A program made the translations under genes and the position numbers. Positions 1 through 64,000 of a DNA stretch of 64,000 nt are shown here, piece after piece. The notes beneath the pieces were generated by a model that was given only the letters and a program-made list of their open reading frames with translations, was not told where the DNA came from and searched no databases. The stretch comes from Escherichia phage phiWec179. How positions within the stretch are numbered: position 1 is the stretch's first letter; each line of letters begins with the position of its first letter. The DNA is taken from sequence record LC739533.1. One strand, 5' to 3'.

Positions 1-35
1 GATTTAGCCATGATGTTAATCTCTTTTTCAGTGAG

Positions 36-94
36 GCGGGAACTATTCCCGCGCCCTATGTAATACAGTTTACTCTTTTTATTCGTGCTGTCAA
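36..94 (-). promoter_or_regulatory. Early promoter (TTGACA-N16-TAAACT) with conserved 5' leader hairpin, copy 1
   Basis: Minus strand: -35 TTGACA (89-94), 16-nt spacer, -10 TAAACT (67-72), then GTATTACATAGGGCG and perfect hairpin GCGGGAA/TTCCCGC (36-52). ATG of the next leftward gene is at 9-11; that gene runs off the window. Confidence 0.6.
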
Positions 95-100
95 TGCTTT

Positions 101-454
101 TTATAAATCTTTTTTACGTTTTACATCGCTTGCATGACTGTATACAGCGATCCCATTATCACGACAAAAACGGGTAAGGTATGATCCGCGTGAAAACTCT
201 TTCCCTTCCAGGTCAACAACCTTGCTAAATTCTTCCAGGGCAACGGTATCAAAATGATCACCATAACCATATTGAAACGGCACGTTAACAACTTCAATCA
301 ATTTACCGCCGATCTCAACGTCCACGCTTAAAGAAAAATATGTGTTACCGTAGGACTGTTGAAACCAGCGACGGGCGCTAATGTGAACGGCTTCAATCTC
401 ACCAATTTTAAATTGAGTGTTACCCAGGATCGCAACGTTGATATTTTTAGCCAT
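101..454 (-). CDS. Hypothetical protein (117 aa)
   Basis: Intact ORF in the leftward early cluster; no motif recognised. Confidence 0.6.
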   Translation of the reverse strand: MAKNINVAILGNTQFKIGEIEAVHISARRWFQQSYGNTYFSLSVDVEIGGKLIEVVNVPFQYGYGDHFDTVALEEFSKVVDLEGKEFSRGSYLTRFCRDNGIAVYSHASDVKRKKDL

Positions 455-550
455 GATTTTTTCTCTCTTTTTGGTTAGTGGGAAGTGTTCCCGATAAAAG
501 TTATTATGCTTATACTATCGTTTTTTGTCAATAGTATAAGACTAAAACTT

Positions 551-730
551 TTAACGATAATCATCGTAGGCTTTATTAACCTGGCGAATATAACATTCGA
601 AAGCGAGATCAATAGAATCATATTCCCGCACATAATCCCCGTAAGAAACTACATACACACCTTTTTGATCCTCAAACGTCATGATGATAGAATCCAGGCC
701 GATGATTTCAGTTTTAGCGATGATAGTCAT
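551..730 (-). CDS. Small hypothetical protein (59 aa)
   Basis: ORF MTIIAKTEIIGLD...; just downstream of promoter copy 2; not in the ORF track (<60 aa). Confidence 0.45.
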   Translation of the reverse strand: MTIIAKTEIIGLDSIIMTFEDQKGVYVVSYGDYVREYDSIDLAFECYIRQVNKAYDDYR

Positions 731-751
731 AATAATAACCTTTTTATTGTT

Positions 752-808
752 GGCGGCACCATTGCCGCCCTACGTGATAAACTATACCAGAATTTTAAAC
801 AGTGTCAA
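752..808 (-). promoter_or_regulatory. Early promoter (TTGACA-N16-TATAGT) with conserved 5' leader hairpin, copy 2
   Basis: Minus strand: -35 (803-808), -10 (781-786), then TTATCACGTAGGGCGG and perfect 7-bp hairpin GGCGGCA-AUGG-UGCCGCC (752-769). Confidence 0.6.
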
Positions 809-818
809 ACGTTTTTTC

Positions 819-1064
819 TTAGTTTGCGAAATATGGCGCGGCGGCTGATGCCGTTAATCTCCAAGTGATTTGGCTATCGATCAAGTATTCTTCATTCTTG
901 ATCCGCACGGTATCAATCGAGAAGTTACTGAAAGGCTTGCTCTTGATTTTACGAACAACCGTTACACGACGGTTATTTTTCATCTCTTTTAACTGAATCC
1001 AGGCGTAACCTTTTTCATTGACAAATATTTCATTGTGATTGGTGATAGATGATAAGTGTTTCAT
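819..1064 (-). CDS. Hypothetical protein (81 aa)
   Basis: ORF directly downstream of promoter copy 3. Confidence 0.55.
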   Translation of the reverse strand: MKHLSSITNHNEIFVNEKGYAWIQLKEMKNNRRVTVVRKIKSKPFSNFSIDTVRIKNEEYLIDSQITWRLTASAAAPYFAN

Positions 1065-1087
1065 GATTTTTCTCTCTTCTGTTTTGA

Positions 1088-1147
1088 GCGGTGGACCATT
1101 CCGCCGCCCTATGTGTTACATCTTACTACTTTTTTAAACATTGTCAA
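1088..1147 (-). promoter_or_regulatory. Early promoter (TTGACA-N16-TAAGAT) with conserved 5' leader hairpin, copy 3
   Basis: Minus strand: -35 (1142-1147), -10 (1120-1125), then GTAACACATAGGGCGGCGG and hairpin (1088-1107, one mismatch). Confidence 0.6.
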
Positions 1148-1155
1148 GGATATTT

Positions 1156-1437
1156 TTAACTATATGATCCACATCGTTCGCAGTAGTGATCATCGTCGTC
1201 ATCTGCTACCTGGCTGATAAAATGATCTACCTTTGCTTTCAAATTATTATAATTGCTTTCTACTTCCTGTAGTCGTCGTTGGTAGTATTCCAGGGCTTGC
1301 ACATAGGCCATTTGTTCGGTTTTAGCTTGCATAGCTAAATTCATGCCACGCGTTTCATCGTATAACCAATAACCATCATTACATTCACTAATAGATAGTG
1401 TAGGGCTTAGTTTTTCGTGACGGATAACCTTGCTCAT
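1156..1437 (-). CDS. Hypothetical protein (93 aa)
   Basis: Intact ORF; acidic DDDDD stretch followed by CxxC near the C-terminus. Confidence 0.55.
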   Translation of the reverse strand: MSKVIRHEKLSPTLSISECNDGYWLYDETRGMNLAMQAKTEQMAYVQALEYYQRRLQEVESNYNNLKAKVDHFISQVADDDDDHYCERCGSYS

Positions 1438-1447
1438 AGTGTGCCCC

Positions 1448-1558
1448 TTACTTCAAAATGATTGTTGTGATAACTGCTACGGTGATCCAGAATGGAACAA
1501 CTAAGATAATAGCGTTAATCGTTCCAACTGTCAAACTATTTTCTTTCTTGATCATCAT
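1448..1558 (-). CDS. Putative small hydrophobic peptide (36 aa)
   Basis: MMIKKENSLTVGTINAIILVVPFWITVAVITTIILK; AAGGA RBS. The longer track ORF 1448..1681 would run through the promoter hairpin. Confidence 0.35.
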   Translation of the reverse strand: MMIKKENSLTVGTINAIILVVPFWITVAVITTIILK

Positions 1559-1565
1559 GTTTTCC

Positions 1566-1649
1566 TTACAGTGTCCAAAGAATGATTTCAAGTGCAGCAC
1601 GGAAACCAGGAATAAAATTGATTGCAAAAAACAGGGAAGTAGTAAACAT
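1566..1649 (-). CDS. Putative tiny hydrophobic peptide (27 aa)
   Basis: MFTTSLFFAINFIPGFRAALEIILWTL; ATG about 20 nt downstream of the copy 4 hairpin. Confidence 0.25.
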   Translation of the reverse strand: MFTTSLFFAINFIPGFRAALEIILWTL

Positions 1650-1671
1650 TTTTCTATCCTTTCAGTTGTGA

Positions 1672-1727
1672 GCGGCACCATTGCCGCCTGATGAGTTAAC
1701 TATAAGGGATCACGTTTTACCTGTCAA
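1672..1727 (-). promoter_or_regulatory. Early promoter (TTGACA-N17-TATAGT) with conserved 5' leader hairpin, copy 4
   Basis: Minus strand: -35 (1722-1727), -10 (1699-1704), then TAACTCATCAGGCGG and hairpin GCGGCAAUGGUGCCGC (1672-1687). Confidence 0.55.
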
Positions 1728-2281
1728 CCTAAATCATCAAAATAAAGATAATTTTTTTCGGCTTCTTTCTTCTCTTCCTGTGATGCCTCAAAGACTGGGA
1801 GAAAGTGATCAAAGGCGACGCACTCAACCGCTTGATCGTCTTCCTCTTCCTGGTCTTCCTCCTGGGCTATGGCTGCAATTTTGGCTAATTTCCTTTCAGC
1901 CTGGATCAGCTTACCATCTAAAACGCTTTTAGCGGTGCTGTACGCCGTCCAAGTGATGCGCTTACTTTCCAGCGCGGCATCAAGCGCCGCTATCTTGCTG
2001 GGGTATTCATCCAGGACACGAAAAGCCGGATCTACCTTGTACAGCGGATTATCTTTCGCGCCGTCGCTATCATCTGCGGCGCTTGCAATGTCAGCGTTAC
2101 CATTCGCCAGCCAACCAGGGCGATCGCTGCGTGTTTTGGTATTCCCATGACTACGCGCCGATCTGTTGCCTACTTGCTCGCCACTATAGCCAGGAGCATG
2201 ATCGATCATGTCGTCCGGTATAATGCGCGGATCATTAACGTCATGTTTTACCCAGGACTGGATCACATATTCGCGCCCCAT
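1724..2281 (-). CDS. Hypothetical protein (185 aa)
   Basis: Intact ORF with acidic C-terminal region (EEDQEEEDD); no motif recognised. Confidence 0.6.
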   Translation of the reverse strand: MGREYVIQSWVKHDVNDPRIIPDDMIDHAPGYSGEQVGNRSARSHGNTKTRSDRPGWLANGNADIASAADDSDGAKDNPLYKVDPAFRVLDEYPSKIAALDAALESKRITWTAYSTAKSVLDGKLIQAERKLAKIAAIAQEEDQEEEDDQAVECVAFDHFLPVFEASQEEKKEAEKNYLYFDDLG

Positions 2282-2541
2282 TATACACCCCTTTTAACAA
2301 TCATTTCACACACAAGAAATAAGCTGGCGGAATCACGGCAAGGATAGAAAGATGTACGATAATCTCTCACCCCTGCTTTTATGATCTCCGTGGTTTTACC
2401 TGATAGCACATTGTAAATAGTGTAACTTGTCGGACTGTTTTTATATACCTTGCCAGGGTAGATCATAACATAACGAGCAAGGTTATAAAATTCCTCGTTA
2501 CGAAAGGCTATGATCTTCCCGCATACCTTAAGAAAGTGCAC
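2281..2541 (-). CDS. Hypothetical protein (86 aa), GTG start
   Basis: GTG at 2539-2541 preceded by AAGGGGG RBS; stop overlaps the start of the downstream gene. Confidence 0.45.
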   Translation of the reverse strand: MHFLKVCGKIIAFRNEEFYNLARYVMIYPGKVYKNSPTSYTIYNVLSGKTTEIIKAGVRDYRTSFYPCRDSASLFLVCEMIVKRGV

Positions 2542-2551
2542 GTTAGCCCCC

Positions 2552-2824
2552 TTACAGCAAAAAGTTTACTTGTCTTGCTGTTAATGTAGTATCAACCATT
2601 TTCGGGCTTTTATAATTGACAAAACGCGCGGTTTTTTCAATAGCGAAGCCGAGATAATCTTGTTTGTTGAAATTACATTCTTTCTTAAATGTTTCCCGTG
2701 CAATGGCGATCGCTGCGTCCAGGGATAAACGCCCGTCAATATTGATATTTGCGAAAGATCCGCCACCGCTCATAGGTTTACCAGTGGTGCCCGTTACGAT
2801 CATTGTTGCGCTATATGATGCCAT
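2552..2824 (-). CDS. Hypothetical protein (90 aa)
   Basis: Start taken at the internal Met (MASYSATMIV...) downstream of the copy 5 hairpin; the track start at 2860 lies inside the hairpin. Confidence 0.55.
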   Translation of the reverse strand: MASYSATMIVTGTTGKPMSGGGSFANINIDGRLSLDAAIAIARETFKKECNFNKQDYLGFAIEKTARFVNYKSPKMVDTTLTARQVNFLL

Positions 2825-2846
2825 GATGATAATCTCTCTTAGTTGT

Positions 2847-2908
2847 GAGCGGTGGACCATTCCGCCGCTCTACGTGATACATCTTATCAGGTTGTTGCCT
2901 GTTGTCAA
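2847..2908 (-). promoter_or_regulatory. Early promoter (TTGACA-N16-TAAGAT) with conserved 5' leader hairpin, copy 5
   Basis: Minus strand: -35 (2903-2908), -10 (2881-2886), then GTATCACGTAGAGCGGCGG and hairpin 2847-2870. Confidence 0.6.
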
Positions 2909-2914
2909 TACTTT

Positions 2915-3112
2915 TTATTCAAGCCCTACGATATGTAAGACACGGCGATTAGCAATAGCGTGCTGGTCTTCTGTTATAACGCCCATTTCTACCAGTGAAT
3001 CAAGAAAGGAAAGCACCGTGATATATTCGTCATCGGGTACACTCATTTCATTAGTACCGTTTACCACTACGTTGATTTGTCCTGCTTTCGCTACAATGTG
3101 CAATGTTGCCAT
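2915..3112 (-). CDS. Hypothetical protein (65 aa)
   Basis: Intact ORF with GGAG RBS; first gene of the leftward small-gene cluster. Confidence 0.5.
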   Translation of the reverse strand: MATLHIVAKAGQINVVVNGTNEMSVPDDEYITVLSFLDSLVEMGVITEDQHAIANRRVLHIVGLE

Positions 3113-3309
3113 GATCTTAACTCCAGGTGATGAATGATGTTTTTTGTTGGTTGACGGTGGATTATGGAGATCCTCACCTTTGCCCGTCCTGCATTGCGCC
3201 CTCCTGTTGTTTATTGTCGTTGTGCCTCGCCCCCCTCGACAAGATTAATACTACGCTACCAGGTGCGGAACGTCAACGACTTTTTCAATCTTTTTTATTT
3301 TCTTTTTGC

Positions 3310-3338
3310 TTGCTATATATAAAGGAAAGGGCTATCAT
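3310..3338 (+). promoter_or_regulatory. Putative sigma70-like promoter (TTGCTA-N17-TATCAT)
   Basis: Hexamers at 3310-3315 and 3333-3338, upstream of the rightward ORF at 3387. Confidence 0.35.
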
Positions 3339-3386
3339 CTTTCTACCGCGCCAACCAGGGCGCACAACAGAAGAAAGGGCGACACC

Positions 3387-3653
3387 ATGACAACTACTAC
3401 ATTACACCTTATGCACTCGTTAGGCTGGCAAGGCGGCACGGTCCACCAGGTAGCAAGCGCAACGGGCTTAAAGGTTGAAACAGTTCTCAACCTGGGCGAT
3501 CATAAAGTGGAAGAGATAGACCATTTTGATCCGTTCGCTGATGGTTATCTCTGGGCTTGCAGTGGCGGCGGGGAAAGCAAGATACCGCCAGCCGCGCGGG
3601 GCGATATGCATTTTTGGTTAGGTGTTCTCTCCTGGCAAGAAAACAAAAAATAA
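3387..3653 (+). CDS. Hypothetical protein (88 aa)
   Basis: ORF MTTTTLHLMHSLGWQGG...; divergent from the leftward cluster. Confidence 0.45.
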   Translation: MTTTTLHLMHSLGWQGGTVHQVASATGLKVETVLNLGDHKVEEIDHFDPFADGYLWACSGGGESKIPPAARGDMHFWLGVLSWQENKK

Positions 3654-3655
3654 TC

Positions 3656-3684
3656 TTGACAAGCCCAGGGATCGGGCTTATACT
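3656..3684 (+). promoter_or_regulatory. Consensus sigma70 promoter (TTGACA-N17-TATACT) firing into a non-coding region
   Basis: Perfect -35 at 3656-3661, 17-nt spacer, -10 TATACT at 3679-3684. No credible ORF with an RBS lies downstream before about 4470. Confidence 0.6.
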
Positions 3685-3908
3685 GTTTTACATACAGAAG
3701 AGGAAGCGCCACCCCACGGCGTAAAGGCGGGGCTAACATACCAGGGGCACTGGTTGGAAGGTCGATCGCCGGGAGGCTGGGCGCTATATATTTGTAAAGA
3801 AATGTAAAGATAAAATAATCGCTTGCTTTCCTGGCTGGATCTGTTATTCTTATTACATGGCGAGGGGACACGGGAGCGCGAGACAATCACCGGACCTGCC
3901 CGTCATTC

Positions 3909-4020
3909 TGCAAATGAGAAAAATTCTCATTTGCAAATAAGACTCATTCGCATTTAATAATTGAATGAGAATCATTCTCATTCTCATTCGTATTTCGATT
4001 TTAAGTGAGAATAATTCTCA
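3909..4020. repeat. Three palindromic operator-like sites with core TGAGAA-N1-3-TTCTCA
   Basis: Palindromes at 3909-3935 (12-bp arms), 3963-3983 (10-bp arms) and 4006-4020 (7-bp arms). Confidence 0.7.
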
Positions 4021-4034
4021 TTTCGGTAATTTTC

Positions 4035-4219
4035 ACGTAAACTTTAGAATTTGCTTTTCAACTTTCACTTTTGTAAAAGCAAAAAAACTTTAAATACCTG
4101 GTGCGCGCGACTTTTTAAAAAATTTTTCTCGGTTTTTTGCTTTGAAATCTGGCCCACCAATTTGAGATAGTGTACGTAAACTTTAGAATTTGGTTTTGGA
4201 TTCTCACTTTTGTAAACTC
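4035..4219. repeat. Imperfect ~46-bp direct repeat pair plus TTGAGATA triplet
   Basis: ACGTAAACTTTAGAATTT identical at 4035-4052 and 4174-4191, with similar extensions ending ACTTTTGTAAA. TTGAGATA occurs at 4162, 4248 and 4271. AT-rich context. Confidence 0.7.
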
Positions 4220-4375
4220 GTAAAAAGTTTAAATAATTGTAGGGATTTTGAGATAGTTTGCTTGTAAGGTTTGAGATAATCCTTCCCGAAGATGTTACGC
4301 AGCCTACAGCCTACCTGAATGCTCGTCTAACGAGATTAACTCTAAAAGATGAGTGTTGGTGTAGCTAAAGAGAAA

Positions 4376-4402
4376 AGGCTCTCTACGGTGTTGTAGGAGC
4401 CT
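4376..4402. terminator. Intrinsic terminator hairpin, probably bidirectional
   Basis: Stem AGGCUC/GAGCCU with extended CUAC/GUAG pairing; T-rich tail on the minus strand (UUUUCUCUUU) after the leftward operon, weaker T-tract on plus. Confidence 0.55.
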
Positions 4403-4473
4403 TATTTCTGTGGCACAAAGTTGACGTATTCTTTTTAAAAACGAATTTTTTCAAAATATCACGAATATCGCCT

Positions 4474-5001
4474 TTATGGTATTTTGGCTGGGAACAGGAT
4501 TTTAATCAGATTGTTGTGGTATTGTCCTAAAAGATTCTGCCCTTTCCAGTTGGCAGGATTAAGCACCCCTGGTTCGTACATACCCATTCCAATTCCGTAA
4601 ACCTTATCATAAGGACTCGCCTCAACGAACGTTTTGAATTGGTACAGTCGCAAGTCAGAATAAAGATCAGGGTTCTGTGTATACTTCAAGCATAAGCCTC
4701 GCATTACGATACGCTCTCGGTACTCTTCCCACATGTCATTATTAAAACCAGACACCGCTCGACCCATGCGCTTGTAGTATGCCTGTCCCTTCTCGTCGTC
4801 ACGCTTCATTGAGTGATCAAGGATAGCTGCTGCGATTACCTGATCCTTGAACAGCAAAGCCTTACGCCACATCATGTATTGCTCTACACAACAGAAAGTT
4901 TCATTGTACCCTGGTTCCGTCTCTGTGAATGGTGCAATGTACCAATTGCTAAACACATCTTTATGTGAAAAGAAGAATACATATTCATTAGTTATTCGCA
5001 T
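4474..5001 (-). CDS. NADAR (YbiA-like, DUF1768) domain protein; candidate ADP-ribosyl-guanine hydrolase
   Basis: Recalled YbiA/NADAR family motifs: FFFSHKDVFSNWY, CCVEQYMMWRKALLF, RMGR, YTQNPDL...FVEASPYD..YGIGMG...NLLGQ. Confidence 0.8.
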   Translation of the reverse strand: MRITNEYVFFFSHKDVFSNWYIAPFTETEPGYNETFCCVEQYMMWRKALLFKDQVIAAAILDHSMKRDDEKGQAYYKRMGRAVSGFNNDMWEEYRERIVMRGLCLKYTQNPDLYSDLRLYQFKTFVEASPYDKVYGIGMGMYEPGVLNPANWKGQNLLGQYHNNLIKILFPAKIP

Positions 5002-5176
5002 TTTTCATGCCTCTTAAGACTTCAGCTTGCCCGTCTTGAAAAGCTTTCATCAGAACTATCTTAAGATTGACTTCCAAGCGTTCTTCATCCTCTTTATAAC
5101 AATCCAACACTGCCTTAAGTTCATCATAGTGGTTCAGAATAGGTTTAAAGATTTCATGATCTGCTAAACGTGCCAT
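4988..5176 (-). CDS. Hypothetical protein (62 aa)
   Basis: Start at MARLADHEIF with AAGGAG RBS; the track's upstream Met at 5212 has no RBS. Confidence 0.5.
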   Translation of the reverse strand: MARLADHEIFKPILNHYDELKAVLDCYKEDEERLEVNLKIVLMKAFQDGQAEVLRGMKNANN

Positions 5177-5189
5177 AGTTTCTCCTTTG

Positions 5190-5555
5190 TTAGTCCATCC
5201 ACCAGTAGCCATAAACTGCGTCTGCGTCGATGAGTTTGTGTTTGTTGTTCCGCATGTAGTCTAAGATAAGTAGACGTTTATTGTATCTGGAGAGATTATG
5301 ACCCTCTTTTCCGCCATAGTCAAAATATTTTGCAAGACTTTTACACTCAAACAAAATCAGTTCGGGAGTTTCTTCACATTGGTCTGTCTGGTACACTTGA
5401 CGGATGATCATGTATACGTCATCGTCTTCCGCTAAGTGCTCTACTGGTCCACACCCAGCAGGAATAAATTCATAGTCCCATCGAATCAGATGTTTCTCTA
5501 CTGCTTCAAAGAAATCCATTTTTTCGCTACGCATGATCTGAACATCAATTAACAT
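5190..5555 (-). CDS. Hypothetical protein (121 aa)
   Basis: ORF with AGGAGG RBS; overlaps the stop of the upstream gene. Confidence 0.55.
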   Translation of the reverse strand: MLIDVQIMRSEKMDFFEAVEKHLIRWDYEFIPAGCGPVEHLAEDDDVYMIIRQVYQTDQCEETPELILFECKSLAKYFDYGGKEGHNLSRYNKRLLILDYMRNNKHKLIDADAVYGYWWMD

Positions 5556-6561
5556 AATTTTCCTCCTGTCTCATTATTCCACCTGCTTGGTTGATAGCAC
5601 TTAAGACAACAGCCAAATCCTCACGCAGGAAGGTTTCACTATGACCGTCTTTCATGTGCAACGCTTCCACACAGCCGATAGACGGTAGGATCTGATCAGT
5701 CTTAGATTTTAGCTTACTCTCTAACGCCCTGCAAGCCTGGTAGGACGGCAGATCAAACAATGCTACACGTTGCATAAAGTAGTTATTATTTGCATTCTGA
5801 ATCTTCAAACGTATATCACTATCCTTTGCAATCCCCAGCTTGAAAGCTCCCGTATCTTCTCCATACTCATCAAGGATAACGTTGATGTAAAATTCTTGCT
5901 GTGATCTGCCTTTACATTCAGAACAACCATTCCCACTTAGATACTTATTAGGTGTTATCGTTTGTTCTCCGTGCTCACTACATAAATATTTAAACTTAGA
6001 CATGGTTCCCACCTTACCAACGAACCCTATAAACTGGTCCCCTCGTTCCTGGCAAGCTTCAGTCATACGGAAAATCCATTGCGCAGGAGTGTAACGATGG
6101 TTTTTAGAACAACGGCAAGCAAGCAGCCCATCTCTAAGACTGCTCCTCGTTACTTCAAACCTACCGTTACACACGCCAGCCTTTACATATTCGTCATGAG
6201 AACATACGGAACACTTAACTATCCAATAAGCCGCCCATCCTTTACTATCTAATCTATCACTACGATAATACTCACGCGGAACGTTATCAGGACACGCTTT
6301 GTTAAAGGTTGTGATATGGATTGAATCATCAATTAAACATGTTTGCCTTATTGCTTCCACCCTACAACCTTTACAACCACTTCCTATTTTAGCATTATCT
6401 ATAGAAGTTGTTCTCCATTCCCCATGTATAGAACATTCACAGGTTAGTTTAGTGCGTGCCCCCTTCCATTCACCATGCCACCCCGTAATGGTCCACGGTT
6501 TATCCTGGTAAGCTTGTTCTATTTCTTCCTGATATTCCTCCCAACTTTTAGCCCTCATCAT
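5545..6561 (-). CDS. T5orf172-type (GIY-YIG superfamily) domain protein with N-terminal Cys-rich repeats; homing-endonuclease-like
   Basis: C-terminus FKLGIAKDSDIRLKIQN...ACRALESKL...KDGHSETF fits the T5orf172 pattern; CxxC / C..HG repeats in the N-terminal part. Paralog of 10129..11082. Confidence 0.6.
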   Translation of the reverse strand: MMRAKSWEEYQEEIEQAYQDKPWTITGWHGEWKGARTKLTCECSIHGEWRTTSIDNAKIGSGCKGCRVEAIRQTCLIDDSIHITTFNKACPDNVPREYYRSDRLDSKGWAAYWIVKCSVCSHDEYVKAGVCNGRFEVTRSSLRDGLLACRCSKNHRYTPAQWIFRMTEACQERGDQFIGFVGKVGTMSKFKYLCSEHGEQTITPNKYLSGNGCSECKGRSQQEFYINVILDEYGEDTGAFKLGIAKDSDIRLKIQNANNNYFMQRVALFDLPSYQACRALESKLKSKTDQILPSIGCVEALHMKDGHSETFLREDLAVVLSAINQAGGIMRQEENYVN

Positions 6562-6575
6562 CCCCCCTACAACAA

Positions 6576-6593
6576 ATGCCCCTTGCGGGGCAT
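6576..6593 (-). terminator. GC hairpin (AUGCCCC-UUGC-GGGGCAU), terminator-like
   Basis: Between the AAA+ ATPase stop and the T5orf172 start; weak U-tract on the minus strand. Same GCCCCTTGCGGGGC core as the late terminator at 49347-49360. Confidence 0.35.
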
Positions 6594-6598
6594 CTTTA

Positions 6599-7738
6599 TT
6601 AGAACACGCTACTTAAGGTTGCAGATCGTGTAGTGGTTGGTTCCAGAACCACACGGAACGTATCCCCAGGTTTATCGCTCACTACTACAATCTTACCACC
6701 TTCGATCAGGTCACACTTCAAACCTTCGGCAGTAGCTTTCAGGTCGATGCGTGGATCGCCATCATCATCCAGGATAACGTAGCTGCTATCTTCGAGAGGC
6801 TCCAGTTCTTCGTCTTTCACGGCTTCCAGGTAGATGTTCAGTTCACATGCACCAGACAAGAACTTGGTAGGAGTGAACTCATGCCAGTTGTTGACCCAGT
6901 TAGGCTTGATAGCTTTACCGTTGACAACAATAGAGCTAATCGTCCAGCGTGCATCGTTACCCAGAGAGATACCCATCATCTCCAGACAGGTCTTGAACGT
7001 CATTTTCGGATAGAAGTTTAACTCTTCTACGATCCCTTGAATAACATCGAAAGACAGTTCAGTGCTAACATCCCACAAACGTTGGAAGCTTTCAACATGT
7101 TTGCGATTCTTCAGATTCTTGTCCAGGTAGTCCAGCATAGTTTCAATAGACAGTTTGTCGTAGTTGAAGCTATAGAAGATACGGCTCGGACGGTTGACGA
7201 AGTATTCCGAGATGTATCCGCTGTTCTTTGTCAGCATGAACAGTTTGTTACCGCTACCTGTGCCATCCAGCAGAGTCAGCAGTGCTTCCTGATCTTCCTT
7301 CTTGGAATACACTTTGTCGAACTCATCGAACAGTACTACTGCGCGTTCAGAGATCTTACTCATGAACTCCAGGAAATTGGCATCAGAATATGGCTGCGTT
7401 ACCAGAATAGTTGGGATTCCCAGGTCTTCCGCTTCCAACAGAGTGTTACTGATCAGTTTTGCCAGCATTGTCTTGCCACTGCCTTTTGTACCCGACAACA
7501 GGACACCTGTGTTCTTACCTTCTTTACTACGACGAGCGAAGGTACGGATAACGTGGGCTGCACGTTCTTTGGTTTCCCCGTACAGGCGATCAGGAATCGT
7601 GAACTTATCAGCGCGACTAAGAGAATAGTTACCATGTGGATCACAATTGACAGTCCAAACGCCAGCGGGGAGTTTATCAACCTCTACACCAAAATCTTTA
7701 TTAACAATTGCAACATCCCCATAAACTGTGTATTTCAT
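6599..7738 (-). CDS. AAA+ family ATPase
   Basis: Walker A GTKGSGKT, Walker B VVLFDEFD, downstream arginine-containing segment NRPSRI. Confidence 0.75.
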   Translation of the reverse strand: MKYTVYGDVAIVNKDFGVEVDKLPAGVWTVNCDPHGNYSLSRADKFTIPDRLYGETKERAAHVIRTFARRSKEGKNTGVLLSGTKGSGKTMLAKLISNTLLEAEDLGIPTILVTQPYSDANFLEFMSKISERAVVLFDEFDKVYSKKEDQEALLTLLDGTGSGNKLFMLTKNSGYISEYFVNRPSRIFYSFNYDKLSIETMLDYLDKNLKNRKHVESFQRLWDVSTELSFDVIQGIVEELNFYPKMTFKTCLEMMGISLGNDARWTISSIVVNGKAIKPNWVNNWHEFTPTKFLSGACELNIYLEAVKDEELEPLEDSSYVILDDDGDPRIDLKATAEGLKCDLIEGGKIVVVSDKPGDTFRVVLEPTTTRSATLSSVF

Positions 7739-7763
7739 TTACTTTCTCCTCTTCTGTTGGAAT

Positions 7764-7798
7764 AGACGTATTATCTCTTGTCTAATACGTCTTGTCAA
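7764..7798 (-). promoter_or_regulatory. Promoter (TTGACA-N17-GATAAT) embedded in a 10-bp inverted repeat
   Basis: Minus strand: -35 (7793-7798), -10 (7770-7775). Perfect inverted repeat AGACGTATTA (7764-7773) / TAATACGTCT (7783-7792) spans the -10 box. Confidence 0.5.
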
Positions 7799-7806
7799 TA
7801 CTTGTT

Positions 7807-8166
7807 TTAGATCCCTTCGCCTTTAGTGATGATAGCTTCCATCACCACAGCTTTCTTCTTACGTTGAACATCTTGACGGATCAGGAGGCTACCACCTTGA
7901 TCATCCTTATACTGCTTCATGATGATGAAGTTGTTGCCACACACAGCGCCGATAGCCACGTATGGGCGATTAGAATTATCCACATCCGCAGATGGGGTTA
8001 CATCCGTGCAAGTAAAGAACTTGCCATCAGGATCAGTATAAGCAAAGTGGCCTTTAGCAGTTACTGCAACTTCTCCGGTGCTTGTGGACTGTGCAGCCAC
8101 AAACGGTGCAGCAGATGCTACGAAACTTGCAGACAGCAGGGCTACAGCTAAAATAATCTTTTTCAT
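7807..8166 (-). CDS. Secreted protein with N-terminal signal peptide (119 aa)
   Basis: MKKIILAVALLSASFVASA then mature domain; AGAGGAG RBS. Confidence 0.65.
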   Translation of the reverse strand: MKKIILAVALLSASFVASAAPFVAAQSTSTGEVAVTAKGHFAYTDPDGKFFTCTDVTPSADVDNSNRPYVAIGAVCGNNFIIMKQYKDDQGGSLLIRQDVQRKKKAVVMEAIITKGEGI

Positions 8167-8178
8167 GGTGATCTCCTC

Positions 8179-8340
8179 TTATTCCAACAACATACACAAT
8201 GCAGCTACAACCAAGAACAGAGTAGCCACGCTTAAAGCGATAAACATTCCTAATTGAGAATGAAATTCGCCTATGATAGGTGCAGACAACGCACTTAGCA
8301 AACAACCTGTCAAACTTGCTTTGATAATAAGATCTAACAT
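8179..8340 (-). CDS. Small hydrophobic membrane protein (53 aa)
   Basis: MLDLIIKASLTGCLLSALSAPIIGEFHSQLGMFIALSVATLFLVVAALCMLLE; strong AGGAGG RBS; not in the ORF track. Confidence 0.45.
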   Translation of the reverse strand: MLDLIIKASLTGCLLSALSAPIIGEFHSQLGMFIALSVATLFLVVAALCMLLE

Positions 8341-8348
8341 ATTACCTC

Positions 8349-8600
8349 CTACAATTCCACAATAGTTTTATCTAAGTGGTGTGCCTCAACTTGAGATAAG
8401 GTTAGCACTTCAACCAAACCTCTGTCAATACCTAATTTGATCACTTGCAAATAATCACCGAAAAGATCAGAGATTTCAATCTGGTGTTCAGTAACCACCA
8501 CGACCTCGTTACCCTTGGTATACTCTCTCCAGATTCGTCCACACTTATAAATGAAATCTTTCTGGTCTTCACTGATCATCTTAGGCTTAACGCTTAACAT
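8349..8600 (-). CDS. Hypothetical protein (83 aa)
   Basis: Intact ORF with GGGAG RBS; ATG overlaps the upstream stop. Confidence 0.55.
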   Translation of the reverse strand: MLSVKPKMISEDQKDFIYKCGRIWREYTKGNEVVVVTEHQIEISDLFGDYLQVIKLGIDRGLVEVLTLSQVEAHHLDKTIVEL

Positions 8601-8938
8601 TACATACTCCCGTAGTCTGGTTCAATATGGTGTTTACGACAAATAGCATCCCAACGTTCACTACCGAAACCCCGTCCGTGTAGTGCATCGTATGCGAAAT
8701 GTTCTGCCAACCACAATACTACACCATCTGGTTCAGTGTCAAGCGGAATTCGAAATTCTCGATCATAACGCATACGGAGAACAAACTCATTACCGTCTTC
8801 CAGGAGATGCATGTGACTTTTCGCTCGTGATGCCAAGTCAAAGAAAGGTGCCTCGTCTTTCCAAACCTGGCGCTCAACCTCAATACCGTGATCAACTACC
8901 AGGGTAGCAATCACATCTTTCATTTCTTTACTAAACAT
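8600..8938 (-). CDS. Hypothetical protein (112 aa)
   Basis: Start at MFSKEMKDV with AGGAGGG RBS; the track start at 8968 would overlap the upstream gene by 22 nt. Confidence 0.55.
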   Translation of the reverse strand: MFSKEMKDVIATLVVDHGIEVERQVWKDEAPFFDLASRAKSHMHLLEDGNEFVLRMRYDREFRIPLDTEPDGVVLWLAEHFAYDALHGRGFGSERWDAICRKHHIEPDYGSM

Positions 8939-8946
8939 ATTCCCTC

Positions 8947-9192
8947 CTAATAATGTTTTAAAGTCCACTCAATACCTGACGGGTAACTGCCTCGACAAAT
9001 CTTACCATCGGAATGCCAGTTAATGCTATCAGGGAAAGTATGATTTAGTGTTTTTTCATGAGGAAGCCATTCTGTAGGCTTCTCTCCACCATTGATCCAT
9101 ACAAAACCTTCGTCTTCCAGTAAACCTAAAGCAAACTCCATCTCTTCTGCATCGTGAACCGTTACTTTCTGACCTTTCTGTAATTTAATCAT
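8947..9192 (-). CDS. Hypothetical protein (81 aa)
   Basis: Intact ORF in the leftward operon. Confidence 0.55.
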   Translation of the reverse strand: MIKLQKGQKVTVHDAEEMEFALGLLEDEGFVWINGGEKPTEWLPHEKTLNHTFPDSINWHSDGKICRGSYPSGIEWTLKHY

Positions 9193-9201
9193 ATTACCCC
9201 C

Positions 9202-9375
9202 TTAACCAATTAGTTGGACTGCCTTGCAGATGTAAATCCAAACAGGACTAAGCATAAGTGCTACAATACTGGGGTAAATCCCTTTTGGCTCTATCTCAAT
9301 TATTGATAAGATTAAGGTGACAGCACTGATAAACATATAAGCTCCCAAGAAAGCCAGCGTCAAGAATTCAGACAT
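9202..9375 (-). CDS. Small membrane protein (57 aa)
   Basis: Start at MSEFLTLAFLGAYMFISAVTLIL with GGAG RBS; two hydrophobic segments. Confidence 0.5.
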   Translation of the reverse strand: MSEFLTLAFLGAYMFISAVTLILSIIEIEPKGIYPSIVALMLSPVWIYICKAVQLIG

Positions 9376-9377
9376 AA

Positions 9378-9710
9378 TTAGCTCCACAAGTTATGAAAAT
9401 ATTCAGCAAACAGGCAACGACCTTCGATTTTATCCGTTTTGGTCATAACGGATTCAGGTTTAAAACCTTCAATCATTTGATCAATAATGGATAACCACTC
9501 CACTGTAGCTTCCCGCTCCTGCTCTTCTGTTAGTTTACGGTAATCTGACACATATTTAGCCCAAATCTTAGATGGGATAAGGATATCCCCTCGTTCCACA
9601 ATACGTGCCTTGAACGCGTACAGTCCAGCACAGATAATCGCGGAGAACGTATCATCCAGGTCTTGCAGATCTTCTACGCCAAATTGTAATTCATCATGGA
9701 TAATTTTCAT
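9378..9710 (-). CDS. Hypothetical protein (110 aa)
   Basis: Intact ORF; 4-nt overlap with the upstream gene. Confidence 0.6.
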   Translation of the reverse strand: MKIIHDELQFGVEDLQDLDDTFSAIICAGLYAFKARIVERGDILIPSKIWAKYVSDYRKLTEEQEREATVEWLSIIDQMIEGFKPESVMTKTDKIEGRCLFAEYFHNLWS

Positions 9711-9994
9711 TTTGTTTCTCCCCGCTCTGCGTCTAATTTCAATAAGAAGGCTGCATACTCTTCCGAACCTTTGTGTAAGAACATACGATAAGAACTCACC
9801 AGTTTCTTCGTTGTTGTATAACGCTCCATTCCGCCGACAACCCCTGTACCGAGAGTGTAGAGAACAACACCTTCAACCCCAACATGGGTTACGACTTCAA
9901 CCATGTCCGTGTTATCCCAGTGATATTTAGGGGATACAATAAGATCGCCAACTGCTAATTTGATGTTTGCCGCTTCGTCTTGTGAATAGTACAT
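9707..9994 (-). CDS. Hypothetical protein (95 aa)
   Basis: First gene of the leftward operon, downstream of the divergent promoter. Confidence 0.6.
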   Translation of the reverse strand: MYYSQDEAANIKLAVGDLIVSPKYHWDNTDMVEVVTHVGVEGVVLYTLGTGVVGGMERYTTTKKLVSSYRMFLHKGSEEYAAFLLKLDAERGETK

Positions 9995-10039
9995 TTTGTT
10001 CTCCTCTCACATTAGGACACGTTTTGTGTCGATGGGTGT

Positions 10040-10104
10040 AGATTACGTGAGCACAAAGGGGTTGTCAACTACTTATTGACAAAAATTTCTAAACGTTGTA
10101 AATT
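10040..10104. promoter_or_regulatory. Divergent back-to-back sigma70-like promoters
   Basis: Plus: TTGACA (10076-10081)-N17-TAAATT (10099-10104). Minus: TTGACA (10063-10068)-N17-TAATCT (10040-10045). The -35 boxes form the palindrome TTGTCAA-N7-TTGACAA (10062-10082). Confidence 0.6.
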
Positions 10105-10128
10105 AAAAACATCTACAAAGGAGGAAAC

Positions 10129-11082
10129 ATGAAATACGAAGATTTTAAACAAATAGTTAAAGACGATGTGGTATTTGAGAACTTACAGGAAGGTTGTGAA
10201 GTCTTAGGTTGGACAGAAAGAGATAGAAACTTTGCAAAAATATACGTAATACGTTGTAGTGTTTGTGCCAAAGACCCCGAAATGTATGGAGATGGTCTTT
10301 TTACAGCTACAAAAGGGCGTTTAGTGAAAGGTCAGAAATGTTGCGCGTGCGCTGTATCCTTTAAATACAGTCAAAACCAACACCTAATTCTGCTAAACAG
10401 GCATTTAAGTGTCGCAGGGTACAGCATAGTTTCTATTGGTGCTTGGGAGTGTTCTAAGACGAGAATAGAGTTTAGTTGTGAGAATGGACACACGAAGAAC
10501 AGAACCCTGGCTCAAGCAAAGGTAGTAGAACCTTGTAAACAGTGTCTTGAAGAAGGCTGTACAAAACACAAACAAGATGAGGCAGAGGCAAAAATTATGA
10601 AGATAATAGAAGATAAATGTTTACCTTATGTATTTGTAGGGTGGGATACTTCTTACAAGAATGTAACTTCAAAATTCAACCTCATCTGTTCGGATCACGG
10701 TTTAAAAACAATAAGATACGCTTGTTTCCTAAATGGTCATTTTTGTAACGAGTGTTCTGGTAGAAATTGCCTAAGTCTTTATTTATTAGGAGTTTATGAT
10801 AGAGACTTGTTGGTAGGTTTAAAATTTGGCATCTCTCAGAGTCCAGTAAGAAGGGTTCAACAGTTAAATAAAAGGAACTTATTTAAATGTAAAATACTAC
10901 AGATTTGGACTTTTACATCACATGATCAAGCTGTACGGATGGAAACATTATTAAAGAACACATTGCGAACTGGAATATTTACTAAAAGAGAGATGAAAGA
11001 TGGTCATACAGAAACCACAGAAGTTACTAATTTAGAAACCATAATGGACCTTATGACCTCATCTCATGGATTGGTTAGTTAA
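10129..11082 (+). CDS. T5orf172-type (GIY-YIG superfamily) domain protein with N-terminal Cys-rich repeats; homing-endonuclease-like
   Basis: C-terminus LKFGISQSPVRRVQQLN...AVRMETLLKN...KDGHTET; CxxC / C..HG repeats. Paralog of 5545..6561. Confidence 0.6.
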   Translation: MKYEDFKQIVKDDVVFENLQEGCEVLGWTERDRNFAKIYVIRCSVCAKDPEMYGDGLFTATKGRLVKGQKCCACAVSFKYSQNQHLILLNRHLSVAGYSIVSIGAWECSKTRIEFSCENGHTKNRTLAQAKVVEPCKQCLEEGCTKHKQDEAEAKIMKIIEDKCLPYVFVGWDTSYKNVTSKFNLICSDHGLKTIRYACFLNGHFCNECSGRNCLSLYLLGVYDRDLLVGLKFGISQSPVRRVQQLNKRNLFKCKILQIWTFTSHDQAVRMETLLKNTLRTGIFTKREMKDGHTETTEVTNLETIMDLMTSSHGLVS

Positions 11083-11377
11083 CAAAAACCTTAACATTTC
11101 CGATGTTCTTGCTGACTTCTTGTGAGAACATTGAAAGTACCTTGTCAAGCAGTTTTACTAATTCATTTGTAATTTGTTCCTCTGAACGAGAAGAAGTAAG
11201 TACCTTACTCTCACCAACGATGTGCATCACCTTGATAGGAGCATTCAGGATAACATTGTGCTTTTCATCTTCTTCGAAAGATGCTAACCACTTCTCATTA
11301 TTCCCGTGCAAAGCCACGATAACACCAAAACCGTTAATAGTTTGTGAAATGTTCTTAGTTGCTAATGTAATGTTCAT
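11075..11377 (-). CDS. Hypothetical protein (100 aa), antisense-oriented within the rightward block
   Basis: Own promoter and AGAGAGG RBS; 3' end overlaps the 3' end of 10129..11082 by 8 nt. Confidence 0.55.
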   Translation of the reverse strand: MNITLATKNISQTINGFGVIVALHGNNEKWLASFEEDEKHNVILNAPIKVMHIVGESKVLTSSRSEEQITNELVKLLDKVLSMFSQEVSKNIGNVKVFVN

Positions 11378-11405
11378 TGTTCACCTCTCTTAATAATGTA
11401 GGGCT

Positions 11406-11433
11406 ATTGTACACTAAAAATATTTCAGGTCAA
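11406..11433 (-). promoter_or_regulatory. Promoter (TTGACC-N16-TACAAT) for 11075..11377
   Basis: Minus strand: -35 (11428-11433), -10 (11406-11411). Confidence 0.5.
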
Positions 11434-11494
11434 GTGTTGACAAGCTTTTTGGTTCTGTTATGATTAGCTCATACTAAATGAGAGGAGAAAACAA

Positions 11495-11932
11495 ATGCAA
11501 AACATCAAACTGACTTGGACCGAAGCTAAAGAAGCAATGAAGGAAGGTAGACGTGTTAAACACGAGTATTTCTGTGGTGGGGAATGGTTTGAGATGCAAT
11601 ATGGTGTTATTCTGGACGAACATGGTTATAATATGACTGATTGGTATCGTGACGAAGCTTGGCAGGATGATGGTTGGTCTGTGGTTGAGAAAGAAGGTAA
11701 TGAGGAAGAAGGACTGTTGTCTAATGTAGAGCGCGAAATGCGGGAAACAAAGGTGCCCGAACTGGACTACCATCACCTGGAACTTCTTGTGGCAGCATCT
11801 TTCGCTACTGGAGATACAATGTGGCAAACTCCGGTGTCCCGTGTCGATAACCAAAATAAACCGTCTGCCCGTAATCACAAGCTTTACAAAGGTAAAGGTC
11901 ATAACAAACTGAAGAAAGGAAAGAAGAAATGA
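11495..11932 (+). CDS. DUF2829-like protein (the family that includes anti-Thoeris Tad2) with Lys-rich C-terminal extension
   Basis: N-terminus LTWTEAKEAMKEGRRVKHEYF and later WQDDGWSVV resemble the recalled DUF2829 pattern; family call is from memory. Confidence 0.4.
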   Translation: MQNIKLTWTEAKEAMKEGRRVKHEYFCGGEWFEMQYGVILDEHGYNMTDWYRDEAWQDDGWSVVEKEGNEEEGLLSNVEREMRETKVPELDYHHLELLVAASFATGDTMWQTPVSRVDNQNKPSARNHKLYKGKGHNKLKKGKKK

Positions 11933-12075
11933 TCTACAAAAACAAGTTCACTGGTTGTCTACGTAAGTTTGTCGATAAAAAAGGTTATGTTTCGCTTGAC
12001 AACGGGACTACATGGGTGCAGAATGGGACTTCAGAACAATTGATCAAGGCTCTGCCTTACTACGAGGAGGTTTAA
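11929..12075 (+). CDS. Small hypothetical protein (48 aa)
   Basis: ATGA-coupled to the upstream gene; ends immediately before the next ATG; not in the ORF track. Confidence 0.4.
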   Translation: MIYKNKFTGCLRKFVDKKGYVSLDNGTTWVQNGTSEQLIKALPYYEEV

Positions 12076-12399
12076 ATGTCCAACAATCTGTTTAGCGTGT
12101 CAATCGCACCGCGTGTTAATATTCGCTGTCAGTTTGTTACCTTGCCAGGCGTGACACACATTACTTTAGAGTATGATCCTCGTTCACGAGAGAACCCAAT
12201 TACAGGCAAGATTGATTCAGCCTACGGCGACTTCCTAATGGATCACCAAGCGATCTTATGTTGTGTGCAACGCTTACAGGCAGGGTCTTTATACATCTTT
12301 AAGAAGTCTGTGTTCCAAGAGATTGCTCAAGCAGTTGAAAGCGGTATGGAGACTCTTAACGCTATGATTGAAGCAGCCAACAAGAAGGAGGTTTTATGA
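12076..12399 (+). CDS. Hypothetical protein (107 aa)
   Basis: Tightly coupled operon member with GAGGAGG RBS. Confidence 0.6.
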   Translation: MSNNLFSVSIAPRVNIRCQFVTLPGVTHITLEYDPRSRENPITGKIDSAYGDFLMDHQAILCCVQRLQAGSLYIFKKSVFQEIAQAVESGMETLNAMIEAANKKEVL

Positions 12400-12653
12400 C
12401 ACTCTATCACGTAACCACTGAAGGCGATACCGAAGGTCGTACTACAAAAGACTTAGGGTATGTTGAAGCAGATTCGCCTGAACATGCAATCAAGTATCTG
12501 CACTCTATAGGGAAGTATGCAGGGTATAAATATGACATTCAAGAAGTTGAAGTCAACCCTGTACAAGTGGCAACACCTATGGTAGAGTTGCAGTATCTTA
12601 AAGCCAAGGTTACACCTGGGCCTTTGGGCGGTTATAAGGGAGAGGTAAAATGA
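12396..12653 (+). CDS. Hypothetical protein (85 aa)
   Basis: 4-nt overlap coupling; AAGGAGG RBS. Confidence 0.6.
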   Translation: MTLYHVTTEGDTEGRTTKDLGYVEADSPEHAIKYLHSIGKYAGYKYDIQEVEVNPVQVATPMVELQYLKAKVTPGPLGGYKGEVK

Positions 12654-12859
12654 GCGGTTGGATTAAGGTATCTGGCACCGAAGATGTTCCTGTAGGAGAG
12701 TGGCTTGTCATCATGGCAGACGGCAAGAAGGGCTTCTGTGAGGTGCACAAAGCCGCAAAAGGGACAATAGCAGTCATTAACCGTTTATTTTACTTTGACT
12801 GTGAACCTGTAATAGCGTATCATGCATTACCAACTTATGAAGAGGAGACTAACAAATGA
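12650..12859 (+). CDS. Hypothetical protein (69 aa)
   Basis: 4-nt overlap coupling. Confidence 0.55.
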   Translation: MSGWIKVSGTEDVPVGEWLVIMADGKKGFCEVHKAAKGTIAVINRLFYFDCEPVIAYHALPTYEEETNK

Positions 12860-13152
12860 GCCTTACCACTATGCACAAAACACTGCTCAAACTATTTAAC
12901 AATCAACGTAATCTTTTGATCGAAGATTTCCGTAGCTTTAAACGTAACAAGGTCAATCGTGCCTACATGCCTCATTCAGCCTTTGATGCCACGTTAAAAG
13001 AGTTTCGTAACCGTATCTCTGAAATGGATGCTTACATCCGTGGCACAAAGCTTGCACGCACAGTAACTATCCAAACAGGATTGTTGCACTTTTATGATGG
13101 AACTACCGGATCGATCTACAATCCAGACAGCATAGAGAATTATTTAAAATAG
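12856..13152 (+). CDS. Hypothetical protein (98 aa)
   Basis: 4-nt overlap coupling; last gene before the structured intergenic region. Confidence 0.55.
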   Translation: MSLTTMHKTLLKLFNNQRNLLIEDFRSFKRNKVNRAYMPHSAFDATLKEFRNRISEMDAYIRGTKLARTVTIQTGLLHFYDGTTGSIYNPDSIENYLK

Positions 13153-13354
13153 TTGTTGACTTTGATATACGAAGTATGCTACCCTACCCACGAAGTGCCG
13201 AGCGGGAGCGAGGTATAAGTGTTACCCTCCCGTTAGGGTAGAGGGTAGTAATTATAGTTTCTATCGTTAGATTGTTCGAAGAACAGAAACTTAGATCTTG
13301 TTCTTATCGTTAGATGATCGTAAGATCAAGAACATAATATAGAGGAGATAAAGA

Positions 13355-13891
13355 ATGAAATTGTTAGACTATGCGATGGTTATGGATCTTAGTGTGCTTC
13401 GTGACGATGCTCAATACATGACACAGAACCAGGATGGCACCTTAAACCTGTATTCTGCCTATCCACGTAATCATGGTCCAGTTACAACTTACGGTTGGGG
13501 TGATAGCAACTTCCTGGATTACTACCCAGCACCACGTAGCCTGGAAACTGCTGAAGATTGGTTCCACTCTATTATCAACTTGCAAGCAATCCGTGACTAC
13601 CAAGAGAGTGGGTCAGATAGCAACCTGGCAAATACATTGGGAACGTTGAATACCATCTCTTACAAAGAGAAGCCGCCTAAGCTTTACTTCCTGCGGGATA
13701 TTCCAGAAGGCACTTTCTTTGTCTATGGCGGTGCTGACGCTTCTGGTGAGCCTCCTATCTGGCAGAAAGTAGATGGCGGTTTAGCAGTTATGTTTGATAC
13801 AGGGATCACTTCTCCGCAAGATACTTTCTCTCAAGATCGTGTGTGGAAAATCTTGAAAGCGCATCTGACTGTTAGCCCAATCCGAGAATAA
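13355..13891 (+). CDS. Hypothetical protein (178 aa)
   Basis: Intact ORF with GAGGAG RBS. Confidence 0.6.
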   Translation: MKLLDYAMVMDLSVLRDDAQYMTQNQDGTLNLYSAYPRNHGPVTTYGWGDSNFLDYYPAPRSLETAEDWFHSIINLQAIRDYQESGSDSNLANTLGTLNTISYKEKPPKLYFLRDIPEGTFFVYGGADASGEPPIWQKVDGGLAVMFDTGITSPQDTFSQDRVWKILKAHLTVSPIRE

Positions 13892-13911
13892 TCCTAATCT
13901 GCAAATAAGTC

Positions 13912-13940
13912 TTGATCACGAGGTTGTATTCTGATAGAAT
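13912..13940 (+). promoter_or_regulatory. sigma70-like promoter (TTGATC-N17-TAGAAT)
   Basis: Hexamers at 13912-13917 and 13935-13940, upstream of the ORF at 13970. Confidence 0.5.
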
Positions 13941-13969
13941 GCAATCTCACTAAACAAAAGGAGATTTAA

Positions 13970-14167
13970 ATGGCTACGAAGAAACAAAAAATGAAGTGTC
14001 TGTCACTGACTCAACTGGGGCATAGTTCTGGTTGTGTGACGATCGGAAAAACCTACTCCACCACTTTGAATAAAGAGAACAACAGCTTTACATTCAAAGA
14101 TGACAATGGTAACATGCAAGTGGGGATTTACCCTGAGTGTGCATTCGGTACTTGGGAAAAAGTTTAA
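13970..14167 (+). CDS. Hypothetical protein (65 aa)
   Basis: ORF with AAGGAG RBS. Confidence 0.5.
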   Translation: MATKKQKMKCLSLTQLGHSSGCVTIGKTYSTTLNKENNSFTFKDDNGNMQVGIYPECAFGTWEKV

Positions 14168-14186
14168 TTAACTGATCGGAGGGAGT

Positions 14187-14360
14187 ATGCAAGACAAGAA
14201 AAACAATGTTCGTTATGCTTTGTACGGACGTATGGGCGTAGACTGCGAATGGAGACTTCTGTTACAGCGTATTCCCTCTTATCAAGAAGCTATGACGAAG
14301 AGAGAACATTATAAGAAGACGTGGAGACACGTTGTTTGCAAACATTACGAGGAGGCATAA
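14187..14360 (+). CDS. Small hypothetical protein (57 aa)
   Basis: MQDKKNNVRYALYGRMGVDCEWRLL...; GGAGGGAG RBS; stop overlaps the next ATG (TAATG); not in the ORF track. Confidence 0.4.
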   Translation: MQDKKNNVRYALYGRMGVDCEWRLLLQRIPSYQEAMTKREHYKKTWRHVVCKHYEEA

Positions 14361-14668
14361 TGAGCACATTATCAACAGCAGTCAAGTTCCACCAGGATTA
14401 TGAAGAAGCTGTCAAAGATGCTGACAATCCTTCCTCATTAGTGTTTGAGGATCGTACAGGTTTGAAGTGGGTTAAATCTTTCGATGAGATCTATTTCTGG
14501 TATCCGCAGGGAGCCACAAGCAATAGTTCTCTGTATAGCTACGAACTGGAATACCGTGGCCCTGTAGACGAAGATGAAAACTTTATCATGTATTTCGTAA
14601 ATAATGGTTGCGGTGAAACGTTTAATGTTGTATTCTCTAAAGCAGATGAGTCTGACGAGGAGGTGTAA
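14360..14668 (+). CDS. Hypothetical protein (102 aa), tandem paralog 1
   Basis: Start at MSTLSTAVKF after GAGGAGG RBS; shares ELEYRGPVDEDENFIMYFVNNGCGETFNVVF with the next gene. Confidence 0.6.
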   Translation: MSTLSTAVKFHQDYEEAVKDADNPSSLVFEDRTGLKWVKSFDEIYFWYPQGATSNSSLYSYELEYRGPVDEDENFIMYFVNNGCGETFNVVFSKADESDEEV

Positions 14669-14973
14669 TGCAGTACAATACGACTTTAAGTTTGGCAGTT
14701 GCAGCCCACATGCTGTACAATGATTCTGTGAAGGATGAGTTGTCGCCTGTGAGTTTAGCTTTCTATCTGATAGAAAGGGATTGGATGTTCTCTGGTGAGG
14801 ACGAAATCTACTACGTAAATTCGCGCGGTTTTATTGAAAGTTTTGAACTTGAACATCGCGCACCGACAGCAGAAGATGATCGTTTTATTATGTTCTGTGT
14901 AAATGATGGTTACGGAGAGGTATATGACGTAGTATTCTTCAAAAACCGACAGAAGACTGAAGAGGAATTCTAA
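14668..14973 (+). CDS. Hypothetical protein (101 aa), tandem paralog 2
   Basis: Carries ELEHRAPTAEDDRFIMFCVNDGYGEVYDVVF, matching the previous gene. Confidence 0.6.
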   Translation: MQYNTTLSLAVAAHMLYNDSVKDELSPVSLAFYLIERDWMFSGEDEIYYVNSRGFIESFELEHRAPTAEDDRFIMFCVNDGYGEVYDVVFFKNRQKTEEEF

Positions 14974-15336
14974 ATGAAAAAGCTACTTTGTGTCCTGATG
15001 TTGATGATTGCCACCAATGCTACAGCCGCCCGTGACGGTTTCAAGATTGGGGTGGAAGGTAGCCAATTCTTCACTTGGTACGGTGGTGAAGCTGTCTACC
15101 AGGTGGATGATAAAAAGTATAACTGTAAGTTTGATCGTATAGATCGTGGAGTAGATAATTGGGGCGACGCTTATAAAGCAACAGGTTTTTATTGCACCAA
15201 AGAAATCTACATTACGGTCAAAGAACCACAAGACAACAGAAAGGTGTTGTTTATTGTGATAAACCCTGCTAAATTTGAAGAACGTAAAGCTTACTATGCA
15301 GATATGTTCATTGAATACAAAAAGGAGGAAAAATGA
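14974..15336 (+). CDS. Secreted protein with signal peptide (120 aa)
   Basis: MKKLLCVLMLMIATNATAA signal peptide. Confidence 0.6.
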   Translation: MKKLLCVLMLMIATNATAARDGFKIGVEGSQFFTWYGGEAVYQVDDKKYNCKFDRIDRGVDNWGDAYKATGFYCTKEIYITVKEPQDNRKVLFIVINPAKFEERKAYYADMFIEYKKEEK

Positions 15337-15695
15337 GAGAAACAATCGTAGATGTTGTTATTAATGGACAACGTTATGTACCTGTTATAGAGAAAGCTGA
15401 ACCAGACGCTTTAGATGTTGTCTTTGAAGATGATGATCTTGGCACTGTTACTGTGCGTGAATATTTCAGACGACTACTCTCTACACTTTGGGAAGAAGAA
15501 GACAGTTTTAGTGGAAAACGACCTTTTGGTAACTCTTGCTGGCAGTTCGATTTGATTATCGGTTTGATCGATGCTGGCTACCTGGAGGGTAAAGTTTATC
15601 GTGACGAAGATGGAGGTATAGAAGATACCGACTATGATCGTGAAGAAGCAGATAAACTCATTCAAGGTCTAATTTCACGTATGTGTTTGGGGTAA
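15333..15695 (+). CDS. Hypothetical acidic protein (120 aa)
   Basis: 4-nt overlap coupling; acidic composition. Confidence 0.55.
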   Translation: MRETIVDVVINGQRYVPVIEKAEPDALDVVFEDDDLGTVTVREYFRRLLSTLWEEEDSFSGKRPFGNSCWQFDLIIGLIDAGYLEGKVYRDEDGGIEDTDYDREEADKLIQGLISRMCLG

Positions 15696-15696
15696 T

Positions 15697-16065
15697 ATGA
15701 AAGTCTTGAACTTCTACCATTTAGGTAAAGTTGTTCCCGACACTGCAATATACATTGGACGCGCGATGCCCCACTTCGGGTTGAAAGCGTCAAAGTTTGC
15801 CAACCCGTTCAAACTGAAAGAGGATGAACCAAGAGGTGCTACCATTCAAAGATACAAAGAGTGGTTGTGGGATCAGATCCGTTCTGGTAAGATAACTCTT
15901 GAAGATTTGTTGGAGTTGGAAGGTAAAGATGTAGTCTGCTTTTGCTCGCCCCAGAAATGTCATGGAGATGTGCTCGTTGCAGCCGTGGCATGGGCGCGAA
16001 GGGAATACGATAGACGTAATCCACCGTTTACGGATGGGTATTGGAACTGGGAGGAAAATCTATGA
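15697..16065 (+). CDS. DUF4326-like protein
   Basis: Recalled family motifs IYIGRAMPHFGL, FANPF, VCFCSPQKCHGDVL. Confidence 0.45.
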   Translation: MKVLNFYHLGKVVPDTAIYIGRAMPHFGLKASKFANPFKLKEDEPRGATIQRYKEWLWDQIRSGKITLEDLLELEGKDVVCFCSPQKCHGDVLVAAVAWARREYDRRNPPFTDGYWNWEENL

Positions 16066-16415
16066 AGAATATTATTGCGGTGGATGTATTTGGTGCAAGC
16101 GTCTTGCAAGACAAGCAAGCTATGCTGTACCACTATGAAGAAGATAAGCTTACGTACATTTATGTCGGGTCAGAAAAGTATCGTATCTTTGATTTGGCTT
16201 TGTTGAAAGAGGGTGATCTCCCTTTAACAGAGAAGCTATATGGCTTCAAATTCAGACGAGATGTAAAGCTTGATGGGAAGATTGCAGTGATTCAAGTTGA
16301 CGCGTATTATATCATTACCTTTGTCACCCCTGTGTTCAGCGATCTGAACGGAGAAGGTGCTATTAATGATGTGATCGTCCTGAAAGTAGGTAATGCATTG
16401 CACGATGTGAAATAA
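16062..16415 (+). CDS. Hypothetical protein (117 aa)
   Basis: Start at MKNIIAVDV with GGGAGG RBS; overlaps the upstream stop. Confidence 0.55.
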   Translation: MKNIIAVDVFGASVLQDKQAMLYHYEEDKLTYIYVGSEKYRIFDLALLKEGDLPLTEKLYGFKFRRDVKLDGKIAVIQVDAYYIITFVTPVFSDLNGEGAINDVIVLKVGNALHDVK

Positions 16416-16426
16416 CAGGAGGTAGT

Positions 16427-16936
16427 ATGTTCTTTGACGTAGATTCCTTATTCGTTGCCACTGCTGGACAATCTGCGGTTAACGCAGAGTTTGAAGAAAG
16501 GGAGGCGTGGATTGATGCTCATAACTATGATCCTACAAACCTAAACTGGTGCTGTATGGATATCAAAGGTATGAGCAGGGATAGTGCGTTTAGGGCATAC
16601 TACGCTGTATATACTCTTGACAATCTTTATCAGTATTTTGTATTCCGTAATATGATTGTCAACCTTAATCTTGCTGGGAGACTAAAGAACAAAAAAGAGT
16701 TTACTTTAGGGCACTACATACCGTTCAAAAAAGGTGGTGAACATTTTCCTTCCAACTGGACAGTGCAAATAAGAGTTGAAAATAACAACGCAGGTGATAC
16801 AATACCAAAAGTCAAAACAAAATGGTCATGGGAGAAACAGGAACGTTATATACGTTCCCATCTCCCACCAAACCTGAGAGAGCCGTATGCGAGTCGGGCC
16901 TTTCATTTAATGAATATTGTCAAGAGTTTTTACTAA
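16427..16936 (+). CDS. Hypothetical protein (169 aa)
   Basis: Intact ORF with AGGAGG RBS. Confidence 0.6.
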   Translation: MFFDVDSLFVATAGQSAVNAEFEEREAWIDAHNYDPTNLNWCCMDIKGMSRDSAFRAYYAVYTLDNLYQYFVFRNMIVNLNLAGRLKNKKEFTLGHYIPFKKGGEHFPSNWTVQIRVENNNAGDTIPKVKTKWSWEKQERYIRSHLPPNLREPYASRAFHLMNIVKSFY

Positions 16937-16946
16937 GGAGGATTTA

Positions 16947-18548
16947 GTGTCTAATACTTTGAGTTTCACTCCAACCGAAGAGCAATTTGCTATTGAGCGT
17001 GCTTTCGGGGAAAACCGTTTTGTAACTATTCAAGCAAAATCTGGTTCGGGGAAAACATCTACTCTATACATGTTGGCAAATGGCACAGACAAGAGCATCC
17101 TGTACCTGGCATTCAATAAGAGCATGGCGGAAGAGGCGCGTCGCAAGATGCCGCACAATGTAGAGTGTCGAACTCTGCACTCAATCTGCTATCAGAAGCT
17201 TCCACAAAACTTACGTCACAAACTCTCGCGTCCTGAAGGGAAGTATGTGAATGTGGCGGGAACAGGTAGCGAAATTGCCAAGAAGTTTAAGATCCAAAAC
17301 CTTATTGATAAAAACGGAAAGACTTTGGTCACTCGTGCTATGATCGGTTTAATGGTTAAACAAACTTTGGCTAAATATGAGTTTTCAGATGATGAGCATA
17401 TCTCTTTGAAACACTTCCCTAAAATGCACATCTCTGATCTGAAACGTAAGAATGTGAATGAGAATAAGCTGATCGCAGAAGTCGTTAAATATGCAAAACA
17501 ATTGTGGCGTGAGCGTATTGATCCTAACTCGGAAACGATCATGACTCATGACACCTATGTGAAACTGTTCGAACTATCGGGCGAAGATTTAGGGTATGAT
17601 ATCATCTTTGGTGATGAGTTCCAGGATGTTAACCCTGCATTCCTGTCTATCCTACGTAACGCAGAAAAGGCCAGTCGTATTGTGGTTGTAGGCGATGAGT
17701 TCCAGAGTATTTATCAGTTCCGAGGTAGTCAGAACATGATGAAAGAGACGGCTCAATATGGTGTAGAATTACCATTGACAGCATGTTTCCGTTTTGGTCC
17801 TAAAGTGGCAGACATTGCTAATGCGATCCTTAGCGATAAAACTCCACTGGCCCATCCACTGGTAGGGAAAGGGTATAACACGGTGACAGGTAGCTTCCAC
17901 TCGGATATAGTGGACTTCTCCAAACCGTACACAATCATCTTCCGTAAAAACCTGACGTTGCTTATGGATGCAATGGATCGTATTGCGAACGGAGAAGATA
18001 TCAATATTAACGTTGACACCAAAGATTTTATTGCTATGGTGGACAGTGTGAATGCGTTGCGTCGAGGAGATATTGACAAAGTGAAGCATGAAACCGTTCT
18101 ACCGTATGCAGACTGGCAGGAGTTTGTGGATTGTGCGGAATCAGATCCAGACGCTAAACGTCTACTGAATATTGTTGTTTCAGGTAAGGCTAACAACATT
18201 GCGTACACACTCCGTATGCACCGTAACTCACCTACAGCAAAGGTGACACTGACCACAGCACACAAATCGAAAGGTTTGGAATGGGACCAAGTTATTGTTG
18301 CAAATGACTTCCCTTCGAACTATGATAAGAAGACACGCGAGTGGGTAGGGCTGGAAGAATCTGAACGTAACCTTCTATATGTTGCTCACACACGTTGTAT
18401 TAAATGTTTGCAGTGGAATGAGACAGTGCATGAGATCTTAACCATGCAGCAATTAGGAGGAGACACATCTCCTAAAATGACGGAAGAAGATGAGATGGTT
18501 GCAGCATTGGCTCGTAAGATCAAGCAGATTCGATGCGAGGAGTATTAA
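16947..18548 (+). CDS. UvrD/Rep/PcrA-like superfamily 1 DNA helicase
   Basis: GTG start after AAGGAGG. Motif I AKSGSGKTST, motif II GDEFQDVN, motif III VVVGDEFQSIYQFRGS, motif VI VAHTRC. Confidence 0.8.
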   Translation: MSNTLSFTPTEEQFAIERAFGENRFVTIQAKSGSGKTSTLYMLANGTDKSILYLAFNKSMAEEARRKMPHNVECRTLHSICYQKLPQNLRHKLSRPEGKYVNVAGTGSEIAKKFKIQNLIDKNGKTLVTRAMIGLMVKQTLAKYEFSDDEHISLKHFPKMHISDLKRKNVNENKLIAEVVKYAKQLWRERIDPNSETIMTHDTYVKLFELSGEDLGYDIIFGDEFQDVNPAFLSILRNAEKASRIVVVGDEFQSIYQFRGSQNMMKETAQYGVELPLTACFRFGPKVADIANAILSDKTPLAHPLVGKGYNTVTGSFHSDIVDFSKPYTIIFRKNLTLLMDAMDRIANGEDININVDTKDFIAMVDSVNALRRGDIDKVKHETVLPYADWQEFVDCAESDPDAKRLLNIVVSGKANNIAYTLRMHRNSPTAKVTLTTAHKSKGLEWDQVIVANDFPSNYDKKTREWVGLEESERNLLYVAHTRCIKCLQWNETVHEILTMQQLGGDTSPKMTEEDEMVAALARKIKQIRCEEY

Positions 18549-18549
18549 T

Positions 18550-18801
18550 ATGGCGGGTTATCATTTAATAGATATTGAGAAACAACCTTACGGCAGTATT
18601 GAAAAGATTCAGGAAGAAGTTTATGAACTTTTTGATGCTGTCGAACAGGATTGCAAAGTTATGCAATTGGTTGAATTGTCTGATATTGTGGGTGCTGTTG
18701 AAGGTGTGCTGGAGACACAGTTTCCTGGGATGACGTTGCAAGATTTGATCACCATGTCAGACATTACCAAACGTGCTTTCCGCACAGGAGGAAGATCATG
18801 A
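18550..18801 (+). CDS. Putative MazG-like nucleotide pyrophosphohydrolase (small, all-alpha)
   Basis: EEVYELFDAVEQD...ELSDIVGAVEGV resembles the MazG EExxE...E..D pattern. Confidence 0.35.
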   Translation: MAGYHLIDIEKQPYGSIEKIQEEVYELFDAVEQDCKVMQLVELSDIVGAVEGVLETQFPGMTLQDLITMSDITKRAFRTGGRS

Positions 18802-19361
18802 ATGGGGAAGTCATTGCCAATGCGATCCACTATTACGGACGCTATGCACAAATGATTCAAGTACCTTACCTGGTAGATGCAGATATTCTTGCATACACAC
18901 TACCAGAAGGTAAAGAGGATCGCCCTTTGGGGCATCCTAATGGGAGATTCTATGTTGCCAGCGCAGAACAATCCTTCCTCCAGATGGAGAAAGATGGTTT
19001 TGAGTTTGTAGCAGAGCATCCTTATATGGCATTGACACCATGTTACCGCACAGAAGATGTTCTTGATGAAAGTCATTTTAACATCTTTCTGAAACTGGAA
19101 CTAATTGAGTTTTATCCGAAACATGGGCCTATAGCATATGCAAAGGATATGTGTAATTTTCTTTGGACCTATTATAGTCTGGAAACACGTATAGTAAAAA
19201 CTGAAATAGGGTTTGACGTGGAAGACAAATATGGGTTAGAATTAGGATCATTCGGGATGAAGAATTCTCCGAAAGGTCATCCGTACATGTATGCCACAGG
19301 CATAGCAGAACCACGAGCATCTATTGCTCTTAACCACAGAGAGGGGTTTATTTATGAATAA
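18798..19361 (+). CDS. Hypothetical protein (187 aa)
   Basis: Intact coupled ORF; weak resemblance to class II ligase motifs (see findings). Confidence 0.55.
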   Translation: MNGEVIANAIHYYGRYAQMIQVPYLVDADILAYTLPEGKEDRPLGHPNGRFYVASAEQSFLQMEKDGFEFVAEHPYMALTPCYRTEDVLDESHFNIFLKLELIEFYPKHGPIAYAKDMCNFLWTYYSLETRIVKTEIGFDVEDKYGLELGSFGMKNSPKGHPYMYATGIAEPRASIALNHREGFIYE

Positions 19362-20853
19362 GTCGATGGAAGAATTAGTTAAATATTATGTCCACACAGA
19401 AGACCTGACAGACGCAGAGTTTACCAAGATTTATGATCTGTGCGAACAGCTTCAACCTGGCCCGTGGAACAGTGAAGAAGACTTCCGTGCCGATGTTAAT
19501 CAAGATACAGGGTTTTTGTTCTTCGATCCTGCTAATGGCATTGATGCCGTACACAACGAAGATTATATCCCAGCAGGTCTTTCTGTTACCACTACAGAGC
19601 ATTTCGTTGATCTGCTTTTGGAGACAGCTTGGTGTGATTCCAAACCAATCTACTACTGCATGAAGGATACGCTACGTATGGCAGCAAGTCGCCTGTATGA
19701 CGGGAACTCTCGCTTATATACGGCTGTAGCCGAGCTTTATGGTAATGGTTGGACTGCCGATCAACTCCAAAAAGCTTGGGAAGAAGGGCGTGGTGGGCGT
19801 GACGTTGTTATTTTCTCTGAAGTTTTAGGGGTGGATTCTATCGCTTATGAAAATATTCCACGCTTAGGGACAAAACCAGAAATCATTGATGGAGAAGAAA
19901 TGTTAGATCTTATTTTAGCTAAAGTGGCAGGGCGATCTATTCACGAAGTGTGCGTATCTACCAGAAAGATCTCCACAAGTCAAATGGAATCTCTTTTAAA
20001 GATTTTCACCCTGGTGACTGGTGAAGGGTATTGGAAAGATGCTGAACATTTTCTGATGTATAGTCGTGGTCTGTCTGAACACTACTCTTTCTATAGTTCT
20101 AAGTCGGGGATTGATGGTCACAACAGTCCACAAGGATTAGAAATAGGTGTTGACGAATTTATCAAACTGTTTTTGAAGCATTTAGGTATTGACAATACCG
20201 AGAAATCATTGGAAGATATCCTTGCTGACTTAACAAAAGAAGGAGAAGAAGTGGAAGAGAATACTTTTGAAGTTGAAGAATATGTGGAAGAATACCTTCC
20301 GAACCCTGGGTTCCCTCCAGAGGGTAATCCTTATGTGAAGATCGTCTGCCGTAACGGGCAAACTTTCACAGGTCCAGCCGACGATATGGGTTGGAGGGTC
20401 GATGAGAACCATCCCCATGATCTGGATATGGTGAAATATATGATTGTTCCGCGTGTAGCCAAAGTGGAGGCTGCTCCAGATGAGGTAGTTGCTCCGGTAT
20501 ATGCACCGAAGCCACGTTATCGTAAGACGCGCCAAAAGCCTCCTGTAGGTAAGAAGCCAGTTGTGCGTATTCTCTACACTACACAACAAACGTACATGTT
20601 TAAGAATGTGGACAGTGTGCAGGTTACAGGTGAGAAAGTGTATATCCAGTATGCTCGTAATATTGCAGAAGGTATTGTTGAGTCTGTTGTTTCCGAGATC
20701 GACAGCAATCTGCTTCTCGCAGTGGTGATTGAAGAGAATGGACACCGTGATAATTTCTTAGCTAACATCGACGGTTCTTGGGATTACCAAGGGCATGATG
20801 GTACTGCCGTTAAAGGTGGTAAGCTGATGGGACGACAGTTCCTTTCTAAATAA
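19354..20853 (+). CDS. Hypothetical protein (499 aa)
   Basis: Long ORF followed by an intrinsic terminator; no motif recognised. Confidence 0.6.
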   Translation: MNKSMEELVKYYVHTEDLTDAEFTKIYDLCEQLQPGPWNSEEDFRADVNQDTGFLFFDPANGIDAVHNEDYIPAGLSVTTTEHFVDLLLETAWCDSKPIYYCMKDTLRMAASRLYDGNSRLYTAVAELYGNGWTADQLQKAWEEGRGGRDVVIFSEVLGVDSIAYENIPRLGTKPEIIDGEEMLDLILAKVAGRSIHEVCVSTRKISTSQMESLLKIFTLVTGEGYWKDAEHFLMYSRGLSEHYSFYSSKSGIDGHNSPQGLEIGVDEFIKLFLKHLGIDNTEKSLEDILADLTKEGEEVEENTFEVEEYVEEYLPNPGFPPEGNPYVKIVCRNGQTFTGPADDMGWRVDENHPHDLDMVKYMIVPRVAKVEAAPDEVVAPVYAPKPRYRKTRQKPPVGKKPVVRILYTTQQTYMFKNVDSVQVTGEKVYIQYARNIAEGIVESVVSEIDSNLLLAVVIEENGHRDNFLANIDGSWDYQGHDGTAVKGGKLMGRQFLSK

Positions 20854-20861
20854 TAAATAAG

Positions 20862-20886
20862 AAGGCGCTAAGTGCGCCTTTTTTGA
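20862..20886 (+). terminator. Rho-independent terminator
   Basis: Stem AAGGCGC / GCGCCTT with 5-nt loop, followed by TTTTTT. Confidence 0.7.
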
Positions 20887-20954
20887 TCCTGAACAAAGTC
20901 TTTCGATGGATAAATGGTAAAATAGAATCTCAATCTATTAAATAAGGAACCCAC

Positions 20955-22769
20955 ATGCATAATTTATATCAGGACGTATTTTCTTTTTTGGATAAAACTT
21001 GTGACACATATACACGAGAGAACGCAAACAAACCCTCTCACCTCGTTAACACACATAGGGACTTACTGGCGGGGATTTTAAGTAAGCACATGGCAATGAC
21101 TCAGATATTACCAAAGAACCTCGCAGAATGGCATACAGAAGGTTTTGGACATATCCATGATCTTGATTATCTGTTGTCTCCTCTTACGAATTGTTGTCTG
21201 GTAAACTACCAAGATATGCTGGAGAATGGCTTTAAAATCGGTGCTGCATATATTGAGAAACCTAAGTCCATTGGTGTAGCCACCACAGTGTTGACGCAAA
21301 TCATCCAGGCTGTTGCTTCAAGCCAGTATGGGGGACAAACTTGTGCTCATATTGATCAGGGGTTAAGTCAGTATGTTGAAGCTACCTACCTTAAGAATTT
21401 GAGAGAAACAGAACTACGTTACGGATACCCAGCCTGTAACGAAGCTTTAGCAGCAACAGATAAGGCTGTATATGATGCTATGCAGACATTGCTGTACCAG
21501 GTGAATACACTGATGAGCGTCAATGGACAATCTCCTTTCATCACTATCAGTATGGGATTAGATACAACAGTTTTTGGGAGAATGATCACTAAGAACTATC
21601 TTAAGGTACACAGTGAAGGGTTAGGGAAAGATCATGTCACACCTGTGTTCCCTAAAGTTGTGTTCTTCCTGGAGGAAGGTGTTAACATGGCAACTGAAGA
21701 TCCTAATTACGATCTGAAAAAACAAGCTTTAGAGTGTTGTGCAGATCGAATCTATCCTGACTTCATTTCTGTGCCTCTTAACAAGGAAGTGACAGGCTCT
21801 ACGAAAGGAAATGTTACCAGTATGGGGTGCCGTTCGTTCCTGTCTTACTACACTACAGAACAGGGAGAGAAGTATGATGGACGTTTTAATTTAGGAGTTG
21901 TGTCAATAAACTTACCATTAATTGCAGCTAAAGCAAAAACAGAAGGATATTGTTTCTCTGACCTACTTGATGAACATATGCGTCTGGCTTACGATGCTCA
22001 TATGCTTCGGGTGGAACGCCTACGTCATACACGCGCATCAGAGAACCCTATCCTGTTTATGGAAGGGGCTTTAGCACGTCTCAATGCTGACGATGAGATT
22101 GGAGTTTTGTTTGAGGGTGGGTATGCTTCAATCAGTATTGGGTATGTAGGATTGTCCGAAGCTTTGGAGATCTTATACTCTGAAGAAGCGGATAAGAAAG
22201 AGATGGGCAAAGCTATTCTGCAATACATGAAAGACACTTGTGCAGAGTTTAAAGAGTTGTCTAATCTGCCTTTCAGTTTGTATGGCACTCCTGCGGAATC
22301 CTTGTGCTACAAGTTTGCCACAGCTTTAAATAAAAATTATCCTAATCTGCATGTACGGGATTACCTGACCAACTCGTTCCATCAACCTGTTTGGGAGGTT
22401 ACAAATCCTTTTGAGAAGTGGGACTACGAAACAGGTTTTGCTCAAATCAGTAATGGCGGGAATATTAGTTATGTAGAAACTCCCAACCTGAAGAACAACT
22501 TGGAAGCTTTAGAAGCTTTGGTCGATTATGCTTATGAGCGCATCCATTACTTTGGCATCAATCAACCAGTGGATCAATGTTTCAAATGCAACTTTCATGG
22601 GGAGTTTAAAGCTACAGCAAAAGGTTTTGAATGCCCTTCGTGCGGGAATAATGAAGAAGAAACTATCTCCGTTATTCGTCGTGTTTCCGGTTATCTGTCT
22701 GCCCCTAACTCGCGCCCTTACAACAAAGGGAAAATGCAGGAAGTGTTACAAAGGGAGAAACATCTTTGA
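20955..22769 (+). CDS. nrdD: Anaerobic ribonucleoside-triphosphate reductase (class III RNR)
   Basis: C-terminal glycyl-radical motif RRVSGYL; zinc ribbon CFKCNFHGE...CPSCGN; 604 aa. Confidence 0.85.
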   Translation: MHNLYQDVFSFLDKTCDTYTRENANKPSHLVNTHRDLLAGILSKHMAMTQILPKNLAEWHTEGFGHIHDLDYLLSPLTNCCLVNYQDMLENGFKIGAAYIEKPKSIGVATTVLTQIIQAVASSQYGGQTCAHIDQGLSQYVEATYLKNLRETELRYGYPACNEALAATDKAVYDAMQTLLYQVNTLMSVNGQSPFITISMGLDTTVFGRMITKNYLKVHSEGLGKDHVTPVFPKVVFFLEEGVNMATEDPNYDLKKQALECCADRIYPDFISVPLNKEVTGSTKGNVTSMGCRSFLSYYTTEQGEKYDGRFNLGVVSINLPLIAAKAKTEGYCFSDLLDEHMRLAYDAHMLRVERLRHTRASENPILFMEGALARLNADDEIGVLFEGGYASISIGYVGLSEALEILYSEEADKKEMGKAILQYMKDTCAEFKELSNLPFSLYGTPAESLCYKFATALNKNYPNLHVRDYLTNSFHQPVWEVTNPFEKWDYETGFAQISNGGNISYVETPNLKNNLEALEALVDYAYERIHYFGINQPVDQCFKCNFHGEFKATAKGFECPSCGNNEEETISVIRRVSGYLSAPNSRPYNKGKMQEVLQREKHL

Positions 22770-23236
22770 ATTGTTCAGGCTATGAAGCAACAGACATGCT
22801 TAACGGAGAAGGGGTGAGATGCTCTCTATGGGTCAGTGGATGTAGCCACGGATGCAGAGGATGTTTCAATCAGAAAGCCTGGTCATACTCTTACGGCGCA
22901 GCTTTCACAGAAGCAGATGTAGAACGTGTGTTAGCAGATTTGGCACGACCTTTCATTAAAGGTGTAACAATCTTAGGGGGAGAACCTTTAGACCCACAGA
23001 ATATTGATGAAGTTTATAAGTTGATACTCCGAATCAAGGAAGTGTACGGGGAAGATAAGGATGTGATGGTGTATACAGGATATTTGTTTGAAGACATTCC
23101 TTCCCACATCAAGAATGTTGTGGATACAATCATGGATGGTAAATATGATTTAAATCAACCAACAGCAAAGCCATTCAGAGGTTCTGATAATCAGAGATTA
23201 TGGAACAAGAAGAATGGTATTTGGCAAGCAGATTAA
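22766..23236 (+). CDS. nrdG: Anaerobic RNR activating protein (radical SAM)
   Basis: CSHGCRGC (CxxxCxxC) cluster. Probable TTG start; N-terminus aligns with the E. coli NrdG N-terminus as recalled. Confidence 0.8.
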   Translation: MNCSGYEATDMLNGEGVRCSLWVSGCSHGCRGCFNQKAWSYSYGAAFTEADVERVLADLARPFIKGVTILGGEPLDPQNIDEVYKLILRIKEVYGEDKDVMVYTGYLFEDIPSHIKNVVDTIMDGKYDLNQPTAKPFRGSDNQRLWNKKNGIWQAD

Positions 23237-23249
23237 TACAGGAGATAAT

Positions 23250-23441
23250 ATGGTTACGTATTTTGCAGTTAAAAACGAAGTAGGGACGGCTGGGAAGCTG
23301 ATTCTGGACAGCGATCGAGATACCCGTGAGGTTATTTGTACCCTGATTGATATTTTACAAAGAAAAGAGTTGCTTTCTGATCGGGACATTGCTAATCTAT
23401 TGGATATCGGCGGTGACGAACTCGAACGACTGCCATTCTAA
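23250..23441 (+). CDS. Hypothetical protein (63 aa)
   Basis: Start at MVTYFAVKNEV with AGGAG RBS. Confidence 0.45.
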   Translation: MVTYFAVKNEVGTAGKLILDSDRDTREVICTLIDILQRKELLSDRDIANLLDIGGDELERLPF

Positions 23442-23453
23442 AGGAGACTAACA

Positions 23454-24056
23454 ATGCAACAACTGATCGTTAATATGCCTCGCACTGGTAATGAAGTTTT
23501 TGGCTCACCAGTAGACAAAGTTTGGAAAGCACACTTTCATCTGACCTTAGCCGAGGTAAGTAGTAAAGAGCTTATGCGAGCAGCAAAGATTATCGGTGCA
23601 AAATGCACAACTATCGATCTACATCGGGACACGCAATCACAGCGCGATCGTATGTTAACTAAGTATCAGGGTGGCATTGACACAGGCTTAATGTTGGAAT
23701 GTGTGGCAAAGTTAAAAGCGGCTGGCTTCAAAGTGTTACGCTATAAACTGGAACAAATGTTCAAGGACGTAGAACACGTAATGCAGATGAACCTAAGCAA
23801 AGAACATTACGGAGAAGTACACATCAAGACTCCTGCCTCTATGCCGGAGATTGATACTGGCTTCTTCCGTATCTCTTCTAATGCCGAAGAGGTGGATTAT
23901 CGTTTCTATAATGCCCGTCTGTATACCGAAGAAGATAAGTTGCAGTTCAAGAAAGCTTATGATATGCTTCTGGCAAATGATGTTGAAATAAAGGGCTACC
24001 ATGTAGAACAAGTGGTAGTAGACAGTAATCTTAACTTAGACGCATGGTGGGCTTAA
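23454..24056 (+). CDS. Hypothetical protein (200 aa)
   Basis: Intact ORF with AAGGAG RBS. One H-x-T-x element (HLTL) but no clear second one, so no family call. Confidence 0.55.
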   Translation: MQQLIVNMPRTGNEVFGSPVDKVWKAHFHLTLAEVSSKELMRAAKIIGAKCTTIDLHRDTQSQRDRMLTKYQGGIDTGLMLECVAKLKAAGFKVLRYKLEQMFKDVEHVMQMNLSKEHYGEVHIKTPASMPEIDTGFFRISSNAEEVDYRFYNARLYTEEDKLQFKKAYDMLLANDVEIKGYHVEQVVVDSNLNLDAWWA

Positions 24057-24057
24057 T

Positions 24058-24714
24058 ATGACTATTAAACATATCTCTTTTGATGTATGGAACACACTGA
24101 TCACAGCAAACCCCAATTACGCAGATATGCGAGCGTGGACTATCGCAAAATACGGGGATATTACGGAAGTAGAAGCAAGAGCAGCTTACAAGAAGATCAA
24201 AAAGGAACTGGACAATGCCGCACTTCAGGGAACAGCCGAGTGTGCAGCATATGCCTGGGAAAGACTTGGTTACGAACTTGGGATAACACCTTTGAAGTCT
24301 GCAAAGCTTCGTTTCGAGTGTGAACAGTGGTTCCTTAAGTTTCCACCGCATGTGGCTGTGGATTTACCGATGCACTTGCTGTATCTTTCGGGGCGTTATG
24401 ATTTGAGCATCAAGAGTAATACCAACTTCATATCAGGAGATATCTTGCGACGTGCCTGTAAGTTTGAAGGTTGGAATTGTTTTGAGTTCACACATTTCTC
24501 GGATGAAGCTTTACTTTGTAAACCAGATCCGCGATTCTTTGCTCGCACGATCACTTATTCTCCAATCCCTCTGGTAGGGCAGGAAGTGTTGCACGTAGGT
24601 GATAGTGAAGAATATGATGGAAAATGTGTTGACGTAGGATTTAACTTCTGTCATATTAAGAACCCTAACGACTTGTTAGATAAACTTGCTAAAGGAGAAC
24701 TTGTTAATGCGTAA
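24058..24714 (+). CDS. HAD-superfamily hydrolase-like protein
   Basis: Motif I-like ISFDVWNTLI (second Asp replaced), motif II SIKSNTN, motif III CKPDP, motif IV VGDSEEYD. Confidence 0.5.
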   Translation: MTIKHISFDVWNTLITANPNYADMRAWTIAKYGDITEVEARAAYKKIKKELDNAALQGTAECAAYAWERLGYELGITPLKSAKLRFECEQWFLKFPPHVAVDLPMHLLYLSGRYDLSIKSNTNFISGDILRRACKFEGWNCFEFTHFSDEALLCKPDPRFFARTITYSPIPLVGQEVLHVGDSEEYDGKCVDVGFNFCHIKNPNDLLDKLAKGELVNA

Positions 24715-25534
24715 TCAAACTCAAATCTTTGCTCACAAATTCGATAGTCTGGAAACTGCTCGCTTTGATATTCGTGACTATTCCAAACTGAAGTTTGGCA
24801 GCAACCAGGCGGCTCGCCGTATGGGGCGAACGCTGGCAGTCTCTTTCTATGACTTGGTAGTCAAGAATATGCCGGAAGAAGAATTTGTGGTGATTCCTTC
24901 ACCTTACAACCATGTGCATAACGCAGCAACCATGATGACCAATCAGTTCATCAACTTCCTGAACCTGTTGCTGTTGAATCACAAGGGTAGCCGTGCAGTA
25001 GAATTGGATACGATCCACCGCAAGGTGAGTTACATTAACGATTATGGTTTCCTGGACAAAGCGAGCCGTAAGAAACTGATTGATGGTGACACCTTCTATT
25101 GCAACAAAGATTTTTGGGGCAACAAGAAGCTGATCTTCATTGATGATGTGAACATCACGGGAACTCATGAAGACAAACTGATTGAGATCCTGGATGAAAA
25201 TAAAGTTACGAATGATGTTTACTTCCTGTATTTTGCGAAGTATACTGGTAATCAAGCAGACACAGAGGCTAAACTGAACTTCAACCATATTAACACGACA
25301 GATGCTTTTGTTAAGATGATCAATGAAGAATGTGATGCGCAGTGTCTTGTTCGTCCTATCAAGTATTTGATGGGACAAACACCGGAAGAGTTTAAAATCA
25401 TTCTTTCCCGTTTGCCGCACCAATACGTAGAAGCACTGTTCTTTGGGTGTCTTGGGGAAGGTTATGATAAGATCGAGAAGTATTCTGAAAACTTCGTCTT
25501 CCTGAACCGTTACTTTAACCAGCATATCCTGTAA
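24707..25534 (+). CDS. Type I phosphoribosyltransferase (PRTase) domain protein
   Basis: PRPP-binding loop KLIFIDDVNITGTHED. Start at MRNQTQ after AAAGGAG RBS. Confidence 0.65.
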   Translation: MRNQTQIFAHKFDSLETARFDIRDYSKLKFGSNQAARRMGRTLAVSFYDLVVKNMPEEEFVVIPSPYNHVHNAATMMTNQFINFLNLLLLNHKGSRAVELDTIHRKVSYINDYGFLDKASRKKLIDGDTFYCNKDFWGNKKLIFIDDVNITGTHEDKLIEILDENKVTNDVYFLYFAKYTGNQADTEAKLNFNHINTTDAFVKMINEECDAQCLVRPIKYLMGQTPEEFKIILSRLPHQYVEALFFGCLGEGYDKIEKYSENFVFLNRYFNQHIL

Positions 25535-25543
25535 GGAGGGAAA

Positions 25544-26026
25544 ATGTTGAAGGTTGTTACTGGGAATCTGATCGATGCCGCCAAGAATGGGAAAGTGAAC
25601 GTTATAGCCCACTGTTGTAACTGTATGTGTAATATGGGTGCAGGGATTGCTCCGCAAATTAAACGAGCATTTCCTTATGCATATGCAGCCGACTTGGATA
25701 CAGCGGCAGGTGATCAAAGCAAACTGGGTTCTTTTAGTTTAGGGGTGCCGGAGGAAGTGTCTGACCCACTGGTTTATAACCTGTACGGACAGTACCGTTA
25801 CGGGTATAACGGTAAAGGTCGTCAGTTGGACTATGATGCCCTGTACGATGCTCTTGAGGCTATGGCAAAGGATCTCCACAAATGGGTGAACACATCTGCC
25901 AAACATAAGATTGGTCTACCTATGATCGGAGCAGGGTTGGCAGGAGGTAATTGGGCTATCATTGAAGTGATGATTGAAGAAACTTTAGTAAAAACAGGTC
26001 ACGATGTGACTATTTATAAACTTTAA
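25544..26026 (+). CDS. Macro domain protein, TARG1/OARD1-like (ADP-ribose binding or hydrolysing)
   Basis: VNVIAHCCNCMCNMGAGIAPQIKRAFP and C-terminal LPMIGAGLAGGNWAIIEVMIEE...VTIYKL, close to recalled OARD1 motifs. Confidence 0.7.
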   Translation: MLKVVTGNLIDAAKNGKVNVIAHCCNCMCNMGAGIAPQIKRAFPYAYAADLDTAAGDQSKLGSFSLGVPEEVSDPLVYNLYGQYRYGYNGKGRQLDYDALYDALEAMAKDLHKWVNTSAKHKIGLPMIGAGLAGGNWAIIEVMIEETLVKTGHDVTIYKL

Positions 26027-26039
26027 GAGGAGAAATAAT

Positions 26040-26261
26040 ATGGGTGTTGTTGCAGGTGTTCTGGCAGTAGTTATCGTGTTTGTTCTGGCTTTCCTGATTA
26101 GTATGATTCCAGCATGGCTTCTGCTGCTGGCTTATAACTACGTTGTTGAAATGATGGGTCACACAGATATCACTGTTCCTATCACCTTCTGGACTGTGGT
26201 GTGTGTGGCATTTATCATGGCTGTACTACGTGGGATCTTTTCCTCAAGTTCTTCAAAATAA
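26040..26261 (+). CDS. Small membrane protein (73 aa)
   Basis: Two hydrophobic helices. Confidence 0.5.
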   Translation: MGVVAGVLAVVIVFVLAFLISMIPAWLLLLAYNYVVEMMGHTDITVPITFWTVVCVAFIMAVLRGIFSSSSSK

Positions 26262-26264
26262 GTG

Positions 26265-26323
26265 TTGACAAGGTTTTAGAATAGAGTAAGATGTATCACA
26301 TGAGGCGGGGAGTGGTTCCCCGC
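26265..26323 (+). promoter_or_regulatory. Conserved early promoter (TTGACA-N16-TAAGAT) with 5' leader hairpin, plus-strand copy upstream of terC
   Basis: -35 (26265-26270), -10 (26287-26292), then GTATCACATGAGGCGG and hairpin GCGGGGA/TCCCCGC (26305-26323). Confidence 0.6.
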
Positions 26324-26342
26324 AAAGAGAAAGGAGAAAATA

Positions 26343-27317
26343 ATGCAACTTGGTTTTCCAATCATTGATGTAGTGGTGTTGGTAGGTATTCTTGTTCTGT
26401 CGATCTGTGTTGACTTTTTTGGTCATCGTGAAAACAAGGAGATCTCTTTCAAATCCGCTGTGGCTTGGTCAGTATTCTGGATTGGTGTGTCTTTAGCCTA
26501 CTACGGTTTTGTATACTTCCAGCACGGCGCAGCTTTTGCAAACTTATTCTTGAGTGGATATGTGTTAGAGAAGTCGCTCTCGGTAGATAACTTGGTAGTG
26601 TTTGTAGCAGTGTTCTCCAGTTTCGGGATTAAGAGCACACACTTACAACACAAAATTCTACTCTGGGGTATTGCAGGTGCGATTGTCTTCCGAGGTGTGT
26701 TTGTAGCAGCAGGGACTTATCTGCTAAGTTTGGGTTGGTTTGTTAATATCATCTTCGGTGCTGTTATCCTGTTCTGTGCTTTTAAAATGGTAATGGCTGG
26801 CGGTGATGATGAAGAAGTGGATTACTCTAAACATTGGGCGACACGCTTTGTACGTAAACTATTCCCAGTATCGGATCAGATGGATGGCGAGAAGTTCTTC
26901 ACAATTAAGAATGGTGTTCGTGTAGCAACTCCGGCTCTGGTTTGTGTGTTCGTGATGGAAATGGTGGATGTGATCTTTGCAGTAGACTCGGTTCCGGCTG
27001 TAATTGCAGTGACACAAGAACCACTGCTTGTATTCTCTTCGATGCTCTGTGCAATCTTAGGCTTACGTGCTCTGTTCTTTGTTCTTAGTGTGGCCCTGAA
27101 GTATCTGGTTCACCTGGAAAAAGCAGTTATCGCAGTCCTGGTGTTTGTTGGTGTGAAACTGATGTATCACCCGTTTGCAGAAACGCTGCACGCAAAAGTG
27201 AGCTTCCTGCCAGCGCATATTGACCCGACGATCAGCATGTATATCGTGCTTGGTACTCTGACCCTGGGCGTGATTGCAAGTTTCATCTTCCCTGAAAAAG
27301 AAGAAGCTACCGCTTAA
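26343..27317 (+). CDS. terC: TerC-family integral membrane protein
   Basis: Signature segments EKSLSVDNLVVF and AVDSVPAVIAVTQEPLLVFSSMLCAILGLRALFF; multiple transmembrane helices. Confidence 0.85.
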   Translation: MQLGFPIIDVVVLVGILVLSICVDFFGHRENKEISFKSAVAWSVFWIGVSLAYYGFVYFQHGAAFANLFLSGYVLEKSLSVDNLVVFVAVFSSFGIKSTHLQHKILLWGIAGAIVFRGVFVAAGTYLLSLGWFVNIIFGAVILFCAFKMVMAGGDDEEVDYSKHWATRFVRKLFPVSDQMDGEKFFTIKNGVRVATPALVCVFVMEMVDVIFAVDSVPAVIAVTQEPLLVFSSMLCAILGLRALFFVLSVALKYLVHLEKAVIAVLVFVGVKLMYHPFAETLHAKVSFLPAHIDPTISMYIVLGTLTLGVIASFIFPEKEEATA

Positions 27318-27325
27318 TACCAATG

Positions 27326-27347
27326 AACCTCCTTCGGGAGGTTTCTT
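27326..27347 (+). terminator. Rho-independent terminator
   Basis: Stem AACCTCC / GGAGGTT with TTCG loop, followed by a T-rich tract. Confidence 0.65.
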
Positions 27348-27365
27348 ACTAACATAGGAGGAATT

Positions 27366-27716
27366 ATGTCTGTATATTTTGACGATGTTCAGGAATATGT
27401 TTGGTGTCTTTCTGGCACAATCTCGGAAGTAGAAGCTGCGATTCAAGAGGTTTTTCCTTACGCTTATGTAGAAGTTAAACAGGCACCTCCTATGGATCTT
27501 CCCCCTAATGTGGAAGCTTGTTGTGGTTCCGGCGAGGGTACAGTCATCCCAGTTCTGCGTTACGAACTACAAGCAGCAAGTGCAAATGTCGATGATATTA
27601 TTACAGAAATTAAGGCGTATGGTTTCTGGACCTCTCCTTACGCTAAATGGGATAACTCTGACACTTGGGATTTATTCTTCTGGGATAATGAGACAGATGA
27701 CGAGGTATTTCTGTAA
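27366..27716 (+). CDS. Hypothetical acidic protein (116 aa)
   Basis: Intact ORF with AGGAGG RBS. Confidence 0.55.
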   Translation: MSVYFDDVQEYVWCLSGTISEVEAAIQEVFPYAYVEVKQAPPMDLPPNVEACCGSGEGTVIPVLRYELQAASANVDDIITEIKAYGFWTSPYAKWDNSDTWDLFFWDNETDDEVFL

Positions 27717-27958
27717 TGAAAGTTGTTTGGGTTGTGTTTGAAAATATTTGTTTTGCAATAGGTTTGTTCGTCATACTTTTTGTGTTGACAAACGTGATCA
27801 ATGGTAGTAAAGTATCCCTATACAAAGACGGGGAGCAGATTTACTGCTTCTCTGGAGATTTCAAACACACCTGTGTTAATATGCAGAAAGAAGAAACTCC
27901 ACACCAGAAGTCAAGAGAAGATTTTGATTGGTGGTCACTACTTAATAACTTAAGATGA
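27716..27958 (+). CDS. Small membrane protein (80 aa)
   Basis: N-terminal transmembrane helix VVWVVFENICFAIGLFVILFVL. Confidence 0.5.
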   Translation: MKVVWVVFENICFAIGLFVILFVLTNVINGSKVSLYKDGEQIYCFSGDFKHTCVNMQKEETPHQKSREDFDWWSLLNNLR

Positions 27959-27967
27959 GGAGAAAAT

Positions 27968-28837
27968 ATGAAAAATATTCAGCCATTACCTGTAGTTGGG
28001 GATTTGTATTTCTTATCTGGTACGGGTTATTCCCCAGAAGCATTAGAAGTTAACAAGAACGTCTTCCGAGTGAAAGAAATAAGAGAAGAATGTAATGAAA
28101 TTGTTTTCGAAGGTATTACTAATGGAGTTCTTCAGTATGCAGAGATGCGTAGCTGCTTCCAGCAACCTTTCCGCCCGTTGGCAGACGAGTATAAGATTGC
28201 GGTAAATATTGATGATCTTAAAAAAGAACCAGGGTTCGAAGCGTTCTCTACTTTTATGGAAGATACGTATGTGGATGTAAAGAGATCTAACCTTTTCGCG
28301 GGGGATAATTTCCCTCACTTTGTGTCAGAGAAAAGTGATGGTTTTTCCGACTACGTGGATGCTGTAAACTATGATGTTTCTGAATTGACAGGAGAGCAGG
28401 ATTATCTTCTGCTGTCTCCTAAAGATTTCATGCGCGTAATGTATGCCGTAGCCGAACAGAAAAAGAAGAAAGAAAAGCTTGTAGCCAAAAAAGTTAAAAA
28501 GGTTAAAGGTAAACGTGCCAAAGGTGTTCCAGAACGTAAGCGCACCGTAAATAAGGCGACAGTCTTCTTTACCAGCGGTGAGCAATATACGATCAAAGGT
28601 TTTAAAGAAGTGGGTTACACTGCTGGCGGAAACCTTCTGTTCTTCACAGTTGCAGAAGAAGGAGAAACTTTTATCCGTTTTTCCAATATGTGGGAAATGT
28701 CTGTAGAAGATATTAAAAGTGTTGTTGTTTTAGGTGTACATAAGAGTTTCATTATTAATCAAATCTCTGATTTCAGTGCACACTTGACAGCACCAGATTT
28801 CGAAACTACCACAACAAGCTTTAACTTCAAGGTGTAA
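27968..28837 (+). CDS. Hypothetical protein with central Lys-rich segment (289 aa)
   Basis: Intact ORF with GAGGAG RBS; KKKKEKLVAKKVKKVKGKRAK stretch. Confidence 0.6.
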   Translation: MKNIQPLPVVGDLYFLSGTGYSPEALEVNKNVFRVKEIREECNEIVFEGITNGVLQYAEMRSCFQQPFRPLADEYKIAVNIDDLKKEPGFEAFSTFMEDTYVDVKRSNLFAGDNFPHFVSEKSDGFSDYVDAVNYDVSELTGEQDYLLLSPKDFMRVMYAVAEQKKKKEKLVAKKVKKVKGKRAKGVPERKRTVNKATVFFTSGEQYTIKGFKEVGYTAGGNLLFFTVAEEGETFIRFSNMWEMSVEDIKSVVVLGVHKSFIINQISDFSAHLTAPDFETTTTSFNFKV

Positions 28838-28840
28838 TGC

Positions 28841-29431
28841 ATGAATACCGAGAGAGATTTAAAACTCTTGTGGTGGGAAGTGATGCAGGAGATCAAGGAG
28901 GATTTCCCTGTTTACTACAACATGCTACGTGAAGCTGGATATACGGCTTGCGTTAGGAACAAAGTGAATAACTCTTTCGGTTGGTGCAACTACCGAGAAA
29001 AGATTGTTGTTGTGAATTGGCACTTGCATAAAAACTCCACAAGGGATATGATAGTGGACACAATGAAGCATGAGATTGCTCATGCGATCGACGGTTGTAT
29101 GGGTAAGTTCAGTCGTCATGGACCACACTGGCAAAAGCTGGCAGCAGAGTTGGGAGCCAATCCTAAAGCTACTTCCAAAGAACCGTTAAACCATGAGTAC
29201 AAATATGTTCTTGTTTTGGTGGACAGATTTGCCACAAGATGTGTTAGAGGGTATAATCGTAAACCTAACCGTATGACTCCAGGGAAACAACCACATATTT
29301 GGTTGAAGAGTGATAAAGAGGGGACAGAAGGAAAAATATGGTTGTATAAATGGGAAGATTGGGTTAAAGTAGCTAAAGAATATGGTGTTTCACCTTACAC
29401 AAGAGAAATAGAAGAGGAGAATGAAGAATGA
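28841..29431 (+). CDS. SprT-like zinc metalloprotease domain protein
   Basis: HExxH motif MKHEIAHAI followed by HGPHW. Confidence 0.5.
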   Translation: MNTERDLKLLWWEVMQEIKEDFPVYYNMLREAGYTACVRNKVNNSFGWCNYREKIVVVNWHLHKNSTRDMIVDTMKHEIAHAIDGCMGKFSRHGPHWQKLAAELGANPKATSKEPLNHEYKYVLVLVDRFATRCVRGYNRKPNRMTPGKQPHIWLKSDKEGTEGKIWLYKWEDWVKVAKEYGVSPYTREIEEENEE

Positions 29432-30540
29432 CAAGTCCATTTTTGAAAGCGGCAACTGGTGGTCAAAAGAAATCTGAAACGAGTGTACTGACTGCTACTA
29501 CAGATGCAAGCAAGTCCGTGTTCGCTCCGAGTGTCCTGGATGCAAGTCCAGTGTATGCTCCAGCAGCGCCAAAAGCTGTGCCTACCTTGCCAACAATGTC
29601 TCGTAAAGAGATTGAAGAAGTGGGTGCAGAAGCAGGTTTAACTCTCCGCACGCTGAATGCCGAAGTGTTAAAGCACCAACGTAGCAATCAAGGCGATGAA
29701 ATGAGCCAACGCCTTACCGCGCTGATTAAACAAGCCAAACAGCTTGATCCTGCTTCTATCAAGCAGAGCAAAGGTGTAGGCAAACTTATCAAGAAACTGA
29801 TGGGTATGAAGGAAGATCTGTTCGGGGAATTCGATAATGTGAACAACCGTATCGAAGAACTCGTTAAGAATCTTCAGATGGATATTCGTAAAGAAGAAGA
29901 TTCTCTGGTGTACCTGGAGAAGCTGCACCAGGCGATCGGACAGTACGCCGCAAGCCTGAATCGTGATATGGAATTACTCACAGCAGCTTATGAGCAAGAA
30001 CTGGCTAACTTTGAAGCTACGCCAGAAGATGACGTAGAAGCCCGTCAACGCGTCCGTGACACGCTTGATCTTCTGGAGATACGTATTGCTGACTTGAAGG
30101 CATTACGCTTGCTGTGCGTGCAAATGGGTCCGCGTGTATTGGGTATGCAGAAAGTATCTGCCAGCCTCATGCGTTCTGCTCGTAATATTGTGAACAATGT
30201 GATTCCTGCTTACTCGGCAAACTTCTCGATGTATATTGAAAGTCTGCGCCAGAAGAAAGCAGCAGAAACACAGAACAACGTTCTGGACGAGTTCAACCTG
30301 GCAATCAAACTGGGTAGCGATCTTGCCACACAGAACCAGATCGAAGCAGCAGCACTGGCTAACCGCCAAGTGTTGGATATCGAAACTCTGCGTCACGATC
30401 AGGAGAACTTGGTTAAGATGTTGGAAGAAACTAACCGCATCAATACGGAAGCCCGTGCTGCCCGTGTTGATTACATCAATGAAGTTCAATCTCTCGAAGA
30501 TGGGATGGTTGACGCTGTTAAGAAGGGGTTGGGTAAATGA
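29428..30540 (+). CDS. TelA-like (toxic anion resistance family) coiled-coil protein
   Basis: 370-aa largely helical protein adjacent to TerC and TerD; family call is from recalled profile and context. Confidence 0.45.
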   Translation: MTSPFLKAATGGQKKSETSVLTATTDASKSVFAPSVLDASPVYAPAAPKAVPTLPTMSRKEIEEVGAEAGLTLRTLNAEVLKHQRSNQGDEMSQRLTALIKQAKQLDPASIKQSKGVGKLIKKLMGMKEDLFGEFDNVNNRIEELVKNLQMDIRKEEDSLVYLEKLHQAIGQYAASLNRDMELLTAAYEQELANFEATPEDDVEARQRVRDTLDLLEIRIADLKALRLLCVQMGPRVLGMQKVSASLMRSARNIVNNVIPAYSANFSMYIESLRQKKAAETQNNVLDEFNLAIKLGSDLATQNQIEAAALANRQVLDIETLRHDQENLVKMLEETNRINTEARAARVDYINEVQSLEDGMVDAVKKGLGK

Positions 30541-30743
30541 GAATCCGTGTATACATGCTTGACGAACAAGCTGGAGAAATAGGTGTTCGTTATGATGAAG
30601 AGAAACGCTTTGCCCCAATGACCCAGCTACAAACTCCAGATATTTTTGCAGCTTGTCGTGACGGATATATCTATGAAGGTTGTCGCAACTTTGGCAGATT
30701 TAAAGTTATTTCTGATGTGGAATTTAACGAGGAGGAAGAATGA
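30537..30743 (+). CDS. Hypothetical protein (68 aa)
   Basis: 4-nt overlap coupling. Confidence 0.5.
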   Translation: MRIRVYMLDEQAGEIGVRYDEEKRFAPMTQLQTPDIFAACRDGYIYEGCRNFGRFKVISDVEFNEEEE

Positions 30744-30910
30744 AAACATTGCGTGTGAACATCGAAACTACCTGGCGAGATTTCGAGGTTGTTGATATTG
30801 AGATTGAAGACGATATGTCTCAAGAAGATATCGAAGATCTTGCAAAAGAAACATTTCAGGACTATTGTAATTACGGGTTCCATATTTTAGGGGAGGAAGA
30901 AGATGTTTAA
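30740..30910 (+). CDS. Small acidic hypothetical protein (56 aa)
   Basis: ATG overlaps the upstream stop and the stop overlaps the next ATG; not in the ORF track. Confidence 0.4.
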   Translation: MKTLRVNIETTWRDFEVVDIEIEDDMSQEDIEDLAKETFQDYCNYGFHILGEEEDV

Positions 30911-31301
30911 ACACACAAACGTAAACTTGAAATTAACAGTAACAGATCCGACTCTTTTCATCAATCTTACAAGCGGGGAAGTTTATGAAGTTATCACAGA
31001 CGAGGATGGTTCTTGCTTCCTTAAAGGTTATTATCTCTGTGAATCTGATGAGTTGGTATCTATTATCACCTTGGGAGAATACGAAGAACCAGGCTTCCGT
31101 GTGGAGGTTGTTAAGAATCCCGATATTATCCAGTTGACTCGCCAAGAACTGATCACAATCATGGAAGACGCTTTTATTGATGGATGGAAGACTCAAAACT
31201 ATGATTGGAGTGGCCCAGAAGACTTCCTGCGTCTTCATAAAGAGTATGACGATTCCAGCGAAACTACTATTGCCATTGATAGTATTAAGGCTGGTGTGTA
31301 A
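30903..31301 (+). CDS. Hypothetical protein (132 aa)
   Basis: Intact ORF with GGAGG RBS. Confidence 0.6.
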   Translation: MFKHTNVNLKLTVTDPTLFINLTSGEVYEVITDEDGSCFLKGYYLCESDELVSIITLGEYEEPGFRVEVVKNPDIIQLTRQELITIMEDAFIDGWKTQNYDWSGPEDFLRLHKEYDDSSETTIAIDSIKAGV

Positions 31302-31370
31302 TGAAAAGTGTTGACAACAATCTCCATAAGATGGATAATACCTCCATCGAAAAAACGGGAGGAGATAAGA

Positions 31371-31643
31371 ATGTTTGATTTTAAAATAAAGGATTCAAAA
31401 CCCCAAGATGTAGCAGTTCGTTTCGAAGAGTTGGGGATTGGTGAAACTTTCATGTATTATTCAGCATATGAAGAAAATGGTTTGGATACATTTGCAAACT
31501 TAGTATTCCTTAAAAGCGGCGGCGCGACTGCTGTTTGTTTGAATAGTTCATCAAGAGGGAGTGTCCATACCGTATCCCCAGATGTGCCGATGGTTGCAGT
31601 TCGTTTAGTAGTTACTGATATTACACTTACAGAGGAGAAATAA
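31371..31643 (+). CDS. Hypothetical protein (90 aa), cassette paralog A
   Basis: MFDFKIKDSKPQ...SAYEENGLD; paralog of 32665..32946. Start after GGGAGGAG RBS. Confidence 0.55.
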   Translation: MFDFKIKDSKPQDVAVRFEELGIGETFMYYSAYEENGLDTFANLVFLKSGGATAVCLNSSSRGSVHTVSPDVPMVAVRLVVTDITLTEEK

Positions 31644-31644
31644 T

Positions 31645-32445
31645 ATGTCCAATAAAATTAGCCTGAAGAAACGCCAAGACACCCTGACCATTTCACTGAA
31701 GAAAAAGAAAATTGTCAACGAAGATCAAAAGATCGTTCTGCGTGTTGCAAGCGCACTGGATATCTCCGGCAGCATGTCCAGCCTGTATCGTAACGGTACT
31801 GTAAGTGAGTTTGTTGGTAAGCTGCTTCCGTTTGGTATGCTGTTCGATGATAACGCGCAGATCGATATGTGGGCTTTCAACAATAGCTCTCGTGAAATCA
31901 CTCCAGCAACTGCTGATGTGTATGATGATTACGTTGGTAAATGCATTAATGGTCGTGTAACAGTCCAGGGTGGCACAAGCTATGCACCTGTTATGCAGGA
32001 TATTTACGATTCCTACTTCGGTAGCACCACTAAATATGAAACTGTAGAAACCCCTGTAACCAAAGAAGTTCCTAAGAAAGGTTTCTTCAACCGTTTACTG
32101 GGTAAAACCGAAACTGTAGAAGCTATTGTAGAAAAAACTGTAGCCGTTGCTGTGCCTGGTGTAGACGTTACTCCGGCAGTTGTGTTCTTCCAGACAGATG
32201 GAGAGAACGATGATCCGAGCCGTGTACTCTCCGTACTGGAAAAGAACAAGGGTAAACCTATTTACTGGTTCATGGTGGGTGTTGGTAGTGCTCGTTTCTC
32301 TTTCCTGAAAGATTTGGCTGAAGCTTACGACAACGTAGCATTCATTGGTCTGAACGATCTTTCCTTGACAGACGAGCAGCTTTACGATAAACTCTTGTCT
32401 GAAGAGTTCGGTGAGTGGGTTGAAAAGGTTGGTGCTAAGAAATGA
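31645..32445 (+). CDS. von Willebrand factor A (vWA) domain protein, TerY-like
   Basis: MIDAS motif DISGSMS, downstream GGTSYAP and VVFFQTDGENDD. N-terminus ISLKK...ISLKK resembles the TerD N-terminus. Confidence 0.7.
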   Translation: MSNKISLKKRQDTLTISLKKKKIVNEDQKIVLRVASALDISGSMSSLYRNGTVSEFVGKLLPFGMLFDDNAQIDMWAFNNSSREITPATADVYDDYVGKCINGRVTVQGGTSYAPVMQDIYDSYFGSTTKYETVETPVTKEVPKKGFFNRLLGKTETVEAIVEKTVAVAVPGVDVTPAVVFFQTDGENDDPSRVLSVLEKNKGKPIYWFMVGVGSARFSFLKDLAEAYDNVAFIGLNDLSLTDEQLYDKLLSEEFGEWVEKVGAKK

Positions 32446-32684
32446 TCGACACGCTGATCTCTCAAACGGTGTTGCAAGTGATGCGTGAGAGAGAAGCTTT
32501 CATCATGAAGGGTCTTAAAGATTATTTTGGGACTCTTTCTTTGGAAGAACTCAAACTACGCGTTGAGATCCATGCGTATCCTTCTTATGAAGAATGGATT
32601 GACAAAGCAAATAAAGCTGTTATAATGCGTATCAACAAACCAGAAATCACGACAGGAGGACAAGATGTTAAATTTCGCCATTAA
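32442..32684 (+). CDS. Hypothetical protein (80 aa)
   Basis: 4-nt overlap coupling. Confidence 0.5.
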   Translation: MIDTLISQTVLQVMREREAFIMKGLKDYFGTLSLEELKLRVEIHAYPSYEEWIDKANKAVIMRINKPEITTGGQDVKFRH

Positions 32685-32946
32685 GAAAGATAGCAAACCA
32701 AAGATTCAGACTTGTCGCATTGCAAATCTTACACATGGTGATTTGTTTGTTCTGAAAAGTGCCTACGACGAAGACGGTCTTGATCCAGAAGCAGTCGTCG
32801 TTTATATGGTGTTGCGGCGAGATGAAGACACCAAGCACCCATACAATGCGGTAGAGATGAATTACAATGCAATGTTGTGCTCAATACACTATACGGCAGA
32901 GTTGGTGCAGGTAGAGTTAACAGTTAACGAAATTAAACTTAAATAA
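32665..32946 (+). CDS. Hypothetical protein (93 aa), cassette paralog B
   Basis: MLNFAIKKDSKP...SAYDEDGLD; paralog of 31371..31643; AGGAGG RBS. Confidence 0.55.
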   Translation: MLNFAIKKDSKPKIQTCRIANLTHGDLFVLKSAYDEDGLDPEAVVVYMVLRRDEDTKHPYNAVEMNYNAMLCSIHYTAELVQVELTVNEIKLK

Positions 32947-32961
32947 TAGAGGAGACACATA

Positions 32962-33564
32962 ATGAGCGATAAAATTTCCCTGAAAAAAGGTTCCACCGAG
33001 AAGATTTCCCTGAAGAAAGTTGCTCCGGCACTGAAAGAACTGCGTCTGGAGTTCTCCTGGAAATCAAACTCTAAACTGGATCTGGATGTAAGCGCACTTG
33101 TATGCCGACACAACGCCTCTGGCAACCCTGAAATGCTGTCTGCACGTCATCTGGTTTGTTATGCTAACAAGTTTGATCCAGAACGTTCTGTATTCGCAGG
33201 TGATGATGTTCGTGACGGTACTGGTCAAATGGAACAAATCGATGTAACCTTGGCTAAGATCTCCGATAAAGCCGAAGAGATTGCTTTTGTCCTAACTATT
33301 GATGATGAAACGGGTCAGAAACGTCTGGGTCACGCTACTGAAGGTATGCTGAAGATCTTTGATGCCGAGCGTAACGTTGAGATCCTGGACTTCGACTTCT
33401 TGGCTCCTGAAGTGGCTGGTAATACCATCTGCCACGTAGCTTCCCTGGTTCGTGAAGACGGTGAATGGAAACTGAAAGCTTACGGTGTTGGTAAAGCAGG
33501 TATGGATATCTGTGATGTGGTTATGGCCTTCGGTGGTCAGAAAGAATGGTACGATTGCCCGTAA
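32962..33564 (+). CDS. terD: TerD-domain protein
   Basis: Aligns along its length with recalled TerD: ISLKKGSTEKISLKK, DLDVSAL, GDDVRDGTGQMEQIDV, IAFVLTIDDE, EDGEWKLKAYGVG. Confidence 0.8.
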   Translation: MSDKISLKKGSTEKISLKKVAPALKELRLEFSWKSNSKLDLDVSALVCRHNASGNPEMLSARHLVCYANKFDPERSVFAGDDVRDGTGQMEQIDVTLAKISDKAEEIAFVLTIDDETGQKRLGHATEGMLKIFDAERNVEILDFDFLAPEVAGNTICHVASLVREDGEWKLKAYGVGKAGMDICDVVMAFGGQKEWYDCP

Positions 33565-33584
33565 GATTTAACTGAAATGTTGTT

Positions 33585-33600
33585 GGGGGAGAAATCCCCC
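33585..33600 (+). terminator. GC hairpin (GGGGGA-GAAA-TCCCCC), weak terminator candidate
   Basis: Directly after the terD stop; no clean U-tract. Confidence 0.3.
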
Positions 33601-33601
33601 A

Positions 33602-33630
33602 TTGCAAAAACGCCTCTCATGTGTTATACT
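33602..33630 (+). promoter_or_regulatory. sigma70-like promoter (TTGCAA-N17-TATACT)
   Basis: Hexamers at 33602-33607 and 33625-33630; AAGGAGG RBS and TTG start follow. Confidence 0.55.
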
Positions 33631-33661
33631 GGTAGTTCATTCACCCAAAAGGAGGCAAAAT

Positions 33662-34183
33662 TTGCTGATAAAAAACTTTGTAACAGTTGCGTTACTATCC
33701 TTAACTGCTTTTACATTTACACCTGTCACGGCAACCGCCGAAGCTGCAAACGTAAAGACTGCTAAAGTAGTTCACAAATGTGCAAAGCAAGATACTAAAG
33801 AAAATCTCTTGGCTTGTGCAATTTACGCTGAAAGTCGTAATCAGGGTAAACGTGGGATGTATGCTGTAGGTAATGTAGTATTGAACAGGAAAGGTGATGA
33901 TTACTTCCCTGATAATATTAAAGATATTCTCTTCCAACGAGGACAATTCTCTTACAGGAAGAAGTTTAACGTTACCGAAGCAGAGCGATGGAAAGAAGCT
34001 AAAGCTATCGCAAAACGACTTATATACCTGGATACACACTTCCCTACACTTAGAGAAGCCCAGGACATGACAAAAGGTGCGACATTTTTTAAGAAAGTAA
34101 AAACCCGTGCACACTGGACAAAAGATATGGTCTTAGTGTATCGTTATAAAGAACATCAGTTCTACCTACCGACAAGGAGCTAA
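33662..34183 (+). CDS. Secreted cell-wall hydrolase, SleB/Hydrolase_2-like
   Basis: Probable TTG start. Signal peptide LIKNFVTVALLSLTAFTFTPVTATAEA; motifs AIYAESRNQG, GMYAVGNVVLNR, FPDNIKDILFQRGQF. Confidence 0.6.
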   Translation: MLIKNFVTVALLSLTAFTFTPVTATAEAANVKTAKVVHKCAKQDTKENLLACAIYAESRNQGKRGMYAVGNVVLNRKGDDYFPDNIKDILFQRGQFSYRKKFNVTEAERWKEAKAIAKRLIYLDTHFPTLREAQDMTKGATFFKKVKTRAHWTKDMVLVYRYKEHQFYLPTRS

Positions 34184-34184
34184 T

Positions 34185-34469
34185 ATGCGAGAAGATAATA
34201 CTGTTGTTGTTGCGAGCTATCTCGTTATCGGTTTAACCGAAGAAGATGTGTACTACATTCGTAAAGGTTTGGAAGCTTACGCTACCCTCTTCATGGAAGA
34301 CGAAAGCGATGTTGATAAATATTCCGTGGAGTTGATCAACGACAGTATTTATCCTTGCATAGCTCTTAAAGTAGATGCTGTTCTGTGGGAGCGTTTTGCA
34401 AGAAGTCACGATGCTATTGAATCTTCAATGGTTATGACACAAAACAACATTTTGGGGGTGATTCACTAA
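34185..34469 (+). CDS. Hypothetical protein (94 aa)
   Basis: Intact coupled ORF. Confidence 0.55.
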   Translation: MREDNTVVVASYLVIGLTEEDVYYIRKGLEAYATLFMEDESDVDKYSVELINDSIYPCIALKVDAVLWERFARSHDAIESSMVMTQNNILGVIH

Positions 34470-34699
34470 TGGCAGATATCATTGAGGTAAACTTCCGTAC
34501 TCGGAAGAAAGTAGAGAAATATACAATATTGAAAAGTGTTTGCGTTGTTTGTTTCAATAGTGTAATCTACGATTCAAGAAAGGGCGAAGACGGTAATGAG
34601 CCGTATATCGAACTGTCAAAGGGCAACGGTAGTTGCATTTGTAAAGCTTGTGCTGTTCAGATTAAGGGGGTTGTTGATGAAAACGAATGGGATAAATAA
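34469..34699 (+). CDS. Small Cys-rich protein (76 aa), possible zinc ribbon
   Basis: CVVC...CICKAC pairs. Confidence 0.5.
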   Translation: MADIIEVNFRTRKKVEKYTILKSVCVVCFNSVIYDSRKGEDGNEPYIELSKGNGSCICKACAVQIKGVVDENEWDK

Positions 34700-34871
34700 T
34701 ACAGGGGAACTTTCTCTTGAGAACGTAACAAACGACAAACTGATTAAAATGCGAGATGTAGCTTTGGATCATCTCCAAGACTCCTTCAAGGAATATATGG
34801 AAGCACGGGATCGTGTGCTTGAGATTCGTCAAGCAATGGTTAAACGCGGAATGGTGGTGGATTCTAAATAA
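34677..34871 (+). CDS. Hypothetical protein (64 aa)
   Basis: Start at MKTNGINN after AAGGGG RBS; the track's longer start at 34596 would overlap most of the upstream gene. Confidence 0.45.
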   Translation: MKTNGINNTGELSLENVTNDKLIKMRDVALDHLQDSFKEYMEARDRVLEIRQAMVKRGMVVDSK

Positions 34872-34880
34872 GGGGTCAGT

Positions 34881-35444
34881 ATGATTTATTATATTACCCC
34901 CTATCTAAGTGGAGATATCGGCAAAGCAATTAACGATGCTATTGCCGTTCTTCACGAAGATAGTTGGGTCTGTTTACGTGATATCGATACCATGTTCTTA
35001 CTGCCAGACCAACCTTCTATGTTGGAAGATTTGGTAGCAACCAATCCACCGTTTGATGTGATCGGTGCGTCTTGTAATCGTTTAGGTAGTGGTTATCAAC
35101 TTCTCGGTGGAAAGATTGATGATGATCCTAACATTCTGAACCATATTTCTCATGCCAAAGTTGCTCGTGATTACTATGGTGATGAAATTGAAGAAGTCCC
35201 ACAAGGCACTCCCTTAGCAGGTTTCTTTCTATTGTTCAGGAAATCATTATGGAAGGAGATCCCTTTTGAAGAACGTACCATCCAGTTCGATATAATCTTC
35301 TCAAACACTTTACATGAACGAGGAAAAAGGTTAGGATTGATGCGTGGGATGTATCTCTTCCATATTTACCGTTTAGGTCAAAAAGATCCTCAACGGGCAA
35401 TATCACACCTTATGCATTGTCATGATCACCGGAAAACTATTTAG
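34881..35444 (+). CDS. Putative glycosyltransferase-like protein
   Basis: DxD-like LRDIDTMF; call rests mainly on position at the head of the glycosyltransferase block. Confidence 0.35.
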   Translation: MIYYITPYLSGDIGKAINDAIAVLHEDSWVCLRDIDTMFLLPDQPSMLEDLVATNPPFDVIGASCNRLGSGYQLLGGKIDDDPNILNHISHAKVARDYYGDEIEEVPQGTPLAGFFLLFRKSLWKEIPFEERTIQFDIIFSNTLHERGKRLGLMRGMYLFHIYRLGQKDPQRAISHLMHCHDHRKTI

Positions 35445-35452
35445 GGGGAAAG

Positions 35453-36136
35453 ATGGAAAATATTAAAATTGGGGTTGGCGTTATCACTGTAGGTGTTCGT
35501 CCACTTAAAGATTACATGGTTGCACCTGGTGTAGACTTCAAAGTGTTTCACGATCCCGATCGTAAAGGTGTAGCTTATGCTCGCAACCAATTAATGAAAC
35601 AGTTCTACGATGAAGGTTTTGACTACTGGTTCATTTTTGACGATGATTGCTATCCGGTTAAACGTGGCTGGGAAGAATACTTCGTTAACCAGGCTGTCGA
35701 GAATGGTTGGGACTTCTTCGGTATGCCAGAATACTTCAAAGATACTGTGATAGGTTGTTCTGGAGAAGTAGTCTTCTGGGAATTGGCTATGTGTCAGTTT
35801 GCAATGTATTCTCGTGCAACTGTTGAGACGATGGGTTATTTCCGTCCTTATACACACGGATATGGTTTCGAAGATGCAGAATGGACTAATCGTCTGAAAG
35901 CTTCAGGTTTGAATAAAGGACTCCAGGGCGTACCTTGTCCGATGCGCATTATGGCGTACATTCACCCCGACGATGTTTTCGGTGATAACCCTTTACCTTT
36001 TGCTAATCTGACAAAAGAAGAGAAAGAATCAGCAATCGGGATCAATTGGGAAGAATACAAACTGTCTTTGGAGGATATTAATAATGGCAAAACACACATC
36101 TCTTTTGAAGAGGCTGAAGGATATGGCGTTAAATAA
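35453..36136 (+). CDS. GT-A fold glycosyltransferase
   Basis: DYWFIFDDDCYP (DxD) and GYGFEDAEW segments typical of GT-A enzymes. Confidence 0.6.
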   Translation: MENIKIGVGVITVGVRPLKDYMVAPGVDFKVFHDPDRKGVAYARNQLMKQFYDEGFDYWFIFDDDCYPVKRGWEEYFVNQAVENGWDFFGMPEYFKDTVIGCSGEVVFWELAMCQFAMYSRATVETMGYFRPYTHGYGFEDAEWTNRLKASGLNKGLQGVPCPMRIMAYIHPDDVFGDNPLPFANLTKEEKESAIGINWEEYKLSLEDINNGKTHISFEEAEGYGVK

Positions 36137-37070
36137 GAAACCAACCCTACTGTGTGACAACAAATTCAACAGTGGTTGTGATTACCATCGCATTGTCATG
36201 CCATTTTCTAACACAGAGATCAAGCCACGTACTGATGTACTGGTCTTTAACCGCATCTTCTCGAAGGGTGCTGATGAAGTAGCCAAACTTAAGCGCCAAG
36301 GTGTTAAGATTGTTGTAGATTTGGATGATTTCTATCAATTGAATCCAGAACACTACCTGGCGCATCTGTACGCGCCAAACACCCGCACAATCGTGGAAAT
36401 GGTTAAAATAGCAGATATTGTCATTGTCACAACCGAATACCTGGCGTACAAAGTTCGTCACTTAAACTCTAACGTTGTTGTGATCCGAAATGCTCTACCG
36501 TTTGATGATGGTCAATTCACTCTCTCGAATGATCGTACTTCGGGTACGCCTATCATTTGGGCTGGAGGTGCGAGTCATGAACCGGATTTACGTTTGCTTT
36601 CAAACACTTTTGATGATAGTTTATTGTCTATCGCAGGGTATGAAGCGAGCAGCACAGTGACAGGGCAAGAGTGGGTTAAGATCCGCCGTAGTTTGCCTAA
36701 TGCGCAGTATAAACCTGCTGTAGATTCTTTGAATCATTATATGTCTGCATACGATGGTCATGCTATGGCTGTAGCTCCGTTAGTAGATAACGACTTCAAC
36801 CATTGCAAGAGCAACCTGAAAGTATTAGAAGCTGGTGCTAAAGGCATTCCAATCGTTTGTTCTAAGGTATTACCTTACTACAACCCGATCGATGCCCGTG
36901 CAGTAACCTTCGCAGATAGCAAAGCAGAGTGGCACTATGAAGTTGTAAAACTACTTCGTAATCCAAACTACCGCGAAGATCGTGGACTGTTCTTGGCTGA
37001 ACATGTTCGTACTCACTACAACTTGAAGGATGCAAACGAATTGCGTCGTCAAGTGATCGAAAGTCTGTAG
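36084..37070 (+). CDS. GT-B fold glycosyltransferase, paralog 1
   Basis: C-terminal KSNLKVLEAGAKGIPIVCS nucleotide-sugar binding motif; paralog of 37071..38021. Start has GGAGGA RBS but overlaps the upstream gene by 53 nt. Confidence 0.6.
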   Translation: MAKHTSLLKRLKDMALNKKPTLLCDNKFNSGCDYHRIVMPFSNTEIKPRTDVLVFNRIFSKGADEVAKLKRQGVKIVVDLDDFYQLNPEHYLAHLYAPNTRTIVEMVKIADIVIVTTEYLAYKVRHLNSNVVVIRNALPFDDGQFTLSNDRTSGTPIIWAGGASHEPDLRLLSNTFDDSLLSIAGYEASSTVTGQEWVKIRRSLPNAQYKPAVDSLNHYMSAYDGHAMAVAPLVDNDFNHCKSNLKVLEAGAKGIPIVCSKVLPYYNPIDARAVTFADSKAEWHYEVVKLLRNPNYREDRGLFLAEHVRTHYNLKDANELRRQVIESL

Positions 37071-38021
37071 GTGTTTATGGGACAAATTATTCTTGACAAT
37101 CGTGGTGGAAAAGAATATAGTGTCTGTGATTATCACCGAGTAATGCTGCCTTACACAAGGCAGTTCTCGGCCCAACCGTCACAGAACGTATATGTCTTTA
37201 ACGGTGTCCCTACGAAAGGGAAACAAGGCTTCATAGCCCTTAAGAGCATGGGCTTTAAGATGGTAATGGATTTGGATGACTCTTTAAACATTCCCCAAGG
37301 CCATATGCTGGAAGACATTTTTGATGCAGGTATTCGAGAAGACTTGCAATGGTTCCTCGAACGCAGTGATCTTGTAACGACAACAACCCCTGCTCTCCAG
37401 GTGGAATTGTCCCAGTACAATCCTAACGTGCATATTATCCCAAATGGTTTACCGTTTGACGAGGATCAGTTTACGTTAACTCGTGATCGCTACTCCAAGT
37501 CCCCTGTAGTTTGGGCTGGAAGTGAAACACACAAGCAAGACCTGGCTCTACTACCGAACTTCGGGAGTGACTTAACGATTTGCGGATTCCGCAGAGATAG
37601 TGAAGTGTTAAGTAGTCAGCAATGGACCGATATACGTGAAAAGGTGGCTCCAAGCTGCAAATATGAGGCTGTTAGACCATATGAGAGCTATATGGAATCT
37701 TACGACGGTCATCAGATAATGCTTGCACCTCTAACAGATAACATGTTTAATAACGCTAAGAGTAACCTGAAGATTCTGGAAGCAGGTGCCAAGGGTTTAC
37801 CTTTAGTGTGTTCTCCCCGTGAAAACTACTTCACCGAAGAGTTTAAAGATTTGTTGTTCTTTGCAGAAACAAAAAGCGAGTGGGAAGATATTGTTAATTA
37901 CCTGATCCAGTGTCCTGATGTGGGTATTGAAAAGGGATTAGCTTTAGCTAAGTATGTTCGTAAGCATTACCATATTGATGTGCTGAATGAACGCCGTAGA
38001 TTATTATTTGAGGAGTTATAA
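37071..38021 (+). CDS. GT-B fold glycosyltransferase, paralog 2
   Basis: KSNLKILEAGAKGLPLVCS; shares CDYHR(I/V)(V/M)(M/L)P and other blocks with the previous gene. Start codon GTG 37071 or ATG 37077. Confidence 0.6.
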   Translation: MFMGQIILDNRGGKEYSVCDYHRVMLPYTRQFSAQPSQNVYVFNGVPTKGKQGFIALKSMGFKMVMDLDDSLNIPQGHMLEDIFDAGIREDLQWFLERSDLVTTTTPALQVELSQYNPNVHIIPNGLPFDEDQFTLTRDRYSKSPVVWAGSETHKQDLALLPNFGSDLTICGFRRDSEVLSSQQWTDIREKVAPSCKYEAVRPYESYMESYDGHQIMLAPLTDNMFNNAKSNLKILEAGAKGLPLVCSPRENYFTEEFKDLLFFAETKSEWEDIVNYLIQCPDVGIEKGLALAKYVRKHYHIDVLNERRRLLFEEL

Positions 38022-38299
38022 TGCTGAATACTTTTGATTTTGAATACACTACGAAAAGTGGTTTTAATGTTGTGGTGGAGGTTGACTATTACTACGAAGA
38101 GCCTGATCCACACTCACGGGAAAGTGATTGGGATTACCACGGCGGGTTACTGATCGACGGTATCCGTTTCTATGCGGGTCTGGAACAGATTAATGCGGAA
38201 GACATTAACGTCACCGTAACAGAAATCGCATACCAATTCAAAAAACATATGGAGGCATTAGAAGCCGAGTACATGATGGAAACTAACGAATCATTTTAA
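38021..38299 (+). CDS. Hypothetical acidic protein (92 aa)
   Basis: ATG overlaps the upstream stop. Confidence 0.5.
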   Translation: MLNTFDFEYTTKSGFNVVVEVDYYYEEPDPHSRESDWDYHGGLLIDGIRFYAGLEQINAEDINVTVTEIAYQFKKHMEALEAEYMMETNESF

Positions 38300-38314
38300 C
38301 AGGAGAGGATGACC

Positions 38315-38953
38315 ATGAGGTTAGTACAAGGTTGGGGGATTAATGATATAGGTAGTATCCCTAAAACAGGTTTTATCCGAGTAGCTTACAGGTGTTGGTC
38401 AAGAGTTTTAGAAAGATCTCACAGTAAAGCTTGGAAGAATAAGTATCCTACATACAAGGATGTAACATGTTGCGAAGACTGGAAATATTTTTCAGTATTC
38501 ATGGACTGGATGGAGACACAACCTTGGGAAGGAAACGATTTGGATAAGGATTTGTTAGGAGATGGTAGCTTATACTCCCCTCAAACTTGTGTTTTTATAC
38601 CTCCTGAAATAAATAAAGCTTTAGCTGCAAATAAAAAACAAGGAGAATTCTTATCTGGAGTCTGGTTTCAAACAAAGTCTAAAACTATGGTTAATAGTTT
38701 AAAACGTCCTTGGGCTGTTAAAGCCCATAGACAGGGTAGTAAAAAACCTGTATATTTAGGAAACTATTATTCAGAACAAGAAGCCCATAATGTGTGGTTG
38801 ACTACACGCGCAGAGGATATGTTATGGTGGTGCGACCAATGGGAAAACAACGAGAAGTATAATAAATCTTGGAAACCTGTGTTTAAAGAAGCTTTTAATA
38901 AGAAAGCTGAAGCTTATAGAGGGAGGATAAAAAATGTCATACATTGTCACTAA
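38315..38953 (+). CDS. AP2-domain homing-endonuclease-like protein, paralog A
   Basis: N-terminal W..RC...Y..V.C.DW..F..F..W and LDKDLLGDGSLYSPQTC segment; C-terminal AP2-like VYLGNYYSEQEAHNVW. No catalytic His seen in the HNH-like segment. Confidence 0.5.
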   Translation: MRLVQGWGINDIGSIPKTGFIRVAYRCWSRVLERSHSKAWKNKYPTYKDVTCCEDWKYFSVFMDWMETQPWEGNDLDKDLLGDGSLYSPQTCVFIPPEINKALAANKKQGEFLSGVWFQTKSKTMVNSLKRPWAVKAHRQGSKKPVYLGNYYSEQEAHNVWLTTRAEDMLWWCDQWENNEKYNKSWKPVFKEAFNKKAEAYRGRIKNVIHCH

Positions 38954-40715
38954 GTATGGTTTTGATGTAGATTTAAGCAAAGAGGGGCACACAGGGTGTC
39001 CCCGTTGTATGAAGAACGGAAAAGATAGATCGAAGAATAACTTGATGTGTTATGGGTTGGATTCTAACGATGAGCATAAAGGAGCAAAATGCTTCGCGTG
39101 TGAGTACACAATCCCCAGCGTTGAATGGTTACGAGAGAATGGTGAAGTTTTAGAAGAAGAGGAGGATATTGTGGGTTCGGAATTTAATAAAGAGATTCAT
39201 CGTAAGATTGTAGAAGAAACAGGCACTAACCCACGAGGCTACCGTGGGATCAAGGAAGAATATTCTAAATTCTACGGTGTACGTTACCAGTACAAACAAG
39301 AAGAATCTGGTGTTGTTGTGGAACATACTTTGTATCCAACAACTATCGGTAAAGAACTGGTAGGTTTTAAGCGTCGTATCCACCCTAAAGACTTCTCCAA
39401 GCCCATTGGTCAAGTAGGTAAAGATGTAGATTTGTTTGGACAAGTTCGTTTCCTTGAGCGTTCCCACACCGTAATCATTACTGGTGGTGAACATGATGCC
39501 TTGGCAGCATATCAAATGTTGGCAGAAGGTCTTGACAGGAAATATGAATTACCAGCAGTAGTTAGTGGCACAACTGGTGAAACCAGTATGTACAAACAGG
39601 TACAGGCACAGTACCCTTTCTTTGAGAAGTTCAAGAAGATCATCGTCTGCATGGATAATGATAAGGCAGGTAAAGAAGCTTTTGAGAACATTGTGAAGGT
39701 GTTGCCTCGTAATAAAGTTTACCTGATGAAGATGGAACTGAAAGATGCTAATGAATACCTGGTGCAAGATAAAGCAAAAGATTTTGTGAAAGCTTATTGG
39801 GGTGCAAAACTTTATACCCCAGCGGGTGTTTATGCTTCGAACGAACTTTATGAAGCTGCAATGGACTGTCTGGATGCACAAGTGATCACCCTCCCTCCGT
39901 TCATGCGTACTGCTGCGAACATGTTGGGTGGTGGTCTGGTAGAAGAAGAGATCACAGTTATTCTGGCTAAAACGAGTATCGGTAAGACGTTGATGGTCAA
40001 TGAGATCACCAAACACATTATCGTGGCTCATCCAGAACATGTGCTGGGTATTCTGTCTCTGGAGGCAACGTATAAGAAATACTCCCGTAACCTTCTTTCT
40101 TCGTTCCTGCATATTCCTTTGCATCGTAAGACTAAGGAAGAAAAGGCTGCGATCCTGGAAGAGAACAAGGAAGCTATCAATAACTTCTACGTTCGTGAAG
40201 ATGGTTCTCCTCGCTTCTTTGTTTGTGATGATCGTGGTGCAGACATTGATTCAATCAAGGAGAAAGTGCTGGAGATGATCATCTACTTCGGCATTACCAT
40301 CCTGGTAATTGACCCATACTCGGATCTGTTGTCGGGGATGAGTGTTCAGGAACAAGAAGAGTTGGCAACGTGGTTGAAGCGCATCATGAAAGAATACGGC
40401 ATCACGATCATTGTAATCTCGCACGTTAAGAAAGCTGCCAACAATGGTAACGAACACTTAACAGAAGATGATGCAATGGGTAGTAGCTTCTTGGCTAAAG
40501 GCGCAGGTATTACACTGGCACTGGAACGAGATAAGGCTAACGATGACCCCGTACTTAGAAACACAACTTTTTGTTATATTCTCAAAAACCGAGAGTTTTC
40601 AGAAACTGGTCCGGCTGGGGAGTTTTATTACGATATTAAAACTGCCACGCTACACGACAAAGCACAGTATTTTGCTAACCCTGATAATGCAGGTGGTGCA
40701 GAAGGCGCGTATTGA
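38934..40715 (+). CDS. Bifunctional primase-helicase (T7 gp4-like)
   Basis: N-terminal zinc ribbon CPRC...CFAC, TOPRIM-like VIITGGEHDALAAYQ, DnaB-like Walker A ILAKTSIGKT and IIVISHVKK. Confidence 0.8.
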   Translation: MSYIVTKYGFDVDLSKEGHTGCPRCMKNGKDRSKNNLMCYGLDSNDEHKGAKCFACEYTIPSVEWLRENGEVLEEEEDIVGSEFNKEIHRKIVEETGTNPRGYRGIKEEYSKFYGVRYQYKQEESGVVVEHTLYPTTIGKELVGFKRRIHPKDFSKPIGQVGKDVDLFGQVRFLERSHTVIITGGEHDALAAYQMLAEGLDRKYELPAVVSGTTGETSMYKQVQAQYPFFEKFKKIIVCMDNDKAGKEAFENIVKVLPRNKVYLMKMELKDANEYLVQDKAKDFVKAYWGAKLYTPAGVYASNELYEAAMDCLDAQVITLPPFMRTAANMLGGGLVEEEITVILAKTSIGKTLMVNEITKHIIVAHPEHVLGILSLEATYKKYSRNLLSSFLHIPLHRKTKEEKAAILEENKEAINNFYVREDGSPRFFVCDDRGADIDSIKEKVLEMIIYFGITILVIDPYSDLLSGMSVQEQEELATWLKRIMKEYGITIIVISHVKKAANNGNEHLTEDDAMGSSFLAKGAGITLALERDKANDDPVLRNTTFCYILKNREFSETGPAGEFYYDIKTATLHDKAQYFANPDNAGGAEGAY

Positions 40716-40721
40716 TTCAGA

Positions 40722-40745
40722 AGGGGCGCAAGCCCCTCTTGACTT
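40722..40745 (+). terminator. Terminator-like hairpin (AGGGGC-GCAA-GCCCCT)
   Basis: After the primase-helicase stop; followed by CTTGACTTTTGATT. Confidence 0.45.
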
Positions 40746-40798
40746 TTGATTGAGGAATGTGATACCCTTCAGGTTGAGTTACATAATATGGAGGACTA

Positions 40799-43396
40799 AT
40801 GAGTAAGTTTACATGGGATATTGAAGCAACCGCATTACTGAACAATGACACAATTGATTACCTGGCAAGCCCTTATCGATTGAAAGACACTTTTGGTATG
40901 CATTGTATTTGTCTGGAAAACCACGAAACAGGAGAGATCATTGCTTTTCACGATGGTCCTAAGTACATTTTCGATGGTCGTCCTTATGAAGAGTCTGACG
41001 GTAAGTACACTTATGTACTGAAGGAGTATGTGGCACAAGAATACACACACTTTCCTCTGTCAGATTTTCCAGATTTTGTCAACCATACAGGCAAGTTCGC
41101 AGATAAGCCTGAATACCTCGTAGAAATGGCTGTAGCCCACAACGGCATCAACTATGACCACTTGGCAGTTAAGCTTTACTACGGGCTGAATTACAGCGTT
41201 AAATACAATACTTGGGGTGATTCGAAAGTTAAGATTATTGATACCCTGATCCTTAGTAAAGTATTGAACCCTGATCGCAAGGTTGATGGTAAACCTGGGC
41301 ACAACTTGAATGCTCTTTCTAAAAAAGCTGGCGGTGATGTTAAGATTGATTTCCGTAAAGAGCTTCCAGAAGGAGAACGATTCAAGACTTTCGCAGCAGA
41401 TATGTTGTACTACTGTATCTACGACAACAAGGCAACTACAGCAGTATATTATTACCTCATGGAAGAATGGGGCGATTATAAGAAGTGGCAAGAGCCGTTC
41501 GACTTGGAGCAACGTATTGCGGATATCATCACCCGTCAAGAACACCGTGGCTTTAAGTTCAACATGCAACAAGCTGAACAGAACCTGGAATTCTTGGACA
41601 AAGAAATGGAACGTCTACGTTTGTTGGTAGAGCCTATTCTTCCACCTAAGCCAGCGACTAAAGGTTATCTGAAAGATTTTATTCCGCCGAAACTTCAAAT
41701 CAAGAAGAACGGTGAGCCAACAAACCATATCATCAGGTTTGCGGAGAAACATGGCGGTAGCCTTGAAGAACGTGAAGGTGATTGGTGGCTGCTTGTTTTA
41801 GATAAAGAGTTTAAGTTACCGATCTCAAGTGAAGAACCTATTTGTGAACCTACCATTCCGTCTACGCTGAATGATACGACACACATTAAAAACTGGCTTG
41901 TAGGTTTAGGTTGGGTTCCGTCTGAATATAAAGACAAGGATTTGACGCTTAAATCTGGTTCGAAGATCAAGAAAGATCCTGACGACTTAGAGAAAGGTAT
42001 TCTGTCTTATGTCAAACAGACCTTGGAAAGCAATTTCTGTAATGACCGTTGCGAACACTTACAAGCCGATGCTGAAACACTGGAGCTTAGAATCCGTGAA
42101 CGTCTGGCTAAAGGGAAAGGTCGTGGTCTTAAAGTGCTGACCAACCCATGCTTCACGAAGGGGCAGGAGAAAGAGATTTGTCCTAATCTTGAAGCACTGG
42201 GCGAGAAGTTCCCGTATGCCACACAGATTGTGCAGTACCTGACGTACAAACATCGTCGAAACTCTATTTTGGGCGGTGGTGCAGATTGGGAAGACGATGA
42301 GGAAGATCAAGAATACGACAAAGGTTTCTTGGCAGCAGTTCGTGCCGATGGTCGTATAGCGACTCCAGCGGCTACATGTGACGCTGCAACATCTCGTATG
42401 AAGCATCGCTCTGTTGCTAACGTTCCTCGCGTTACATCGTTGTTTGGGTACGAAATGCGTAACTTGTTTGGGGTAGAAACACCGCGTTACTTCCAGATCG
42501 GTTATGACTTTGACTCCTTGGAAGCAAAGATTGAGTCGCATTATTGTTGGCGCTACGAACCGGAGCCTCATGAATACTGTAACGCTCTCTTGTTGGAGAA
42601 GCCTAACGATGTTCATACCATGATGGCAAGACGTATCACAGAAACTATTGGACGTAAGTTTGAACGTAGTCCAGCTAAATCTGTTAAATACGGGATTACA
42701 TATGGAGCACAGGCAGACAAAGTTGCTAAGACAATTGGTAGTGATAAGTACACAGGACAACTGGTATTTGATGCGTTCTGGGAAGCAGCTTTCCCGTTAG
42801 CACAACTGAAAGAGAAGTTGAATGCTTTCTGGGTTAACACTGGCAAGCAGTATGTTCTCGGTATTGATGGACGTAAAGTTCCAACACGATCTGCACATGC
42901 AATCTTAAACTCCTTGTTCCAAAGTGGCGGGGTTATCTGTGCCAAGCGTGCAATGGTAATCTATGACGATATGATTGAAGAGGAAGGTTTAGCTGTTGAC
43001 TTCTTCGTAGATGACTGGAAGAATAAAGAGTTCGTTCAGCAAATGATTGCTTACCACGATGAAGCGCAGCTTGAAGTATCTCGTAACTTGGTGGAATTTA
43101 AATGGTTCTCCAAAGAGTCTTTAGGTTGGGTTAAAGTGGATGACGAGAAAGAGCAGAAGAAAATAGATGCGGAATGTCTTGCAAAAGCTAATGAATGGAA
43201 GCATAATAAAGAGAAAGAGACAGGGCAGATTTGGGCTAACGTTCACGAATCACCTAAAGGTGGTTGGTTTACCGCTTATAGTCGTGCCGGAGAACTTGCT
43301 TCTCTTGCTGTTATCAAAGCTGGGGAATATTACAAACTAAACGTTCAGCTTACCGCTGGATACGATGTTGGTAGTTCCTGGGCCAGTTGTCATTGA
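40799..43396 (+). CDS. Family A DNA polymerase with 3'-5' proofreading exonuclease
   Basis: Exo I FTWDIEAT; motif A IGYDFDSLEAK; motif B RSPAKSVKYGITYG; motif C IAYHDEAQ. Confidence 0.85.
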   Translation: MSKFTWDIEATALLNNDTIDYLASPYRLKDTFGMHCICLENHETGEIIAFHDGPKYIFDGRPYEESDGKYTYVLKEYVAQEYTHFPLSDFPDFVNHTGKFADKPEYLVEMAVAHNGINYDHLAVKLYYGLNYSVKYNTWGDSKVKIIDTLILSKVLNPDRKVDGKPGHNLNALSKKAGGDVKIDFRKELPEGERFKTFAADMLYYCIYDNKATTAVYYYLMEEWGDYKKWQEPFDLEQRIADIITRQEHRGFKFNMQQAEQNLEFLDKEMERLRLLVEPILPPKPATKGYLKDFIPPKLQIKKNGEPTNHIIRFAEKHGGSLEEREGDWWLLVLDKEFKLPISSEEPICEPTIPSTLNDTTHIKNWLVGLGWVPSEYKDKDLTLKSGSKIKKDPDDLEKGILSYVKQTLESNFCNDRCEHLQADAETLELRIRERLAKGKGRGLKVLTNPCFTKGQEKEICPNLEALGEKFPYATQIVQYLTYKHRRNSILGGGADWEDDEEDQEYDKGFLAAVRADGRIATPAATCDAATSRMKHRSVANVPRVTSLFGYEMRNLFGVETPRYFQIGYDFDSLEAKIESHYCWRYEPEPHEYCNALLLEKPNDVHTMMARRITETIGRKFERSPAKSVKYGITYGAQADKVAKTIGSDKYTGQLVFDAFWEAAFPLAQLKEKLNAFWVNTGKQYVLGIDGRKVPTRSAHAILNSLFQSGGVICAKRAMVIYDDMIEEEGLAVDFFVDDWKNKEFVQQMIAYHDEAQLEVSRNLVEFKWFSKESLGWVKVDDEKEQKKIDAECLAKANEWKHNKEKETGQIWANVHESPKGGWFTAYSRAGELASLAVIKAGEYYKLNVQLTAGYDVGSSWASCH

Positions 43397-43423
43397 CATT
43401 TACTTGATTTTAAAGGAGTTTTT

Positions 43424-44020
43424 ATGCTTACTGTATATGGTGAAGGTATTAATGATCTGGAGGGTGAGAGCACTCTACCTGGTAGTAAGAAACTGACTCC
43501 TCATTATATGAAATGGATGGCTATGTTGGGGAGGTGTTACTCCCCTTGCCAACAAGAACGTGATCCTTGTTATCATGGGGTGCTGGTCTGTGAAGAATGG
43601 AAGCTGTTTTCCAACTTCTATGCTTGGTTAAAAACTTGGGAAGAGTGGGAGAAATTAGAATTAGACAAGGATATTATTGGAGGGGGAGTTTACTCCCCTA
43701 ACACCTGCCTTTTAGTAACAGGAGATCTTAACAAGTTCTTAGCTTATAGAGTGAGTAAAAGATCTCATGGAACTATGGTAGGTTTACATTACGAAAAAGA
43801 TCGTAAGAAGTATAAAGCCAATATTAAAACAGGCTCACGCATGGTAACACTTGGACGTTTTGATACTGAACTTGAGGCGCATCTTTGTTGGTTGAAAGCT
43901 AAAGCAGAACAACTTACAAAGTTTTTTGAAACAGAAGACAAAAGAGTTGTTCCACATCTTAAAGCATTGTATAATGATATGCTTGAACATATTGAACAAC
44001 GTAAGGAGTGGACACGATAG
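43424..44020 (+). CDS. AP2-domain homing-endonuclease-like protein, paralog B
   Basis: W..MLGRC...Y..V.VCEEW..F..F..W, LDKDIIGGGVYSPNTC, AP2-like MVTLGRFDTELEAHLCW; paralog of 38315..38953. Confidence 0.5.
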   Translation: MLTVYGEGINDLEGESTLPGSKKLTPHYMKWMAMLGRCYSPCQQERDPCYHGVLVCEEWKLFSNFYAWLKTWEEWEKLELDKDIIGGGVYSPNTCLLVTGDLNKFLAYRVSKRSHGTMVGLHYEKDRKKYKANIKTGSRMVTLGRFDTELEAHLCWLKAKAEQLTKFFETEDKRVVPHLKALYNDMLEHIEQRKEWTR

Positions 44021-44028
44021 GAGGGTAT

Positions 44029-44223
44029 ATGCGTTACGATTTAGATTACTTTGGTATGCCTTACCTACCCGATGAGTTCGCAGATGAGGCGGAAGATCGT
44101 GAGTGGGATGATGGGGATATCCGTTGTTGGTCTTGTGGTAAAGACATGTCTTACGAACAACACATGCACAACGATGGCTTCTGTCCGCACTGTCAGAATG
44201 AAATAGATTTAGAGGAGGACTAA
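44029..44223 (+). CDS. Small zinc-ribbon protein (64 aa)
   Basis: CWSCGK...CPHCQN; AGGAGG RBS. Confidence 0.5.
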   Translation: MRYDLDYFGMPYLPDEFADEAEDREWDDGDIRCWSCGKDMSYEQHMHNDGFCPHCQNEIDLEED

Positions 44224-44225
44224 TA

Positions 44226-44393
44226 ATGACTTCCGGTATTATGATCTGTTATAAGATCGTTCGTATTGTTGGGGATGAAGTTACTACTCGCCACTTTATG
44301 ATTGAAAATCATGCTGATGAGGTGTATAATGATTGGCTGGAACAAGGCGGATACGACTTCGTATCTAAAGAAACTTTCCACTTAGAAGTATAA
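44226..44393 (+). CDS. Small hypothetical protein (55 aa)
   Basis: GGAGGA RBS then ATG; not in the ORF track. Confidence 0.4.
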   Translation: MTSGIMICYKIVRIVGDEVTTRHFMIENHADEVYNDWLEQGGYDFVSKETFHLEV

Positions 44394-44402
44394 GGAGAAG
44401 AA

Positions 44403-44621
44403 ATGCGTAAATTAGTGAGTTTTAATGTTTCAATTCTGATTGATGAACAAAATGAAGATGTTATTAAAGGTCTTGCAAATAAGATTGAAGGTGGAATGAC
44501 GGAAGCAGAAGTATGGGAAGAATGTGCTCGACTTTATGAAGCAGGTGTTCTTGAAGTCTTGGAAGATGAGATTAATATGGATGATGTTGTTAAAGTAACT
44601 GTGGAGCGTATCAATGACTAA
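44403..44621 (+). CDS. Hypothetical acidic protein (72 aa)
   Basis: AAGGAG RBS. Confidence 0.5.
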   Translation: MRKLVSFNVSILIDEQNEDVIKGLANKIEGGMTEAEVWEECARLYEAGVLEVLEDEINMDDVVKVTVERIND

Positions 44622-45219
44622 ATCAAGCCAGATTACCCTTGCCCGTGAGATCCTTACTGTTCTTAAGATTGCTGATCCTCGTTCAATCCTGGCAGGTGGC
44701 GCGGTCCGTGATTGGTACATGCTGGACATTGCAGGGCGAGATCTGGACTTCTATACATCATTCCAGCCACACCGAAACATAGATCAGGTGATTACGTTTA
44801 TCAAAGAGAATCTTAAAGGCACCAATGTAACCGTGTTAGGTCAGGAGGAAATGGGTGACAACTATGAGTCTATGATCGGACTGAAACATGTGTTTGAGTT
44901 TATCCGTGATGATCAGGTTTGCAATCTCATGATCATGGAACCATGCTACATGAGCAACATCCTGAAAAACTTTGATCTTTCTGTTTGCAAAGCTTCGTTT
45001 GATGGTGTAGAATATTACTTCGATCCTGACTTCCTGGTAACAGATGCAACAAATATTTGCTTCGTGCATAAGGATGTTAAAGTGGATGCGAAACACGTCC
45101 GTAAGATCGCGGATCGCTTCCCGCACATGCGTTTTGTACGTGACTTGGATGTGCAGCGTCGCACGCAAGATAAGGCTCTACCAAAGTTCGAAGATACTGA
45201 TGAAGATATTCCTTGGTAA
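44614..45219 (+). CDS. Minimal nucleotidyltransferase (CCA-adding/poly(A) polymerase head-domain-like) with SSB-tail-like C-terminus
   Basis: ILAGGAVRDWYMLDIAGRDLDFY resembles the GGxVRD...DxD head-domain motif. Protein ends EDTDEDIPW, resembling the SSB tip DDDIPF. Confidence 0.45.
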   Translation: MTKSSQITLAREILTVLKIADPRSILAGGAVRDWYMLDIAGRDLDFYTSFQPHRNIDQVITFIKENLKGTNVTVLGQEEMGDNYESMIGLKHVFEFIRDDQVCNLMIMEPCYMSNILKNFDLSVCKASFDGVEYYFDPDFLVTDATNICFVHKDVKVDAKHVRKIADRFPHMRFVRDLDVQRRTQDKALPKFEDTDEDIPW

Positions 45220-45263
45220 TAAAGCTTGACTTTCACTAATCTTTTATGATAGGATGACAATCA

Positions 45264-45659
45264 ATGACTGAACGTTCAAAAGTAAGTGTTGAAACTGAAT
45301 ACAGCGAATACCTGAACAGTTTGATACTTGTTGAAAAAGATGTAATAGGTCTGGATAACTCGTTCTTCTTTCAAATCCTGATAGGTAAGGGTGGACACCG
45401 AAAGTTATTCTCTCGCGTGGAAGACTCTGACCTATCCGAAACTGAAATAACGGTTAAAGAACTTATTAGCCTACAGGATAACATCCGAAAAGTTATTGAC
45501 ACAGCCGGGAACGCTGTTACAATAAAACTCGACATGCATTCTGTGCAATTTGTTCATTTTCCGAATGGAGAAATTGGAGTTGGAATAGGTAAAGGTAAGT
45601 ACCTTTTAGAAAAAGAAAACGCAGAGCTTCTTCGTGAGTTCTGTGCAAAAACAATGTGA
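45264..45659 (+). CDS. Hypothetical protein (131 aa)
   Basis: Intact ORF. Confidence 0.55.
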   Translation: MTERSKVSVETEYSEYLNSLILVEKDVIGLDNSFFFQILIGKGGHRKLFSRVEDSDLSETEITVKELISLQDNIRKVIDTAGNAVTIKLDMHSVQFVHFPNGEIGVGIGKGKYLLEKENAELLREFCAKTM

Positions 45660-45676
45660 ATATAGAGGAGATAATA

Positions 45677-46585
45677 ATGTCCGTAATTAATACTGAAACT
45701 GATCGTAAAGGCAAAACTGTAACTTATGCAACTGGTGTTGTAGACTACGTTAAACTGGATAAATTCGCAGAGCCTAAAACCTTCCAATGGGATGGTAAGT
45801 CGATTGTTTCTACTCACCGTGCTTCACTCGTTCTGAAAGAAAAGGGTGCCAAGCAGGATGCAAAAGGGACGTGGATTAGCCTGGGTGATATTGAACTGAA
45901 AGAAGGTTACGAAAATCTTCAGGTTAAAGATGGTGATACTTGGATCACTATCGAAAAAGGTGTTGAAGTTAGTATTGATATCGACAAAGTTGATACCAAA
46001 GGCGACAAAACTTACTACAATACCAAGAAATCTCGTATCACTGTTCTTTCTACTGAAGGTGTTCAGAAGAAAGAAAATAAATCTGGTGGGACTGGCGTTT
46101 CAGGTAATACTGGAAACAAACAATCCTTCAAAAAACGTGATACCGTAGGTCTTGAGACTGGTCATGCAGTTAACGGAGCTTTGGAACTGATTCGTAATGG
46201 TGTGAAAGGTGAAGCGTTTGATATTGCAGGTGTGGTTCAGTCTGCTACTGTGACTCTGAAAGCTGAAGTGGCTAAAGAGCGTGGCGTAGATATCAGTGAT
46301 TATGATCTGGGGGCTTCTGTTGGTCACGCTGTTCTGAATGCCTGTAAAGATCATTCCGGTAAGACTGTTTCGGTAGAAGATTTGATTGAAACTGCTCGTG
46401 AAGTTCTGGCACTTTCTGACAAGGTAGCTAATGCCATTCGTGGCGCAGCAGAACAACCTAAGAAAGAAGAAGCCAAGAAAGAGCCTAAGAAGGAAGAACC
46501 GAAGCAGGAGCCTAAACAAGAACCTGCTCCTCAACAAAATCCAGAAGAACCTCCAATGGACTTCGATGATGATATTCCATTCTGA
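45677..46585 (+). CDS. ssb: Putative single-stranded DNA-binding protein
   Basis: C-terminal acidic tail ends MDFDDDIPF, identical to the E. coli SSB tip as recalled; Lys/Glu/Pro-rich linker precedes it. Start at MSVINTETD after GAGGAG. Confidence 0.55.
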   Translation: MSVINTETDRKGKTVTYATGVVDYVKLDKFAEPKTFQWDGKSIVSTHRASLVLKEKGAKQDAKGTWISLGDIELKEGYENLQVKDGDTWITIEKGVEVSIDIDKVDTKGDKTYYNTKKSRITVLSTEGVQKKENKSGGTGVSGNTGNKQSFKKRDTVGLETGHAVNGALELIRNGVKGEAFDIAGVVQSATVTLKAEVAKERGVDISDYDLGASVGHAVLNACKDHSGKTVSVEDLIETAREVLALSDKVANAIRGAAEQPKKEEAKKEPKKEEPKQEPKQEPAPQQNPEEPPMDFDDDIPF

Positions 46586-46619
46586 TCTTATTGATTTATA
46601 AAGAGTTTTTATAAAAGAA

Positions 46620-46648
46620 AAGGGAACCTTTGCGGGTTCCCTTTTTTA
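46620..46648. terminator. Bidirectional intrinsic terminator between convergent early and late genes
   Basis: Stem GGGAACC / GGTTCCC flanked by A-run upstream and TTTTTT downstream, so U-tracts on both strands. Confidence 0.7.
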
Positions 46649-49324
46649 TTAGTCGTAATATTTCAAACCTGTAATAAACTTCGATCCCCAATCCGCACTT
46701 GCGGCGGTGAACGTCAACATCCAAGTTGTAGCTGTACCAGTGAAGACCTCTCGTTGCACAGTACCATCAGTGTGGTAAATGTCCACGCCAGTATGTCCAT
46801 TCTTAGGAATAGTGAAGGTAACAGCACTGGTAGTGTCTCGTGCATAAGAACAAACAAATGGTGTCCCCGCCCAGACTGGATTTGTCAAATCACCCATCTC
46901 AAGTTGTGGAACCCAAGCAATAAGACCTGCCGTACCATCTCCTGCGAAAGTGTCTGATCCACTTGCATTCAAAGCTATAATCTCATAGGTTATAGATGCT
47001 TGTTTGGCAACTGTCACTTTGTGTAGAATTACACGATACCAACCATTCCCCATATCGATTATGTTTGCATCTGCACCTGTAAATGTTCCAGCTACAAGAT
47101 CATAAGTCCCTTCGTTAATCTCATCTCCTGAAGTCAATTTGAGTTTCACTTTAGTGATCCCGTCTGGCTTCAAGAATACGGATGCCGCCCAGTGCTTACC
47201 TGCTGTAATATCAGAAGCTGTATTCACTGCTGATAAAATATGTTGTCCTGAAGTTGTAGAAGGTGTTAACTTGTAAGTGTTAGCCGTAGTTCCAATCGGA
47301 GAGTTGATTGTTGATGCTGTGACTGTCAAGTTCGTCTTCAACCACGGGGAAGCTGTTGTCAAGTTATTGTTGATAAAGATATGTGTACGGTTGGCTGCTA
47401 CAACACGTCTACCTTGTGGAGTTGTACCAACATATTCTAAAGGTGCTACGGGAGCAGAACTCTCTGTAGGTACAAGGATATCTCCAGAAGTCCTGGCATA
47501 ACGGTTACTCCTGTTGACCTTTACATCCACCGGAATAGTTTCTTGCGTCAAATCATAGTCCATCACAATCACCACAGCATTCACTGCGAGATAAGAACTA
47601 TCTTCGGCAGTTACCACGCCTTGATAAGTTGCTCTACAACCAATACGACAATCTCCATCAGTAACCGCTGTAATAACGCCTGTAACGGGGTCAACTGTTG
47701 CTACTGTAGGGTCGTTAGAGAAATACTCAACAACCATACCAGGGAGGTTTTCTGCCCCTGCTGGGGTTATTTCTGCCACCAATGTTTGCGTTGTCCCTTC
47801 ATCCATAGCTGAAAGACTTGGAGTATACACTTCCAACGTTGAAGCATAACCTCCAGAGCTATCTGATAAAGTTGTTCCTGCTGCATTCAGTGCTGTCATC
47901 CCCGCATCAAAACCACCTTCAGCCACAAACGTCATCAAACCAGAAGCAGATATTGTCATGTACGCTGGGGCAGATGTTGTGTAAGCTTCATTGAAGATTT
48001 TGGCTCCTGAAGGACTTACTGAATAGGTTAACTGTTTGCTCCCACCAACAATACAAATACCTAAAGAATCTGTAGTTAAACTGGTAGCCAACTCTGATCC
48101 TAAGATCGAATCTTGTGAAATAGGTGCGAACTTGTTAGAATTCAACGTCCCATTAAACAGAGGATTGGTCTTACCATCAACAGTAACACCAGAGTAAAAC
48201 AGATTACCATCGTAGACAAAGAAAGTTGCATGGTAGCCTAACTGGTTAGTCACATCCAGATTCTGACTGTGGACACTTGTTAGTTTGCTCATGTCCCAAC
48301 TCGGAACACCTTCGGGCTTAAGAGGCTTCTCAACAACCAAAGGATCTGTTGCCAGAGATGCGTAACCAACACCTAAGTTTCCTGTGTAGTTTTTACCTAC
48401 AGCCCACAAACTGTTATTAATACTTAAGAAGAAAGCGTGGCGACTCATTGGGAAACTCCATGCAGAGAAACCGCCAGAGAAGTTGCTTACTTTCGTATAA
48501 GTTGTCGCAGTGTTAGAACGTGCATACAAATAATTCGTTGTTCCAGTACCGCCAGAGGTATCTCCAATTACCAATGTCTGGGAAACTGTGTTAACGTAAT
48601 CTTTCACATAAACTGTTTCGGTAGAAGATATAGTCGCAGTAACGAAAGCTGTTGTTGTACTGTTGTTACCTGCCATACCTTTGCTTGCACCGCAAACACG
48701 TAATGAACCAACGTTGTTAAGGTAAGAACATTGGTTGTATCCTGCATCAAATGCTAAAGCAACAGAAGTTATTTGACGTGGACTTGGGATTTGGTTAGTA
48801 TTACTTGAACCAAGGCTCCCCACTGTGTTTTGTCCTGAACCATAAAGCACTCCATTGTTCATGAGCCACAAGGTATTATTATAACCCCCTTTAACCTCTT
48901 TCAGGTTGGCTAAGGTTATGATTGAGGTAATAGACGATGGGAAGCTGGTCCACGTAGTCATGCAAACATCAGCGCCGCCAGCGGCTGTAGATCCAACAAG
49001 ACCTGCTAACAAGCCAGCATACTGCCAACCACCACTTTGAAGCTTGATAACGAAGCAACGATCTGCCGGAAATATATCTTCTGCTGTTGTTGATGCCAAA
49101 TGGAAGGTAGAGTATTTTGCTGTACGTGTGCCGTCAGCAATCTCTCCGAACACATTATCCCCTTGAGTGAATAAACGCCCATCGTTCAAGAGGAGAGCTA
49201 AACTGGTTTTAGAGTTGCCAGAAGCGTCTGGGTAATCTAAAGTTATTACTTTCTTGATTATTCCTGCTGGAAGTGGAACTACACCTGTGCTGGTCATAAT
49301 CATCATTACTGGAATTGGAAACAT
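46649..49324 (-). CDS. Tail fibre / receptor-binding protein with Ig-like (Big_2-type) domain (891 aa)
   Basis: Segment NDPTVATVDPVTGVITAVTDGDCRIGCRATYQG resembles a bacterial Ig-like domain; Ser/Thr/Gly-rich beta-rich composition; sits in the late fibre block. Confidence 0.65.
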   Translation of the reverse strand: MFPIPVMMIMTSTGVVPLPAGIIKKVITLDYPDASGNSKTSLALLLNDGRLFTQGDNVFGEIADGTRTAKYSTFHLASTTAEDIFPADRCFVIKLQSGGWQYAGLLAGLVGSTAAGGADVCMTTWTSFPSSITSIITLANLKEVKGGYNNTLWLMNNGVLYGSGQNTVGSLGSSNTNQIPSPRQITSVALAFDAGYNQCSYLNNVGSLRVCGASKGMAGNNSTTTAFVTATISSTETVYVKDYVNTVSQTLVIGDTSGGTGTTNYLYARSNTATTYTKVSNFSGGFSAWSFPMSRHAFFLSINNSLWAVGKNYTGNLGVGYASLATDPLVVEKPLKPEGVPSWDMSKLTSVHSQNLDVTNQLGYHATFFVYDGNLFYSGVTVDGKTNPLFNGTLNSNKFAPISQDSILGSELATSLTTDSLGICIVGGSKQLTYSVSPSGAKIFNEAYTTSAPAYMTISASGLMTFVAEGGFDAGMTALNAAGTTLSDSSGGYASTLEVYTPSLSAMDEGTTQTLVAEITPAGAENLPGMVVEYFSNDPTVATVDPVTGVITAVTDGDCRIGCRATYQGVVTAEDSSYLAVNAVVIVMDYDLTQETIPVDVKVNRSNRYARTSGDILVPTESSAPVAPLEYVGTTPQGRRVVAANRTHIFINNNLTTASPWLKTNLTVTASTINSPIGTTANTYKLTPSTTSGQHILSAVNTASDITAGKHWAASVFLKPDGITKVKLKLTSGDEINEGTYDLVAGTFTGADANIIDMGNGWYRVILHKVTVAKQASITYEIIALNASGSDTFAGDGTAGLIAWVPQLEMGDLTNPVWAGTPFVCSYARDTTSAVTFTIPKNGHTGVDIYHTDGTVQREVFTGTATTWMLTFTAASADWGSKFITGLKYYD

Positions 49325-49344
49325 TTTTATCCTCCATAAAAGAA

Positions 49345-49362
49345 AAGCCCCTTGCGGGGCTT
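49345..49362 (-). terminator. Intrinsic terminator between tail-fibre genes
   Basis: Stem AAGCCCC / GGGGCTT with TTGC loop and U-tract on the minus strand; RBS GGAGG of the next gene follows. Confidence 0.6.
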
Positions 49363-49365
49363 CTA

Positions 49366-51411
49366 TTATCGTGTTACAACAACCATGTCCACGATATTAC
49401 CCGCACCTGGATACGTCAACTGTAGAATTGTCACAGCACTTGCTGCTGTTGCTACATCCGTATCGTTCAGTGCTCCGTAAGACGCATCCAGCGTCACGGT
49501 GTGTCCCGTTGTATCTTGCAGAAGGTAAATCATTGCAGAGAAAGCTTTCGGTTTTGTAGCTCCTGTAACTCCAGGCCATGCCCCGATCGTCAATGCATCT
49601 GTAACGTTGACCACGTACATATTGGTCGCCCCAGAAGGAGTCCAAGAAGTACCTGAACTTGCTACGGTAGTAGTTTCAAGTTCAAGATAACCTGCTGTTA
49701 CTTTTGTAGGCGTTATTGCCTCTGTAGGATCGCCAGCCGAGATTTCAATCCAATCACCATCAGAACGCCCGTAGGTCAAACCATCTTCAGGAGCTTCAGG
49801 AATGCTTGGAAGTGTACCAACTTGCGTCCAAACAGTAGCAGCGGTTTTCTTAAAGACAGCCCCTGTTGCAGTGTTGAAAGCGTAGTCGTTAATAACACCT
49901 TCGGCATTGGTTGGGTTGGTTGCAGCTACAAACCATTGCGCCCCGTCCTTACCATCTGTTCCATTAGTCCCTGGTGTACCGTTAGTTCCGTTTGTCCCGT
50001 TAGTACCTGCTGGACCTGGATCACCCTTATCCCCTTTGTCACCTTTATCGCCTTTTATGCTACCCATGTCAACAAAAGAGGCGGTGTTCGTATCTTTGTC
50101 GTAAGTGTAAATATAAAGGTTACTGGTGTCTTCTGTCAGATAAGCATCGCCATAGTTGTTGTACGTTGGCAGCGCAGAACCGTTTGGTACATGACCTTTG
50201 GCAGTGATAGATGTTCCACCAAGGCTTCCTACGTTCATCCAGTCTGTAGCGCCTTCTACCCAAACATACAAGTTGTTGTTGATAATATATGCATCACCAA
50301 CTTCCCCTGTTGCTGGGAGTTCAGATTCATTAGAGAGAACGTCTAAGATTTCCAAGCCAGAGCCTGTTGCCCCAACTGGACCTTGCGGACCTATTTCACC
50401 CTGATCGCCCTGTTCACCTTGAATCCCTTGGTCGCCTTTCTCACCTTTGATCGCTGCGATAAAATCTACTTCCGTCCCTGTGTTACCAATATCTAACCAA
50501 GATTGGTAAGCTGACTTCCCTTCGTCACCATCTGTCCCATCAAGACCATCAGTACCTGCTTCACCCTGCGGACCTTGTGGGCCTACAATGTTACCCATGT
50601 TAACCCAGTCTTCACCATTGGAGACATAAAGATATCCACCAATAGAGTAAGCTTGGCTTACGTTATTTGGGTTAGCTGCTGGTAGGTTAGCAGTAGAGTC
50701 AAGATCCCCACGGTAATCAAAACCGTTCGCATTAAGACCTGCTGCCCCTTGTGGACCTTGAGGACCAACGTCTCCTCGATCTCCTTTCAGAGATGCCAAG
50801 TAGTCGTAAATTGTACCAGTATTACCTACTGACAACCACACTTGGTACGCTGACTTCCCTTCTGGACCCAAAGAAGAAATCATTTTCCAAGTTGCGCCGT
50901 CCCAAGCGTAAATGGCATCTCCGACAATCCAACCGTCCCCTAAAGCATTACCTGTTGTAGGTAATTGGTTGATGTTGTTCAAAGATCCTTTGATATTTAA
51001 TTGTGCGCCAGTGTCACCTTTAAGAGACGCTAACCATTGTTGTTCTGTGCCTACGAAACCATTATCCAGAGCAATCTGGTAGGCTGATTTCCCAGCTTCA
51101 GGGATTTGAGTAGAGATGTTATTGATCTCTTGCTGCATTATTGCAAAACGGGCATTAATTACTGCGATATCATCAGCAGTACCTACGCTCTCCCATCCAG
51201 TGGAGTTAATACCACCTGTGCTTGCCGGAGTAGAGTTCTCAGGAACAACTTTCGGAAAAGCACCTTTCCATTTATAATAGTTACCGTCATCATCTAAAAG
51301 CAGAACTTCACGGGCATTACGTAAAGTAAATCCCGCTGCAAAGCTTCGACGTTTACGGTACGTAGCTTCGACCATATCTGCAATCGAGCTATTCGGTCTT
51401 GTTAAAAGCAT
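49366..51411 (-). CDS. Tail fibre protein with collagen-like Gly-X-Y tracts and phage tail-fibre repeats (681 aa)
   Basis: GDKGDKGDKGDPGPAGTNGTNGTNGTPGTNGTDGKDG, GPQGPQGEAGTDGLDGTDGDEG, GEKGDQGIQGEQGDQGEIGPQGPVG; three copies of GKSAYQ.WL..GNTGT...D(Y/F)(L/I)A.(L/I)KG. Confidence 0.75.
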   Translation of the reverse strand: MLLTRPNSSIADMVEATYRKRRSFAAGFTLRNAREVLLLDDDGNYYKWKGAFPKVVPENSTPASTGGINSTGWESVGTADDIAVINARFAIMQQEINNISTQIPEAGKSAYQIALDNGFVGTEQQWLASLKGDTGAQLNIKGSLNNINQLPTTGNALGDGWIVGDAIYAWDGATWKMISSLGPEGKSAYQVWLSVGNTGTIYDYLASLKGDRGDVGPQGPQGAAGLNANGFDYRGDLDSTANLPAANPNNVSQAYSIGGYLYVSNGEDWVNMGNIVGPQGPQGEAGTDGLDGTDGDEGKSAYQSWLDIGNTGTEVDFIAAIKGEKGDQGIQGEQGDQGEIGPQGPVGATGSGLEILDVLSNESELPATGEVGDAYIINNNLYVWVEGATDWMNVGSLGGTSITAKGHVPNGSALPTYNNYGDAYLTEDTSNLYIYTYDKDTNTASFVDMGSIKGDKGDKGDKGDPGPAGTNGTNGTNGTPGTNGTDGKDGAQWFVAATNPTNAEGVINDYAFNTATGAVFKKTAATVWTQVGTLPSIPEAPEDGLTYGRSDGDWIEISAGDPTEAITPTKVTAGYLELETTTVASSGTSWTPSGATNMYVVNVTDALTIGAWPGVTGATKPKAFSAMIYLLQDTTGHTVTLDASYGALNDTDVATAASAVTILQLTYPGAGNIVDMVVVTR

Positions 51412-51455
51412 TTATTTACTCCTGATTAATCATTCGTTTATCGTTGGGAGTTAAA

Positions 51456-51476
51456 AAGGGGGACAAGCCCCCTTTC
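51456..51476 (-). terminator. Intrinsic terminator after the tailspike gene
   Basis: Stem AAGGGGG / CCCCCTT with 5-nt loop and U-tract on the minus strand. Confidence 0.6.
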
Positions 51477-51478
51477 AC

Positions 51479-54400
51479 TTATGTCGTCGGAGTATCAATC
51501 ACCGGAGTAGGACGAATTACCGCAGTGTTACCAACCGCAACGTTGCTTGCGCTATTAGGAATAGTTGTGATACGTACTCCTGCTGCTGTCGCTGTTTGGA
51601 TAGGATCTGCGATATCCACCTTCACTGGGTTGGTCCAAGTATCGTTATCCTGATAAGGGGCACGAGTGATTACTGTGTCCAAATCAGATCCACCTGGACC
51701 TGCACCTGCGATACGGATACGTGTACCTGCTGACAGTGGGTAATGATATAACCAAGAAGCATTTGTCGCTGTACCGTTAGGTGTCAGGTTCTGCACAATC
51801 GATTTATCACCAACATTTGTCGCTCGGATACCGAAGGCTGGAATGTCTGGAATGTACGCACCACTTGTTGTTACAAGGAAGAACGTATTGTCTGCTTTAA
51901 CGATAATATCCCCTTTATCGAATTCTTTCCCAGTTGGGAAGTGCATCCCGTCAATGTTGCGACCTGGGATTGCTTCGATGTAGTAAGATTTACCAGTAGA
52001 GCCTACCAGAGCACCAATACCACCTGCGATGTTCGTATACATGTTCGCTTCAACGTTACAGTTGATACGATGAATATCCGAGTAACGGCAACGACTCCAT
52101 TGAGGACGTCCAGTTACCATTGTGTTTCCATTCGGATAGCAGTTTACGTTCACCATTTCCAGAACTGACTTCTCTCTACGGAAGAATCCATCGTAGAAAG
52201 TACCTGGACCAGATTCCGGTTGACCTACACACTCGAAAGAGTTACAAGTGATGTTAGCCATTGACAACCAAGAAGCGATACCAAACAATTGCAGAGCGTT
52301 ACAACGGATGTTATCGAAGCTAACGCGGTTCTCAAAACCTGGACCCGCTGATACACCTGCGAAGACACGTCCTGTAGCTGTATGTACGTTACGTACCGAG
52401 TAATTGAAGCAAGGGTTTGATGGGCGACCCTGTGCAGGAACAACAGGTTTACCATCCTCGCCTAAAACTGCGTTCGTACCCCATTCCAGATAGATCATAC
52501 GGATTGCACTTGGCAACGTATTGTCGTCTGTAATAGGCTCACCATAAACACCATCGATCGTGAAATCTTTACAGCCGTACATTACAACAGCGCCTGTTGC
52601 AAGCCCTGTACCAACAGAAACTGTCTGGTCAGGATCACCGTGGATGTTCTGGATAGAAATGTTACGACCAACTTCTACGTGAACAATCTGGCGGCAACGT
52701 TTCGCAAATACGTTACGGATTGTAATGTTCTTACAATACTGCGTATCTGGAATGTCATAACCGTATGGACCTTTACCTGCTACACCGATACCGATACCCC
52801 AGTTAGAAAGAGGAATTGGTGCGTTCGTTCCGTCGATGTGAGACAAGTAGATGTTCTCAATAACACAACCTTCATCGTAGTGCTTGTTGATTACGTTCAG
52901 TTCGATTGCATCGCCCTGCATATCCATAAACGTCAAGTTACGGAAGACACCGCGACTAACTGGTTCGCCAGTACCTTGTTGAAGGATACCGTAAAGTCCG
53001 TTTTTAAATGTACAGTTGTCAATCTCAAAAGTACCTGGAATTGGGTTGCCCTGGAATACCAAGCTACCAACCTGTCCTGGACGAGGTGCACCATCCCACA
53101 AGCAGTCATAGATACGCACATCGCCACCCCAATACATTACACGGGAGTTGCGGAAAGTCGTACCTTCCACTTTACAGTTCTGTAGACGGTAGTCACGTTG
53201 TCCACGGAAGACACCACCAAGGAGGGTGATCCCAGTAATATCAAAAGAACTTGTAGTGAAGGTCATATCACAACCATAAGCATTCAGGATCTTGCTCTTG
53301 GTTGCTGCTGTTGCCACGAGAGCCGCTTGGAAAGCTGCTTCTTGAGTAGCGTACACTGCACTGTTTGCAAACTCGGACAGGTAAACAACATCAAACAGAT
53401 CGTCAAACTTACCACCGTGTGGAGTTAACAGACCTTCTGTGTTTGTCAGTACCCAAGCATTTGGACCTACGCCACCAGAGGAGGCAAGGGTGTCACTCGC
53501 AGAGAGAGTTTTTGGCAAAGTGCCAGCCCAACGGTAACGACCTGCACCCATACCAATAGTCTGGTGTTTAAGGGTCAGGGTAATTTCATTACCGAAACTG
53601 GTAGGCAGATGTACATATTGCTGACGTTCAACTGCTAATGCTGCCAAGTCAACAGTACCAGAAGAGTGGGTAAGAACACCAGTATCTGATAAGCTAACAA
53701 ATGTCCCAGTTAAACCAGGTGGCAGGGTGTAAGCTATTTGGTTAGTGGCATCATACAGGGCTTTCAGACCTATTAAAGCTTGTCCTGATTTTGCGTAAGC
53801 CACTTCATAATTCAGGAAACCATATTTACGAGCGATTGTCTGAAGAGGAACAGCGTTCATATCTTCGGTCAATGTTTCAGTAGTTGTTTCCAGGTTAGAA
53901 ATTCGGTTTTCGAGGTTAGGATCGTTTTCTGCGCTTGCTACAATCTTACCGATGTAAGCAAACAACTGATTAGGTAATCCGGTTGCAGGATCATGTCCAA
54001 GTGGTTCGGACAAGATGATCTGACTGTTCTCAATACGGAATGCATCACCCACAATCTGGATAACGCCGTTGATAGTCACAATAGCACTATCGAACACGTA
54101 AGGAGGACTGATTACTTTTTCATAACCTGTTGCAGAGGTATACAACCAAGGAATAACTTCACTTGGGAGTTGTTCAGTCTGCATTCCCCACAGCACCCAG
54201 TTATTGTCCCCGACTGGAGTCCCTTGCATTGGGATAGGGTTCACCAGTGTTGCTGCTGGAGCGTAGTAGTATCCACTCAAGATTCCGTTCTGATAAAAAC
54301 GGAGTTGGTTGAATACTGTTTCATTAGTCCCTTGCGCCCAGGCAATAGGACTTTTGAAGTAAAAGTTATCAACCAAAGCCTTACGTAAAGTCGGAATCAA

Positions 54401-54529
54401 TCCTGATTCCGTATCAATACTTTCTGTTGCGCTTCCGTTGATGATATCGTGTATCTGGTTAGAAGAAAAGATTACCAGATCTACGCCCTGTTCCAGGGAC
54501 GTAGCGGGATATGTTGGGAATAGTGTCAT
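51479..54529 (-). CDS. Tailspike-like protein with right-handed beta-helix (depolymerase candidate) (1016 aa)
   Basis: Long run of short beta-strand repeats rich in N, G, C and aromatics (NCTFKNG, NITIRNV, NISIQNI), typical of pectate-lyase-fold tailspikes. Confidence 0.6.
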   Translation of the reverse strand: MTLFPTYPATSLEQGVDLVIFSSNQIHDIINGSATESIDTESGLIPTLRKALVDNFYFKSPIAWAQGTNETVFNQLRFYQNGILSGYYYAPAATLVNPIPMQGTPVGDNNWVLWGMQTEQLPSEVIPWLYTSATGYEKVISPPYVFDSAIVTINGVIQIVGDAFRIENSQIILSEPLGHDPATGLPNQLFAYIGKIVASAENDPNLENRISNLETTTETLTEDMNAVPLQTIARKYGFLNYEVAYAKSGQALIGLKALYDATNQIAYTLPPGLTGTFVSLSDTGVLTHSSGTVDLAALAVERQQYVHLPTSFGNEITLTLKHQTIGMGAGRYRWAGTLPKTLSASDTLASSGGVGPNAWVLTNTEGLLTPHGGKFDDLFDVVYLSEFANSAVYATQEAAFQAALVATAATKSKILNAYGCDMTFTTSSFDITGITLLGGVFRGQRDYRLQNCKVEGTTFRNSRVMYWGGDVRIYDCLWDGAPRPGQVGSLVFQGNPIPGTFEIDNCTFKNGLYGILQQGTGEPVSRGVFRNLTFMDMQGDAIELNVINKHYDEGCVIENIYLSHIDGTNAPIPLSNWGIGIGVAGKGPYGYDIPDTQYCKNITIRNVFAKRCRQIVHVEVGRNISIQNIHGDPDQTVSVGTGLATGAVVMYGCKDFTIDGVYGEPITDDNTLPSAIRMIYLEWGTNAVLGEDGKPVVPAQGRPSNPCFNYSVRNVHTATGRVFAGVSAGPGFENRVSFDNIRCNALQLFGIASWLSMANITCNSFECVGQPESGPGTFYDGFFRREKSVLEMVNVNCYPNGNTMVTGRPQWSRCRYSDIHRINCNVEANMYTNIAGGIGALVGSTGKSYYIEAIPGRNIDGMHFPTGKEFDKGDIIVKADNTFFLVTTSGAYIPDIPAFGIRATNVGDKSIVQNLTPNGTATNASWLYHYPLSAGTRIRIAGAGPGGSDLDTVITRAPYQDNDTWTNPVKVDIADPIQTATAAGVRITTIPNSASNVAVGNTAVIRPTPVIDTPTT

Positions 54530-54535
54530 TTATAA

Positions 54536-54871
54536 TTAACCCTTACTCTGTGTACGTTTAGTAATATCCTCTAACATCATCTGGATCGTTGCATTCTTGA
54601 GGTCCATGATTTTTTCAATCTTCTGCTCAAGAGTAGTATTGTTCGCCAGTAATGTAGAGTTAATCTGATTCAGCATTTGAGTAAGTTCAGCTTTCGTTGC
54701 GTAAGTGGATTCGACGAAAACAAGTTTCTTTTCCAACTCACGGGCCTTGTCTTCGACCTTCTCCAAATCAACACCAAACTTATCTATTTTTTGTTTAAAC
54801 AGGAACCAGATTAAACCGATTAGAGGGATGATTGCGTCCTTAGCAAGACCCCAGACTTCTTGAAATTCCAT
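54536..54871 (-). CDS. Hypothetical protein with N-terminal hydrophobic segment and coiled coil (111 aa)
   Basis: AIIPLIGLIWFLF then helical heptad-like region. Confidence 0.5.
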   Translation of the reverse strand: MEFQEVWGLAKDAIIPLIGLIWFLFKQKIDKFGVDLEKVEDKARELEKKLVFVESTYATKAELTQMLNQINSTLLANNTTLEQKIEKIMDLKNATIQMMLEDITKRTQSKG

Positions 54872-54882
54872 ATTTGCATCCC

Positions 54883-55428
54883 TTATTTTGTTGGTAAGGT
54901 AGGCCAGTTAACCTCGTAAGGATATCCCTCTTGAACAGGAACACGGTTCAATTCCACAACATAAACCTGGAGTTGCTTCAGTTCCGCAAGTTCTTCGGGT
55001 GTCGCTATCTCAAGGTCTTTTGCATATTGCAAAGGAGTGATAAGGGCAACGGCTGCTTCTTGCTTATTCTTTATTTCAGCAGAAACCTTGACAATCATTT
55101 GTTCACGACTGTACTCTTTATCTTTCAGTGTAAGAGTTTCTAAGTCTAAAACCTTGTCACGGATATCTTCGAAACTTGTAATCTCAAAATCAACTTGTGC
55201 AAGAGACATGTTTTCGGGACACAACAGAGTAGGATCTGTGTTCCAAAAAACTATACGGTTCTGATCGTCAAACACAACTTTCATTTTGTCGTTTTTTAAC
55301 AGACCATCGCGTAATTCATACCAATCAAAACCCTGGTCGCAAAGTAGGAACAAAATGTTCTCTACTTCTACGAGTTCTCTTAGGGCGGGATCTTCTGGGA
55401 TATACTTCTTAAAATTAGTGTAGAGCAT
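54883..55428 (-). CDS. Hypothetical protein, possible tail-fibre assembly factor (181 aa)
   Basis: Sits immediately downstream of a fibre gene; function inferred from position only. Confidence 0.4.
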   Translation of the reverse strand: MLYTNFKKYIPEDPALRELVEVENILFLLCDQGFDWYELRDGLLKNDKMKVVFDDQNRIVFWNTDPTLLCPENMSLAQVDFEITSFEDIRDKVLDLETLTLKDKEYSREQMIVKVSAEIKNKQEAAVALITPLQYAKDLEIATPEELAELKQLQVYVVELNRVPVQEGYPYEVNWPTLPTK

Positions 55429-56490
55429 TTAGCCTCCAATATCGTACCAGTTTCCGTTCACGTTTCGCTGGAGACGTTTGAAGTAAACACCACCAATGTT
55501 ATCCGCAGAACTACGGCCTGTTTCCTGAACAATAATACCAGAAAGAACATAGCCGGAAGAACAAACGTATGTCCAAGACACTTCGTTACCTGGTGGGTAA
55601 TATACGCCTTGGCTGGTATAACGTATGTCACGAACAAAGTTACCATTCGCATAGTTATAGTTGTTACTGATCTGGTTTTGCAAGTTACTGTTCACGCTGT
55701 CAATACGTGAGTTTAAGTTGTTGTTAACGTTGTTCAGGTTGTTTTGAACAGAGTTAATATTCGTTTGCAAGGTGTTCTGTAAAGAGCTTAAACGCGAGTT
55801 CAAGTAATCTAAACGAACCAGAGCATTGCCGTTCCCAGTATCTTGTCCACTATTAGATCGTGGATTATCAATCAGAACATAACCGCCATCATACAAACGT
55901 ACTGCACAGGATACGTTACCATTGGTAGGGTTCCTGCGATATATGTAAAGGTGTCCTCCGTTATTATATTCGGAAGAGATTTCACCGTTAGTTTGACCTG
56001 CAAAGTTTTTAAAGAAGATAGTAGCAGGATCTGAAGTAGATGTACCATTTACATAAATATCTCCACCATAGATAGCACCGCCGCCATCGCGTTTAACCAA
56101 CACGTTAGGGGTTACTGTCGTGCTTGTTGCATCTGTGATGTTTGAAGATAAGTGGTTGTGGCTATTATCTACAACTTGAATAGAAAGTGTTACTGCTGCA
56201 TTCCCGTTCCAGGTTACTTCACCTGTTGCATCCCCTGACATTGTTATTTTAGTACCAACCAGAGGAAGATACGTATTTGGTAATGTTGGAAGAAACTCGT
56301 CAACCAGATAACGAATCCATAATCCGTTATTGTTGAGTACCCAATTCATTTCTTCACAGGTCATGATTTGACCGTAATCCATACCCACGGTACGAATAAT
56401 TTCTTTAGGTCGAATCTTGTTTAAGTTTTGTGTTCCTGGGAGGGTAACTGTTTCTACAGCCCAATCAGGATAGTATATTGGCTTCGCCAT
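55429..56490 (-). CDS. Tail fibre protein (353 aa)
   Basis: Asn/Ser/Gln-rich helical repeat region (NSRLSSLQNTLQTNINSVQNNLNNVNNNLNSRIDSVNSNLQNQ) flanked by Gly/Thr-rich beta regions. Confidence 0.6.
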   Translation of the reverse strand: MAKPIYYPDWAVETVTLPGTQNLNKIRPKEIIRTVGMDYGQIMTCEEMNWVLNNNGLWIRYLVDEFLPTLPNTYLPLVGTKITMSGDATGEVTWNGNAAVTLSIQVVDNSHNHLSSNITDATSTTVTPNVLVKRDGGGAIYGGDIYVNGTSTSDPATIFFKNFAGQTNGEISSEYNNGGHLYIYRRNPTNGNVSCAVRLYDGGYVLIDNPRSNSGQDTGNGNALVRLDYLNSRLSSLQNTLQTNINSVQNNLNNVNNNLNSRIDSVNSNLQNQISNNYNYANGNFVRDIRYTSQGVYYPPGNEVSWTYVCSSGYVLSGIIVQETGRSSADNIGGVYFKRLQRNVNGNWYDIGG

Positions 56491-56499
56491 TGGAACTCC

Positions 56500-57129
56500 T
56501 TAATCGATTTGTTTCAGAAGCATACACATGCGTCCAGTTTCATCCCCTGTGGATTCCAAGTACAAGGAACCCAAACCACCAATACCATGAGGATCTTTGG
56601 TAGCGTAATAAGAGGTGAATCCAAAAGCTGATCCGGCTTTAGCTCCCAGTCGGTAGTTGCTTATAATTGGGAACACACTTAAAAGTTGCTCAAGAGCTTG
56701 ATCAGACTGAAGACACAAGTTATAAAAGAACACATCAAAGGATTTATTCAATCCCACATATGTGTTAATTGTATCTCGTTTTGTACCTGTGAAACGGGCG
56801 AAGATATCAATAATGTCCCCACGAGTCCCCGAAGAGGCAACACGATAAGCCCTGATTTTTAAAATTGTGCGGTACTCTTCATCATCAGAACCATTTCGTT
56901 CAATACCCATCTCTTCACCAAGGAGATCAAGATAATCTCCCGTGGCTGTAGATATTAAACGGTGTTTAGCAAGATAGATCATTGCCTGATCTATCTTTTG
57001 CTTTTCACTTGATACGATGTAGAGGAGCTTGACAATGTTAGGGGAAGATTTAAAATCTTCAATCAACAGATCTTTAACGTCTTCATTGATATTCTCCCAA
57101 GTCGTTACATGGTCAACACTCACTGCCAT
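56500..57129 (-). CDS. Baseplate-associated structural protein (209 aa)
   Basis: Position between the fibre gene and the large baseplate-like gene; composition consistent with a baseplate component. Confidence 0.45.
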   Translation of the reverse strand: MAVSVDHVTTWENINEDVKDLLIEDFKSSPNIVKLLYIVSSEKQKIDQAMIYLAKHRLISTATGDYLDLLGEEMGIERNGSDDEEYRTILKIRAYRVASSGTRGDIIDIFARFTGTKRDTINTYVGLNKSFDVFFYNLCLQSDQALEQLLSVFPIISNYRLGAKAGSAFGFTSYYATKDPHGIGGLGSLYLESTGDETGRMCMLLKQID

Positions 57130-57131
57130 TT

Positions 57132-58619
57132 TTAGACTCCATACTCGTAGGAAATGTTATCAAGGTCGAAAGACGGGACAATATTGTAGGCAGGAACAAT
57201 GTTCCCTTCTGTATATTTACTGTCGTCTTCATTATTAAGTTTAACATAAACACGGAGAGAAGTCAAGCGCCCAAAAGCAAGTGCTGCATAAATAACGCCT
57301 TTAATCTGGTCGTTAGTTACAGAAGAACCCAATTCGAAGTAGGCTTGCAGGTTATCCAGTGCTTTAACAATGTTTTCTTTCTCTGTTCCACTTAACGTTG
57401 TACCATTGATTGTCTGGTATACAAGTTTCAAGGAGTACGTTGCAGTAGCACCAGGAGAGAAGCGGATAATCTCTTGTCCACCGTCTTCCGTCATGACAGT
57501 AATGTTAGTTGTGCCATACGTCAAGGTATTGATTGGTTTAGTGTCGTAAATCACTTTAGCGACTTCTTCGGCACTCCCACCGTACACGATTGTCTGGAAA
57601 CTCATTGCAGGTGCATGTTCCTGATCGTGGATTGTCGGGTTGTCGTAAATCTTAACCTTAGTTACGCCATCAGTTTGCAACAAGGCTTTAACGATAGCTG
57701 CGCGTGTACCTGCGTTTGCTTCATCAAGGTTATCGTTGAAACGTGAGCGGAACTCTGCGTCTGTCTCTACATCTCGTCCTGAAGAGAAAGCATAGAAGTT
57801 ACCAGAATCAAGGTAGCCTGTGAAGGTTGAAGAGATTCCCGAAATGGATTCCACACCTACCGGATTGTACCCTGCTTCCGCCCCTACCACCGGAATTTCA
57901 CTCCACTTCATCCCAACAGGGACAGAAGCGTAGAATTTTATTGGTGTTACCAAACCAACAGGTTCTGCATCTCCCGCTGCTGCGAAGCCAACATAAACGT
58001 TACTTGCGTCTGTGTGGATTAAACCCTGATCCGTAGTGGAGAGGTTGTCTCGAATAAAGTTTGCAAGATCTGTAATGAATGTCGAAGACGCTGGAGAGAG
58101 TACACGACTGTTCAGACCACCATCATTTGCACTTTGTGCGTAGAAAGTTATGTTAGCCACACCTGTAGCTGTTGCATTCGCACGCGAGATTTGATATGCT
58201 GCGATCTTAGCATTCAACATGGTAGGTGCGCTGACATAATAGTTCATGTCGTTGTCTGCATTAAAATACGTATCTGTACCAAGTTCAAAAGTCCAAGGGG
58301 CTTTGTTGTTGCTTTTCACATAAGCAAAACCTGAACCAGGTGCAGCGGCTGAACGGTAGAAACCACGTTTGGAGAAGATCTCATCAAGGTAGATACCTTC
58401 GGCACCATCCAGTGTCTGGGTATTATAAACCCCTTGCATTCCTTCCCATAAGGTGTAGTCGGTATAAGCAATAATACGGAACAACTGCCCGAAGACAGTA
58501 TCCTCCGAAGTCGCTGCATCAGCACCAAAGGTGTTCTTAAGTGCAGTCATGTAGTTGTTAAGTACATCGTCGAATGTCGGGATTACAAATCCCGCATCGG
58601 TTAAACCATATTCATCCAT
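57132..58619 (-). CDS. Baseplate wedge protein (gp6/J-like candidate) (495 aa)
   Basis: Large structural ORF in the baseplate block, coupled to neighbours; family call is positional. Confidence 0.5.
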   Translation of the reverse strand: MDEYGLTDAGFVIPTFDDVLNNYMTALKNTFGADAATSEDTVFGQLFRIIAYTDYTLWEGMQGVYNTQTLDGAEGIYLDEIFSKRGFYRSAAAPGSGFAYVKSNNKAPWTFELGTDTYFNADNDMNYYVSAPTMLNAKIAAYQISRANATATGVANITFYAQSANDGGLNSRVLSPASSTFITDLANFIRDNLSTTDQGLIHTDASNVYVGFAAAGDAEPVGLVTPIKFYASVPVGMKWSEIPVVGAEAGYNPVGVESISGISSTFTGYLDSGNFYAFSSGRDVETDAEFRSRFNDNLDEANAGTRAAIVKALLQTDGVTKVKIYDNPTIHDQEHAPAMSFQTIVYGGSAEEVAKVIYDTKPINTLTYGTTNITVMTEDGGQEIIRFSPGATATYSLKLVYQTINGTTLSGTEKENIVKALDNLQAYFELGSSVTNDQIKGVIYAALAFGRLTSLRVYVKLNNEDDSKYTEGNIVPAYNIVPSFDLDNISYEYGV

Positions 58620-58876
58620 TACTCATCCTCTTTGTTGTGTTCAGGGGTGGAAGACCTACCCCAACGCAGGTCTATTAGATTTTTCATTAGTCGTGAGGGA
58701 GTGACCATAAAAACAAAAGCCCAGCCCATCCATTCAGGAATTTCTTTTTCTATTCCTAAAAAGATGAACATGCCTGTCATTGTCATCATACCTACGGCGT
58801 TCCATACTTTAGTGGAACTTACCCCGTTCCCAGGGTAAGTGCAGAACATGCCACGTAAAAATTTTTTAATGCTCAT
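58619..58876 (-). CDS. Small membrane protein within the structural block (85 aa)
   Basis: Two predicted transmembrane segments (VWNAVGMMTMTGMFIFLGI, WMGWAFVFMV). Confidence 0.5.
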   Translation of the reverse strand: MSIKKFLRGMFCTYPGNGVSSTKVWNAVGMMTMTGMFIFLGIEKEIPEWMGWAFVFMVTPSRLMKNLIDLRWGRSSTPEHNKEDE

Positions 58877-58877
58877 A

Positions 58878-61709
58878 TTATGGCCTCAAATCAATACCGA
58901 TGTTTGGTAAGCTGGATTGTGCATTGCTTCGACGATACAAAGCGTACAGACCAAAGCCACGGAGGATTTCTCCAGAGTGGAAACCAAACGCCGGAGCGTT
59001 ATCATTTGCAGAATCAGGGTTAGAACTCCAAGAACCGTTCATTACATGGTTAGGACCAGCAACAACATAATTCTCTTGCAGGAGGTCAAAGCAACGATCC
59101 GCTACGATGGAAATATTAGGGATCTGGTTTTCCAGATTAGCCAACCCGATATAACAACAACCTGCCAAGAACAACGCAGACATGTGTGATGTAAAGTCCC
59201 ACGTAGGAGCCGAGACTGTGCCATCAGGCATGAAGATTGTAGGGGTACGCCCTTCGTTGTTGTCTTGGAACCACTTCAGATAGTTCACCCAGTTCTTAGT
59301 TACTGTCATGAGTTTGGCTGGAATAGGTTCACCACGAGCTTGCAGTTCATGCAAACAACGAGCACCACAATAGAATGCACGAGCTTCATATCCGTCCCAA
59401 GCTTTTTCATTCCAGTGTTTCATTGTGAACTGGTTCTTTTCCCCGTACTTCAATGCATCCCAACGATCCCATACAAAGGCTTGAGCCATTGGTCCAGGCA
59501 TAACCGGATCAAATGTTTCATAGAACCACATTTGAGAGTCATAAAGGAAGTTGATACTTTCTGTTAAGCGTGTATACTCAATATTCTCACCAGCAAAGCA
59601 ATACAATACTGGGTACTGATATCCAGGGTAGGGCAGTCCACGCCAACCATCAAAGAGCGCCGTATTAGGATCGCTAATGTTGGAGAATGGAATAATACCT
59701 GGTGTGTAATGGAGGCTATTCAGTTTGTAGTCAACAATTACGCAGTCGCCAAGTTTCGCGCTGTATGGATTTTGTGCTTGCAAAGAGATGCGGAAATACA
59801 TTGTGTAATCATCACCATTTGCAGAAGAATACCGAGTAGGCACTTCATTCACACAATACCAATCAAACTGTGCGTTAACACCATTAACAGGATCAGTGTC
59901 CAGCCCAATGTTGATTTGGTCGAGAGCACTAATGTCGATAGTTGCAGGTTTAGGATCTGTTTCTGGGTGATTCGGTTGCCAAGAGCTTAACTGGAAACTT
60001 GCCGCAGTTATTGTCTTAGTTACCCAAGTCCCACCAGTTTTCTCCAACATAGCCCACCATCTCCATCCGTCTTTATCCGTCAATGTGATATTGAAATCAT
60101 CATTGTAAGTACGGTAAGATAAAGATTGGAGTGGTGCTACTTCTTCATCCAGTAGCCAGAAGCCAATAGAGATTCCACCGTCAGTATCCATAACCGCAGT
60201 GCAAATCTGATCGCTAATGTTGGCAGGTAAAATATTCGTCGTATACTGGAAGTTTACCACAGTATTGTCACCCCAGTCAATAACATTTCGCGGATCAGCA
60301 ACAATATACTGTCCACCGCCTGGAGGTGTCGAACGAATAAAACTGGATAATGGAATATCCATTGATTGGATAGAGGTTGTCGCTGTCGGAATACCGCAAC
60401 GATAATCTACCAAATCGTCATTCGTTTTTGTCTTACTCAAAGACAATTCAGGACGGAAGATAACAGGGACACCCGCATCATCCACACCTGCAAACTCTAC
60501 ACGCAATTTGGAATTATTATCCACACGGAACCAAATAGCTTGTTGCTCCATTGTCGTCTGTGCAGCCACCTTCTGACGAATGGTAATGTACCCTTGAGCA
60601 TCACGACCAAAATCAGCCGTAGATCCTGATGGATAGTAATAATCATAACTAATACCATCTGTGAACGGAATACTTGCCAATGTGGATTTACGGAAGAACT
60701 TGTCGAAACGGTCGATATCAGAGTAATCAATACAAACCATCAAAGAAGACTTCCACGCCAGACGATACTTTTCTTCTCCGGTGATCTTGTACATCATGTA
60801 ACAAGCATCGCACCACCAAGTTTCAGCATCGGAAGCATTATCTGCAAACGAAATATCAATCGGAACGTTTACAGGGCGGTTATGCCACATTTCGTTACGT
60901 CCGATCAGATAACCACCTTTGTCTACAGGGTTGCATGTTGCGTAGTTGAACTTATAGTTTCCAGTGACTGTCTTATTTTTCAGTTGAACCGTACCATACT
61001 CGGAAAGAGAGTGTCCAGTAGAAAGAATGTTTCCGTCCCAGTCTACTTTACGTCCCAGACGATCAATAATCCAATCCACATCCCACTGACTGCCCTTAAC
61101 ATCCCAATCTGTTGATCCGTCTGCTTTGGTGCCATACACTGTAGCGTTTACAGAGTTCCATCCCAGATTACCGTTGAAAGCAAACCAAGCTTTATCCAGG
61201 TATTCTCCCCAATGCGGAGCGCCTTTAGGAATCACTGTACGTCCGTTGGTCCAAGTCATCACGCTTCCTTTAAAGCCGCCGTGAGTTGGATACCCATCGT
61301 CTGTCAGAGGGTAGTGAGCCAAACGAGGCTCCTTTCCGTTGATGATCCAGTTAGGACGATATTTTGCCGGAGGATTAGGGATTGGCTGACCACCAAAAAA
61401 GTGGTCAATGTAAGCTTGCCAGTAAGTTTTAGCCAGGTCAAGATACTTAACATCGCCAGTCCCCAAATAAGCATAAGCACACCCCAGAACTAAAACAGAT
61501 TGACCTTCTGTGGTCGCATCTCCGTTGGGCTGTCCTTCCTGTCCAGTCCAGTTGATGAAGTGTCGGTTGTTTGCAAGAACATGCTCTGGGTTGATAAGGT
61601 AGTGCTGTACCGTTGGATCGATTGTCAAACCTGTGCTTCTTTCCATGAACTGGACATGACCATCAATCAGTTGGAAAGCATTATCAATATTGTGCTTAAT
61701 TTGAGACAT
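58878..61709 (-). CDS. Large structural protein, baseplate or tail-associated (943 aa)
   Basis: Long ORF rich in W, Y, G, N and D in the late block; no specific motif recognised. Confidence 0.55.
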   Translation of the reverse strand: MSQIKHNIDNAFQLIDGHVQFMERSTGLTIDPTVQHYLINPEHVLANNRHFINWTGQEGQPNGDATTEGQSVLVLGCAYAYLGTGDVKYLDLAKTYWQAYIDHFFGGQPIPNPPAKYRPNWIINGKEPRLAHYPLTDDGYPTHGGFKGSVMTWTNGRTVIPKGAPHWGEYLDKAWFAFNGNLGWNSVNATVYGTKADGSTDWDVKGSQWDVDWIIDRLGRKVDWDGNILSTGHSLSEYGTVQLKNKTVTGNYKFNYATCNPVDKGGYLIGRNEMWHNRPVNVPIDISFADNASDAETWWCDACYMMYKITGEEKYRLAWKSSLMVCIDYSDIDRFDKFFRKSTLASIPFTDGISYDYYYPSGSTADFGRDAQGYITIRQKVAAQTTMEQQAIWFRVDNNSKLRVEFAGVDDAGVPVIFRPELSLSKTKTNDDLVDYRCGIPTATTSIQSMDIPLSSFIRSTPPGGGQYIVADPRNVIDWGDNTVVNFQYTTNILPANISDQICTAVMDTDGGISIGFWLLDEEVAPLQSLSYRTYNDDFNITLTDKDGWRWWAMLEKTGGTWVTKTITAASFQLSSWQPNHPETDPKPATIDISALDQINIGLDTDPVNGVNAQFDWYCVNEVPTRYSSANGDDYTMYFRISLQAQNPYSAKLGDCVIVDYKLNSLHYTPGIIPFSNISDPNTALFDGWRGLPYPGYQYPVLYCFAGENIEYTRLTESINFLYDSQMWFYETFDPVMPGPMAQAFVWDRWDALKYGEKNQFTMKHWNEKAWDGYEARAFYCGARCLHELQARGEPIPAKLMTVTKNWVNYLKWFQDNNEGRTPTIFMPDGTVSAPTWDFTSHMSALFLAGCCYIGLANLENQIPNISIVADRCFDLLQENYVVAGPNHVMNGSWSSNPDSANDNAPAFGFHSGEILRGFGLYALYRRSNAQSSLPNIGIDLRP

Positions 61710-62182
61710 TAGATCACTCCCGCCATCACCATACTTCCAATCCAGGAAGCACCGTTGTCTAAACTGATAAATTCAAAAGTATCGATCGCACCTTGACGAT
61801 AACTCAAAACAGGTGCACGCCCAAAACTCCACTTAACCGACGCTGGCCATACCACTTTATTCGCCCCACTACCCTGACGCAAAGCCAGACTAAAGTTTAA
61901 AACTGTTGCTGTGGTAACGGGAATGTTTGTAAAGCTGATCGTACAAGTAGCAGAAGAGAGGGTAGCATAAAAATACTCTGCTGATCCCACATCTAAAGCT
62001 AAGGTACTGGTGGCGGTGCCACGGGTACTTAAACGGTTACGAGTAACCCCAGCACCATTCAAAAGAACACGAAGGGACGTTTTCTTAGTTATCCCTGCCT
62101 GATCCGTTACAAAGAAATCTGTATCTGAAACAGACGTGGTTTGAACCAAATCTGTAACTTTGATAGTTGTTAAATCTGCCAT
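61709..62182 (-). CDS. Structural protein (157 aa)
   Basis: Thr/Ser-rich beta-type ORF coupled to neighbours. Confidence 0.5.
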   Translation of the reverse strand: MADLTTIKVTDLVQTTSVSDTDFFVTDQAGITKKTSLRVLLNGAGVTRNRLSTRGTATSTLALDVGSAEYFYATLSSATCTISFTNIPVTTATVLNFSLALRQGSGANKVVWPASVKWSFGRAPVLSYRQGAIDTFEFISLDNGASWIGSMVMAGVI

Positions 62183-62183
62183 C

Positions 62184-62804
62184 TTATACTCCTGTCATAG
62201 CCGTAAGGCCGAAGTTATTACTTGTTGAAAGAACTGAACCAGAATCGCTAACCATCATGCGTTCAACAGCAGTTTCCGTCGCCCACTCATTCCACCAAGT
62301 AGAATATGTATTTTCAGGCAGACCAACAAAGTTAATGAAGCGGTACAGACGGTTAGAAGATTCAACAATGGTATATGCTTCACAAGTGATTGCTGCATTA
62401 TCATCGCCAGCTTCTGGGTAAATAAATTCTTCAGAAGGTTGGGTGTTGAAACTTGTTGTTACTGTGTCTGCGCCTACTGTGACAACAACATCCATATTAT
62501 AATAGCGTTGGTCACGATCGTAATAAGATTTGTAAGAATTGATTGTGTCAATATAAATGTTCTTGGCAATCTCTGCCAGGAAGATTCGGTCCACAATATC
62601 TTTCTTTCGTGCTACACCGATAATCTCTTGCAGGTAAGGAACACCGAACGTGGTGTTAAGGAACCATTCCCCACGATATGTTTTGAGGGTGATCCCTAAT
62701 GTCTGCGCTGCAATCTCGGTACGAGTGGTTGTCAAAACAAGATCCCCATCATCCATGATGAGGTCGTTGTCTGATCCCAATTTTAAATCATATGGGATAC
62801 CCAT
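62184..62804 (-). CDS. Baseplate protein candidate (206 aa)
   Basis: Located between the spike-like gene and other structural genes; family call is positional. Confidence 0.45.
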   Translation of the reverse strand: MGIPYDLKLGSDNDLIMDDGDLVLTTTRTEIAAQTLGITLKTYRGEWFLNTTFGVPYLQEIIGVARKKDIVDRIFLAEIAKNIYIDTINSYKSYYDRDQRYYNMDVVVTVGADTVTTSFNTQPSEEFIYPEAGDDNAAITCEAYTIVESSNRLYRFINFVGLPENTYSTWWNEWATETAVERMMVSDSGSVLSTSNNFGLTAMTGV

Positions 62805-62806
62805 TA

Positions 62807-63541
62807 TTATGCTCCTGAAGGTTTCAAGGATTCCGCACTTGAGCTTCCGCTCTGAATGTTGCGAACCGTATGGGTGTGGGTATGGAAGCCAATACCATTA
62901 CCGTCTGTCATCAATCCGTTCTGATCAATCTGTAGTCCGTTAATGTTTGCAGACGTGCCTTTGAAAGTCATGACACCACCTGTCAAATCCAGGGTGCCGG
63001 AACCGTCTGTCATTGTTATTCCAGAAGGAGTAATATCAATCTTCATTCCTTGACTATTCCATATCGATATAGTGCCAGAAGGATCGAAAGATGCATACGT
63101 GTTTTTGTTATTTGAAATAACTACCTTCTCGGAATCTACTGCTTCTGTTGAATCGGTGCCTGTGGAAATCTTAGGAATAAAGCAAATCGGATATAAACCG
63201 CAAGGCTGCATTAATGTAGTCGTTGTGGCTGCTTCTCCAGAAGTTTGCATTGCATTCGAAGGATCTCGTTCAGAGAAAATAACAACACCAATATCACCGG
63301 ATTTAATAGGGAAGGAGATACGCCCTGTACCTCCTCCATTAACCATAAAAGGAACATCGTGGAAGGTTGGATAGTCGATAGAATCTTCTTCTGATCGCGT
63401 ATTCTTCACAATGGATTCCAGTGTCAGTGTTTTTGCACCGTAATTAACACCTGTAACTCGCACTGGTAATGAGGTATGCACCTCTGCCAGTTGTTCTGTC
63501 ATCATGCCACGCATTGCTGTGACAAAGTTCAAAGCATCCAT
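62807..63541 (-). CDS. Baseplate central spike-like protein (gpV/gp5-like candidate) (244 aa)
   Basis: Gly/Thr/Ser-rich repeats (GGGTGRISFPIKSGDIG, TPSGITMTDGSGTLDLTGG) and His-rich HTHTHT near the C-terminus. Confidence 0.5.
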   Translation of the reverse strand: MDALNFVTAMRGMMTEQLAEVHTSLPVRVTGVNYGAKTLTLESIVKNTRSEEDSIDYPTFHDVPFMVNGGGTGRISFPIKSGDIGVVIFSERDPSNAMQTSGEAATTTTLMQPCGLYPICFIPKISTGTDSTEAVDSEKVVISNNKNTYASFDPSGTISIWNSQGMKIDITPSGITMTDGSGTLDLTGGVMTFKGTSANINGLQIDQNGLMTDGNGIGFHTHTHTVRNIQSGSSSAESLKPSGA

Positions 63542-64000
63542 TATTTACCTTCCTTCGTCATGATCGCAGATACAGATACGCACTCAACCTCGGTAATCCA
63601 CTCACTACCTTCCTTGTCTCCATGATGCGATACCGACACCACTTTAAATGGTCCATCGTAATCACGACTCTTCAGCCAGATAGTTTTTTCAGGTAAGATT
63701 GCACCATTCATTTGACATTTGAACTTCACACCGTCTGTAGGTTTCTTGGCTTTCTTAGAAGCTTTAGTCACCTTCTTGGCAGGTTTGATATCGTTGTGGA
63801 ATGGTTCTGGGCTTCCTATCAACCCTGTTTCAGGACTGATGTAGGCGCTTCTTGCGTTGGACATTTGTGAACGAGGTGTAACATAAACAGACCCATCTTG
63901 AATAGACACGTTATGATCAATACTCTTACAAATGTGTTCCAGGTAGTGTGAAGTATTTCCACACATCGCTGTCGCAGAAGAAAGGGTCTGATCATTGTCG
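63541..64000 (-). CDS. Structural protein, partial (5' end beyond the window)
   Basis: The reading frame stays open upstream of the Met at 63966 to the window edge and that Met has no RBS. Confidence 0.45.
   Translation of the reverse strand, partial: DNDQTLSSATAMCGNTSHYLEHICKSIDHNVSIQDGSVYVTPRSQMSNARSAYISPETGLIGSPEPFHNDIKPAKKVTKASKKAKKPTDGVKFKCQMNGAILPEKTIWLKSRDYDGPFKVVSVSHHGDKEGSEWITEVECVSVSAIMTKEGK

Follow-up and report, generated by a model that had tools for sequence, protein, structure and literature searches.

The flagged stretch of this phage genome quite likely marks the left-hand border of a free-standing CapR/T5orf172-type gene cassette, and its palindrome of two -35 boxes would have arisen when the cassette was inserted beside an older promoter. 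On the sequence evidence, the stretch is probably a divergent pair of sigma-70 promoters at the edge of a mobile gene. Both components are of known kinds, namely back-to-back sigma-70 promoters and a free-standing homing-endonuclease cassette that carries its own promoter, and the origin of the arrangement is traceable.

The window, which is the whole stretch of 64,000 nucleotides that was analysed, is 100% identical over positions 9000-12000 to Escherichia phage phiWec181 (LC739534.1; Stephanstirmvirinae, Phapecoctavirus), and a window coordinate equals the position in that record minus 48118. Minus-strand genes fill positions 1-9994 with a single exception, and a plus-strand block of genes runs from 11495 to about 46585, 35 kb rightward. 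Two facing genes separate the blocks, one of them a plus-strand open reading frame (ORF; 10129-11082) and the other on the minus strand (11075-11377). The latter is a DUF7325 gene (Pfam PF24011) with a replaced C-terminal tail, which reads ..SQEVSKNIGNVKVFVN in the window and ..DNAPIDTKRVLM in relatives. It overlaps the 3' end of the plus-strand ORF, an endonuclease gene, head-on by 8 nt, and it holds its own copy of TTGACAA at 11142-11148. On the other side lies the first gene downstream of the leftward promoter, an annotated minus-strand coding sequence of 95 amino acids with a phage Tudor domain (9707-9994; Pfam PF24144, E=1.4e-24). Its ribosome-binding site (RBS), GAGAGGAGAA at 9999-10008 on the minus strand, is kept in relatives.

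The palindrome described in the sequence-only reading is exact to the base. Positions 10062-10082 read TTGTCAA-CTACTTA-TTGACAA, with the 7-mers at 10062-10068 and 10076-10082, and the span given for the whole element, 10040-10104, runs exactly from one -10 box to the other. The symmetry stops at the 7-mers, as the bases beside them are not complementary (G10061 and A10083, C10069 and A10075), and the 7-nt gap CTACTTA (10069-10075) has no internal complementarity. The form of the palindrome follows from its parts because two copies of TTGACAA in opposite orientation necessarily read TTGTCAA-N7-TTGACAA, and TTGACAa is the usual -35 form throughout the phage. As an exact 21-mer pattern it is found a single time in the window and in none of 100 shuffles. 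Two perfect hexamers back to back and 0-30 nt apart are expected 0.38 times and are found at least once in 34 of 100 shuffles; such pairs are by themselves not rare. An excess of near-matches to the palindrome (up to two mismatches) was discarded as evidence. TTGACAA differs from its complement TTGTCAA in the central base only, so any copy fits either half-site and the excess is an artefact. The exact 21-mer has no match in IMG/VR. The looser pattern TTGTCAA-N7-TTGACAAAANTTT returned 10 IMG/VR and 106 metagenome matches, and it was set aside since none is homologous to the locus and the motif alone is shared.

The promoter-like elements themselves are another matter. TTGACA followed at 16-18 nt by TAnnnT occurs 22 times in the window versus 2.7 times in shuffles (about 8-fold), and at exactly 17 nt the counts are 8 versus 0.9 (about 9-fold), so such sites are mostly not due to chance. 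Two other features of the window concern promoters away from the flagged stretch. A repeated cassette lies at 94, 808, 1147, 1727, and 2908 on the minus strand and at 26265 on the plus strand. It consists of a near-consensus promoter (TTGACA, 16-17 nt, TAnnnT) and, about 8 nt further on, a GC-rich hairpin at the start of the transcript (e.g., TAGGGCGGCGGAATGGTCCACCGCTCA), whose computed folding energies lie between -14 and -16 kcal/mol. This cassette resembles the promoter/stem-loop “PeSL” cassettes of T4-like phages (PMC2839356, PMC4122927); the hairpin is missing from the flagged promoters. The second feature is a region of about 800 nt at 3654-4473, behind a plus-strand promoter with 11 of 12 matches at 3656, that has no annotated gene and no ORF longer than about 110 amino acids. 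It yielded no tRNA and no credible Rfam match and may be a non-coding RNA or hold missed small genes.

The rightward promoter is the clearer of the flagged pair. Its -35 box, TTGACAA at 10076-10082 on the plus strand, is the right half of the palindrome (hexamer TTGACA at 10076-10081) and is kept in a sister lineage represented by contig L014. The -10 box, TAAATT at 10099-10104, follows a 17-nt spacer and reads TAGATT in L014. With 10 of 12 consensus matches, TTGACA-17-TAAATT was detected by the promoter scan as an element of the sigma-70 type. Transcription is predicted to start at about 10111, and the RBS AAGGAGG (10118-10124), invariant in contigs L014-L019, comes next, ahead of the ATG at 10129; the promoter lies at a workable distance from this gene.

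The gene behind this promoter, at 10129-11082 on the plus strand, encodes a 317-residue protein that is similar to CapR-domain/T5orf172 homing endonucleases by Pfam and PHROG. The CapR domain (PF21817) is found in two stretches with E=1.5e-20 and 73.6 bits versus a cut-off of 24.2. The nuclease region stays below the Pfam cut-offs (MUG113, 19.4 bits versus 22.3; T5orf172, 15.1 versus 20), and residues 97-311 match PHROG 681, “endonuclease,” with E=5.9e-59. The dN/dS ratio against a homologue of 74% identity is 0.10, indicating purifying selection on the endonuclease. From the layout, the rightward promoter would serve this inserted gene only. A second endonuclease-like gene matching PHROG 681 (E=5.7e-57) is present on the minus strand at 5545-6558; its C-terminal half is 28% identical to the ORF at 10129-11082, and it is co-oriented with its own neighbours.

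The leftward promoter is less regular. Its -35 box, TTGACAA on the minus strand at 10062-10068 (hexamer 10068 to 10063), is the left half of the palindrome and is in register with an ancestral TTGACAA. The candidate -10 box, TAATCT (10045 to 10040), lies 17 nt downstream. The element has 9 of 12 matches, with six of six in the -35 and three of six in the -10 relative to TATAAT (T1, A2, and T6 are present), which leaves TAATCT below the scan threshold of at least four of six per hexamer. The same TAATCT serves as the -10 of a conserved rightward promoter in phage phi92. The predicted leftward start at about 10033 is followed by GAGAGGAGAA and by the ATG of the Tudor gene at 9994. Thus, of the divergent promoters proposed earlier, two outward-pointing promoter-like elements of the sigma-70 type do lie within 65 bp, their -35 boxes form the palindrome, and the boxes are kept in the sister lineage; the weak point is the leftward -10 with its three matches of six.

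This leftward element is carried by a relic. The 62 nt at 10007-10068 on the minus strand, from TTGACAA to the old stop codon, are a non-coding remnant of the ancestral 3' end of DUF7325, recognized by alignment with insert-free sites and with the relic of L014, and their end still reads ..PIDTKRVLM*. In the window and in ENA contig L019, the relic has been rewritten over the 22-24 nt that lead from its -35 to the conserved ...CACCCATCGAC end, with about one-third of positions still matching. The rewritten patch (10039-10061 in the window) has the same length as its counterpart in the sister lineage, so neither the 17-nt spacing nor the distance to the RBS has changed. Compensating insertions and deletions are one possible derivation of the patch. 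Judging from the -10, which appears degraded to TAATCT, the leftward promoter is probably weaker in phiWec181 than in the sister lineage.

The history of the locus can be read from its relatives. In phages nieznany, ESCO5, phiWec188, and PsgM04F, the Tudor homologue is followed directly by the DUF7325 homologue, or by one extra minus-strand gene between them, and the 317-residue ORF is absent from the locus in all four. More than 100 related phages lack the endonuclease gene, with the flanking genes abutting. Carriers of the region with the insert are limited to phiWec181, phiWec186, and a small number of assembly contigs (Logan, ENA). Among the 106 records matching a 3-kb query, phiWec181 alone covers at least 80% in one piece; phiWec186 is identical where matched, and its record begins inside the ORF. 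All 135 records matched by the DUF7325 protein of IMG/VR contig L006 cover at least 80% of that protein. Among otherwise collinear relatives, some have the endonuclease gene at this one site and others lack it, and its flanks are mosaic.

By pairwise alignment, L006 is the closest insert-free relative. (The other locus returned by the single-protein searches for related loci, L007, is an unrelated distant homologue.) From 11127 onward the window is 100% identical to L006, and the left flank is about 70% identical, with homology ending at 10038. These junctions, 10038/10039 and 11126/11127, define a 1088-bp segment, 10039-11126, that replaces 8 nt (TGATAATG, read leftward) of L006. Contig L019 carries an identical endonuclease with a different DUF7325 allele. 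Together, the sharp change in identity and the allele difference indicate recombination break-points at the endonuclease gene. Since homology to L006 ends at 10038, the left box could be taken as part of the inserted DNA, a reading that was overturned by the L014 lineage, in which the box belongs to a duplicated ancestral segment.

That sister lineage was found by a protein search of Logan assemblies of public sequencing runs, which returned an endonuclease (P0002) of 74% identity. It sits at the same site in a nieznany-like background, with the same intergenic length of 134 bp. In contigs L014-L018 the relic is an intact ancestral gene end with TTGACA-17-GATAAT, and leftward TTGACAACCTTCTTCGGATGTTTGATAATGCACCC...TGA lies to the left of TTGTCAA. 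Across the cassette, the DUF7325 gene of the same lineage carries TTGACAATGTTCTTCGGATGTTTG ahead of its new tail. A direct repeat of 24 nt, identical at 22 positions, thus flanks the cassette, and the repeat and the intact relic together identify the left half of the palindrome as a duplicated ancestral intragenic -35.

The sister lineage also bears on whether the boxes are under selection. Both 7-mers are identical between the two endonuclease lineages (14 of 14 positions), compared with 39 of 53 of the other upstream positions, and the gap, CCACCGA in the sister lineage, is identical at four of seven positions and equal in length. Fourfold-degenerate sites of the endonuclease gene are 60% identical, and identity is 79% over the 67 nt that run from TTGTCAA up to the ATG. 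For the identity of the boxes, P is about 0.001 when the neutral baseline is taken and about 0.04 with the local one. It lends modest support to selection on both boxes, modest because just two endonuclease lineages are available and the gene has diverged less at its 5' end than in its middle.

A third carrier separates the two promoters. The site is occupied in Klebsiella phage FKP3 by an “endonuclease” of 33% identity, oriented convergently as in the window, with a cassette promoter TTGACA-18-TATACT that begins TTGACAAAGAAT. Its new DUF7325 tail, ..DVKVYL*, resembles that of the window, ..NVKVFVN*. At the FKP3 locus the relic has been trimmed away, and there is no leftward partner promoter. 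The FKP3 case implies that the rightward promoter belongs to the cassette and that the leftward one is optional, being left over from the target; a promoter at this position is not indispensable. The endonuclease homologues of Acinetobacter phage ABPH49 and Pectobacterium phage DU_PP_I lie at other loci and are informative only for whether such genes bring their own promoter; the DU_PP_I gene does carry one of the sigma-70-like type.

What the cassette landed beside is an old element. In all seven insert-free sequences examined, which span three deep lineages, the last 60 nt of DUF7325 hold a leftward promoter-like element. It reads TTGACA-17-GATAAT in L006 (2739-2767), nieznany, ESCO5, phiWec188, and PsgM04F, with the variants TTGACA-17-GACAAT in phi92 and TTGACT-17-GATAAT in phage KP13-26. 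The spacers diverge strongly among the seven. The -35 coincides with the codons CTT-GAC-AAx (Leu-Asp-Asn/Lys), and the element spans Leu-Asp-Asn...Asp-Asn. Conservation of the amino acids (L-D, F-D-N-A-P) explains part of its retention. The codons used are minority choices, as CTT accounts for 17% of the Leu codons of the phage and GAC for 31% of its Asp codons. Retention in three deep lineages suggests a constraint beyond the protein, and the intragenic TTGACA-17-GATAAT may act as a functional promoter for genes downstream of it.

The two major transcription directions do not part at the palindrome. The sequence-only reading had placed their divergence at 10040-10104, which is not borne out: the 35-kb rightward block starts at 11495, behind the intergenic region 11378-11494, and the flagged rightward promoter would serve one inserted gene. 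From the gene layout and the promoter sequences, the conserved divergence of the two large gene blocks is at 11378-11494, 1.3 kb to the right of the palindrome. It contains a conserved divergent promoter pair (11406-11464) with a leftward TTGACC (11433 to 11428), 16 nt, and TACAAT (10 of 12 in the scan), and a rightward TTGACA (11437-11442), 16 nt, and TATGAT (11 of 12). The two -35 boxes are 3 bp apart (GGTCAA-GTG-TTGACA). This geometry is kept in nieznany, phiWec188, FKP3, and KP13-26; in phi92, the rightward promoter alone passes the scan. The image of mirrored -35 boxes heading both major directions fits this region better. The two pairs are alike in their back-to-back -35 boxes, their 16-17-nt spacers, and their compact intergenic regions of 117-134 bp. 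They differ in that the pair at 11378-11494 has a 3-bp gap, heads both blocks, and is conserved across the subfamily, in Phapecoctavirus and in Klebsiella phages (partly so in phi92), whereas the flagged pair has a 7-bp gap and is lineage-specific.

These observations can be put together in the following way. Ancestrally, DUF7325 would have stood directly before the Tudor gene, with TTGACA-17-GATAAT in its last 60 nt. The cassette would then have entered antisense within the 3' end of the gene that opens the leftward early operon, DUF7325, and the insertion would have duplicated about 24 nt of target. One target copy was presumably retained in the DUF7325 gene, which acquired a new tail. The other copy and the old gene end would have become the non-coding relic facing the Tudor gene. 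The cassette promoter, TTGACA-17-TAAATT, would thereby have been placed 7 bp from the relic -35, pointing the opposite way.

In such a layout, the host sigma-70 polymerase would use both promoters early in infection. The leftward one would re-initiate or boost transcription of about eight genes, the Tudor gene (9994) and the seven behind it, to about 7800, where the next strong leftward promoter (11 of 12 matches) is found at 7798. Leftward initiation would restore expression that otherwise needs read-through from 11433 over a 1.1-kb antisense gene. A literature search found no transcription start mapping for Phapecoctavirus or phiWec181. The centres of the flagged -35 boxes are 13 bp apart, and the predicted starts (about 10033 and 10111) are about 78 bp apart, so the upstream contacts of each polymerase would fall on the -35 region of the other, and mutual interference is plausible. 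The two polymerases, whose competition the sequence-only reading had also raised, would probably compete for upstream contacts; this would be a side effect of the geometry, with no dedicated switch.

The most serious rival explanation holds that only the rightward promoter works. The left TTGTCAA would then be a decaying remnant of duplicated coding sequence, and the leftward genes would be transcribed by read-through from 11433 and from downstream promoters such as that at 7798. The poor leftward -10 with its sub-threshold score, the scrambling of the relic spacer and -10 in the phiWec181 lineage, and the fact that FKP3 copes without a leftward promoter here all speak for it. So does the lack of any terminator-like site between 11433 and 9994, which makes read-through possible, as well as the further leftward promoter, with its 11 of 12 matches, at 7798. 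Against it, the -35 7-mer is intact though about two-thirds of the adjoining 22 nt have changed, and the left half keeps exactly its 17-nt spacing and its distance to the RBS. Also, the combination TTGACA-17-TAnnnT stands about 9-fold above chance in this phage, and one of the conserved promoters of phi92 has TAATCT as its -10. A silent left half is accordingly judged unlikely, though it deserves more weight than the other alternatives.

Two further explanations give the palindrome itself a function. In one, it is an operator through which a dimeric host or phage factor, or the CapR domain of the endonuclease, co-regulates the endonuclease promoter and the leftward operon. In its favour, the 7+7 inverted repeat is perfect and kept in two lineages, and there are precedents in the CapR of the Vibrio satellite PLE, whose binding at the -35 of a phage promoter represses that promoter, and in I-TevI, which represses its own promoter (PMC8096241). 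Against it, the half-sites are indistinguishable from the generic TTGACAa that is widespread in the window, the symmetry does not extend even one base beyond them, the motif occurs just once in 64 kb, the gap of the other divergent region is 3 bp, and the left half is missing in FKP3. These same points tell against the earlier suggestion of one dimeric factor. CapR-type zinc-finger domains are also not known to read palindromes as dimers, and an operator of any kind is very improbable. The specific form in which the CapR domain of the endonuclease binds the paired -35 boxes, represses its own promoter, and tunes the leftward early operon is a similarly long shot. If true, a selfish gene would couple its own expression to that of its phage host, and the locus would be a natural intermediate between a homing endonuclease and a CapR-like transcription factor. 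Least credible of all is a hairpin in DNA or RNA, such as a terminator or a site at which read-through transcripts are processed. On paper the sequence can form a 7-8-bp stem and a 5-7-nt loop, but as RNA its folding energies of -7.6 and -6.1 kcal/mol have z scores of -1.3 and -0.1 relative to shuffles, no U-tract follows the stem, a terminator scan of 8500-11500 was negative, and there is no Rfam match.

An inserted cassette beside an older intragenic promoter remains the preferred reading, and it makes the locus a worked example of how a striking palindrome in a control region can be the by-product of a mobile gene that came to rest 7 bp from a pre-existing intragenic box. It also suggests how a homing-endonuclease-like gene can enter an operon antisense without silencing the genes behind it, as the insertion duplicated the piece that carries the intragenic promoter. 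The carriers and their relatives offer three natural states for measuring how back-to-back promoters interfere: without the insert, with the insert and an intact leftward promoter, and with the insert and a weakened one. No new regulatory principle is revealed.

Among known systems, lambda PR/PRM is the familiar case of promoters that point outward from a shared region, with starts 82 bp apart. The flagged pair is like pairs of the PR/PRM type in that its promoters share their upstream regions and a polymerase bound at one could hinder the other. It is unlike PR/PRM in having no evident repressor or operator and in having two consensus -35 boxes 7 bp apart. About 14% of Escherichia coli promoters overlap an opposite promoter, and interference between overlapping divergent promoters, including lambda PR/PRM, has been described at start-to-start distances like that of the flagged pair (PMC3167631).

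The inserted gene has its own close parallels. CapR-domain/T5orf172 proteins are a homing-endonuclease family of phage ICP1 and many other phages, and the satellite CapR, which binds a phage promoter at its -35 region, is a member that has been domesticated (PMC8096241, PMC10448857). Like the ICP1-type genes, the one described here has an N-terminal CapR zinc finger, a candidate C-terminal T5orf172-like region, and its own promoter. It also shares with the family its presence or absence at a fixed site and its place at a boundary of genetic exchange (100% versus about 70% identity in the flanks); this combination fits the habit of the family at recombination boundaries. It differs from the known genes in that its nuclease domain is below threshold and its nuclease activity and homing are putative. 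It further differs from them in lying antisense in an operon and in having duplicated 24 nt of its target, so that an intragenic promoter is preserved. A last comparison is with I-TevI, which represses itself at its own T4 late promoter (cited in PMC8096241). I-TevI illustrates that the binding site of a homing endonuclease may overlap the promoter of its own gene; the difference is that the I-TevI operator resembles its homing site, whereas the half-sites of the flagged palindrome are plain -35 boxes.

Follow-up and report, generated by a model that had tools for sequence, protein, structure and literature searches.

Backward insertion of a putative homing-endonuclease cassette as the probable origin of a convergent gene overlap at the end of a phage DUF7325 gene

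The convergent gene pair in the window (the whole 64,000-nt stretch of phage DNA analysed here) very probably arose when a homing-endonuclease cassette inserted backwards into the last codons of a resident gene of the DUF7325 family. The locus is ordinary selfish-DNA biology, not a dedicated antisense switch, and no new kind of regulatory system is revealed. The sequence-only reading had described the 100-aa minus-strand ORF as an antisense gene overlapping a convergent gene. The gene itself is real, and its promoter-like site, its ribosome-binding site, the convergence and the lack of a terminator all stand, but the roles are inverted: the T5orf172-like gene is the oddly oriented newcomer, present in 2 of 108 related records. 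This corrects the annotation logic: the small “antisense” ORF is conserved and probably early, and the selfish invader is the larger of the two genes. The features are listed below; the Shine-Dalgarno sequence, the endonuclease ribosome-binding site and the outward-facing promoter relic were read from the sequence.

9707..9994, minus strand: Phage_tudor gene (PF24144, E=1.4e-24); in empty-site genomes the next cistron, 12 nt after DUF7325 (ESCO5 layout)
10007..10038, minus strand: untranslated relic of the original DUF7325 3′ end (..PIDTKRVLM and stop), with 97.5% identity to the corresponding end of the gene in phiWec188 and in PsgM04F
10039..11126, plus strand: inserted endonuclease cassette, 1088 nt, replacing 8 nt (CATTATCA) of the empty site
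10040..10068, minus strand: degenerate outward-facing promoter relic TTGACA-N17-TAATCT at the left edge of the cassette
10076..10104, plus strand: promoter-like site of the cassette itself, TTGACA-N17-TAAATT (10/12; TTGACA-17-TAGATT in locus L008)
10118-10124, plus strand: endonuclease ribosome-binding site AAGGAGG, downstream of the cassette promoter-like site
10129..11082, plus strand: gene for a 317-aa protein that has a CapR zinc finger and a T5orf172/GIY-YIG-like domain (profile matches, the second sub-threshold), a putative free-standing homing endonuclease
11075..11082: 8-nt overlap of the two convergent ORFs, the same in L008 and L013
11075..11126, minus strand: cassette-encoded replacement tail of DUF7325 (SQEVSKNIGNVKVFVN and stop), in place of the conserved DNAPIDTKRVLM (alignments)
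11127..11377, minus strand: native part of the DUF7325 gene, codons 1-84 (PF24011; gapless alignment to homologues; dN/dS ~0.03)
11132..11141: hypervariable patch (DUF7325 codons 79-82), abutting the right junction, in window versus L013
11381..11389, minus strand: Shine-Dalgarno sequence GAGAGGTGA of the DUF7325 gene
11406..11433, minus strand: DUF7325 promoter-like site TTGACC-N16-TACAAT, leftward arm of a back-to-back divergent pair (consensus match only)
11437..11464, plus strand: divergent partner promoter TTGACA-N16-TATGAT (11/12, TG-extended; consensus match) for the rightward genes from 11495

The 100-aa ORF at 11075..11377 on the minus strand begins with ATG and is annotated as the CDS BDU12441.1 in LC739534.1. 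It belongs to the Pfam family DUF7325 (PF24011; score 65.5 bits, cut-off 27; E=7.6e-18), matches phrog_9016 (E=2.5e-26), and has 29 homologues in a search of 5.8 billion proteins. Codons 1-84 are free of nonsense and frameshift mutations and show a dN/dS of 0.03-0.04 at a dS of ~1.6-2; between the window and phiWec188, the value is 0.16. The ORF is clearly coding. The endonuclease gene, compared with its 74%-identical allele, has a dN/dS of 0.10 at a dS of ~1.66, and both genes are under purifying selection. A PDB sequence profile search with DUF7325 gave no match below E=0.48. AlphaFold2 modelled the window protein poorly (pLDDT 62) and the ancestral-type protein with a pLDDT of 86, the latter in one of five models only, and Foldseek matched neither model to the PDB with E<0.3.

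All relatives have the DUF7325 gene, which points the same way as a conserved block of leftward genes (7807..9994). A back-to-back pair of divergent promoter-like sites recurs throughout the Phapecoctavirus-like phages; DUF7325 heads its leftward arm as the first cistron, and is probably an early gene. In ESCO5, where the site is empty, the 96-aa DUF7325 gene is followed 12 nt on by the Tudor gene on the same strand. In phiWec188, the phAPEC8-type phages and PsgM04F, DUF7325 is intact and a co-oriented 163-aa gene lies between it and the Tudor gene.

The promoter and ribosome-binding site claimed for the minus strand are both present: TTGACC-N16-TACAAT at 11433..11406 agrees with the consensus at 10 of 12 positions in our promoter scan, and the GAGG of the Shine-Dalgarno sequence lies 6 nt before the ATG. 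The position of the DUF7325 promoter is kept in relatives, with an identical site in phiWec188 and TTGATC-16-TATCAT in ESCO5 and L008, and the equivalent of the partner site at 11437..11464 is annotated as a promoter in vB_EcoM_ASO2A. All of the promoters discussed here are consensus matches only, and promoter-like sites in the region are not above shuffled sequences in number (10 found versus 6.9 ± 3.1). A prediction scan from 9500 to 11550 gave no terminator-like site on either strand, in agreement with the earlier claim, and no Rfam family matches in 9000-12500. A junction hairpin of 7-8 bp (~11098-11136, from the minimum-free-energy fold) was considered as a terminator and rejected; it has no adjacent U-tract and is not conserved in L008. 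We found no transcriptome data for the phage group (the window phage, here identified as Escherichia phage phiWec181 of the Stephanstirmvirinae, and its kin), and no mention of the DUF7325/endonuclease locus or its transcription in the literature on the phiWec phages and Phapecoctavirus.

What is the larger gene? It had been called a T5orf172 gene, and it is indeed T5orf172-like, but its firm Pfam domain is the CapR homology domain (PF21817), which matches with 73.6 bits against a cut-off of 24.2, in two stretches. The CapR zinc-finger motif CxxC...CxC (described in PMC10448857) is found as CSVC...CCAC at residues 43-75. The scores for T5orf172 (PF10544; 15.1 bits versus a curated cut-off of 20) and MUG113 (19.4 versus 22.3) fall short, and a nuclease domain below the Pfam curated cut-offs counts against the insertion and homing view. 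Among seven relatives of the endonuclease, four match MUG113 and one matches T5orf172, all weakly. We sought the GIY-YIG core motif, consisting of the Tyr of the first motif, K-x-G-I/[ST], an Arg and the catalytic Glu; in a seven-sequence alignment, and at the sequence level only, Y218, K232, G234, I235, R242, E272 and G292..E295-T296 are invariant. The protein also matches phrog_681, “endonuclease”, with E=5.9e-59. Its identity to annotated phage proteins does not exceed 35%, and it has no meaningful match among PDB sequences. The family is multi-copy in many phages, where its members are often annotated as endonucleases, and a second CapR/T5orf172-like copy lies in the window at 5545..6561, co-oriented with its neighbours.

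CapR-domain T5orf172 genes have been described as homing endonuclease genes of phages, positioned next to conserved genes or inside them (Barth, Dunham and Seed 2023, PMC10448857). Those of the vibriophage ICP1 and of other phages count the PLE satellite repressor CapR among their relatives (Netter et al. 2021, PMC8096241). The window gene resembles the ICP1-type genes in combining an N-terminal CapR zinc finger (here in two stretches) with a C-terminal T5orf172/GIY-YIG-like domain, and in being free-standing, present in several copies per genome, and placed next to or inside conserved phage genes. In contrast to them, the putative endonuclease gene here lies reversed within the 3′ terminus of a small, probably early gene, and its nuclease domain scores below the cut-offs.

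The junctions of the cassette were mapped with phiWec188, ESCO5 and PsgM04F as references. Homology to phiWec188 ends at 10038 and restarts at 11127, and the GC content of the intervening DNA is 35.6%, versus 42.5% for the window. Among 50,697 phage records, the cassette DNA occurs only in phiWec181 and phiWec186; it is absent from about 106 of the 108 related records. The site is occupied in phiWec181, phiWec186 and the loci L013 and L008-L012, and it is empty in phiWec188, phiWec190, PsgM04F, ESCO5, ASO2A, WPEC1 and ~100 others. Close relatives thereby differ in whether they carry the cassette at this one site. An ESCO5-like backbone has a 74%-identical allele (P0031) in the same place, and its orientation and 8-nt overlap match those of the window. 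In L008, the 74%-identical allele is flanked by a 27-nt direct repeat that keeps the embedded promoter. An IMG/VR scan with the exact pattern of the conserved overlap and tail sequence gave no matches, and an IMG/VR scan for related loci gave only a 25%-identical paralogue (L007). Four loci on JGI metagenome contigs (L014-L017), found with a looser pattern, were rejected as occupied sites; they are chance AT-rich matches, since none encodes either protein.

The comparison with the ENA contig L013 shows that the cassette has moved horizontally. The cassette is 99.7-100% identical in the two, with three differences in 954 nt, while identity is 83.5% in the Tudor gene and 88% in the DUF7325 core, and the boundaries at ~9999 and ~11226 are sharp. 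A near-identical cassette within flanks diverged by 12-17%, with such boundaries, requires recent lateral transfer, and the short tracts 9999-10038 and 11142-11226 were co-converted with it. These data argue against the reading in which the endonuclease gene was ancestral at the site and was deleted in most lineages, with no recent invasion. The dS of ~1.66 between the alleles does resemble that of the flanking DUF7325 gene in the same backbones (~1.6-2.0), and recombination between the 27-nt direct repeats of L008 would restore the empty site exactly. However, the relic of the original gene end means that the intact DUF7325 gene predates the insertion, and we regard the deletion of an ancestral endonuclease gene as very improbable.

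Adjacent to the right junction, the patch at 11132..11141 differs between the window and L013 at five of its 10 nt, compared with three differences in the ~1.1-kb cassette and none in the next 85 nt. This patch may be part of the endonuclease target, and the locus thereby offers a concrete candidate target for a family of endonucleases that is poorly characterised.

We propose the following course of events, of which the insertion itself, with its junctions, is shown by the comparisons above. DUF7325 is the first cistron of a leftward unit that would be expressed from sigma-70-type, back-to-back promoters at 11406-11464. In the phiWec181 lineage, a free-standing cassette of 1.09 kb, with its own promoter-like site and ribosome-binding site, entered in the opposite orientation after codon 84. 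The 12 severed codons persist untranslated next to the following gene, and the DUF7325 ORF is extended by 16 codons, on the antisense strand of the cassette 3′ end, to the first stop. The endonuclease would cleave the empty site and spread by double-strand-break repair (homing). The original insertion was probably an illegitimate event, because the 27-nt repeat of L008 is unlike a textbook homing scar. One point against the insertion and homing view is that two cassette lineages are known, and their shared arrangement could reflect a single ancestral insertion.

The T-even phages carry free-standing GIY-YIG and HNH endonuclease genes (seg and mob), which undergo intronless homing with co-conversion of flanking markers. 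The present cassette is like them in its presence/absence polymorphism, its own expression signals, its short co-transferred flanks and the variation at its junction. The seg and mob genes are usually intergenic and co-oriented, whereas here a reverse insertion interrupts a coding sequence. A closer likeness in this respect is mobE of Aeromonas phage Aeh1, which reportedly splits nrdA into a “gene in pieces”: in both cases, an endonuclease gene lies in a coding sequence without an intron or intein, and the host gene is, or here would be, still expressed in an altered form. In Aeh1, both fragments are said to be translated and to reassemble; here, in contrast, the distal 12 codons are discarded and cassette residues are substituted. 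The locus is a natural example of a CapR/T5orf172-type cassette inside a coding region with neither an intron nor an intein. Moreover, phiWec181 and phiWec188 form a simple two-phage system for studying homing, marker co-conversion and the effects of convergent transcription.

How does the insertion alter the DUF7325 protein? Entry after codon 84 severs the conserved last 12 codons, and the ORF now reads 16 cassette codons before it stops, 8 nt into the endonuclease ORF. All 25 full-length DUF7325 homologues have the C-terminal motif MF(D/E)N(A/S)P...KRVL, which is conserved down to 56% identity. The window protein does not have this motif and bears MFSQEVSKNIGNVKVFVN in its place; it is a C-terminally re-tailed member of the family. 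In the search of 5.8 billion proteins, no DUF7325 homologue aligns beyond residue ~85 of the window protein. An origin of the tail from a diverged DUF7325 homologue was rejected, because no homologue has such a tail. A different tail, following residue 75, occurs in the DUF7325 protein P0011 (L018); it lies on a 610-bp contig that may be chimeric, and was therefore left out of the analysis.

The loss of the most conserved C-terminal motif of the family, and the drop in model confidence from 86 to 62 with the new tail, could mean that DUF7325 of phiWec181 is crippled and bound to become a pseudogene, its ORF persisting only since the insertion is recent. We consider this quite unlikely. The re-tailed gene is intact in three backbones, its codons 1-84 are intact with a dN/dS of 0.16 against phiWec188, and the endonuclease allele of one backbone stands at a dS of ~1.7, which implies long persistence.

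Conversely, the cassette may be self-compensating: its antisense strand would provide a working substitute C-terminal strand (..NVKVFVN), and its left edge would keep or rebuild the embedded promoter, so that the downstream genes are still expressed. This is a tentative possibility, less probable than not. The two alleles both have an open tail, of similar sequence (SQEVSKNIGNVKVFVN versus AEEVN-NKKNVKVFVN); the indel between them is in frame (3 nt), and the last seven codons differ only synonymously. On the other hand, there are two alleles only, the 19 of 21 identical nucleotides in those codons are not significant against a 75% background (~p=0.07), eight of the 19 are constrained by the endonuclease ORF, and an open stretch of 16 codons and an in-frame indel are each fairly likely by chance. 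AlphaFold2 places a C-terminal beta-strand at residues 92-95 of the ancestral protein (pLDDT >90) and, with low confidence, at residues 93-98 of the window protein, the model of which is poor overall (pLDDT 62).

As for the promoter, empty sites carry TTGACA-17-GATAAT (11/12) within the last 15 codons of the gene. This embedded site is intact in ESCO5 and in the L008 relic, and distant homologues (56-64% identity) keep its register, with a constant choice of the codons CTT-GAC and AAT; the conserved residues L-D and (D/E)-N can also account for the conservation of the hexamers. The 27-nt duplication of L008 gives a full copy of the promoter at the relic, and the window retains TTGACA-17-TAxxxT despite a scrambled spacer. 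The relic at 10040..10068 derives from the promoter-like site that lay inside the ancestral end of the gene; its function is an inference. A compound form of the proposal, a self-compensating homing element with a surrogate C-terminal beta-strand, a duplicated or retained promoter and throttling by read-through from the host-gene promoter, is rather doubtful. If this compound reading were true, the scrambled left repeat in phiWec181 would lock the element by preventing repeat-mediated excision.

The elements e14 and phage 21, integrated in E. coli icd, and many tRNA-gene integrants carry a substitute for the 3′ end of their target. As in e14 and phage 21, the ORF here is kept open by sequence of the element, and the original 3′ end is left as a relic on the far side. 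In those elements, the substitute is a homologous copy of the target end, which an integrase puts in place at an att site. The new tail provided by the phiWec181 cassette, in contrast, has no sequence relationship to the target and is read from the antisense strand of the endonuclease cassette.

The 8-nt overlap itself is exactly as first described: the plus-strand ORF ends in TAA at 11080-11082, and the minus-strand stop is the complement of 11075-11077. To judge from the junctions, the overlap is best read as an insertion scar rather than an evolved regulatory overlap, and the insertion of the cassette explains both the convergent overlap and the missing terminator. Under the backward-insertion reading, the DUF7325, partner and cassette promoters would all be active, and leftward transcripts would run through the endonuclease gene in antisense, incidentally perhaps lowering its expression. 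With both promoters active, complementarity would extend over the whole cassette plus DUF7325 (~1.3 kb), not 8 nt, so that antisense or transcriptional interference is a plausible by-product; the sequence gives no sign that it is selected for.

Homing endonucleases are often held at low expression, and convergent promoters can interfere, for example pR and pL of coliphage 186. What the locus shares with coliphage 186 is a pair of facing promoter-like sites that no terminator separates; the distance is ~60 bp in 186, and ~1.3 kb between predicted promoters here. The convergence might then be a regulatory device, in which DUF7325 transcription would collide or form duplexes with the T5orf172-like mRNA and set its level. 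The consensus scan is consistent with this reading, with facing promoter-like sites of equal quality (10/12 each) and no predicted terminator between them, as is the 74%-identical allele, which keeps the orientation and the overlap. We nevertheless judge such a device unlikely. Insertion alone accounts for the overlap, the occupied lineages probably share one insertion, so that their common orientation is not independent evidence, and the other CapR/T5orf172-like gene of the window is co-oriented with its neighbours.

The 100-aa minus-strand ORF described in the sequence-only reading was found at 11075..11377(-), where it is annotated as BDU12441.1. Its proposed signals are also in place: the promoter scan recovered TTGACC-N16-TACAAT on the minus strand at 11433..11406 (10/12 matches), and the ribosome-binding site is GAGAGGTGA at 11389..11381, with its GAGG core 6 nt 5′ of the ATG. 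The ORF shares 11075-11082 with the plus-strand ORF at 10129..11082, which is the claimed 8-nt overlap, and the claim that no terminator separates the two genes agrees with the absence of any predicted terminator-like structure on either strand of 9500-11550; an Rfam search of the region gave no family match. The region contains 10 promoter-like sites, as compared to 6.9 ± 3.1 in shuffled sequences, and this count is not above chance. The TTGACC-N16-TACAAT site is credible because it has a back-to-back partner and because the position of the divergent pair is kept in the relatives. The partner, on the plus strand at 11437..11464 (11/12 matches), lies 3 nt from the minus-strand site, serves the rightward genes, and carries a promoter annotation in vB_EcoM_ASO2A.

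On the evidence of its homologues, the 100-aa ORF is a real gene. The protein matches Pfam DUF7325 (65.5 bits; cut-off 27) and phrog_9016, and 29 DUF7325 homologues were found in phage and metagenome data. Codons 1-84, compared with the ESCO5-type genes, give a dN/dS of 0.03-0.04, with a dS of about 1.6-2. Sequence and fold searches of the PDB with the DUF7325 protein returned nothing significant, and the model of the ancestral-type protein combines a five-stranded sheet with a long helix and a C-terminal strand (pLDDT 86, in only 1 of 5 models).

Is this gene antisense, as had been suggested? It is indeed a convergent, overlapping gene with its own promoter and ribosome-binding site; however, its orientation matches that of the left block, where 7807..9994 is entirely on the minus strand, while the genes from 11495 onward are on the plus strand. 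Since the 100-aa gene is co-oriented with the left block, the 317-aa plus-strand gene is the misplaced one. Over 9300-12400, the sequence matches that of Escherichia phage phiWec181 at 100% identity (LC739534.1, in which positions are higher by 48,118 than in the window; Stephanstirmvirinae, proposed genus ‘Wecvirus’), and phiWec186 has the phiWec181 sequence, circularly permuted. In ESCO5, a 96-aa DUF7325 gene is followed, after 12 nt and on the same strand, by the Phage_tudor gene; in phiWec188, phiWec190, PsgM04F, ASO2A, and WPEC1, the two are separated by a co-oriented 163-aa gene (phrog_11258). The 317-aa gene is missing from all of these phages, and its cassette DNA occurs, among 50,697 phage records, in phiWec181 and phiWec186 only.

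The homology with phiWec188 and PsgM04F ends at 10038 and restarts at 11127, and the loss from the empty site is limited to 8 nt (CATTATCA). To the left of the cassette, 10007..10038(-) codes for ..PIDTKRVLM and a stop, which is the original end of the DUF7325 gene, now untranslated. The live gene is native up to codon 84 (..LSMF), and beyond it the ORF continues as SQEVSKNIGNVKVFVN and a stop, derived from the antisense strand of the cassette 3′ end. The mapped junctions therefore explain the 8-nt overlap as the position of the first in-frame stop within the cassette. The lost motif, MF(D/E)N(A/S)P...KRVL, ranks with the best-conserved parts of the family and is kept in homologues down to 56% identity, and no homologue in a large protein database aligns beyond about residue 85 of the window protein. 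The cassette-encoded tail is possibly a working substitute C-terminus: both cassette alleles have ..NVKVFVN in common, with differences that are all synonymous and an indel that keeps the frame, and a terminal β-strand is modeled in both the ancestral and window forms. This reading is not statistically secure, because there are two alleles only and 8 nt are constrained by the endonuclease ORF.

The 317-aa protein contains two CapR-homology zinc-finger stretches (73.6 bits; cut-off 24.2). Its C-terminal domain matches Pfam MUG113 and T5orf172 below their cut-offs and phrog_681 ‘endonuclease’ with E=5.9e-59, and Tyr218, K232-x-G234-I235, Arg242, and Glu272 match a GIY-YIG-type core motif and are invariant among relatives. 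Hundreds of large phages encode homologues, frequently more than one in the same genome, and many of these carry an endonuclease annotation. The CapR and T5orf172 architecture is known from putative homing endonuclease genes of ICP1 and other phages, which are located next to or inside conserved genes (PMC10448857). The cassette carries the ribosome-binding site AAGGAGG and has a GC content of 35.6%, as compared to 42.5% for the window. Judged from its sequence, the feature is a new example of a kind already known, a putative homing endonuclease gene of the CapR/T5orf172 type that is free-standing and has inserted into the phage early region. It is unusual in lying backwards within a coding sequence and in giving the host protein a new tail, and also in the kept relic and the split embedded promoter.

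Further occupied sites, obtained by exact-sequence look-ups, are of two kinds. In the ENA contig L013, the cassette differs at 3 of 954 nt and has 100% identity to the window in its promoter and tail; outside the cassette, the Tudor gene and the DUF7325 core are 83.5% and 88% identical, respectively, and the near-identity ends sharply at ~9999 and ~11226. A near-identical cassette in diverged flanks, with such boundaries, is what a recent lateral transfer with co-conversion of short flanks leaves behind. The Logan assemblies L008-L012 carry a 74%-identical allele (dN/dS 0.10, dS ~1.7) in an ESCO5-like backbone, with the site, orientation, and 8-nt overlap all as in the window.

We propose that the 317-aa protein most likely recognizes the intact DUF7325 3′ end of cassette-free phages in mixed infection and would cut this empty site, whereupon repair would copy the cassette in. 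The polymorphism and the cassette transfer are the outcome, and all that is observed of this homing mechanism. Convergent transcription would follow from the orientation of the cassette. Should both predicted promoters be active, their transcripts would have ~1.3 kb of complementary sequence and could plausibly interfere with endonuclease expression. An evolved antisense function is unlikely; the orientation common to the two occupied lineages is not independent support for it, since both lineages probably descend from a single insertion.

In the empty sites, the best promoter match of the region is TTGACA-17-GATAAT, on the minus strand within the last 15 DUF7325 codons. This near-consensus, sigma-70-like site (11/12) points to the Tudor gene.

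Promoter-like sites at the DUF7325 gene end and in the cassette
2379..2351 of the ESCO5 locus (L003), equivalent to window 10068..10040, minus strand: embedded promoter-like site (consensus match)
10076..10104, plus strand: cassette promoter-like site, TTGACA-17-TAAATT (sequence scan)

The embedded site holds its register in distant homologues (L019 and L021; 56-64% identity), in the forms TTGACA-17-GACAAT and TTGACT-17-GAAAAT, and the CTT-GAC and AAT codon choice is constant in them. The L008 relic contains a complete promoter-like copy, 8 bp from the cassette’s own promoter, and in phiWec181 the weaker match TTGACA-17-TAATCT remains at 10068..10040. The embedded site may act as an internal promoter of the operon that follows; if it is active, the downstream genes are not wholly reliant on read-through across the cassette.

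In L008, the longer relic places the cassette between 27-nt direct repeats (2917-2943 and 3994-4020; 24/27 identical), and recombination between them would restore the exact empty site. The left copy (window 10039-10059) has a scrambled stretch of 21 nt in phiWec181 and L013 (6/21 identical), with both sides preserved. At the right junction, the 10-nt patch 11132-11141 (codons 79-82) has 5 differences between the window and L013, as compared to 3 in 1.1 kb on one side and 0 in 85 nt on the other. The patch is distinct in every lineage compared (window, L013, L008/phiWec188, and ESCO5), with synonymous positions among those that vary, although the sequence around it can be identical between lineages. 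Such a hotspot next to the insertion would be expected at or near the target of an endonuclease, and the patch may mark such a target.

Other DUF7325 gene ends were also observed. The variant P0011 (138 aa; locus L018, ENA ERZ28615223, a 610-bp contig) leaves the family sequence after residue 75 and continues into unrelated sequence, reflecting either another insertion at the hotspot or a chimeric assembly. The variant P0005 (125 aa, from a 535-bp ENA contig) runs beyond the usual stop into the Tudor reading frame (..KRVLMWEENKMYYSQNEG..), and is either a stop-loss fusion or a sequencing error.

The window contains a second CapR/T5orf172-like gene at 5545..6561(-), encoding 338 aa with ~22% identity to the 317-aa protein. 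It lies directly downstream of the AAA-ATPase gene (6599..7738), in the orientation of its neighbors, and is probably another homing endonuclease insertion. A weak tblastn match to part of the 317-aa nuclease domain (E=3e-4, 25% identity) at 52523..52807(+) could represent a degenerate third member of the family.

The Cys-rich phrog_11258 gene (163-165 aa; 2723..3214(-) in the phiWec188 locus L002, and also in L004, L005, and L006) is present in the phAPEC8-type and phiWec188-type genomes and absent from the ESCO5-type genomes and phiWec181. Its indel has repeated ribosome-binding-site motifs (TTCTCCTCTC) at its edges and gives the DUF7325-Tudor intergenic spot a second presence/absence polymorphism. 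The recorded host of L006 (OR584014.1, ‘Pseudomonas phage PsgM04F’) is Pseudomonas coronafaciens, a surprising assignment given its ~96% identity across the locus to the E. coli phage phiWec188.

Follow-up and report, generated by a model that had tools for sequence, protein, structure and literature searches.

A candidate immune-evasion protein of Phapecoctavirus-type phages, combining a predicted minimal Tad2 fold, an altered putative pocket and a genus-specific tail module

Background

Tad2 is a phage sponge that sequesters the nucleotide signals of the Thoeris, CBASS and Pycsar systems, and few known viral inhibitors of bacterial nucleotide-based immunity are as versatile as the sponges of its family. 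Their specificities are varied and include 3'cADPR, His-ADPR, N7-cADPR, cyclic dinucleotides and cUMP/cCMP. Tad2-fold proteins with an established mechanism are all homo-oligomeric small-molecule sponges, and the characterised members of the family all carry a GWNGK/S-x-x-D signature. SPO1 Tad2 is 89 aa long, and the Tad2 homotetramer consists of two V-shaped dimers, with α2/β2 and α1 interfaces. The gcADPR pocket is built from the β1-β2 loop, the β3-β4 loop, strand β4 and helix α3; the main ligand contacts of SPO1 Tad2 are W25, N26, W73 and D79, with S76 and D79 (together with W73) contacting the ligand or its waters, and the corresponding contacts of HgmTad2 are W21/N22 and S90/T92/D93. The segment between β2 and β3 forms a second pocket, for cyclic dinucleotides or cUMP, in HgmTad2, SptTad2 and MoTad2, and the helix α2 that it carries is part of the V-shaped dimer interface.

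We present here the analysis of a small protein encoded by a window of 64,000 nucleotides, i.e. the whole stretch of DNA of Escherichia phage phiWec179 (LC739533.1) that was analysed, and its comparison with these sponges. Comparisons relied on the structures of SPO1 Tad2 (8SME/8SMF), HgmTad2/AcrIIA7 (8KBI), ModTad2 (9EIB) and SptTad2 (8WJD), and on a reference set of 12 bona fide Tad2 sequences that Yirmiya et al. list in their supplementary tables (bioRxiv 10.1101/2023.05.01.538930).

Results

A conserved gene behind a strong promoter-like site

The coding sequence extends from ATG to stop at 11495..11932 on the + strand (145 aa and a stop codon), as given by the reading of the ORF, its homologues and a full-length match to PHROG 22208. 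Its translation includes LTWTEAKEAMKEGRRVKHEYF and WQDDGWSVV and its C-terminus is KLYKGKGHNKLKKGKKK, confirming in full the frame, the length, the quoted strings and the Lys-rich end described in an earlier note on this DNA. In GenBank the same protein is BDU12442.1, annotated as hypothetical, from Escherichia phage phiWec181; by megablast, this phage and the window share 99.9% identity across the 4 kb that were compared. Judged by its conservation, this frame is a real gene and not a chance ORF, because it has 21 full-length homologues (E-values 1e-90 to 1e-34), protein-level matches in 462 phage genome records, and matches to 61 representative clusters among all cluster representatives of a 1.8-billion-protein library. 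An antisense ORF of 142 aa, almost entirely overlapping the gene (11474..11902, - strand), had no independent support and was rejected as spurious; it probably arises from the composition of the coding strand.

The gene stands first in a block of small rightward genes extending to a helicase gene. Directly upstream, within a divergent intergenic region, a sequence scan located a sigma-70-type promoter-like site at 11437..11464 (+ strand), with TTGACA, a 16 nt spacer and the extended -10 element TGtTATGAT; with 11 of 12 matches and a TG before the -10, it was the top site within the 5 kb scanned. A ribosome-binding site, GAGAGGAG, is read directly from the sequence at 11480..11487 (+ strand), 7 nt before the ATG. 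Because of this strong sigma-70-like promoter, the ribosome-binding site and the first place in the block, the gene is probably expressed early, from a host-type promoter.

Several features of the surroundings were recorded. A 317-aa ORF at 10129-11082 (+ strand) contains CapR homology domains in two stretches (PF21817, 1.5e-20) and matches PHROG 681, 'endonuclease' (5.9e-59); at its C-terminus there is a weak MUG113/GIY-YIG-like match. Of the Phapecoctavirus genomes, only phiWec181 (a member of this genus, Stephanstirmvirinae) and phiWec186 aligned across 10129-11082, the remaining genomes aligning only from window position about 11135 onward, and from its sequence the ORF looks like a homing-endonuclease insertion adjoining the divergent promoter region. 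Small neighbouring genes encode Phage_tudor (PF24144; 9707-9994, - strand), DUF7325 (PF24011; 11075-11377, - strand) and DUF7247 (PF23905; 12076-12399, + strand), which are recently defined phage families without assigned function, and no known anti-defence family was found among the neighbour genes in the window, in one T4-like phage and in one T5-like phage. Some genomes with 84-94% DNA identity to Phapecoctavirus-like phages of E. coli, or close to them in protein, bear other host labels: Pseudomonas phage PsgM04F, Campylobacter phage A110a and an Acinetobacter phage (OR584014.1, MG065689.1 and others). These host labels seem doubtful, contamination or mis-assignment being possible.

A normally stand-alone domain with an 80-residue extension

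In the 1.8-billion-protein library, the relatives of the protein are mostly 60-70 aa long and align to residues about 5-66. The PHROGs divide it in the same manner: the 64-aa family phrog_3474 matches residues 4-65 (E 2.7e-30) with its profile positions 2-63 of 64, and phrog_22208 matches residues 1-145 (E 1.8e-79). Both PHROGs are without functional annotation, and the link to Tad2 is unrecorded there. Because most relatives are this short and match just these residues, and because the PHROGs split likewise, the protein is, as far as its alignments indicate, a normally stand-alone N-terminal domain followed by an 80-residue extension. The suggestions of the earlier note that it is longer than typical, and that it may be a variant with an added domain, thus held, also against the length of SPO1 Tad2.

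Homologues span T4-like and T5-like phages, phages of 88-90 kb (SUSP2, Mordin, KPS64) and enterobacterial phages of about 146-149 kb; enterobacterial phages of about 48 kb carry them as well. The T5-like phage poul149 has a 65-aa homologue (L011:4001-4198, i.e. MF431738.1 7432-7629) with a sub-threshold PF11195 score of 18.8 bits, inside the annotated left terminal repeat and near the A2 gene. Other arrangements of the domain were observed among the relatives, including two tandem copies in a 175-aa protein (P0077), a protein ending in a SEC-C zinc-binding motif (PF02810, 2.8e-8) in place of the basic tail (P0055), and a 221-aa protein (P0031) with a long insert followed by the same basic tail as the 145-aa protein. 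We refer to the family of about 62 aa as the mini family.

The domain has a predicted Tad2 core fold but lies outside PF11195

The earlier note had assigned the protein to DUF2829, the family of Tad2, and had proposed an HMM search against PF11195 (Tad2-like/DUF2829) and a structural comparison with Tad2 as checks. Both were run, and the assignment was upheld for the fold and for remote profile homology but not for Pfam membership. The whole 145-aa protein has no Pfam hit at E<=10, PF11195 included, and no NCBIfam match. None of 60 scanned relatives reached the curated gathering threshold of PF11195 (25 bits), the best scoring 21.8 bits (E 2.9e-4). In individual scans at E<=1, PF11195 was nevertheless the top weak Pfam match for 17 of the 60 relatives, against 2 for the next family, and the sub-threshold matches of the relatives begin at profile position 1. 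A search of 5.8 billion proteins with the family profile returned 98 matches, none with a precomputed Pfam domain, and hence no bridge to PF11195 from this search. By these scores, the domain sits just outside the boundary of the Pfam family.

Profile comparison brought the two groups together. Aligned with hhalign, a profile of 105 family sequences matched that of the 12 Tad2 sequences with a probability of 92-94% and a score of 40.7, while 100 column-shuffled controls averaged 9.9 (sd 2.0, maximum 17) and the reversed alignment scored 10.9. The confident stretch covers 22-23 columns, corresponding to helix α1 and strand β1 only. Alignments of the family with single short Tad2 sequences were co-linear but weak (Tad2_79, 48%; Tad2_80, 5%). 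SptTad2 was the best sequence match of the family profile in the PDB; the order of its aligned motifs, an N-terminal helix and a C-terminal W...DW segment, is the same in the family.

The AlphaFold2 (AF2) model of residues 1-68 has a pLDDT of 90.8 and a pTM of 0.76, and the 19 best Foldseek matches in the PDB are all SPO1 Tad2 or ModTad2. Their probabilities lie mostly at 0.82-1.00 (0.69 at rank 19) and their target-normalised TM-scores at 0.47-0.61, although the E-values are weak (0.06) and sequence identity to the Tad2 structures is 12-23%. In BFVD, the nearest structural neighbours are members of the family itself, and several neighbours of 60-63 aa, as well as longer ones, are named 'DUF2829 domain-containing' or 'Thoeris anti-defense 2-like'. 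The minimal domain (residues 5-65; 11507..11689, + strand) is predicted to comprise a helix (8-16), four strands (20-23, 32-35, 38-41 and 61-64) and a short helix (55-58), and thereby presents the α1 helix, antiparallel β-sheet, short α3 and C-terminal strand of the Tad2 core. As in Tad2, the N-terminal helix is amphipathic with an 'xxEAxxAMKxGxxV' pattern and the final strand reads '(D/G)W-x-I/V'. From sequence profiles and model together, residues about 5-65 very probably have the Tad2 core fold and share a remote homology with Tad2.

The aromatic skeleton is retained and the polar signature replaced

Invariant in all 12 Tad2 sequences are F7, A10, K15, G17, R22, G24, W25, N26, G27, W73, S76, D79, D84 and W85, and the family-invariant residues of the mini domain are H23, F26, E30, E42, G44 and W61. 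Equivalences between the two sets were read from a greedy profile alignment which is of low confidence past β1, its layout agreeing with the predicted secondary structure. In SPO1 numbering, A10 and G17 correspond to A11 (98% of the family) and G18 (99%). R22 is replaced by H23 (H in 94%), W25 by F26 (F in 97%) and N26 by C27 (T/S/C in 75%), and G27/K28 by a deletion and G28, within an acidic loop of the family (S/D/P, D/E, E) in which E30 reaches 98%. The R-x-G-W-N-G-K loop of Tad2 is therefore not found: the protein has H23-E-Y-F26-C27-G-G-E30, within a family whose consensus reads H-x-Y-F-[TSC]-x-[DE]-E, and only the aromatic residue is kept. Further on, in the low-confidence part of the alignment, W73 corresponds to Y51 (W/F/Y in 95%), S76 falls in a deletion, A55 takes the place of D79 (a position that is acidic in about 48% of the family), G60 that of D84 (G in 73%, D in 18%), and W85 corresponds to W61 (W in 90%); the W-x-x-S-x-x-D-x-L-A-E-D-W motif is likewise absent, with aromatic 51 and W61 retained. 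Among the replaced Tad2 invariants are some residues in contact with phosphates and hydroxyls of the ligand. E42 and G44 are new invariant residues, located in the β3-β4 loop. On this alignment, the hydrophobic and aromatic skeleton is retained, with aromatics at the positions of W25, W73 and W85 as in Tad2, and the polar ligand-binding signature is lost, H23, E30, E42 and G44 being newly invariant. Since these invariants differ chemically from N26, K28, S76 and D79 of Tad2, the ligand or the binding mode probably differs from that of the canonical, 3'cADPR-binding Tad2. A Thoeris signal in particular is doubtful as the ligand, and the Thoeris sponge suggested in the earlier note is weakened.

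The mini family also lacks, unlike Tad2, the segment of about 24 residues between β2 and β3. The elements of the gcADPR pocket (β1-β2 loop, β3-β4 loop, β4 and α3) remain. As the missing segment is the one that carries α2, a Tad2-type tetramer cannot be assumed for the mini family.

A Phapecoctavirus-specific linker and an apparently portable basic tail

Beyond the domain, residues 66-128 (11690..11878, + strand) comprise, according to the model, tblastn and the alignment, an acidic linker and, after it, two helices predicted with low confidence (72-84 and 92-104). The latter helix starts just past residues 91-96, a conserved D(Y/F)xxLE motif. The pLDDT is about 50-76 over residues 66-128, and the C-terminal part is mostly of low confidence or disordered. 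By tblastn, residues 70-126 were found in 70 phage records only, almost all of phAPEC8 type: 68 have Phapecoctavirus-type E. coli-group names or Phapecoctavirus/Dompiswa labels, and two are Klebsiella phages. Judged by this distribution, the 66-128 segment is specific to Phapecoctavirus. Residues 70-145 have no Pfam match at E<=1, and the C-terminal module had 12 matches by profile search, all without an annotated domain. When the single sequence was compared with the PDB by phmmer, its only matches were of the linker/helix region to haemagglutinin HA2 (E>0.1), and they were set aside as coiled-coil or compositional noise.

The protein ends in a polybasic tail, KLYKGKGHNKLKKGKKK (residues 129-145; 11879..11929, + strand), defined by alignment and by a tail pattern search, with the family motif K[LI]xKG[KR]GHN[KR][LF]xK[GRK]KKK. 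In distant metagenomic homologues the linker diverges freely, while D(Y/F)xxLE and the terminal tail persist. Most members of the mini family have no tail. Another PHROG, phrog_27594, matches residues 117-145, and the back-translated tail pattern matched eight viral contigs: the tail ends Tad2-like proteins in two (L003, L004), a 102-aa protein with an unrelated N-terminus, which also matches phrog_27594, in four (L005, L006, L009, L010), and proteins of about 186 aa with a D(F/Y)xxLE-like motif in the last two (L007, L008). No Pfam domain was found in any of these three kinds of protein, and the tail itself corresponds to no known family. Tail loci of the form K[LI]xKG[KR]GHNK[LF]KK[GK]KKK were recorded at L005:1708-1737 (-), L006:2234-2263, L007:2617-3177 (-) and L008:8531-8560, in phages of about 146-153 kb. 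Because the same tail ends proteins with unrelated N-terminal parts, it is, on the evidence of these contigs, a segment that behaves as a portable short module. We speculate that it anchors its cargo on an anionic structure or aids assembly.

Discussion

Resemblance to described sponges

Like Tad2, the protein is a small and apparently early phage accessory protein, with a domain that is sometimes fused to extra domains; unlike Tad2, it scores below the Pfam threshold and bears a C-terminal extension ending in a polybasic tail. It recalls the sponge fusions Tad2-Acb4 and Tad2-Sequestin/PF21825 in that a single chain joins a Tad2-type domain to another, partly helical module, but its C-terminal part ends in a lysine-rich tail and not in a folded sponge domain. 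An identity of this part with Sequestin (PF21825) or Acb4 was rejected, with no match to PF21825, PF13876 or any other Pfam family and with PF21825 absent among the matches of the 60 relatives. The protein also has traits in common with TadIV-1 (T4 Vs.3), with which T-even phages sequester N7-cADPR: both are small proteins of enterobacterial myoviruses, early or apparently so, that lack a Pfam domain and have long and short forms. An hhalign probability of 0.06%, however, indicated that the two are unrelated.

A proposed early sponge and its rivals

We tentatively favour, by analogy with Tad2, an early anti-defence sponge mechanism, which we consider credible without being probable. The protein would be a two-part accessory protein made early from the host-type promoter, whose N-terminal domain would oligomerise and counter host defence by binding early in infection, most likely taking up a small immune signal of the host at a site equivalent to the gcADPR pocket of Tad2. 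This pocket would be rebuilt, with H23, F26, E30, E42, G44, an aromatic at 50/51 and W61 in the pocket-building elements. The C-terminal D[YF]xxLE helix and the KGKGHNKL-KKGKKK tail would constitute a portable accessory module, which may tether the domain to nucleic acid, the ribosome or a membrane, or help assembly. Such a sponge is favoured because the mechanistically known proteins of this fold are sponges, because the conserved residues lie in pocket loops, because of the signs of early expression and because of the tandem versions, the two-copy protein P0077 fitting self-association. The left terminal repeat of poul149 near A2 is, as we take it from established T5 biology, the pre-early, first-step-transfer region, and the position of the T5-like homologue would count by analogy toward an early anti-defence role.

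Other observations count against a sponge: the PF11195 miss, the profile alignment confident over 22-23 columns, the replaced ligand contacts, the absent α2 insertion and the neighbouring genes, none of which is of a known anti-defence family, as well as the polybasic tail, which is without precedent in known sponges. The behaviour of Tad2_80 (73 aa, insertion-less) seems to point in the same direction; in the part of the tables of Hadary et al. considered here, whose y/n columns are unlabelled and were interpreted by us, it apparently inhibited none of the systems tried. The signature peptides of the mini family were not found in the examined portions of the tables that accompany Yirmiya 2023 and Hadary 2025, nor was the signature present in the Tad2 proteins of the examined part of Table S2 of Hadary et al.

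Some of these observations also feed the main rival, in which the Tad2 fold would be re-used. The acidic, aromatic-rich mini-domain would then bind a host or phage protein or a nucleic acid, with the tail delivering it to DNA, RNA, ribosomes or membrane, for host takeover or for blocking a non-signalling defence. We hold this to be possible, if somewhat doubtful. The canonical polar ligand residues and the α2 dimer element are gone, replaced by an invariant set of its own (H23, E30, E42 and G44) unseen in Tad2, and the basic tail, strongly conserved and common to unrelated N-terminal domains, gives way to a SEC-C motif in P0055, all of which would suit a macromolecular partner; so would the short, insertion-less Tad2 that, on our interpretation of the part of the table considered, was apparently inactive against every signalling system tried. 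Tad2-fold AcrIIA7 was first reported as an anti-CRISPR without known mechanism, but this activity was reportedly not reproducible. Further points stand against this rival: every Tad2-fold protein of established mechanism is a small-molecule sponge, the conserved residues appear to cluster in the Tad2 pocket loops with no obvious new surface, and most members are tail-less, which implies a core function independent of the tail.

Another reading is a canonical Tad2, i.e. a homotetramer binding 1''-3' gcADPR as in SPO1 Tad2 and inhibiting type I Thoeris. The common core fold, the stacking aromatics retained at the equivalents of W25, W73 and W85, and the apparently early gene would agree with it, but the GWNGK loop, S76 and D79 are absent though invariant in 12 of 12 Tad2, those of other specificity included, and neither a PF11195 match nor the α2/insertion part of the dimer interface is present, making this reading improbable. 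As for a convergent or accidental resemblance, within a generic small α+β fold and without common ancestry, a domain of only about 60 residues, the weak Foldseek E-values (0.06), the 12-23% identity and the 22-23 confidently aligned columns could be invoked, and we nonetheless judge it very improbable. Returning to the early sponge, a bolder form of it, which we regard as unlikely, would make the mini family a new functional clade of sponges, with a rebuilt pocket (H23, F26, E30, E42 and aromatic 50/51), a different oligomer and a non-canonical or new enterobacterial signal; the 145-aa gene would be its tailed Phapecoctavirus version, and the KGKGHNKL tail a portable peptide concentrating early effectors on an anionic structure.

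Conclusions

Our results tie a large unannotated family of about 62 aa to the Tad2 fold, for its core only and with the pocket residues rewritten, and they locate this family in several groups of enterobacterial phages that are widely used, among other places in the T5-like pre-early region. Within it, sequence and model designate the 145-aa protein as a candidate immune-evasion protein, from a minimal Tad2-fold family with an altered pocket and a genus-specific tail module. The shared polybasic tail constitutes a separate lead on the intracellular targeting of early phage proteins. If the members of the family are sponges, the sequence definition of Tad2 would be widened and new ligand specificities may exist in E. 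coli phages; if they are not, the Tad2 fold would have been re-used for another early function.

Follow-up and report, generated by a model that had tools for sequence, protein, structure and literature searches.

A predicted host-type promoter and a conserved hairpin-rich leader in an intergenic spacer of an Escherichia phage

We propose that the 202-nt spacer between two small genes of Escherichia phage phiWec179 most likely holds an unannotated host-type sigma-70 promoter, the activity of which we infer from its sequence. We further propose, with a confidence somewhat better than even, that it heads an mRNA whose leader is conserved and rich in hairpins, these acting post-transcriptionally. 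The observations on which this reading is based are the motifs, their conservation and copy number, the base pairing with its covariation and the folding bias towards the plus strand. Here the window denotes the whole 64-kb stretch of DNA that was analysed, and the coordinates of the features are collected in Table 1. The original prediction of a structured intergenic region is borne out, the spacer being conserved and its repeats and hairpins being conserved and functional-looking; the sequence feature is real, and the mechanism that was then suggested for it, an attenuator or riboswitch, is wrong.

In the proposed pathway, TTGACT-N18-TGcTACCCT (13156-13185) would be recognised by the sigma-70 holoenzyme of the host, and transcription from near G13192 would give an mRNA with a leader of ~160 nt that would contain a 5'-proximal hairpin (H2), an insertion hairpin present in this lineage only and two tandem three-helix modules. 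The hairpins would then most likely act on the finished RNA. The candidate roles are, for the 5' hairpin, a shield against decay or a site for a factor, and, for the hairpins next to the ribosome-binding site, a processing site, a protein-binding site or an influence on the translation context; the stability and translation of the first gene could be set in this way. The hairpins probably do not switch transcription on or off.

Table 1. Coordinates of the spacer, its neighbours, its predicted elements and the cassette copies (window positions unless the phiWec181 record is named)
Feature	Position	Strand	Remarks
Spacer	13153-13354	+	202 nt, between 98-aa ORF and 178-aa ORF
98-aa ORF, upstream neighbour	12856-13152	+	stop codon 13150-13152
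178-aa ORF, downstream neighbour	13355-13891	+	ATG at 13355
-35 hexamer TTGACT	13156-13161	+	5/6 matches to TTGACA; A+T-rich stretch before
Extended -10 TG-c-TACCCT	13177-13185	+	hexamer 13180-13185; 18-nt spacer to -35
Predicted transcription start G	13192	+	7 nt past -10 hexamer; from sigma-70 geometry
5'-proximal hairpin H2, UGCC / GA-GC-GGGA-GC-GA / GGUA	13196-13215	+	covarying lower stem, GCGNNAGC apex
Lineage-specific 22-nt insertion	13223-13244	+	gap in all phAPEC8-type sequences
Insertion hairpin UACCCU-CCC-GUUA-GGG-uag-AGGGUA	13223-13247	+	made by the 22-nt insertion
Module 1, GUUUC [UAUC-GUUA-GAU] [UGUUC-GAA-GAACA] GAAAC	13257-13290	+	
Module 1 outer stem GUUUC/GAAAC	13257-61 with 13286-90	+	two compensatory pair changes versus phAPEC8 AUCUC/GAGAU
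Module 1 mini-hairpin AUC-GUUA-GAU	stems 13263-65, 13270-72	+	within first TATCGTTAGAT
Module 1 hairpin UGUUC-GAA-GAACA	13273-85	+	
Module 2, UGUUCUU [AUC-GUUA-GAU] [GAUC-GUAA-GAUC] AAGAACA	13299-13334	+	
Module 2 outer stem UGUUCUU/AAGAACA	13299-305 with 13328-34	+	
Module 2 mini-hairpin AUC-GUUA-GAU	13306-15	+	in second TATCGTTAGAT
Module 2 hairpin GAUC-GUAA-GAUC	13316-27	+	
Shine-Dalgarno GAGGAG	13342-13347	+	precedes ATG 13355; element 13342-13357
UvrD-like helicase	16917		downstream of small-gene run
NrdD			downstream of small-gene run
Primase-helicase	38934		downstream of small-gene run
DNA polymerase A	40799		downstream of small-gene run
Predicted promoter, same motif class	40739-40768		directly ahead of DNA polymerase gene
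Cassette copy, window	phiWec181 record 61295	+	sense leader of 178-aa gene
Cassette copy	phiWec181 record 20577 (region 20545-20715)	+	antisense into minus-strand small genes
Cassette copy	phiWec181 record 134345 (134100-134380)	-	divergent region, towards small gene and tRNA cluster

The phage phiWec181 (Phapecoctavirus, Stephanstirmvirinae, ~154 kb) is 99.8% identical to the window over positions 12800-14000 in the DNA comparison. The two ORFs that flank the spacer belong to a series of small genes whose functions are unknown. The 178-aa ORF matched no family in PHROG or Pfam, and its restriction to five phage records suggests an accessory gene that was gained recently. Within the window, the adjacent ORFs 14321-14668 and 14668-14973 both match phrog_7812, which suggests a tandem duplication, its function being unknown. 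Note also that the UAUAG-GAG context ahead of the Shine-Dalgarno sequence is common to the type A leaders.

The conservation of the spacer differs from that of its flanks. In DNA searches the flanking genes were matched by five records only, whereas the block 13260-13339 alone is ~90% identical in ~60 further Phapecoctavirus records, which with a shorter query also match the promoter-proximal part. In the alignments the promoter hexamers are invariant and the block with the two TATCGTTAGAT is almost invariant, while the upstream 98-aa protein has ~41% identity between the window and phAPEC8 and the first downstream gene is the 178-aa ORF in the window and a 65-aa ORF in phAPEC8 and phiWec188. 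In phiWec188 and phiWec190 this 65-aa ORF, a homologue of phAPEC8 gp236, lies between the leader and the 178-aa gene, and its indel falls exactly between two copies of AGGAG, of which the window has one (L002 2036-2246 versus 13340-13357); this suggests that the ORF was gained or lost by microhomology between AGGAG ribosome-binding sites. The cassette of promoter and hairpin is also a boundary where gene content differs between relatives. No similarity was seen in 5,426 E. coli genomes, which were searched as a check for host mimicry. A scan of IMG/VR for two TATCGNTAGA spaced 25-45 nt apart gave 73 loci, with the near-identical phage L015 being the only true relative and the others being tandem repeats or chance matches.

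It could be argued from these breakpoints that the conservation merely reflects recombination, with the block being a PeSL-like patch of shared homology for gene swaps in which only the promoter is functional. The flanks do diverge sharply at both ends of the block, the first downstream gene does vary among the relatives, and the position of the 65-aa ORF indel is what this explanation would lead one to expect. However, the substitutions within the block avoid breaking the helices, and the structure is held in distant relatives despite the changed sequence, as described below, so that we regard the explanation as decidedly improbable.

We now consider the promoter. It had been stated that no clean promoter hexamers are present here. 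This is mistaken, as TTGACT-N18-TG-c-TACCCT constitutes a good -35 and an extended -10, which escapes a simple hexamer scan since TACCCT shares only three of six positions with TATAAT; that TACCCT is a weak -10 hexamer is a point against the predicted promoter. Among the relatives TGCTACCCTA is kept while the sequence between the -35 and the -10 is variable in the alignments, and the -35 is an invariant TTGAC(T/A) in most relatives across genera, TTTTAC standing in its place in the type C copies L085, L088 and L264. The distance between the two elements is 18 nt in the window and 17 nt in phAPEC8, KP13-16 and PATM, and both hexamers and spacing are kept in Phapecoctavirus, Justusliebigvirus, the Klebsiella phages and Citrobacter phage Tr1. 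Of the 19 distinct family sequences listed, 17 have a purine at the predicted start. A short inverted repeat over the predicted start (ACCC..GGGT and similar) was also considered and was discarded, being present in some copies only.

Moreover, the motif TTGAC-N16-19-TGnTAnnnT is found six times in the 64-kb window versus 0.87 expected, a number reached by none of the shuffles, and the four of these six sites that were inspected (13156, 8428 on the minus strand, 45226 and the one before the DNA polymerase gene) each lie just upstream of an ORF start. The predicted promoter of the DNA polymerase A gene is of the same class, with a leader that is short and unstructured; at window 40722-40810, TTGACTTTTGATTGAGGAATGTGATACCCT comes immediately after GGGGCGCAAGCCCC, a hairpin resembling a terminator, and the DNA polymerase A gene comes next. 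For rV5-like phages sigma-70 promoters have been reported, 11 of 33 with an extended -10 (PMC3606486), and beyond promoter lists made in silico for rV5 and for ASO2A, the literature yielded nothing on transcription in such phages. With a conserved promoter present, the next genes need not rely on read-through, by which the next operon had been supposed to be controlled.

In the original prediction, CTACCCTACCC and TACCCTCCC were each to pair with AGGGTAGAGGGTAG, giving mutually exclusive stems. The first and the last of these segments are located as claimed, at 13179-13189 and 13235-13248, and TACCCTCCC is also present, at 13223-13231 rather than at 13222-13230. A transcription attenuator or riboswitch would then arise from competition of 13179-13189 and 13223-13231 for 13235-13248, deciding read-through. 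It is true that the three segments are complementary, and that the minimum-free-energy (MFE) structure of the full spacer contains the long-range stem while folding from the predicted start gives the local one. However, both the local stem (13223-31/13235-48) and the long-range stem (13179-89/13236-48) need the 22-nt insertion, which is restricted to the phiWec181 group (5 records) and is missing in the ~65 other Phapecoctavirus records, so that the pairing of the CTACCC/GGGTAG stems, the conservation of which in relatives had been named as the test, is possible in only 5 of ~70 relatives. It is this insertion that also creates the complementarity to the -10 region, and no further copy of the inserted hairpin was found in the phiWec181 genome. 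In addition, the long-range arm 13179-13189 consists of the -10 element and the discriminator; since it is upstream of the predicted start at ~13192, it would lie outside the RNA made from that start and be present only in read-through transcripts. Folding from the predicted start gives three independent elements, namely the hairpin at the 5' end, that of the insertion and the region of the modules.

An attenuator would moreover be expected to have parts that were not seen. No intrinsic terminator was found in 13153-13354, the sequence past 13334 reading UAAUAUAG. There is no conserved leader peptide, the same ATG in phAPEC8 being followed by a stop after 3 codons, and the two 21-codon ORFs that overlap the promoter are without a ribosome-binding site and are not conserved. 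Against Rfam there was no match, and hence no aptamer, at E <=10 in the window region, and only chance matches were obtained in the relatives. Because the pairing is unconserved, no terminator follows and the small ORFs over the stems are unconserved, we reject the attenuator or riboswitch, to which we give hardly any probability.

The conserved part of the structure lies elsewhere in the spacer. The plus strand folds better than its shuffles, with z = -4.1 for the whole spacer and z = -3.1 from the predicted start, and the minus strand over the whole spacer folds more weakly than the plus strand (z = -3.2). Because each G·U pair would correspond to A·C in the opposite strand, and because plus-strand folding is stronger, we take the plus strand to be the transcribed sense strand.

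As had been noticed, TATCGTTAGAT occurs twice in the 64-kb window, at exactly 13262-13272 and 13305-13315, and elsewhere in the genome no copy was found in a comparable context; an exact non-overlapping direct repeat of at least 11 nt arises in 0.74% of 5000 dinucleotide shuffles of the 202-nt spacer. Each copy contains a mini-hairpin AUC-GUUA-GAU inside a larger stem-loop module. The TGTTC/GAACA hairpin is likewise real (13273-13277 with 13281-13285), and a second TGTTC/GAACA pair is part of the outer stem of module 2 (13299-13305 with 13328-13334). In the alignment every pair of the six module helices is kept in 8 of 8 Phapecoctavirus variants, these being essentially two haplotypes plus point variants, which makes the covariation statistics of the modules thin. 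The only two single stem substitutions, both C-to-U, in tuntematon and KKP 3954, turn a G-C pair into G·U in module 1 and module 2, respectively. With two copies each of UGUUC and GAACA, the modules could also pair with one another, as they do in the MFE structure; neither a terminator nor a conserved occlusion of the ribosome-binding site tied to these alternatives was found.

More distant relatives carry leaders with one module only, located at the same place 3' of the 98-aa homologue. They are found in the Klebsiella phages KP13-16, KP2025 and phi1_175008, in the contigs L089 and L253, in Citrobacter phage Tr1 and in Justusliebigvirus PATM/phi92. In these leaders the module stem measures 10-13 bp, U·G pairs included, and leads through an internal UGA/GAA loop to a 5-bp apical hairpin, which in KP13-16 amounts to 13 + 3 + 5 pairs in all. 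The apices read CUAUC-GUUA-GAUAG, CUAUC-GUCA-GAUAG, CAUUC-GUA-GAAUG and CGAAC-GUA-GUGAG; in L253 the stem of the mini-hairpin is CAUUC/GAAUG in place of CUAUC/GAUAG. With RNAalifold, five single-module relatives give the same long hairpin with its apical mini-hairpin, and 7 of the 20 pairs are compensatory. The number of GUUA-capped hairpins per leader is three in the lineage of the window, two in phAPEC8 and one in KP13-16. Because pairing is kept or compensated in the variants and in the distant relatives, we regard the repeats as sense-strand hairpins and not as mere repeated words.

The same repeats might be read as double-stranded DNA operators, in which the two TATC-GTTA-GATn dyads bind a dimeric phage regulator that blocks or modulates the upstream promoter. 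The 11-mer is strongly conserved and nearly palindromic, its copies are 43 bp apart (~4 helical turns), and symmetric changes in the two halves of a palindrome, as in L253, also mimic covariation. Against this, the sites are inside longer helices that covary or take G·U, which is asymmetric in duplex DNA; the Tr1 apex CGAAC-GTA-GTGAG is no DNA dyad, PATM has the hairpin without the motif, KP13-16 carries just one site, which caps a 13-bp stem, and the sites lie 70-120 nt downstream of the start and not over the promoter. We therefore consider the operators quite unlikely.

As the first gene past the leader, L081 (1907-1984), L083 (from 1911), L089, L253 and L277 have a small hydrophobic peptide, which in KP13-16 is an unannotated 25-codon ORF. 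The first peptide after the leader in the Klebsiella, Citrobacter and Justusliebigvirus relatives, e.g. MDVTTLRFILLFLLIVIGLIVIPYLYVY..., is probably membrane-spanning.

What the modules do may be considered from their position, with module 2 ending 7 nt ahead of the ribosome-binding site of the first gene. A terminator or 3'-end element would have the hairpins end upstream transcripts or a short RNA from the cassette promoter, with the function of an insulator or of a 3' end for a small-RNA gene. Indeed, in ASO2A (MZ726793) the region 136731-136774, equivalent to window 13297-13339 and thus to module 2, is annotated as a rho-independent terminator (WebGeSTer), and in KP13-16, KP2025, phi1_175008 and L089 the 13-bp stem is followed by UUUUCUUUU. 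This U tract after the hairpin is, however, confined to the KP13-16 group, being absent in the window, phAPEC8, PATM, Tr1 and L253, and the next ribosome-binding site follows within 3-25 nt with no promoter between, so that full termination would silence the next gene. We thus consider a terminator at this place quite unlikely as well, and the ASO2A annotation, with no U tract after it and with the ribosome-binding site of the next gene adjoining, is probably wrong. Occlusion of the ribosome-binding site was also rejected as a conserved mechanism: P(GGAG unpaired) ranges from 0.08 to 0.83 among seven leaders, occlusion being strong in PATM and L089 and absent in phAPEC8 and Tr1. The helices of the window modules are short, with at most ~10 coaxial pairs, which is marginal for RNase III. 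Across the lineages no single one of these features is kept, be it the U tract, the occlusion of the ribosome-binding site or a 20-bp duplex.

Upstream of the modules, hairpin H2 begins ~4 nt from the predicted 5' end, allows tandem G·A and is also folded in the MFE structure. Over 20 distinct cassette copies, 82.9% of the cells pair, versus <=50% with the partners slid; four of the seven pairs are changed on both sides, and the covariation score was reached by 0 of 500 shuffles. The lower stems vary (UGCC/GGUA, UGAC/GUUA, UACC/GGUA, UUAC/GUAG and UUAAC/GUUAA) around a near-invariant C-GA-GC-loop-GC-GA-G with the loops GAA, GCA, GAAA, GAUA and GGGA. The many U·G pairs fit an RNA hairpin. The apex follows the rule GCGNAGC/GCGNNAGC in 19 of the 20 distinct copies, with GCGGGAGC in the window and the type A copy of Tr1, GCGAATGC, as the exception, and this rule is no less suited to a mini-hairpin of DNA than to a loop of RNA (PMC13037366). 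The shape of the loop is compatible with a boxB-like GNRA-type loop, for which no binding partner is known.

The cassette of promoter and H2 occurs exactly three times in the reconstructed phiWec181 genome, and three copies in the same three contexts are also found in a Justusliebigvirus contig and in a Klebsiella-phage-like contig, i.e. in three sampled genomes of three genera. The copy at 20545-20715 fills the gap between CDS 20263-20427 and CDS 20715-20915, and this antisense cassette may make an antisense or non-coding RNA; its equivalents in L085, L088 and L264 are followed by hairpins with a common CAUG, e.g. UUCCAUG-UUAUA-CAUGGAA. The copy upstream of the tRNA cluster has counterparts in L080, L086, L087, L090, L225 and L234; past the ~200 non-coding nt of its leader come very A+T-rich DNA and another TTGACT promoter. 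Comparison of seven sequences showed TGCTCTATA in the leaders of three and TACTCTATA in that of a fourth, L086. As TGCTCTATA, which is confined to the leaders of this cassette, resembles the rrn boxA (TGCTCTTTAACAA), it may be an antitermination signal for the untranslated tRNA transcripts.

Looser scans of IMG/VR and metagenomes with TACCCTA..GAGCG..AGCGAG gave mostly unrelated matches, from which filtering for TG or a -35 left ~10 new true members. Hairpins of the GTCATTCCGAGCGAAGCGAGGAATC type are common in bacterial contigs, and their pairing with TACCCTA is fortuitous. Among the metagenome sequences, hairpins GTCAT(T/C)CC-GAGCG-N-AGCGA-GG(A/G)ATC, which share the apex of the phage hairpin, are found in large numbers in unrelated bacterial contigs (e.g. 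L193, L198, L200, L205, L207, L227, L230, L235, L248, L255 and L261); with flanking stems that covary as ATTCC/GGAAT, ATCCC/GGGAT and ATTTC/GAAAT, they look like a widespread repeat family.

It may be proposed, tentatively and as something that we think rather unlikely and that none of the present tests supports, that H2 is a dedicated recognition element and not a passive stabiliser, either a nut-like RNA site or a GCGNAGC DNA mini-hairpin. In the first case a phage factor would be loaded on the RNA polymerase, leading to processive antitermination of three transcription units, of which one runs into the tRNA cluster and one is antisense; in the second, on the displaced strand, H2 would signal priming or an origin to the phage primase-helicase in a manner coupled to transcription. 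If recognition of this kind is true, the GUUA mini-hairpins would be a locus-specific protein-binding array with a copy number of 1, 2 or 3.

As a full alternative to the post-transcriptional leader, namely that H2 is a loading site for a modifier of RNA polymerase or a displaced-strand priming or initiation signal, this idea is a little less probable still and in our view unlikely. It would be in line with the exactly three copies per genome, each directly after a near-identical promoter, with the phage-encoded primase-helicase, and with the apex rule, since GCGNAGC/GCGNNAGC DNA mini-hairpins are very stable and mark the priming sites of G4 and RSF1010 as well as the three early promoters of N4 (PMC13037366, PMC4496689). 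It is not in line with the window leader, in which 13192-13354 contains no boxA (CGCTCTTA-like), nor with the G·U pairs of the lower stem, which suit RNA, and it leaves the downstream modules unexplained. No RNA polymerase domain was seen in the ten largest window ORFs and none is annotated in the rest of phiWec181, and accordingly no virion RNA polymerase gene was seen. A replication origin at this place was also considered and dropped, as the GC skew has its minimum at ~10 kb, where the gene orientation flips, and not at 13.2 kb.

The preferred reading, a promoter followed by a leader with post-transcriptionally acting hairpins, is of relevance in several respects. The Stephanstirmvirinae (phAPEC8- and phi92-like phages) are common therapy candidates, and in the fetched records of this subfamily the genes here are almost all hypothetical, with neither promoter nor leader marked; the promoter-leader cassette is unannotated and the family of small hairpins is absent from Rfam. 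The present analysis places an unannotated predicted promoter with a conserved structured leader at the head of an early gene block directed towards the replication genes, and across the subfamily a promoter-plus-hairpin cassette marks three predicted transcription starts per sampled genome. It also calls into question the database annotation of a terminator in ASO2A, and it provides handles for mapping early transcription, for finding the factor that reads the hairpins, if any, and for studying the swapping of accessory genes.

Finally, we compare the spacer with known systems. Early promoters with a long structured leader behind them are known from lambda (pL-nutL-N) and from T7, at early RNase III sites such as R0.3. 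The arrangement here is alike in having a small GNRA-type hairpin near the 5' end and an irregular hairpin just before the first ribosome-binding site. It differs from lambda in having no boxA and no known N-like protein. An RNase III site is an irregular duplex of ~20 bp with an internal loop, and the helices in the window are shorter than typical substrates, the KP13-16 version being nearer in length. Stem-loops at the 5' terminus of the ompA type stabilise mRNA, and H2, beginning so close to the predicted 5' end, resembles them; a generic stabiliser, however, needs no invariant apex, and the apex of H2 is near-invariant.

In PeSL elements the terminator stem-loop comes first and many copies are clustered in hyperplastic regions. 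By contrast, here the promoter comes first, with the hairpins in the transcript and with the upstream stop codon abutting the -35, and there are three copies only, in the contexts of a sense leader, an antisense position and the region upstream of the tRNA cluster. The PeSL of T4-type phages is a composite terminator/promoter motif (PMC4122927), and the likeness is that a sigma-70 early promoter and a stem-loop are repeated in the genome at indel and gene-swap junctions (PMC2839356, PMC4122927), the motif being more conserved than the flanking accessory genes.

The hairpins of the N4 early promoters follow the same heptamer/octamer rule, have flanks that are partly conserved and partly covarying, and are present three per genome at initiation sites (PMC13037366, PMC4496689). 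A hairpin promoter of the N4 kind was rejected here, no phage RNA polymerase gene having been found among the ten largest window ORFs or in the annotation of the rest of phiWec181. Moreover, the N4 hairpin occupies template-strand positions -17 to -5 and depends on the virion RNA polymerase (PMC4496689), whereas the present one occupies sense-strand positions ~+5 to +24, past a predicted sigma-70 promoter.
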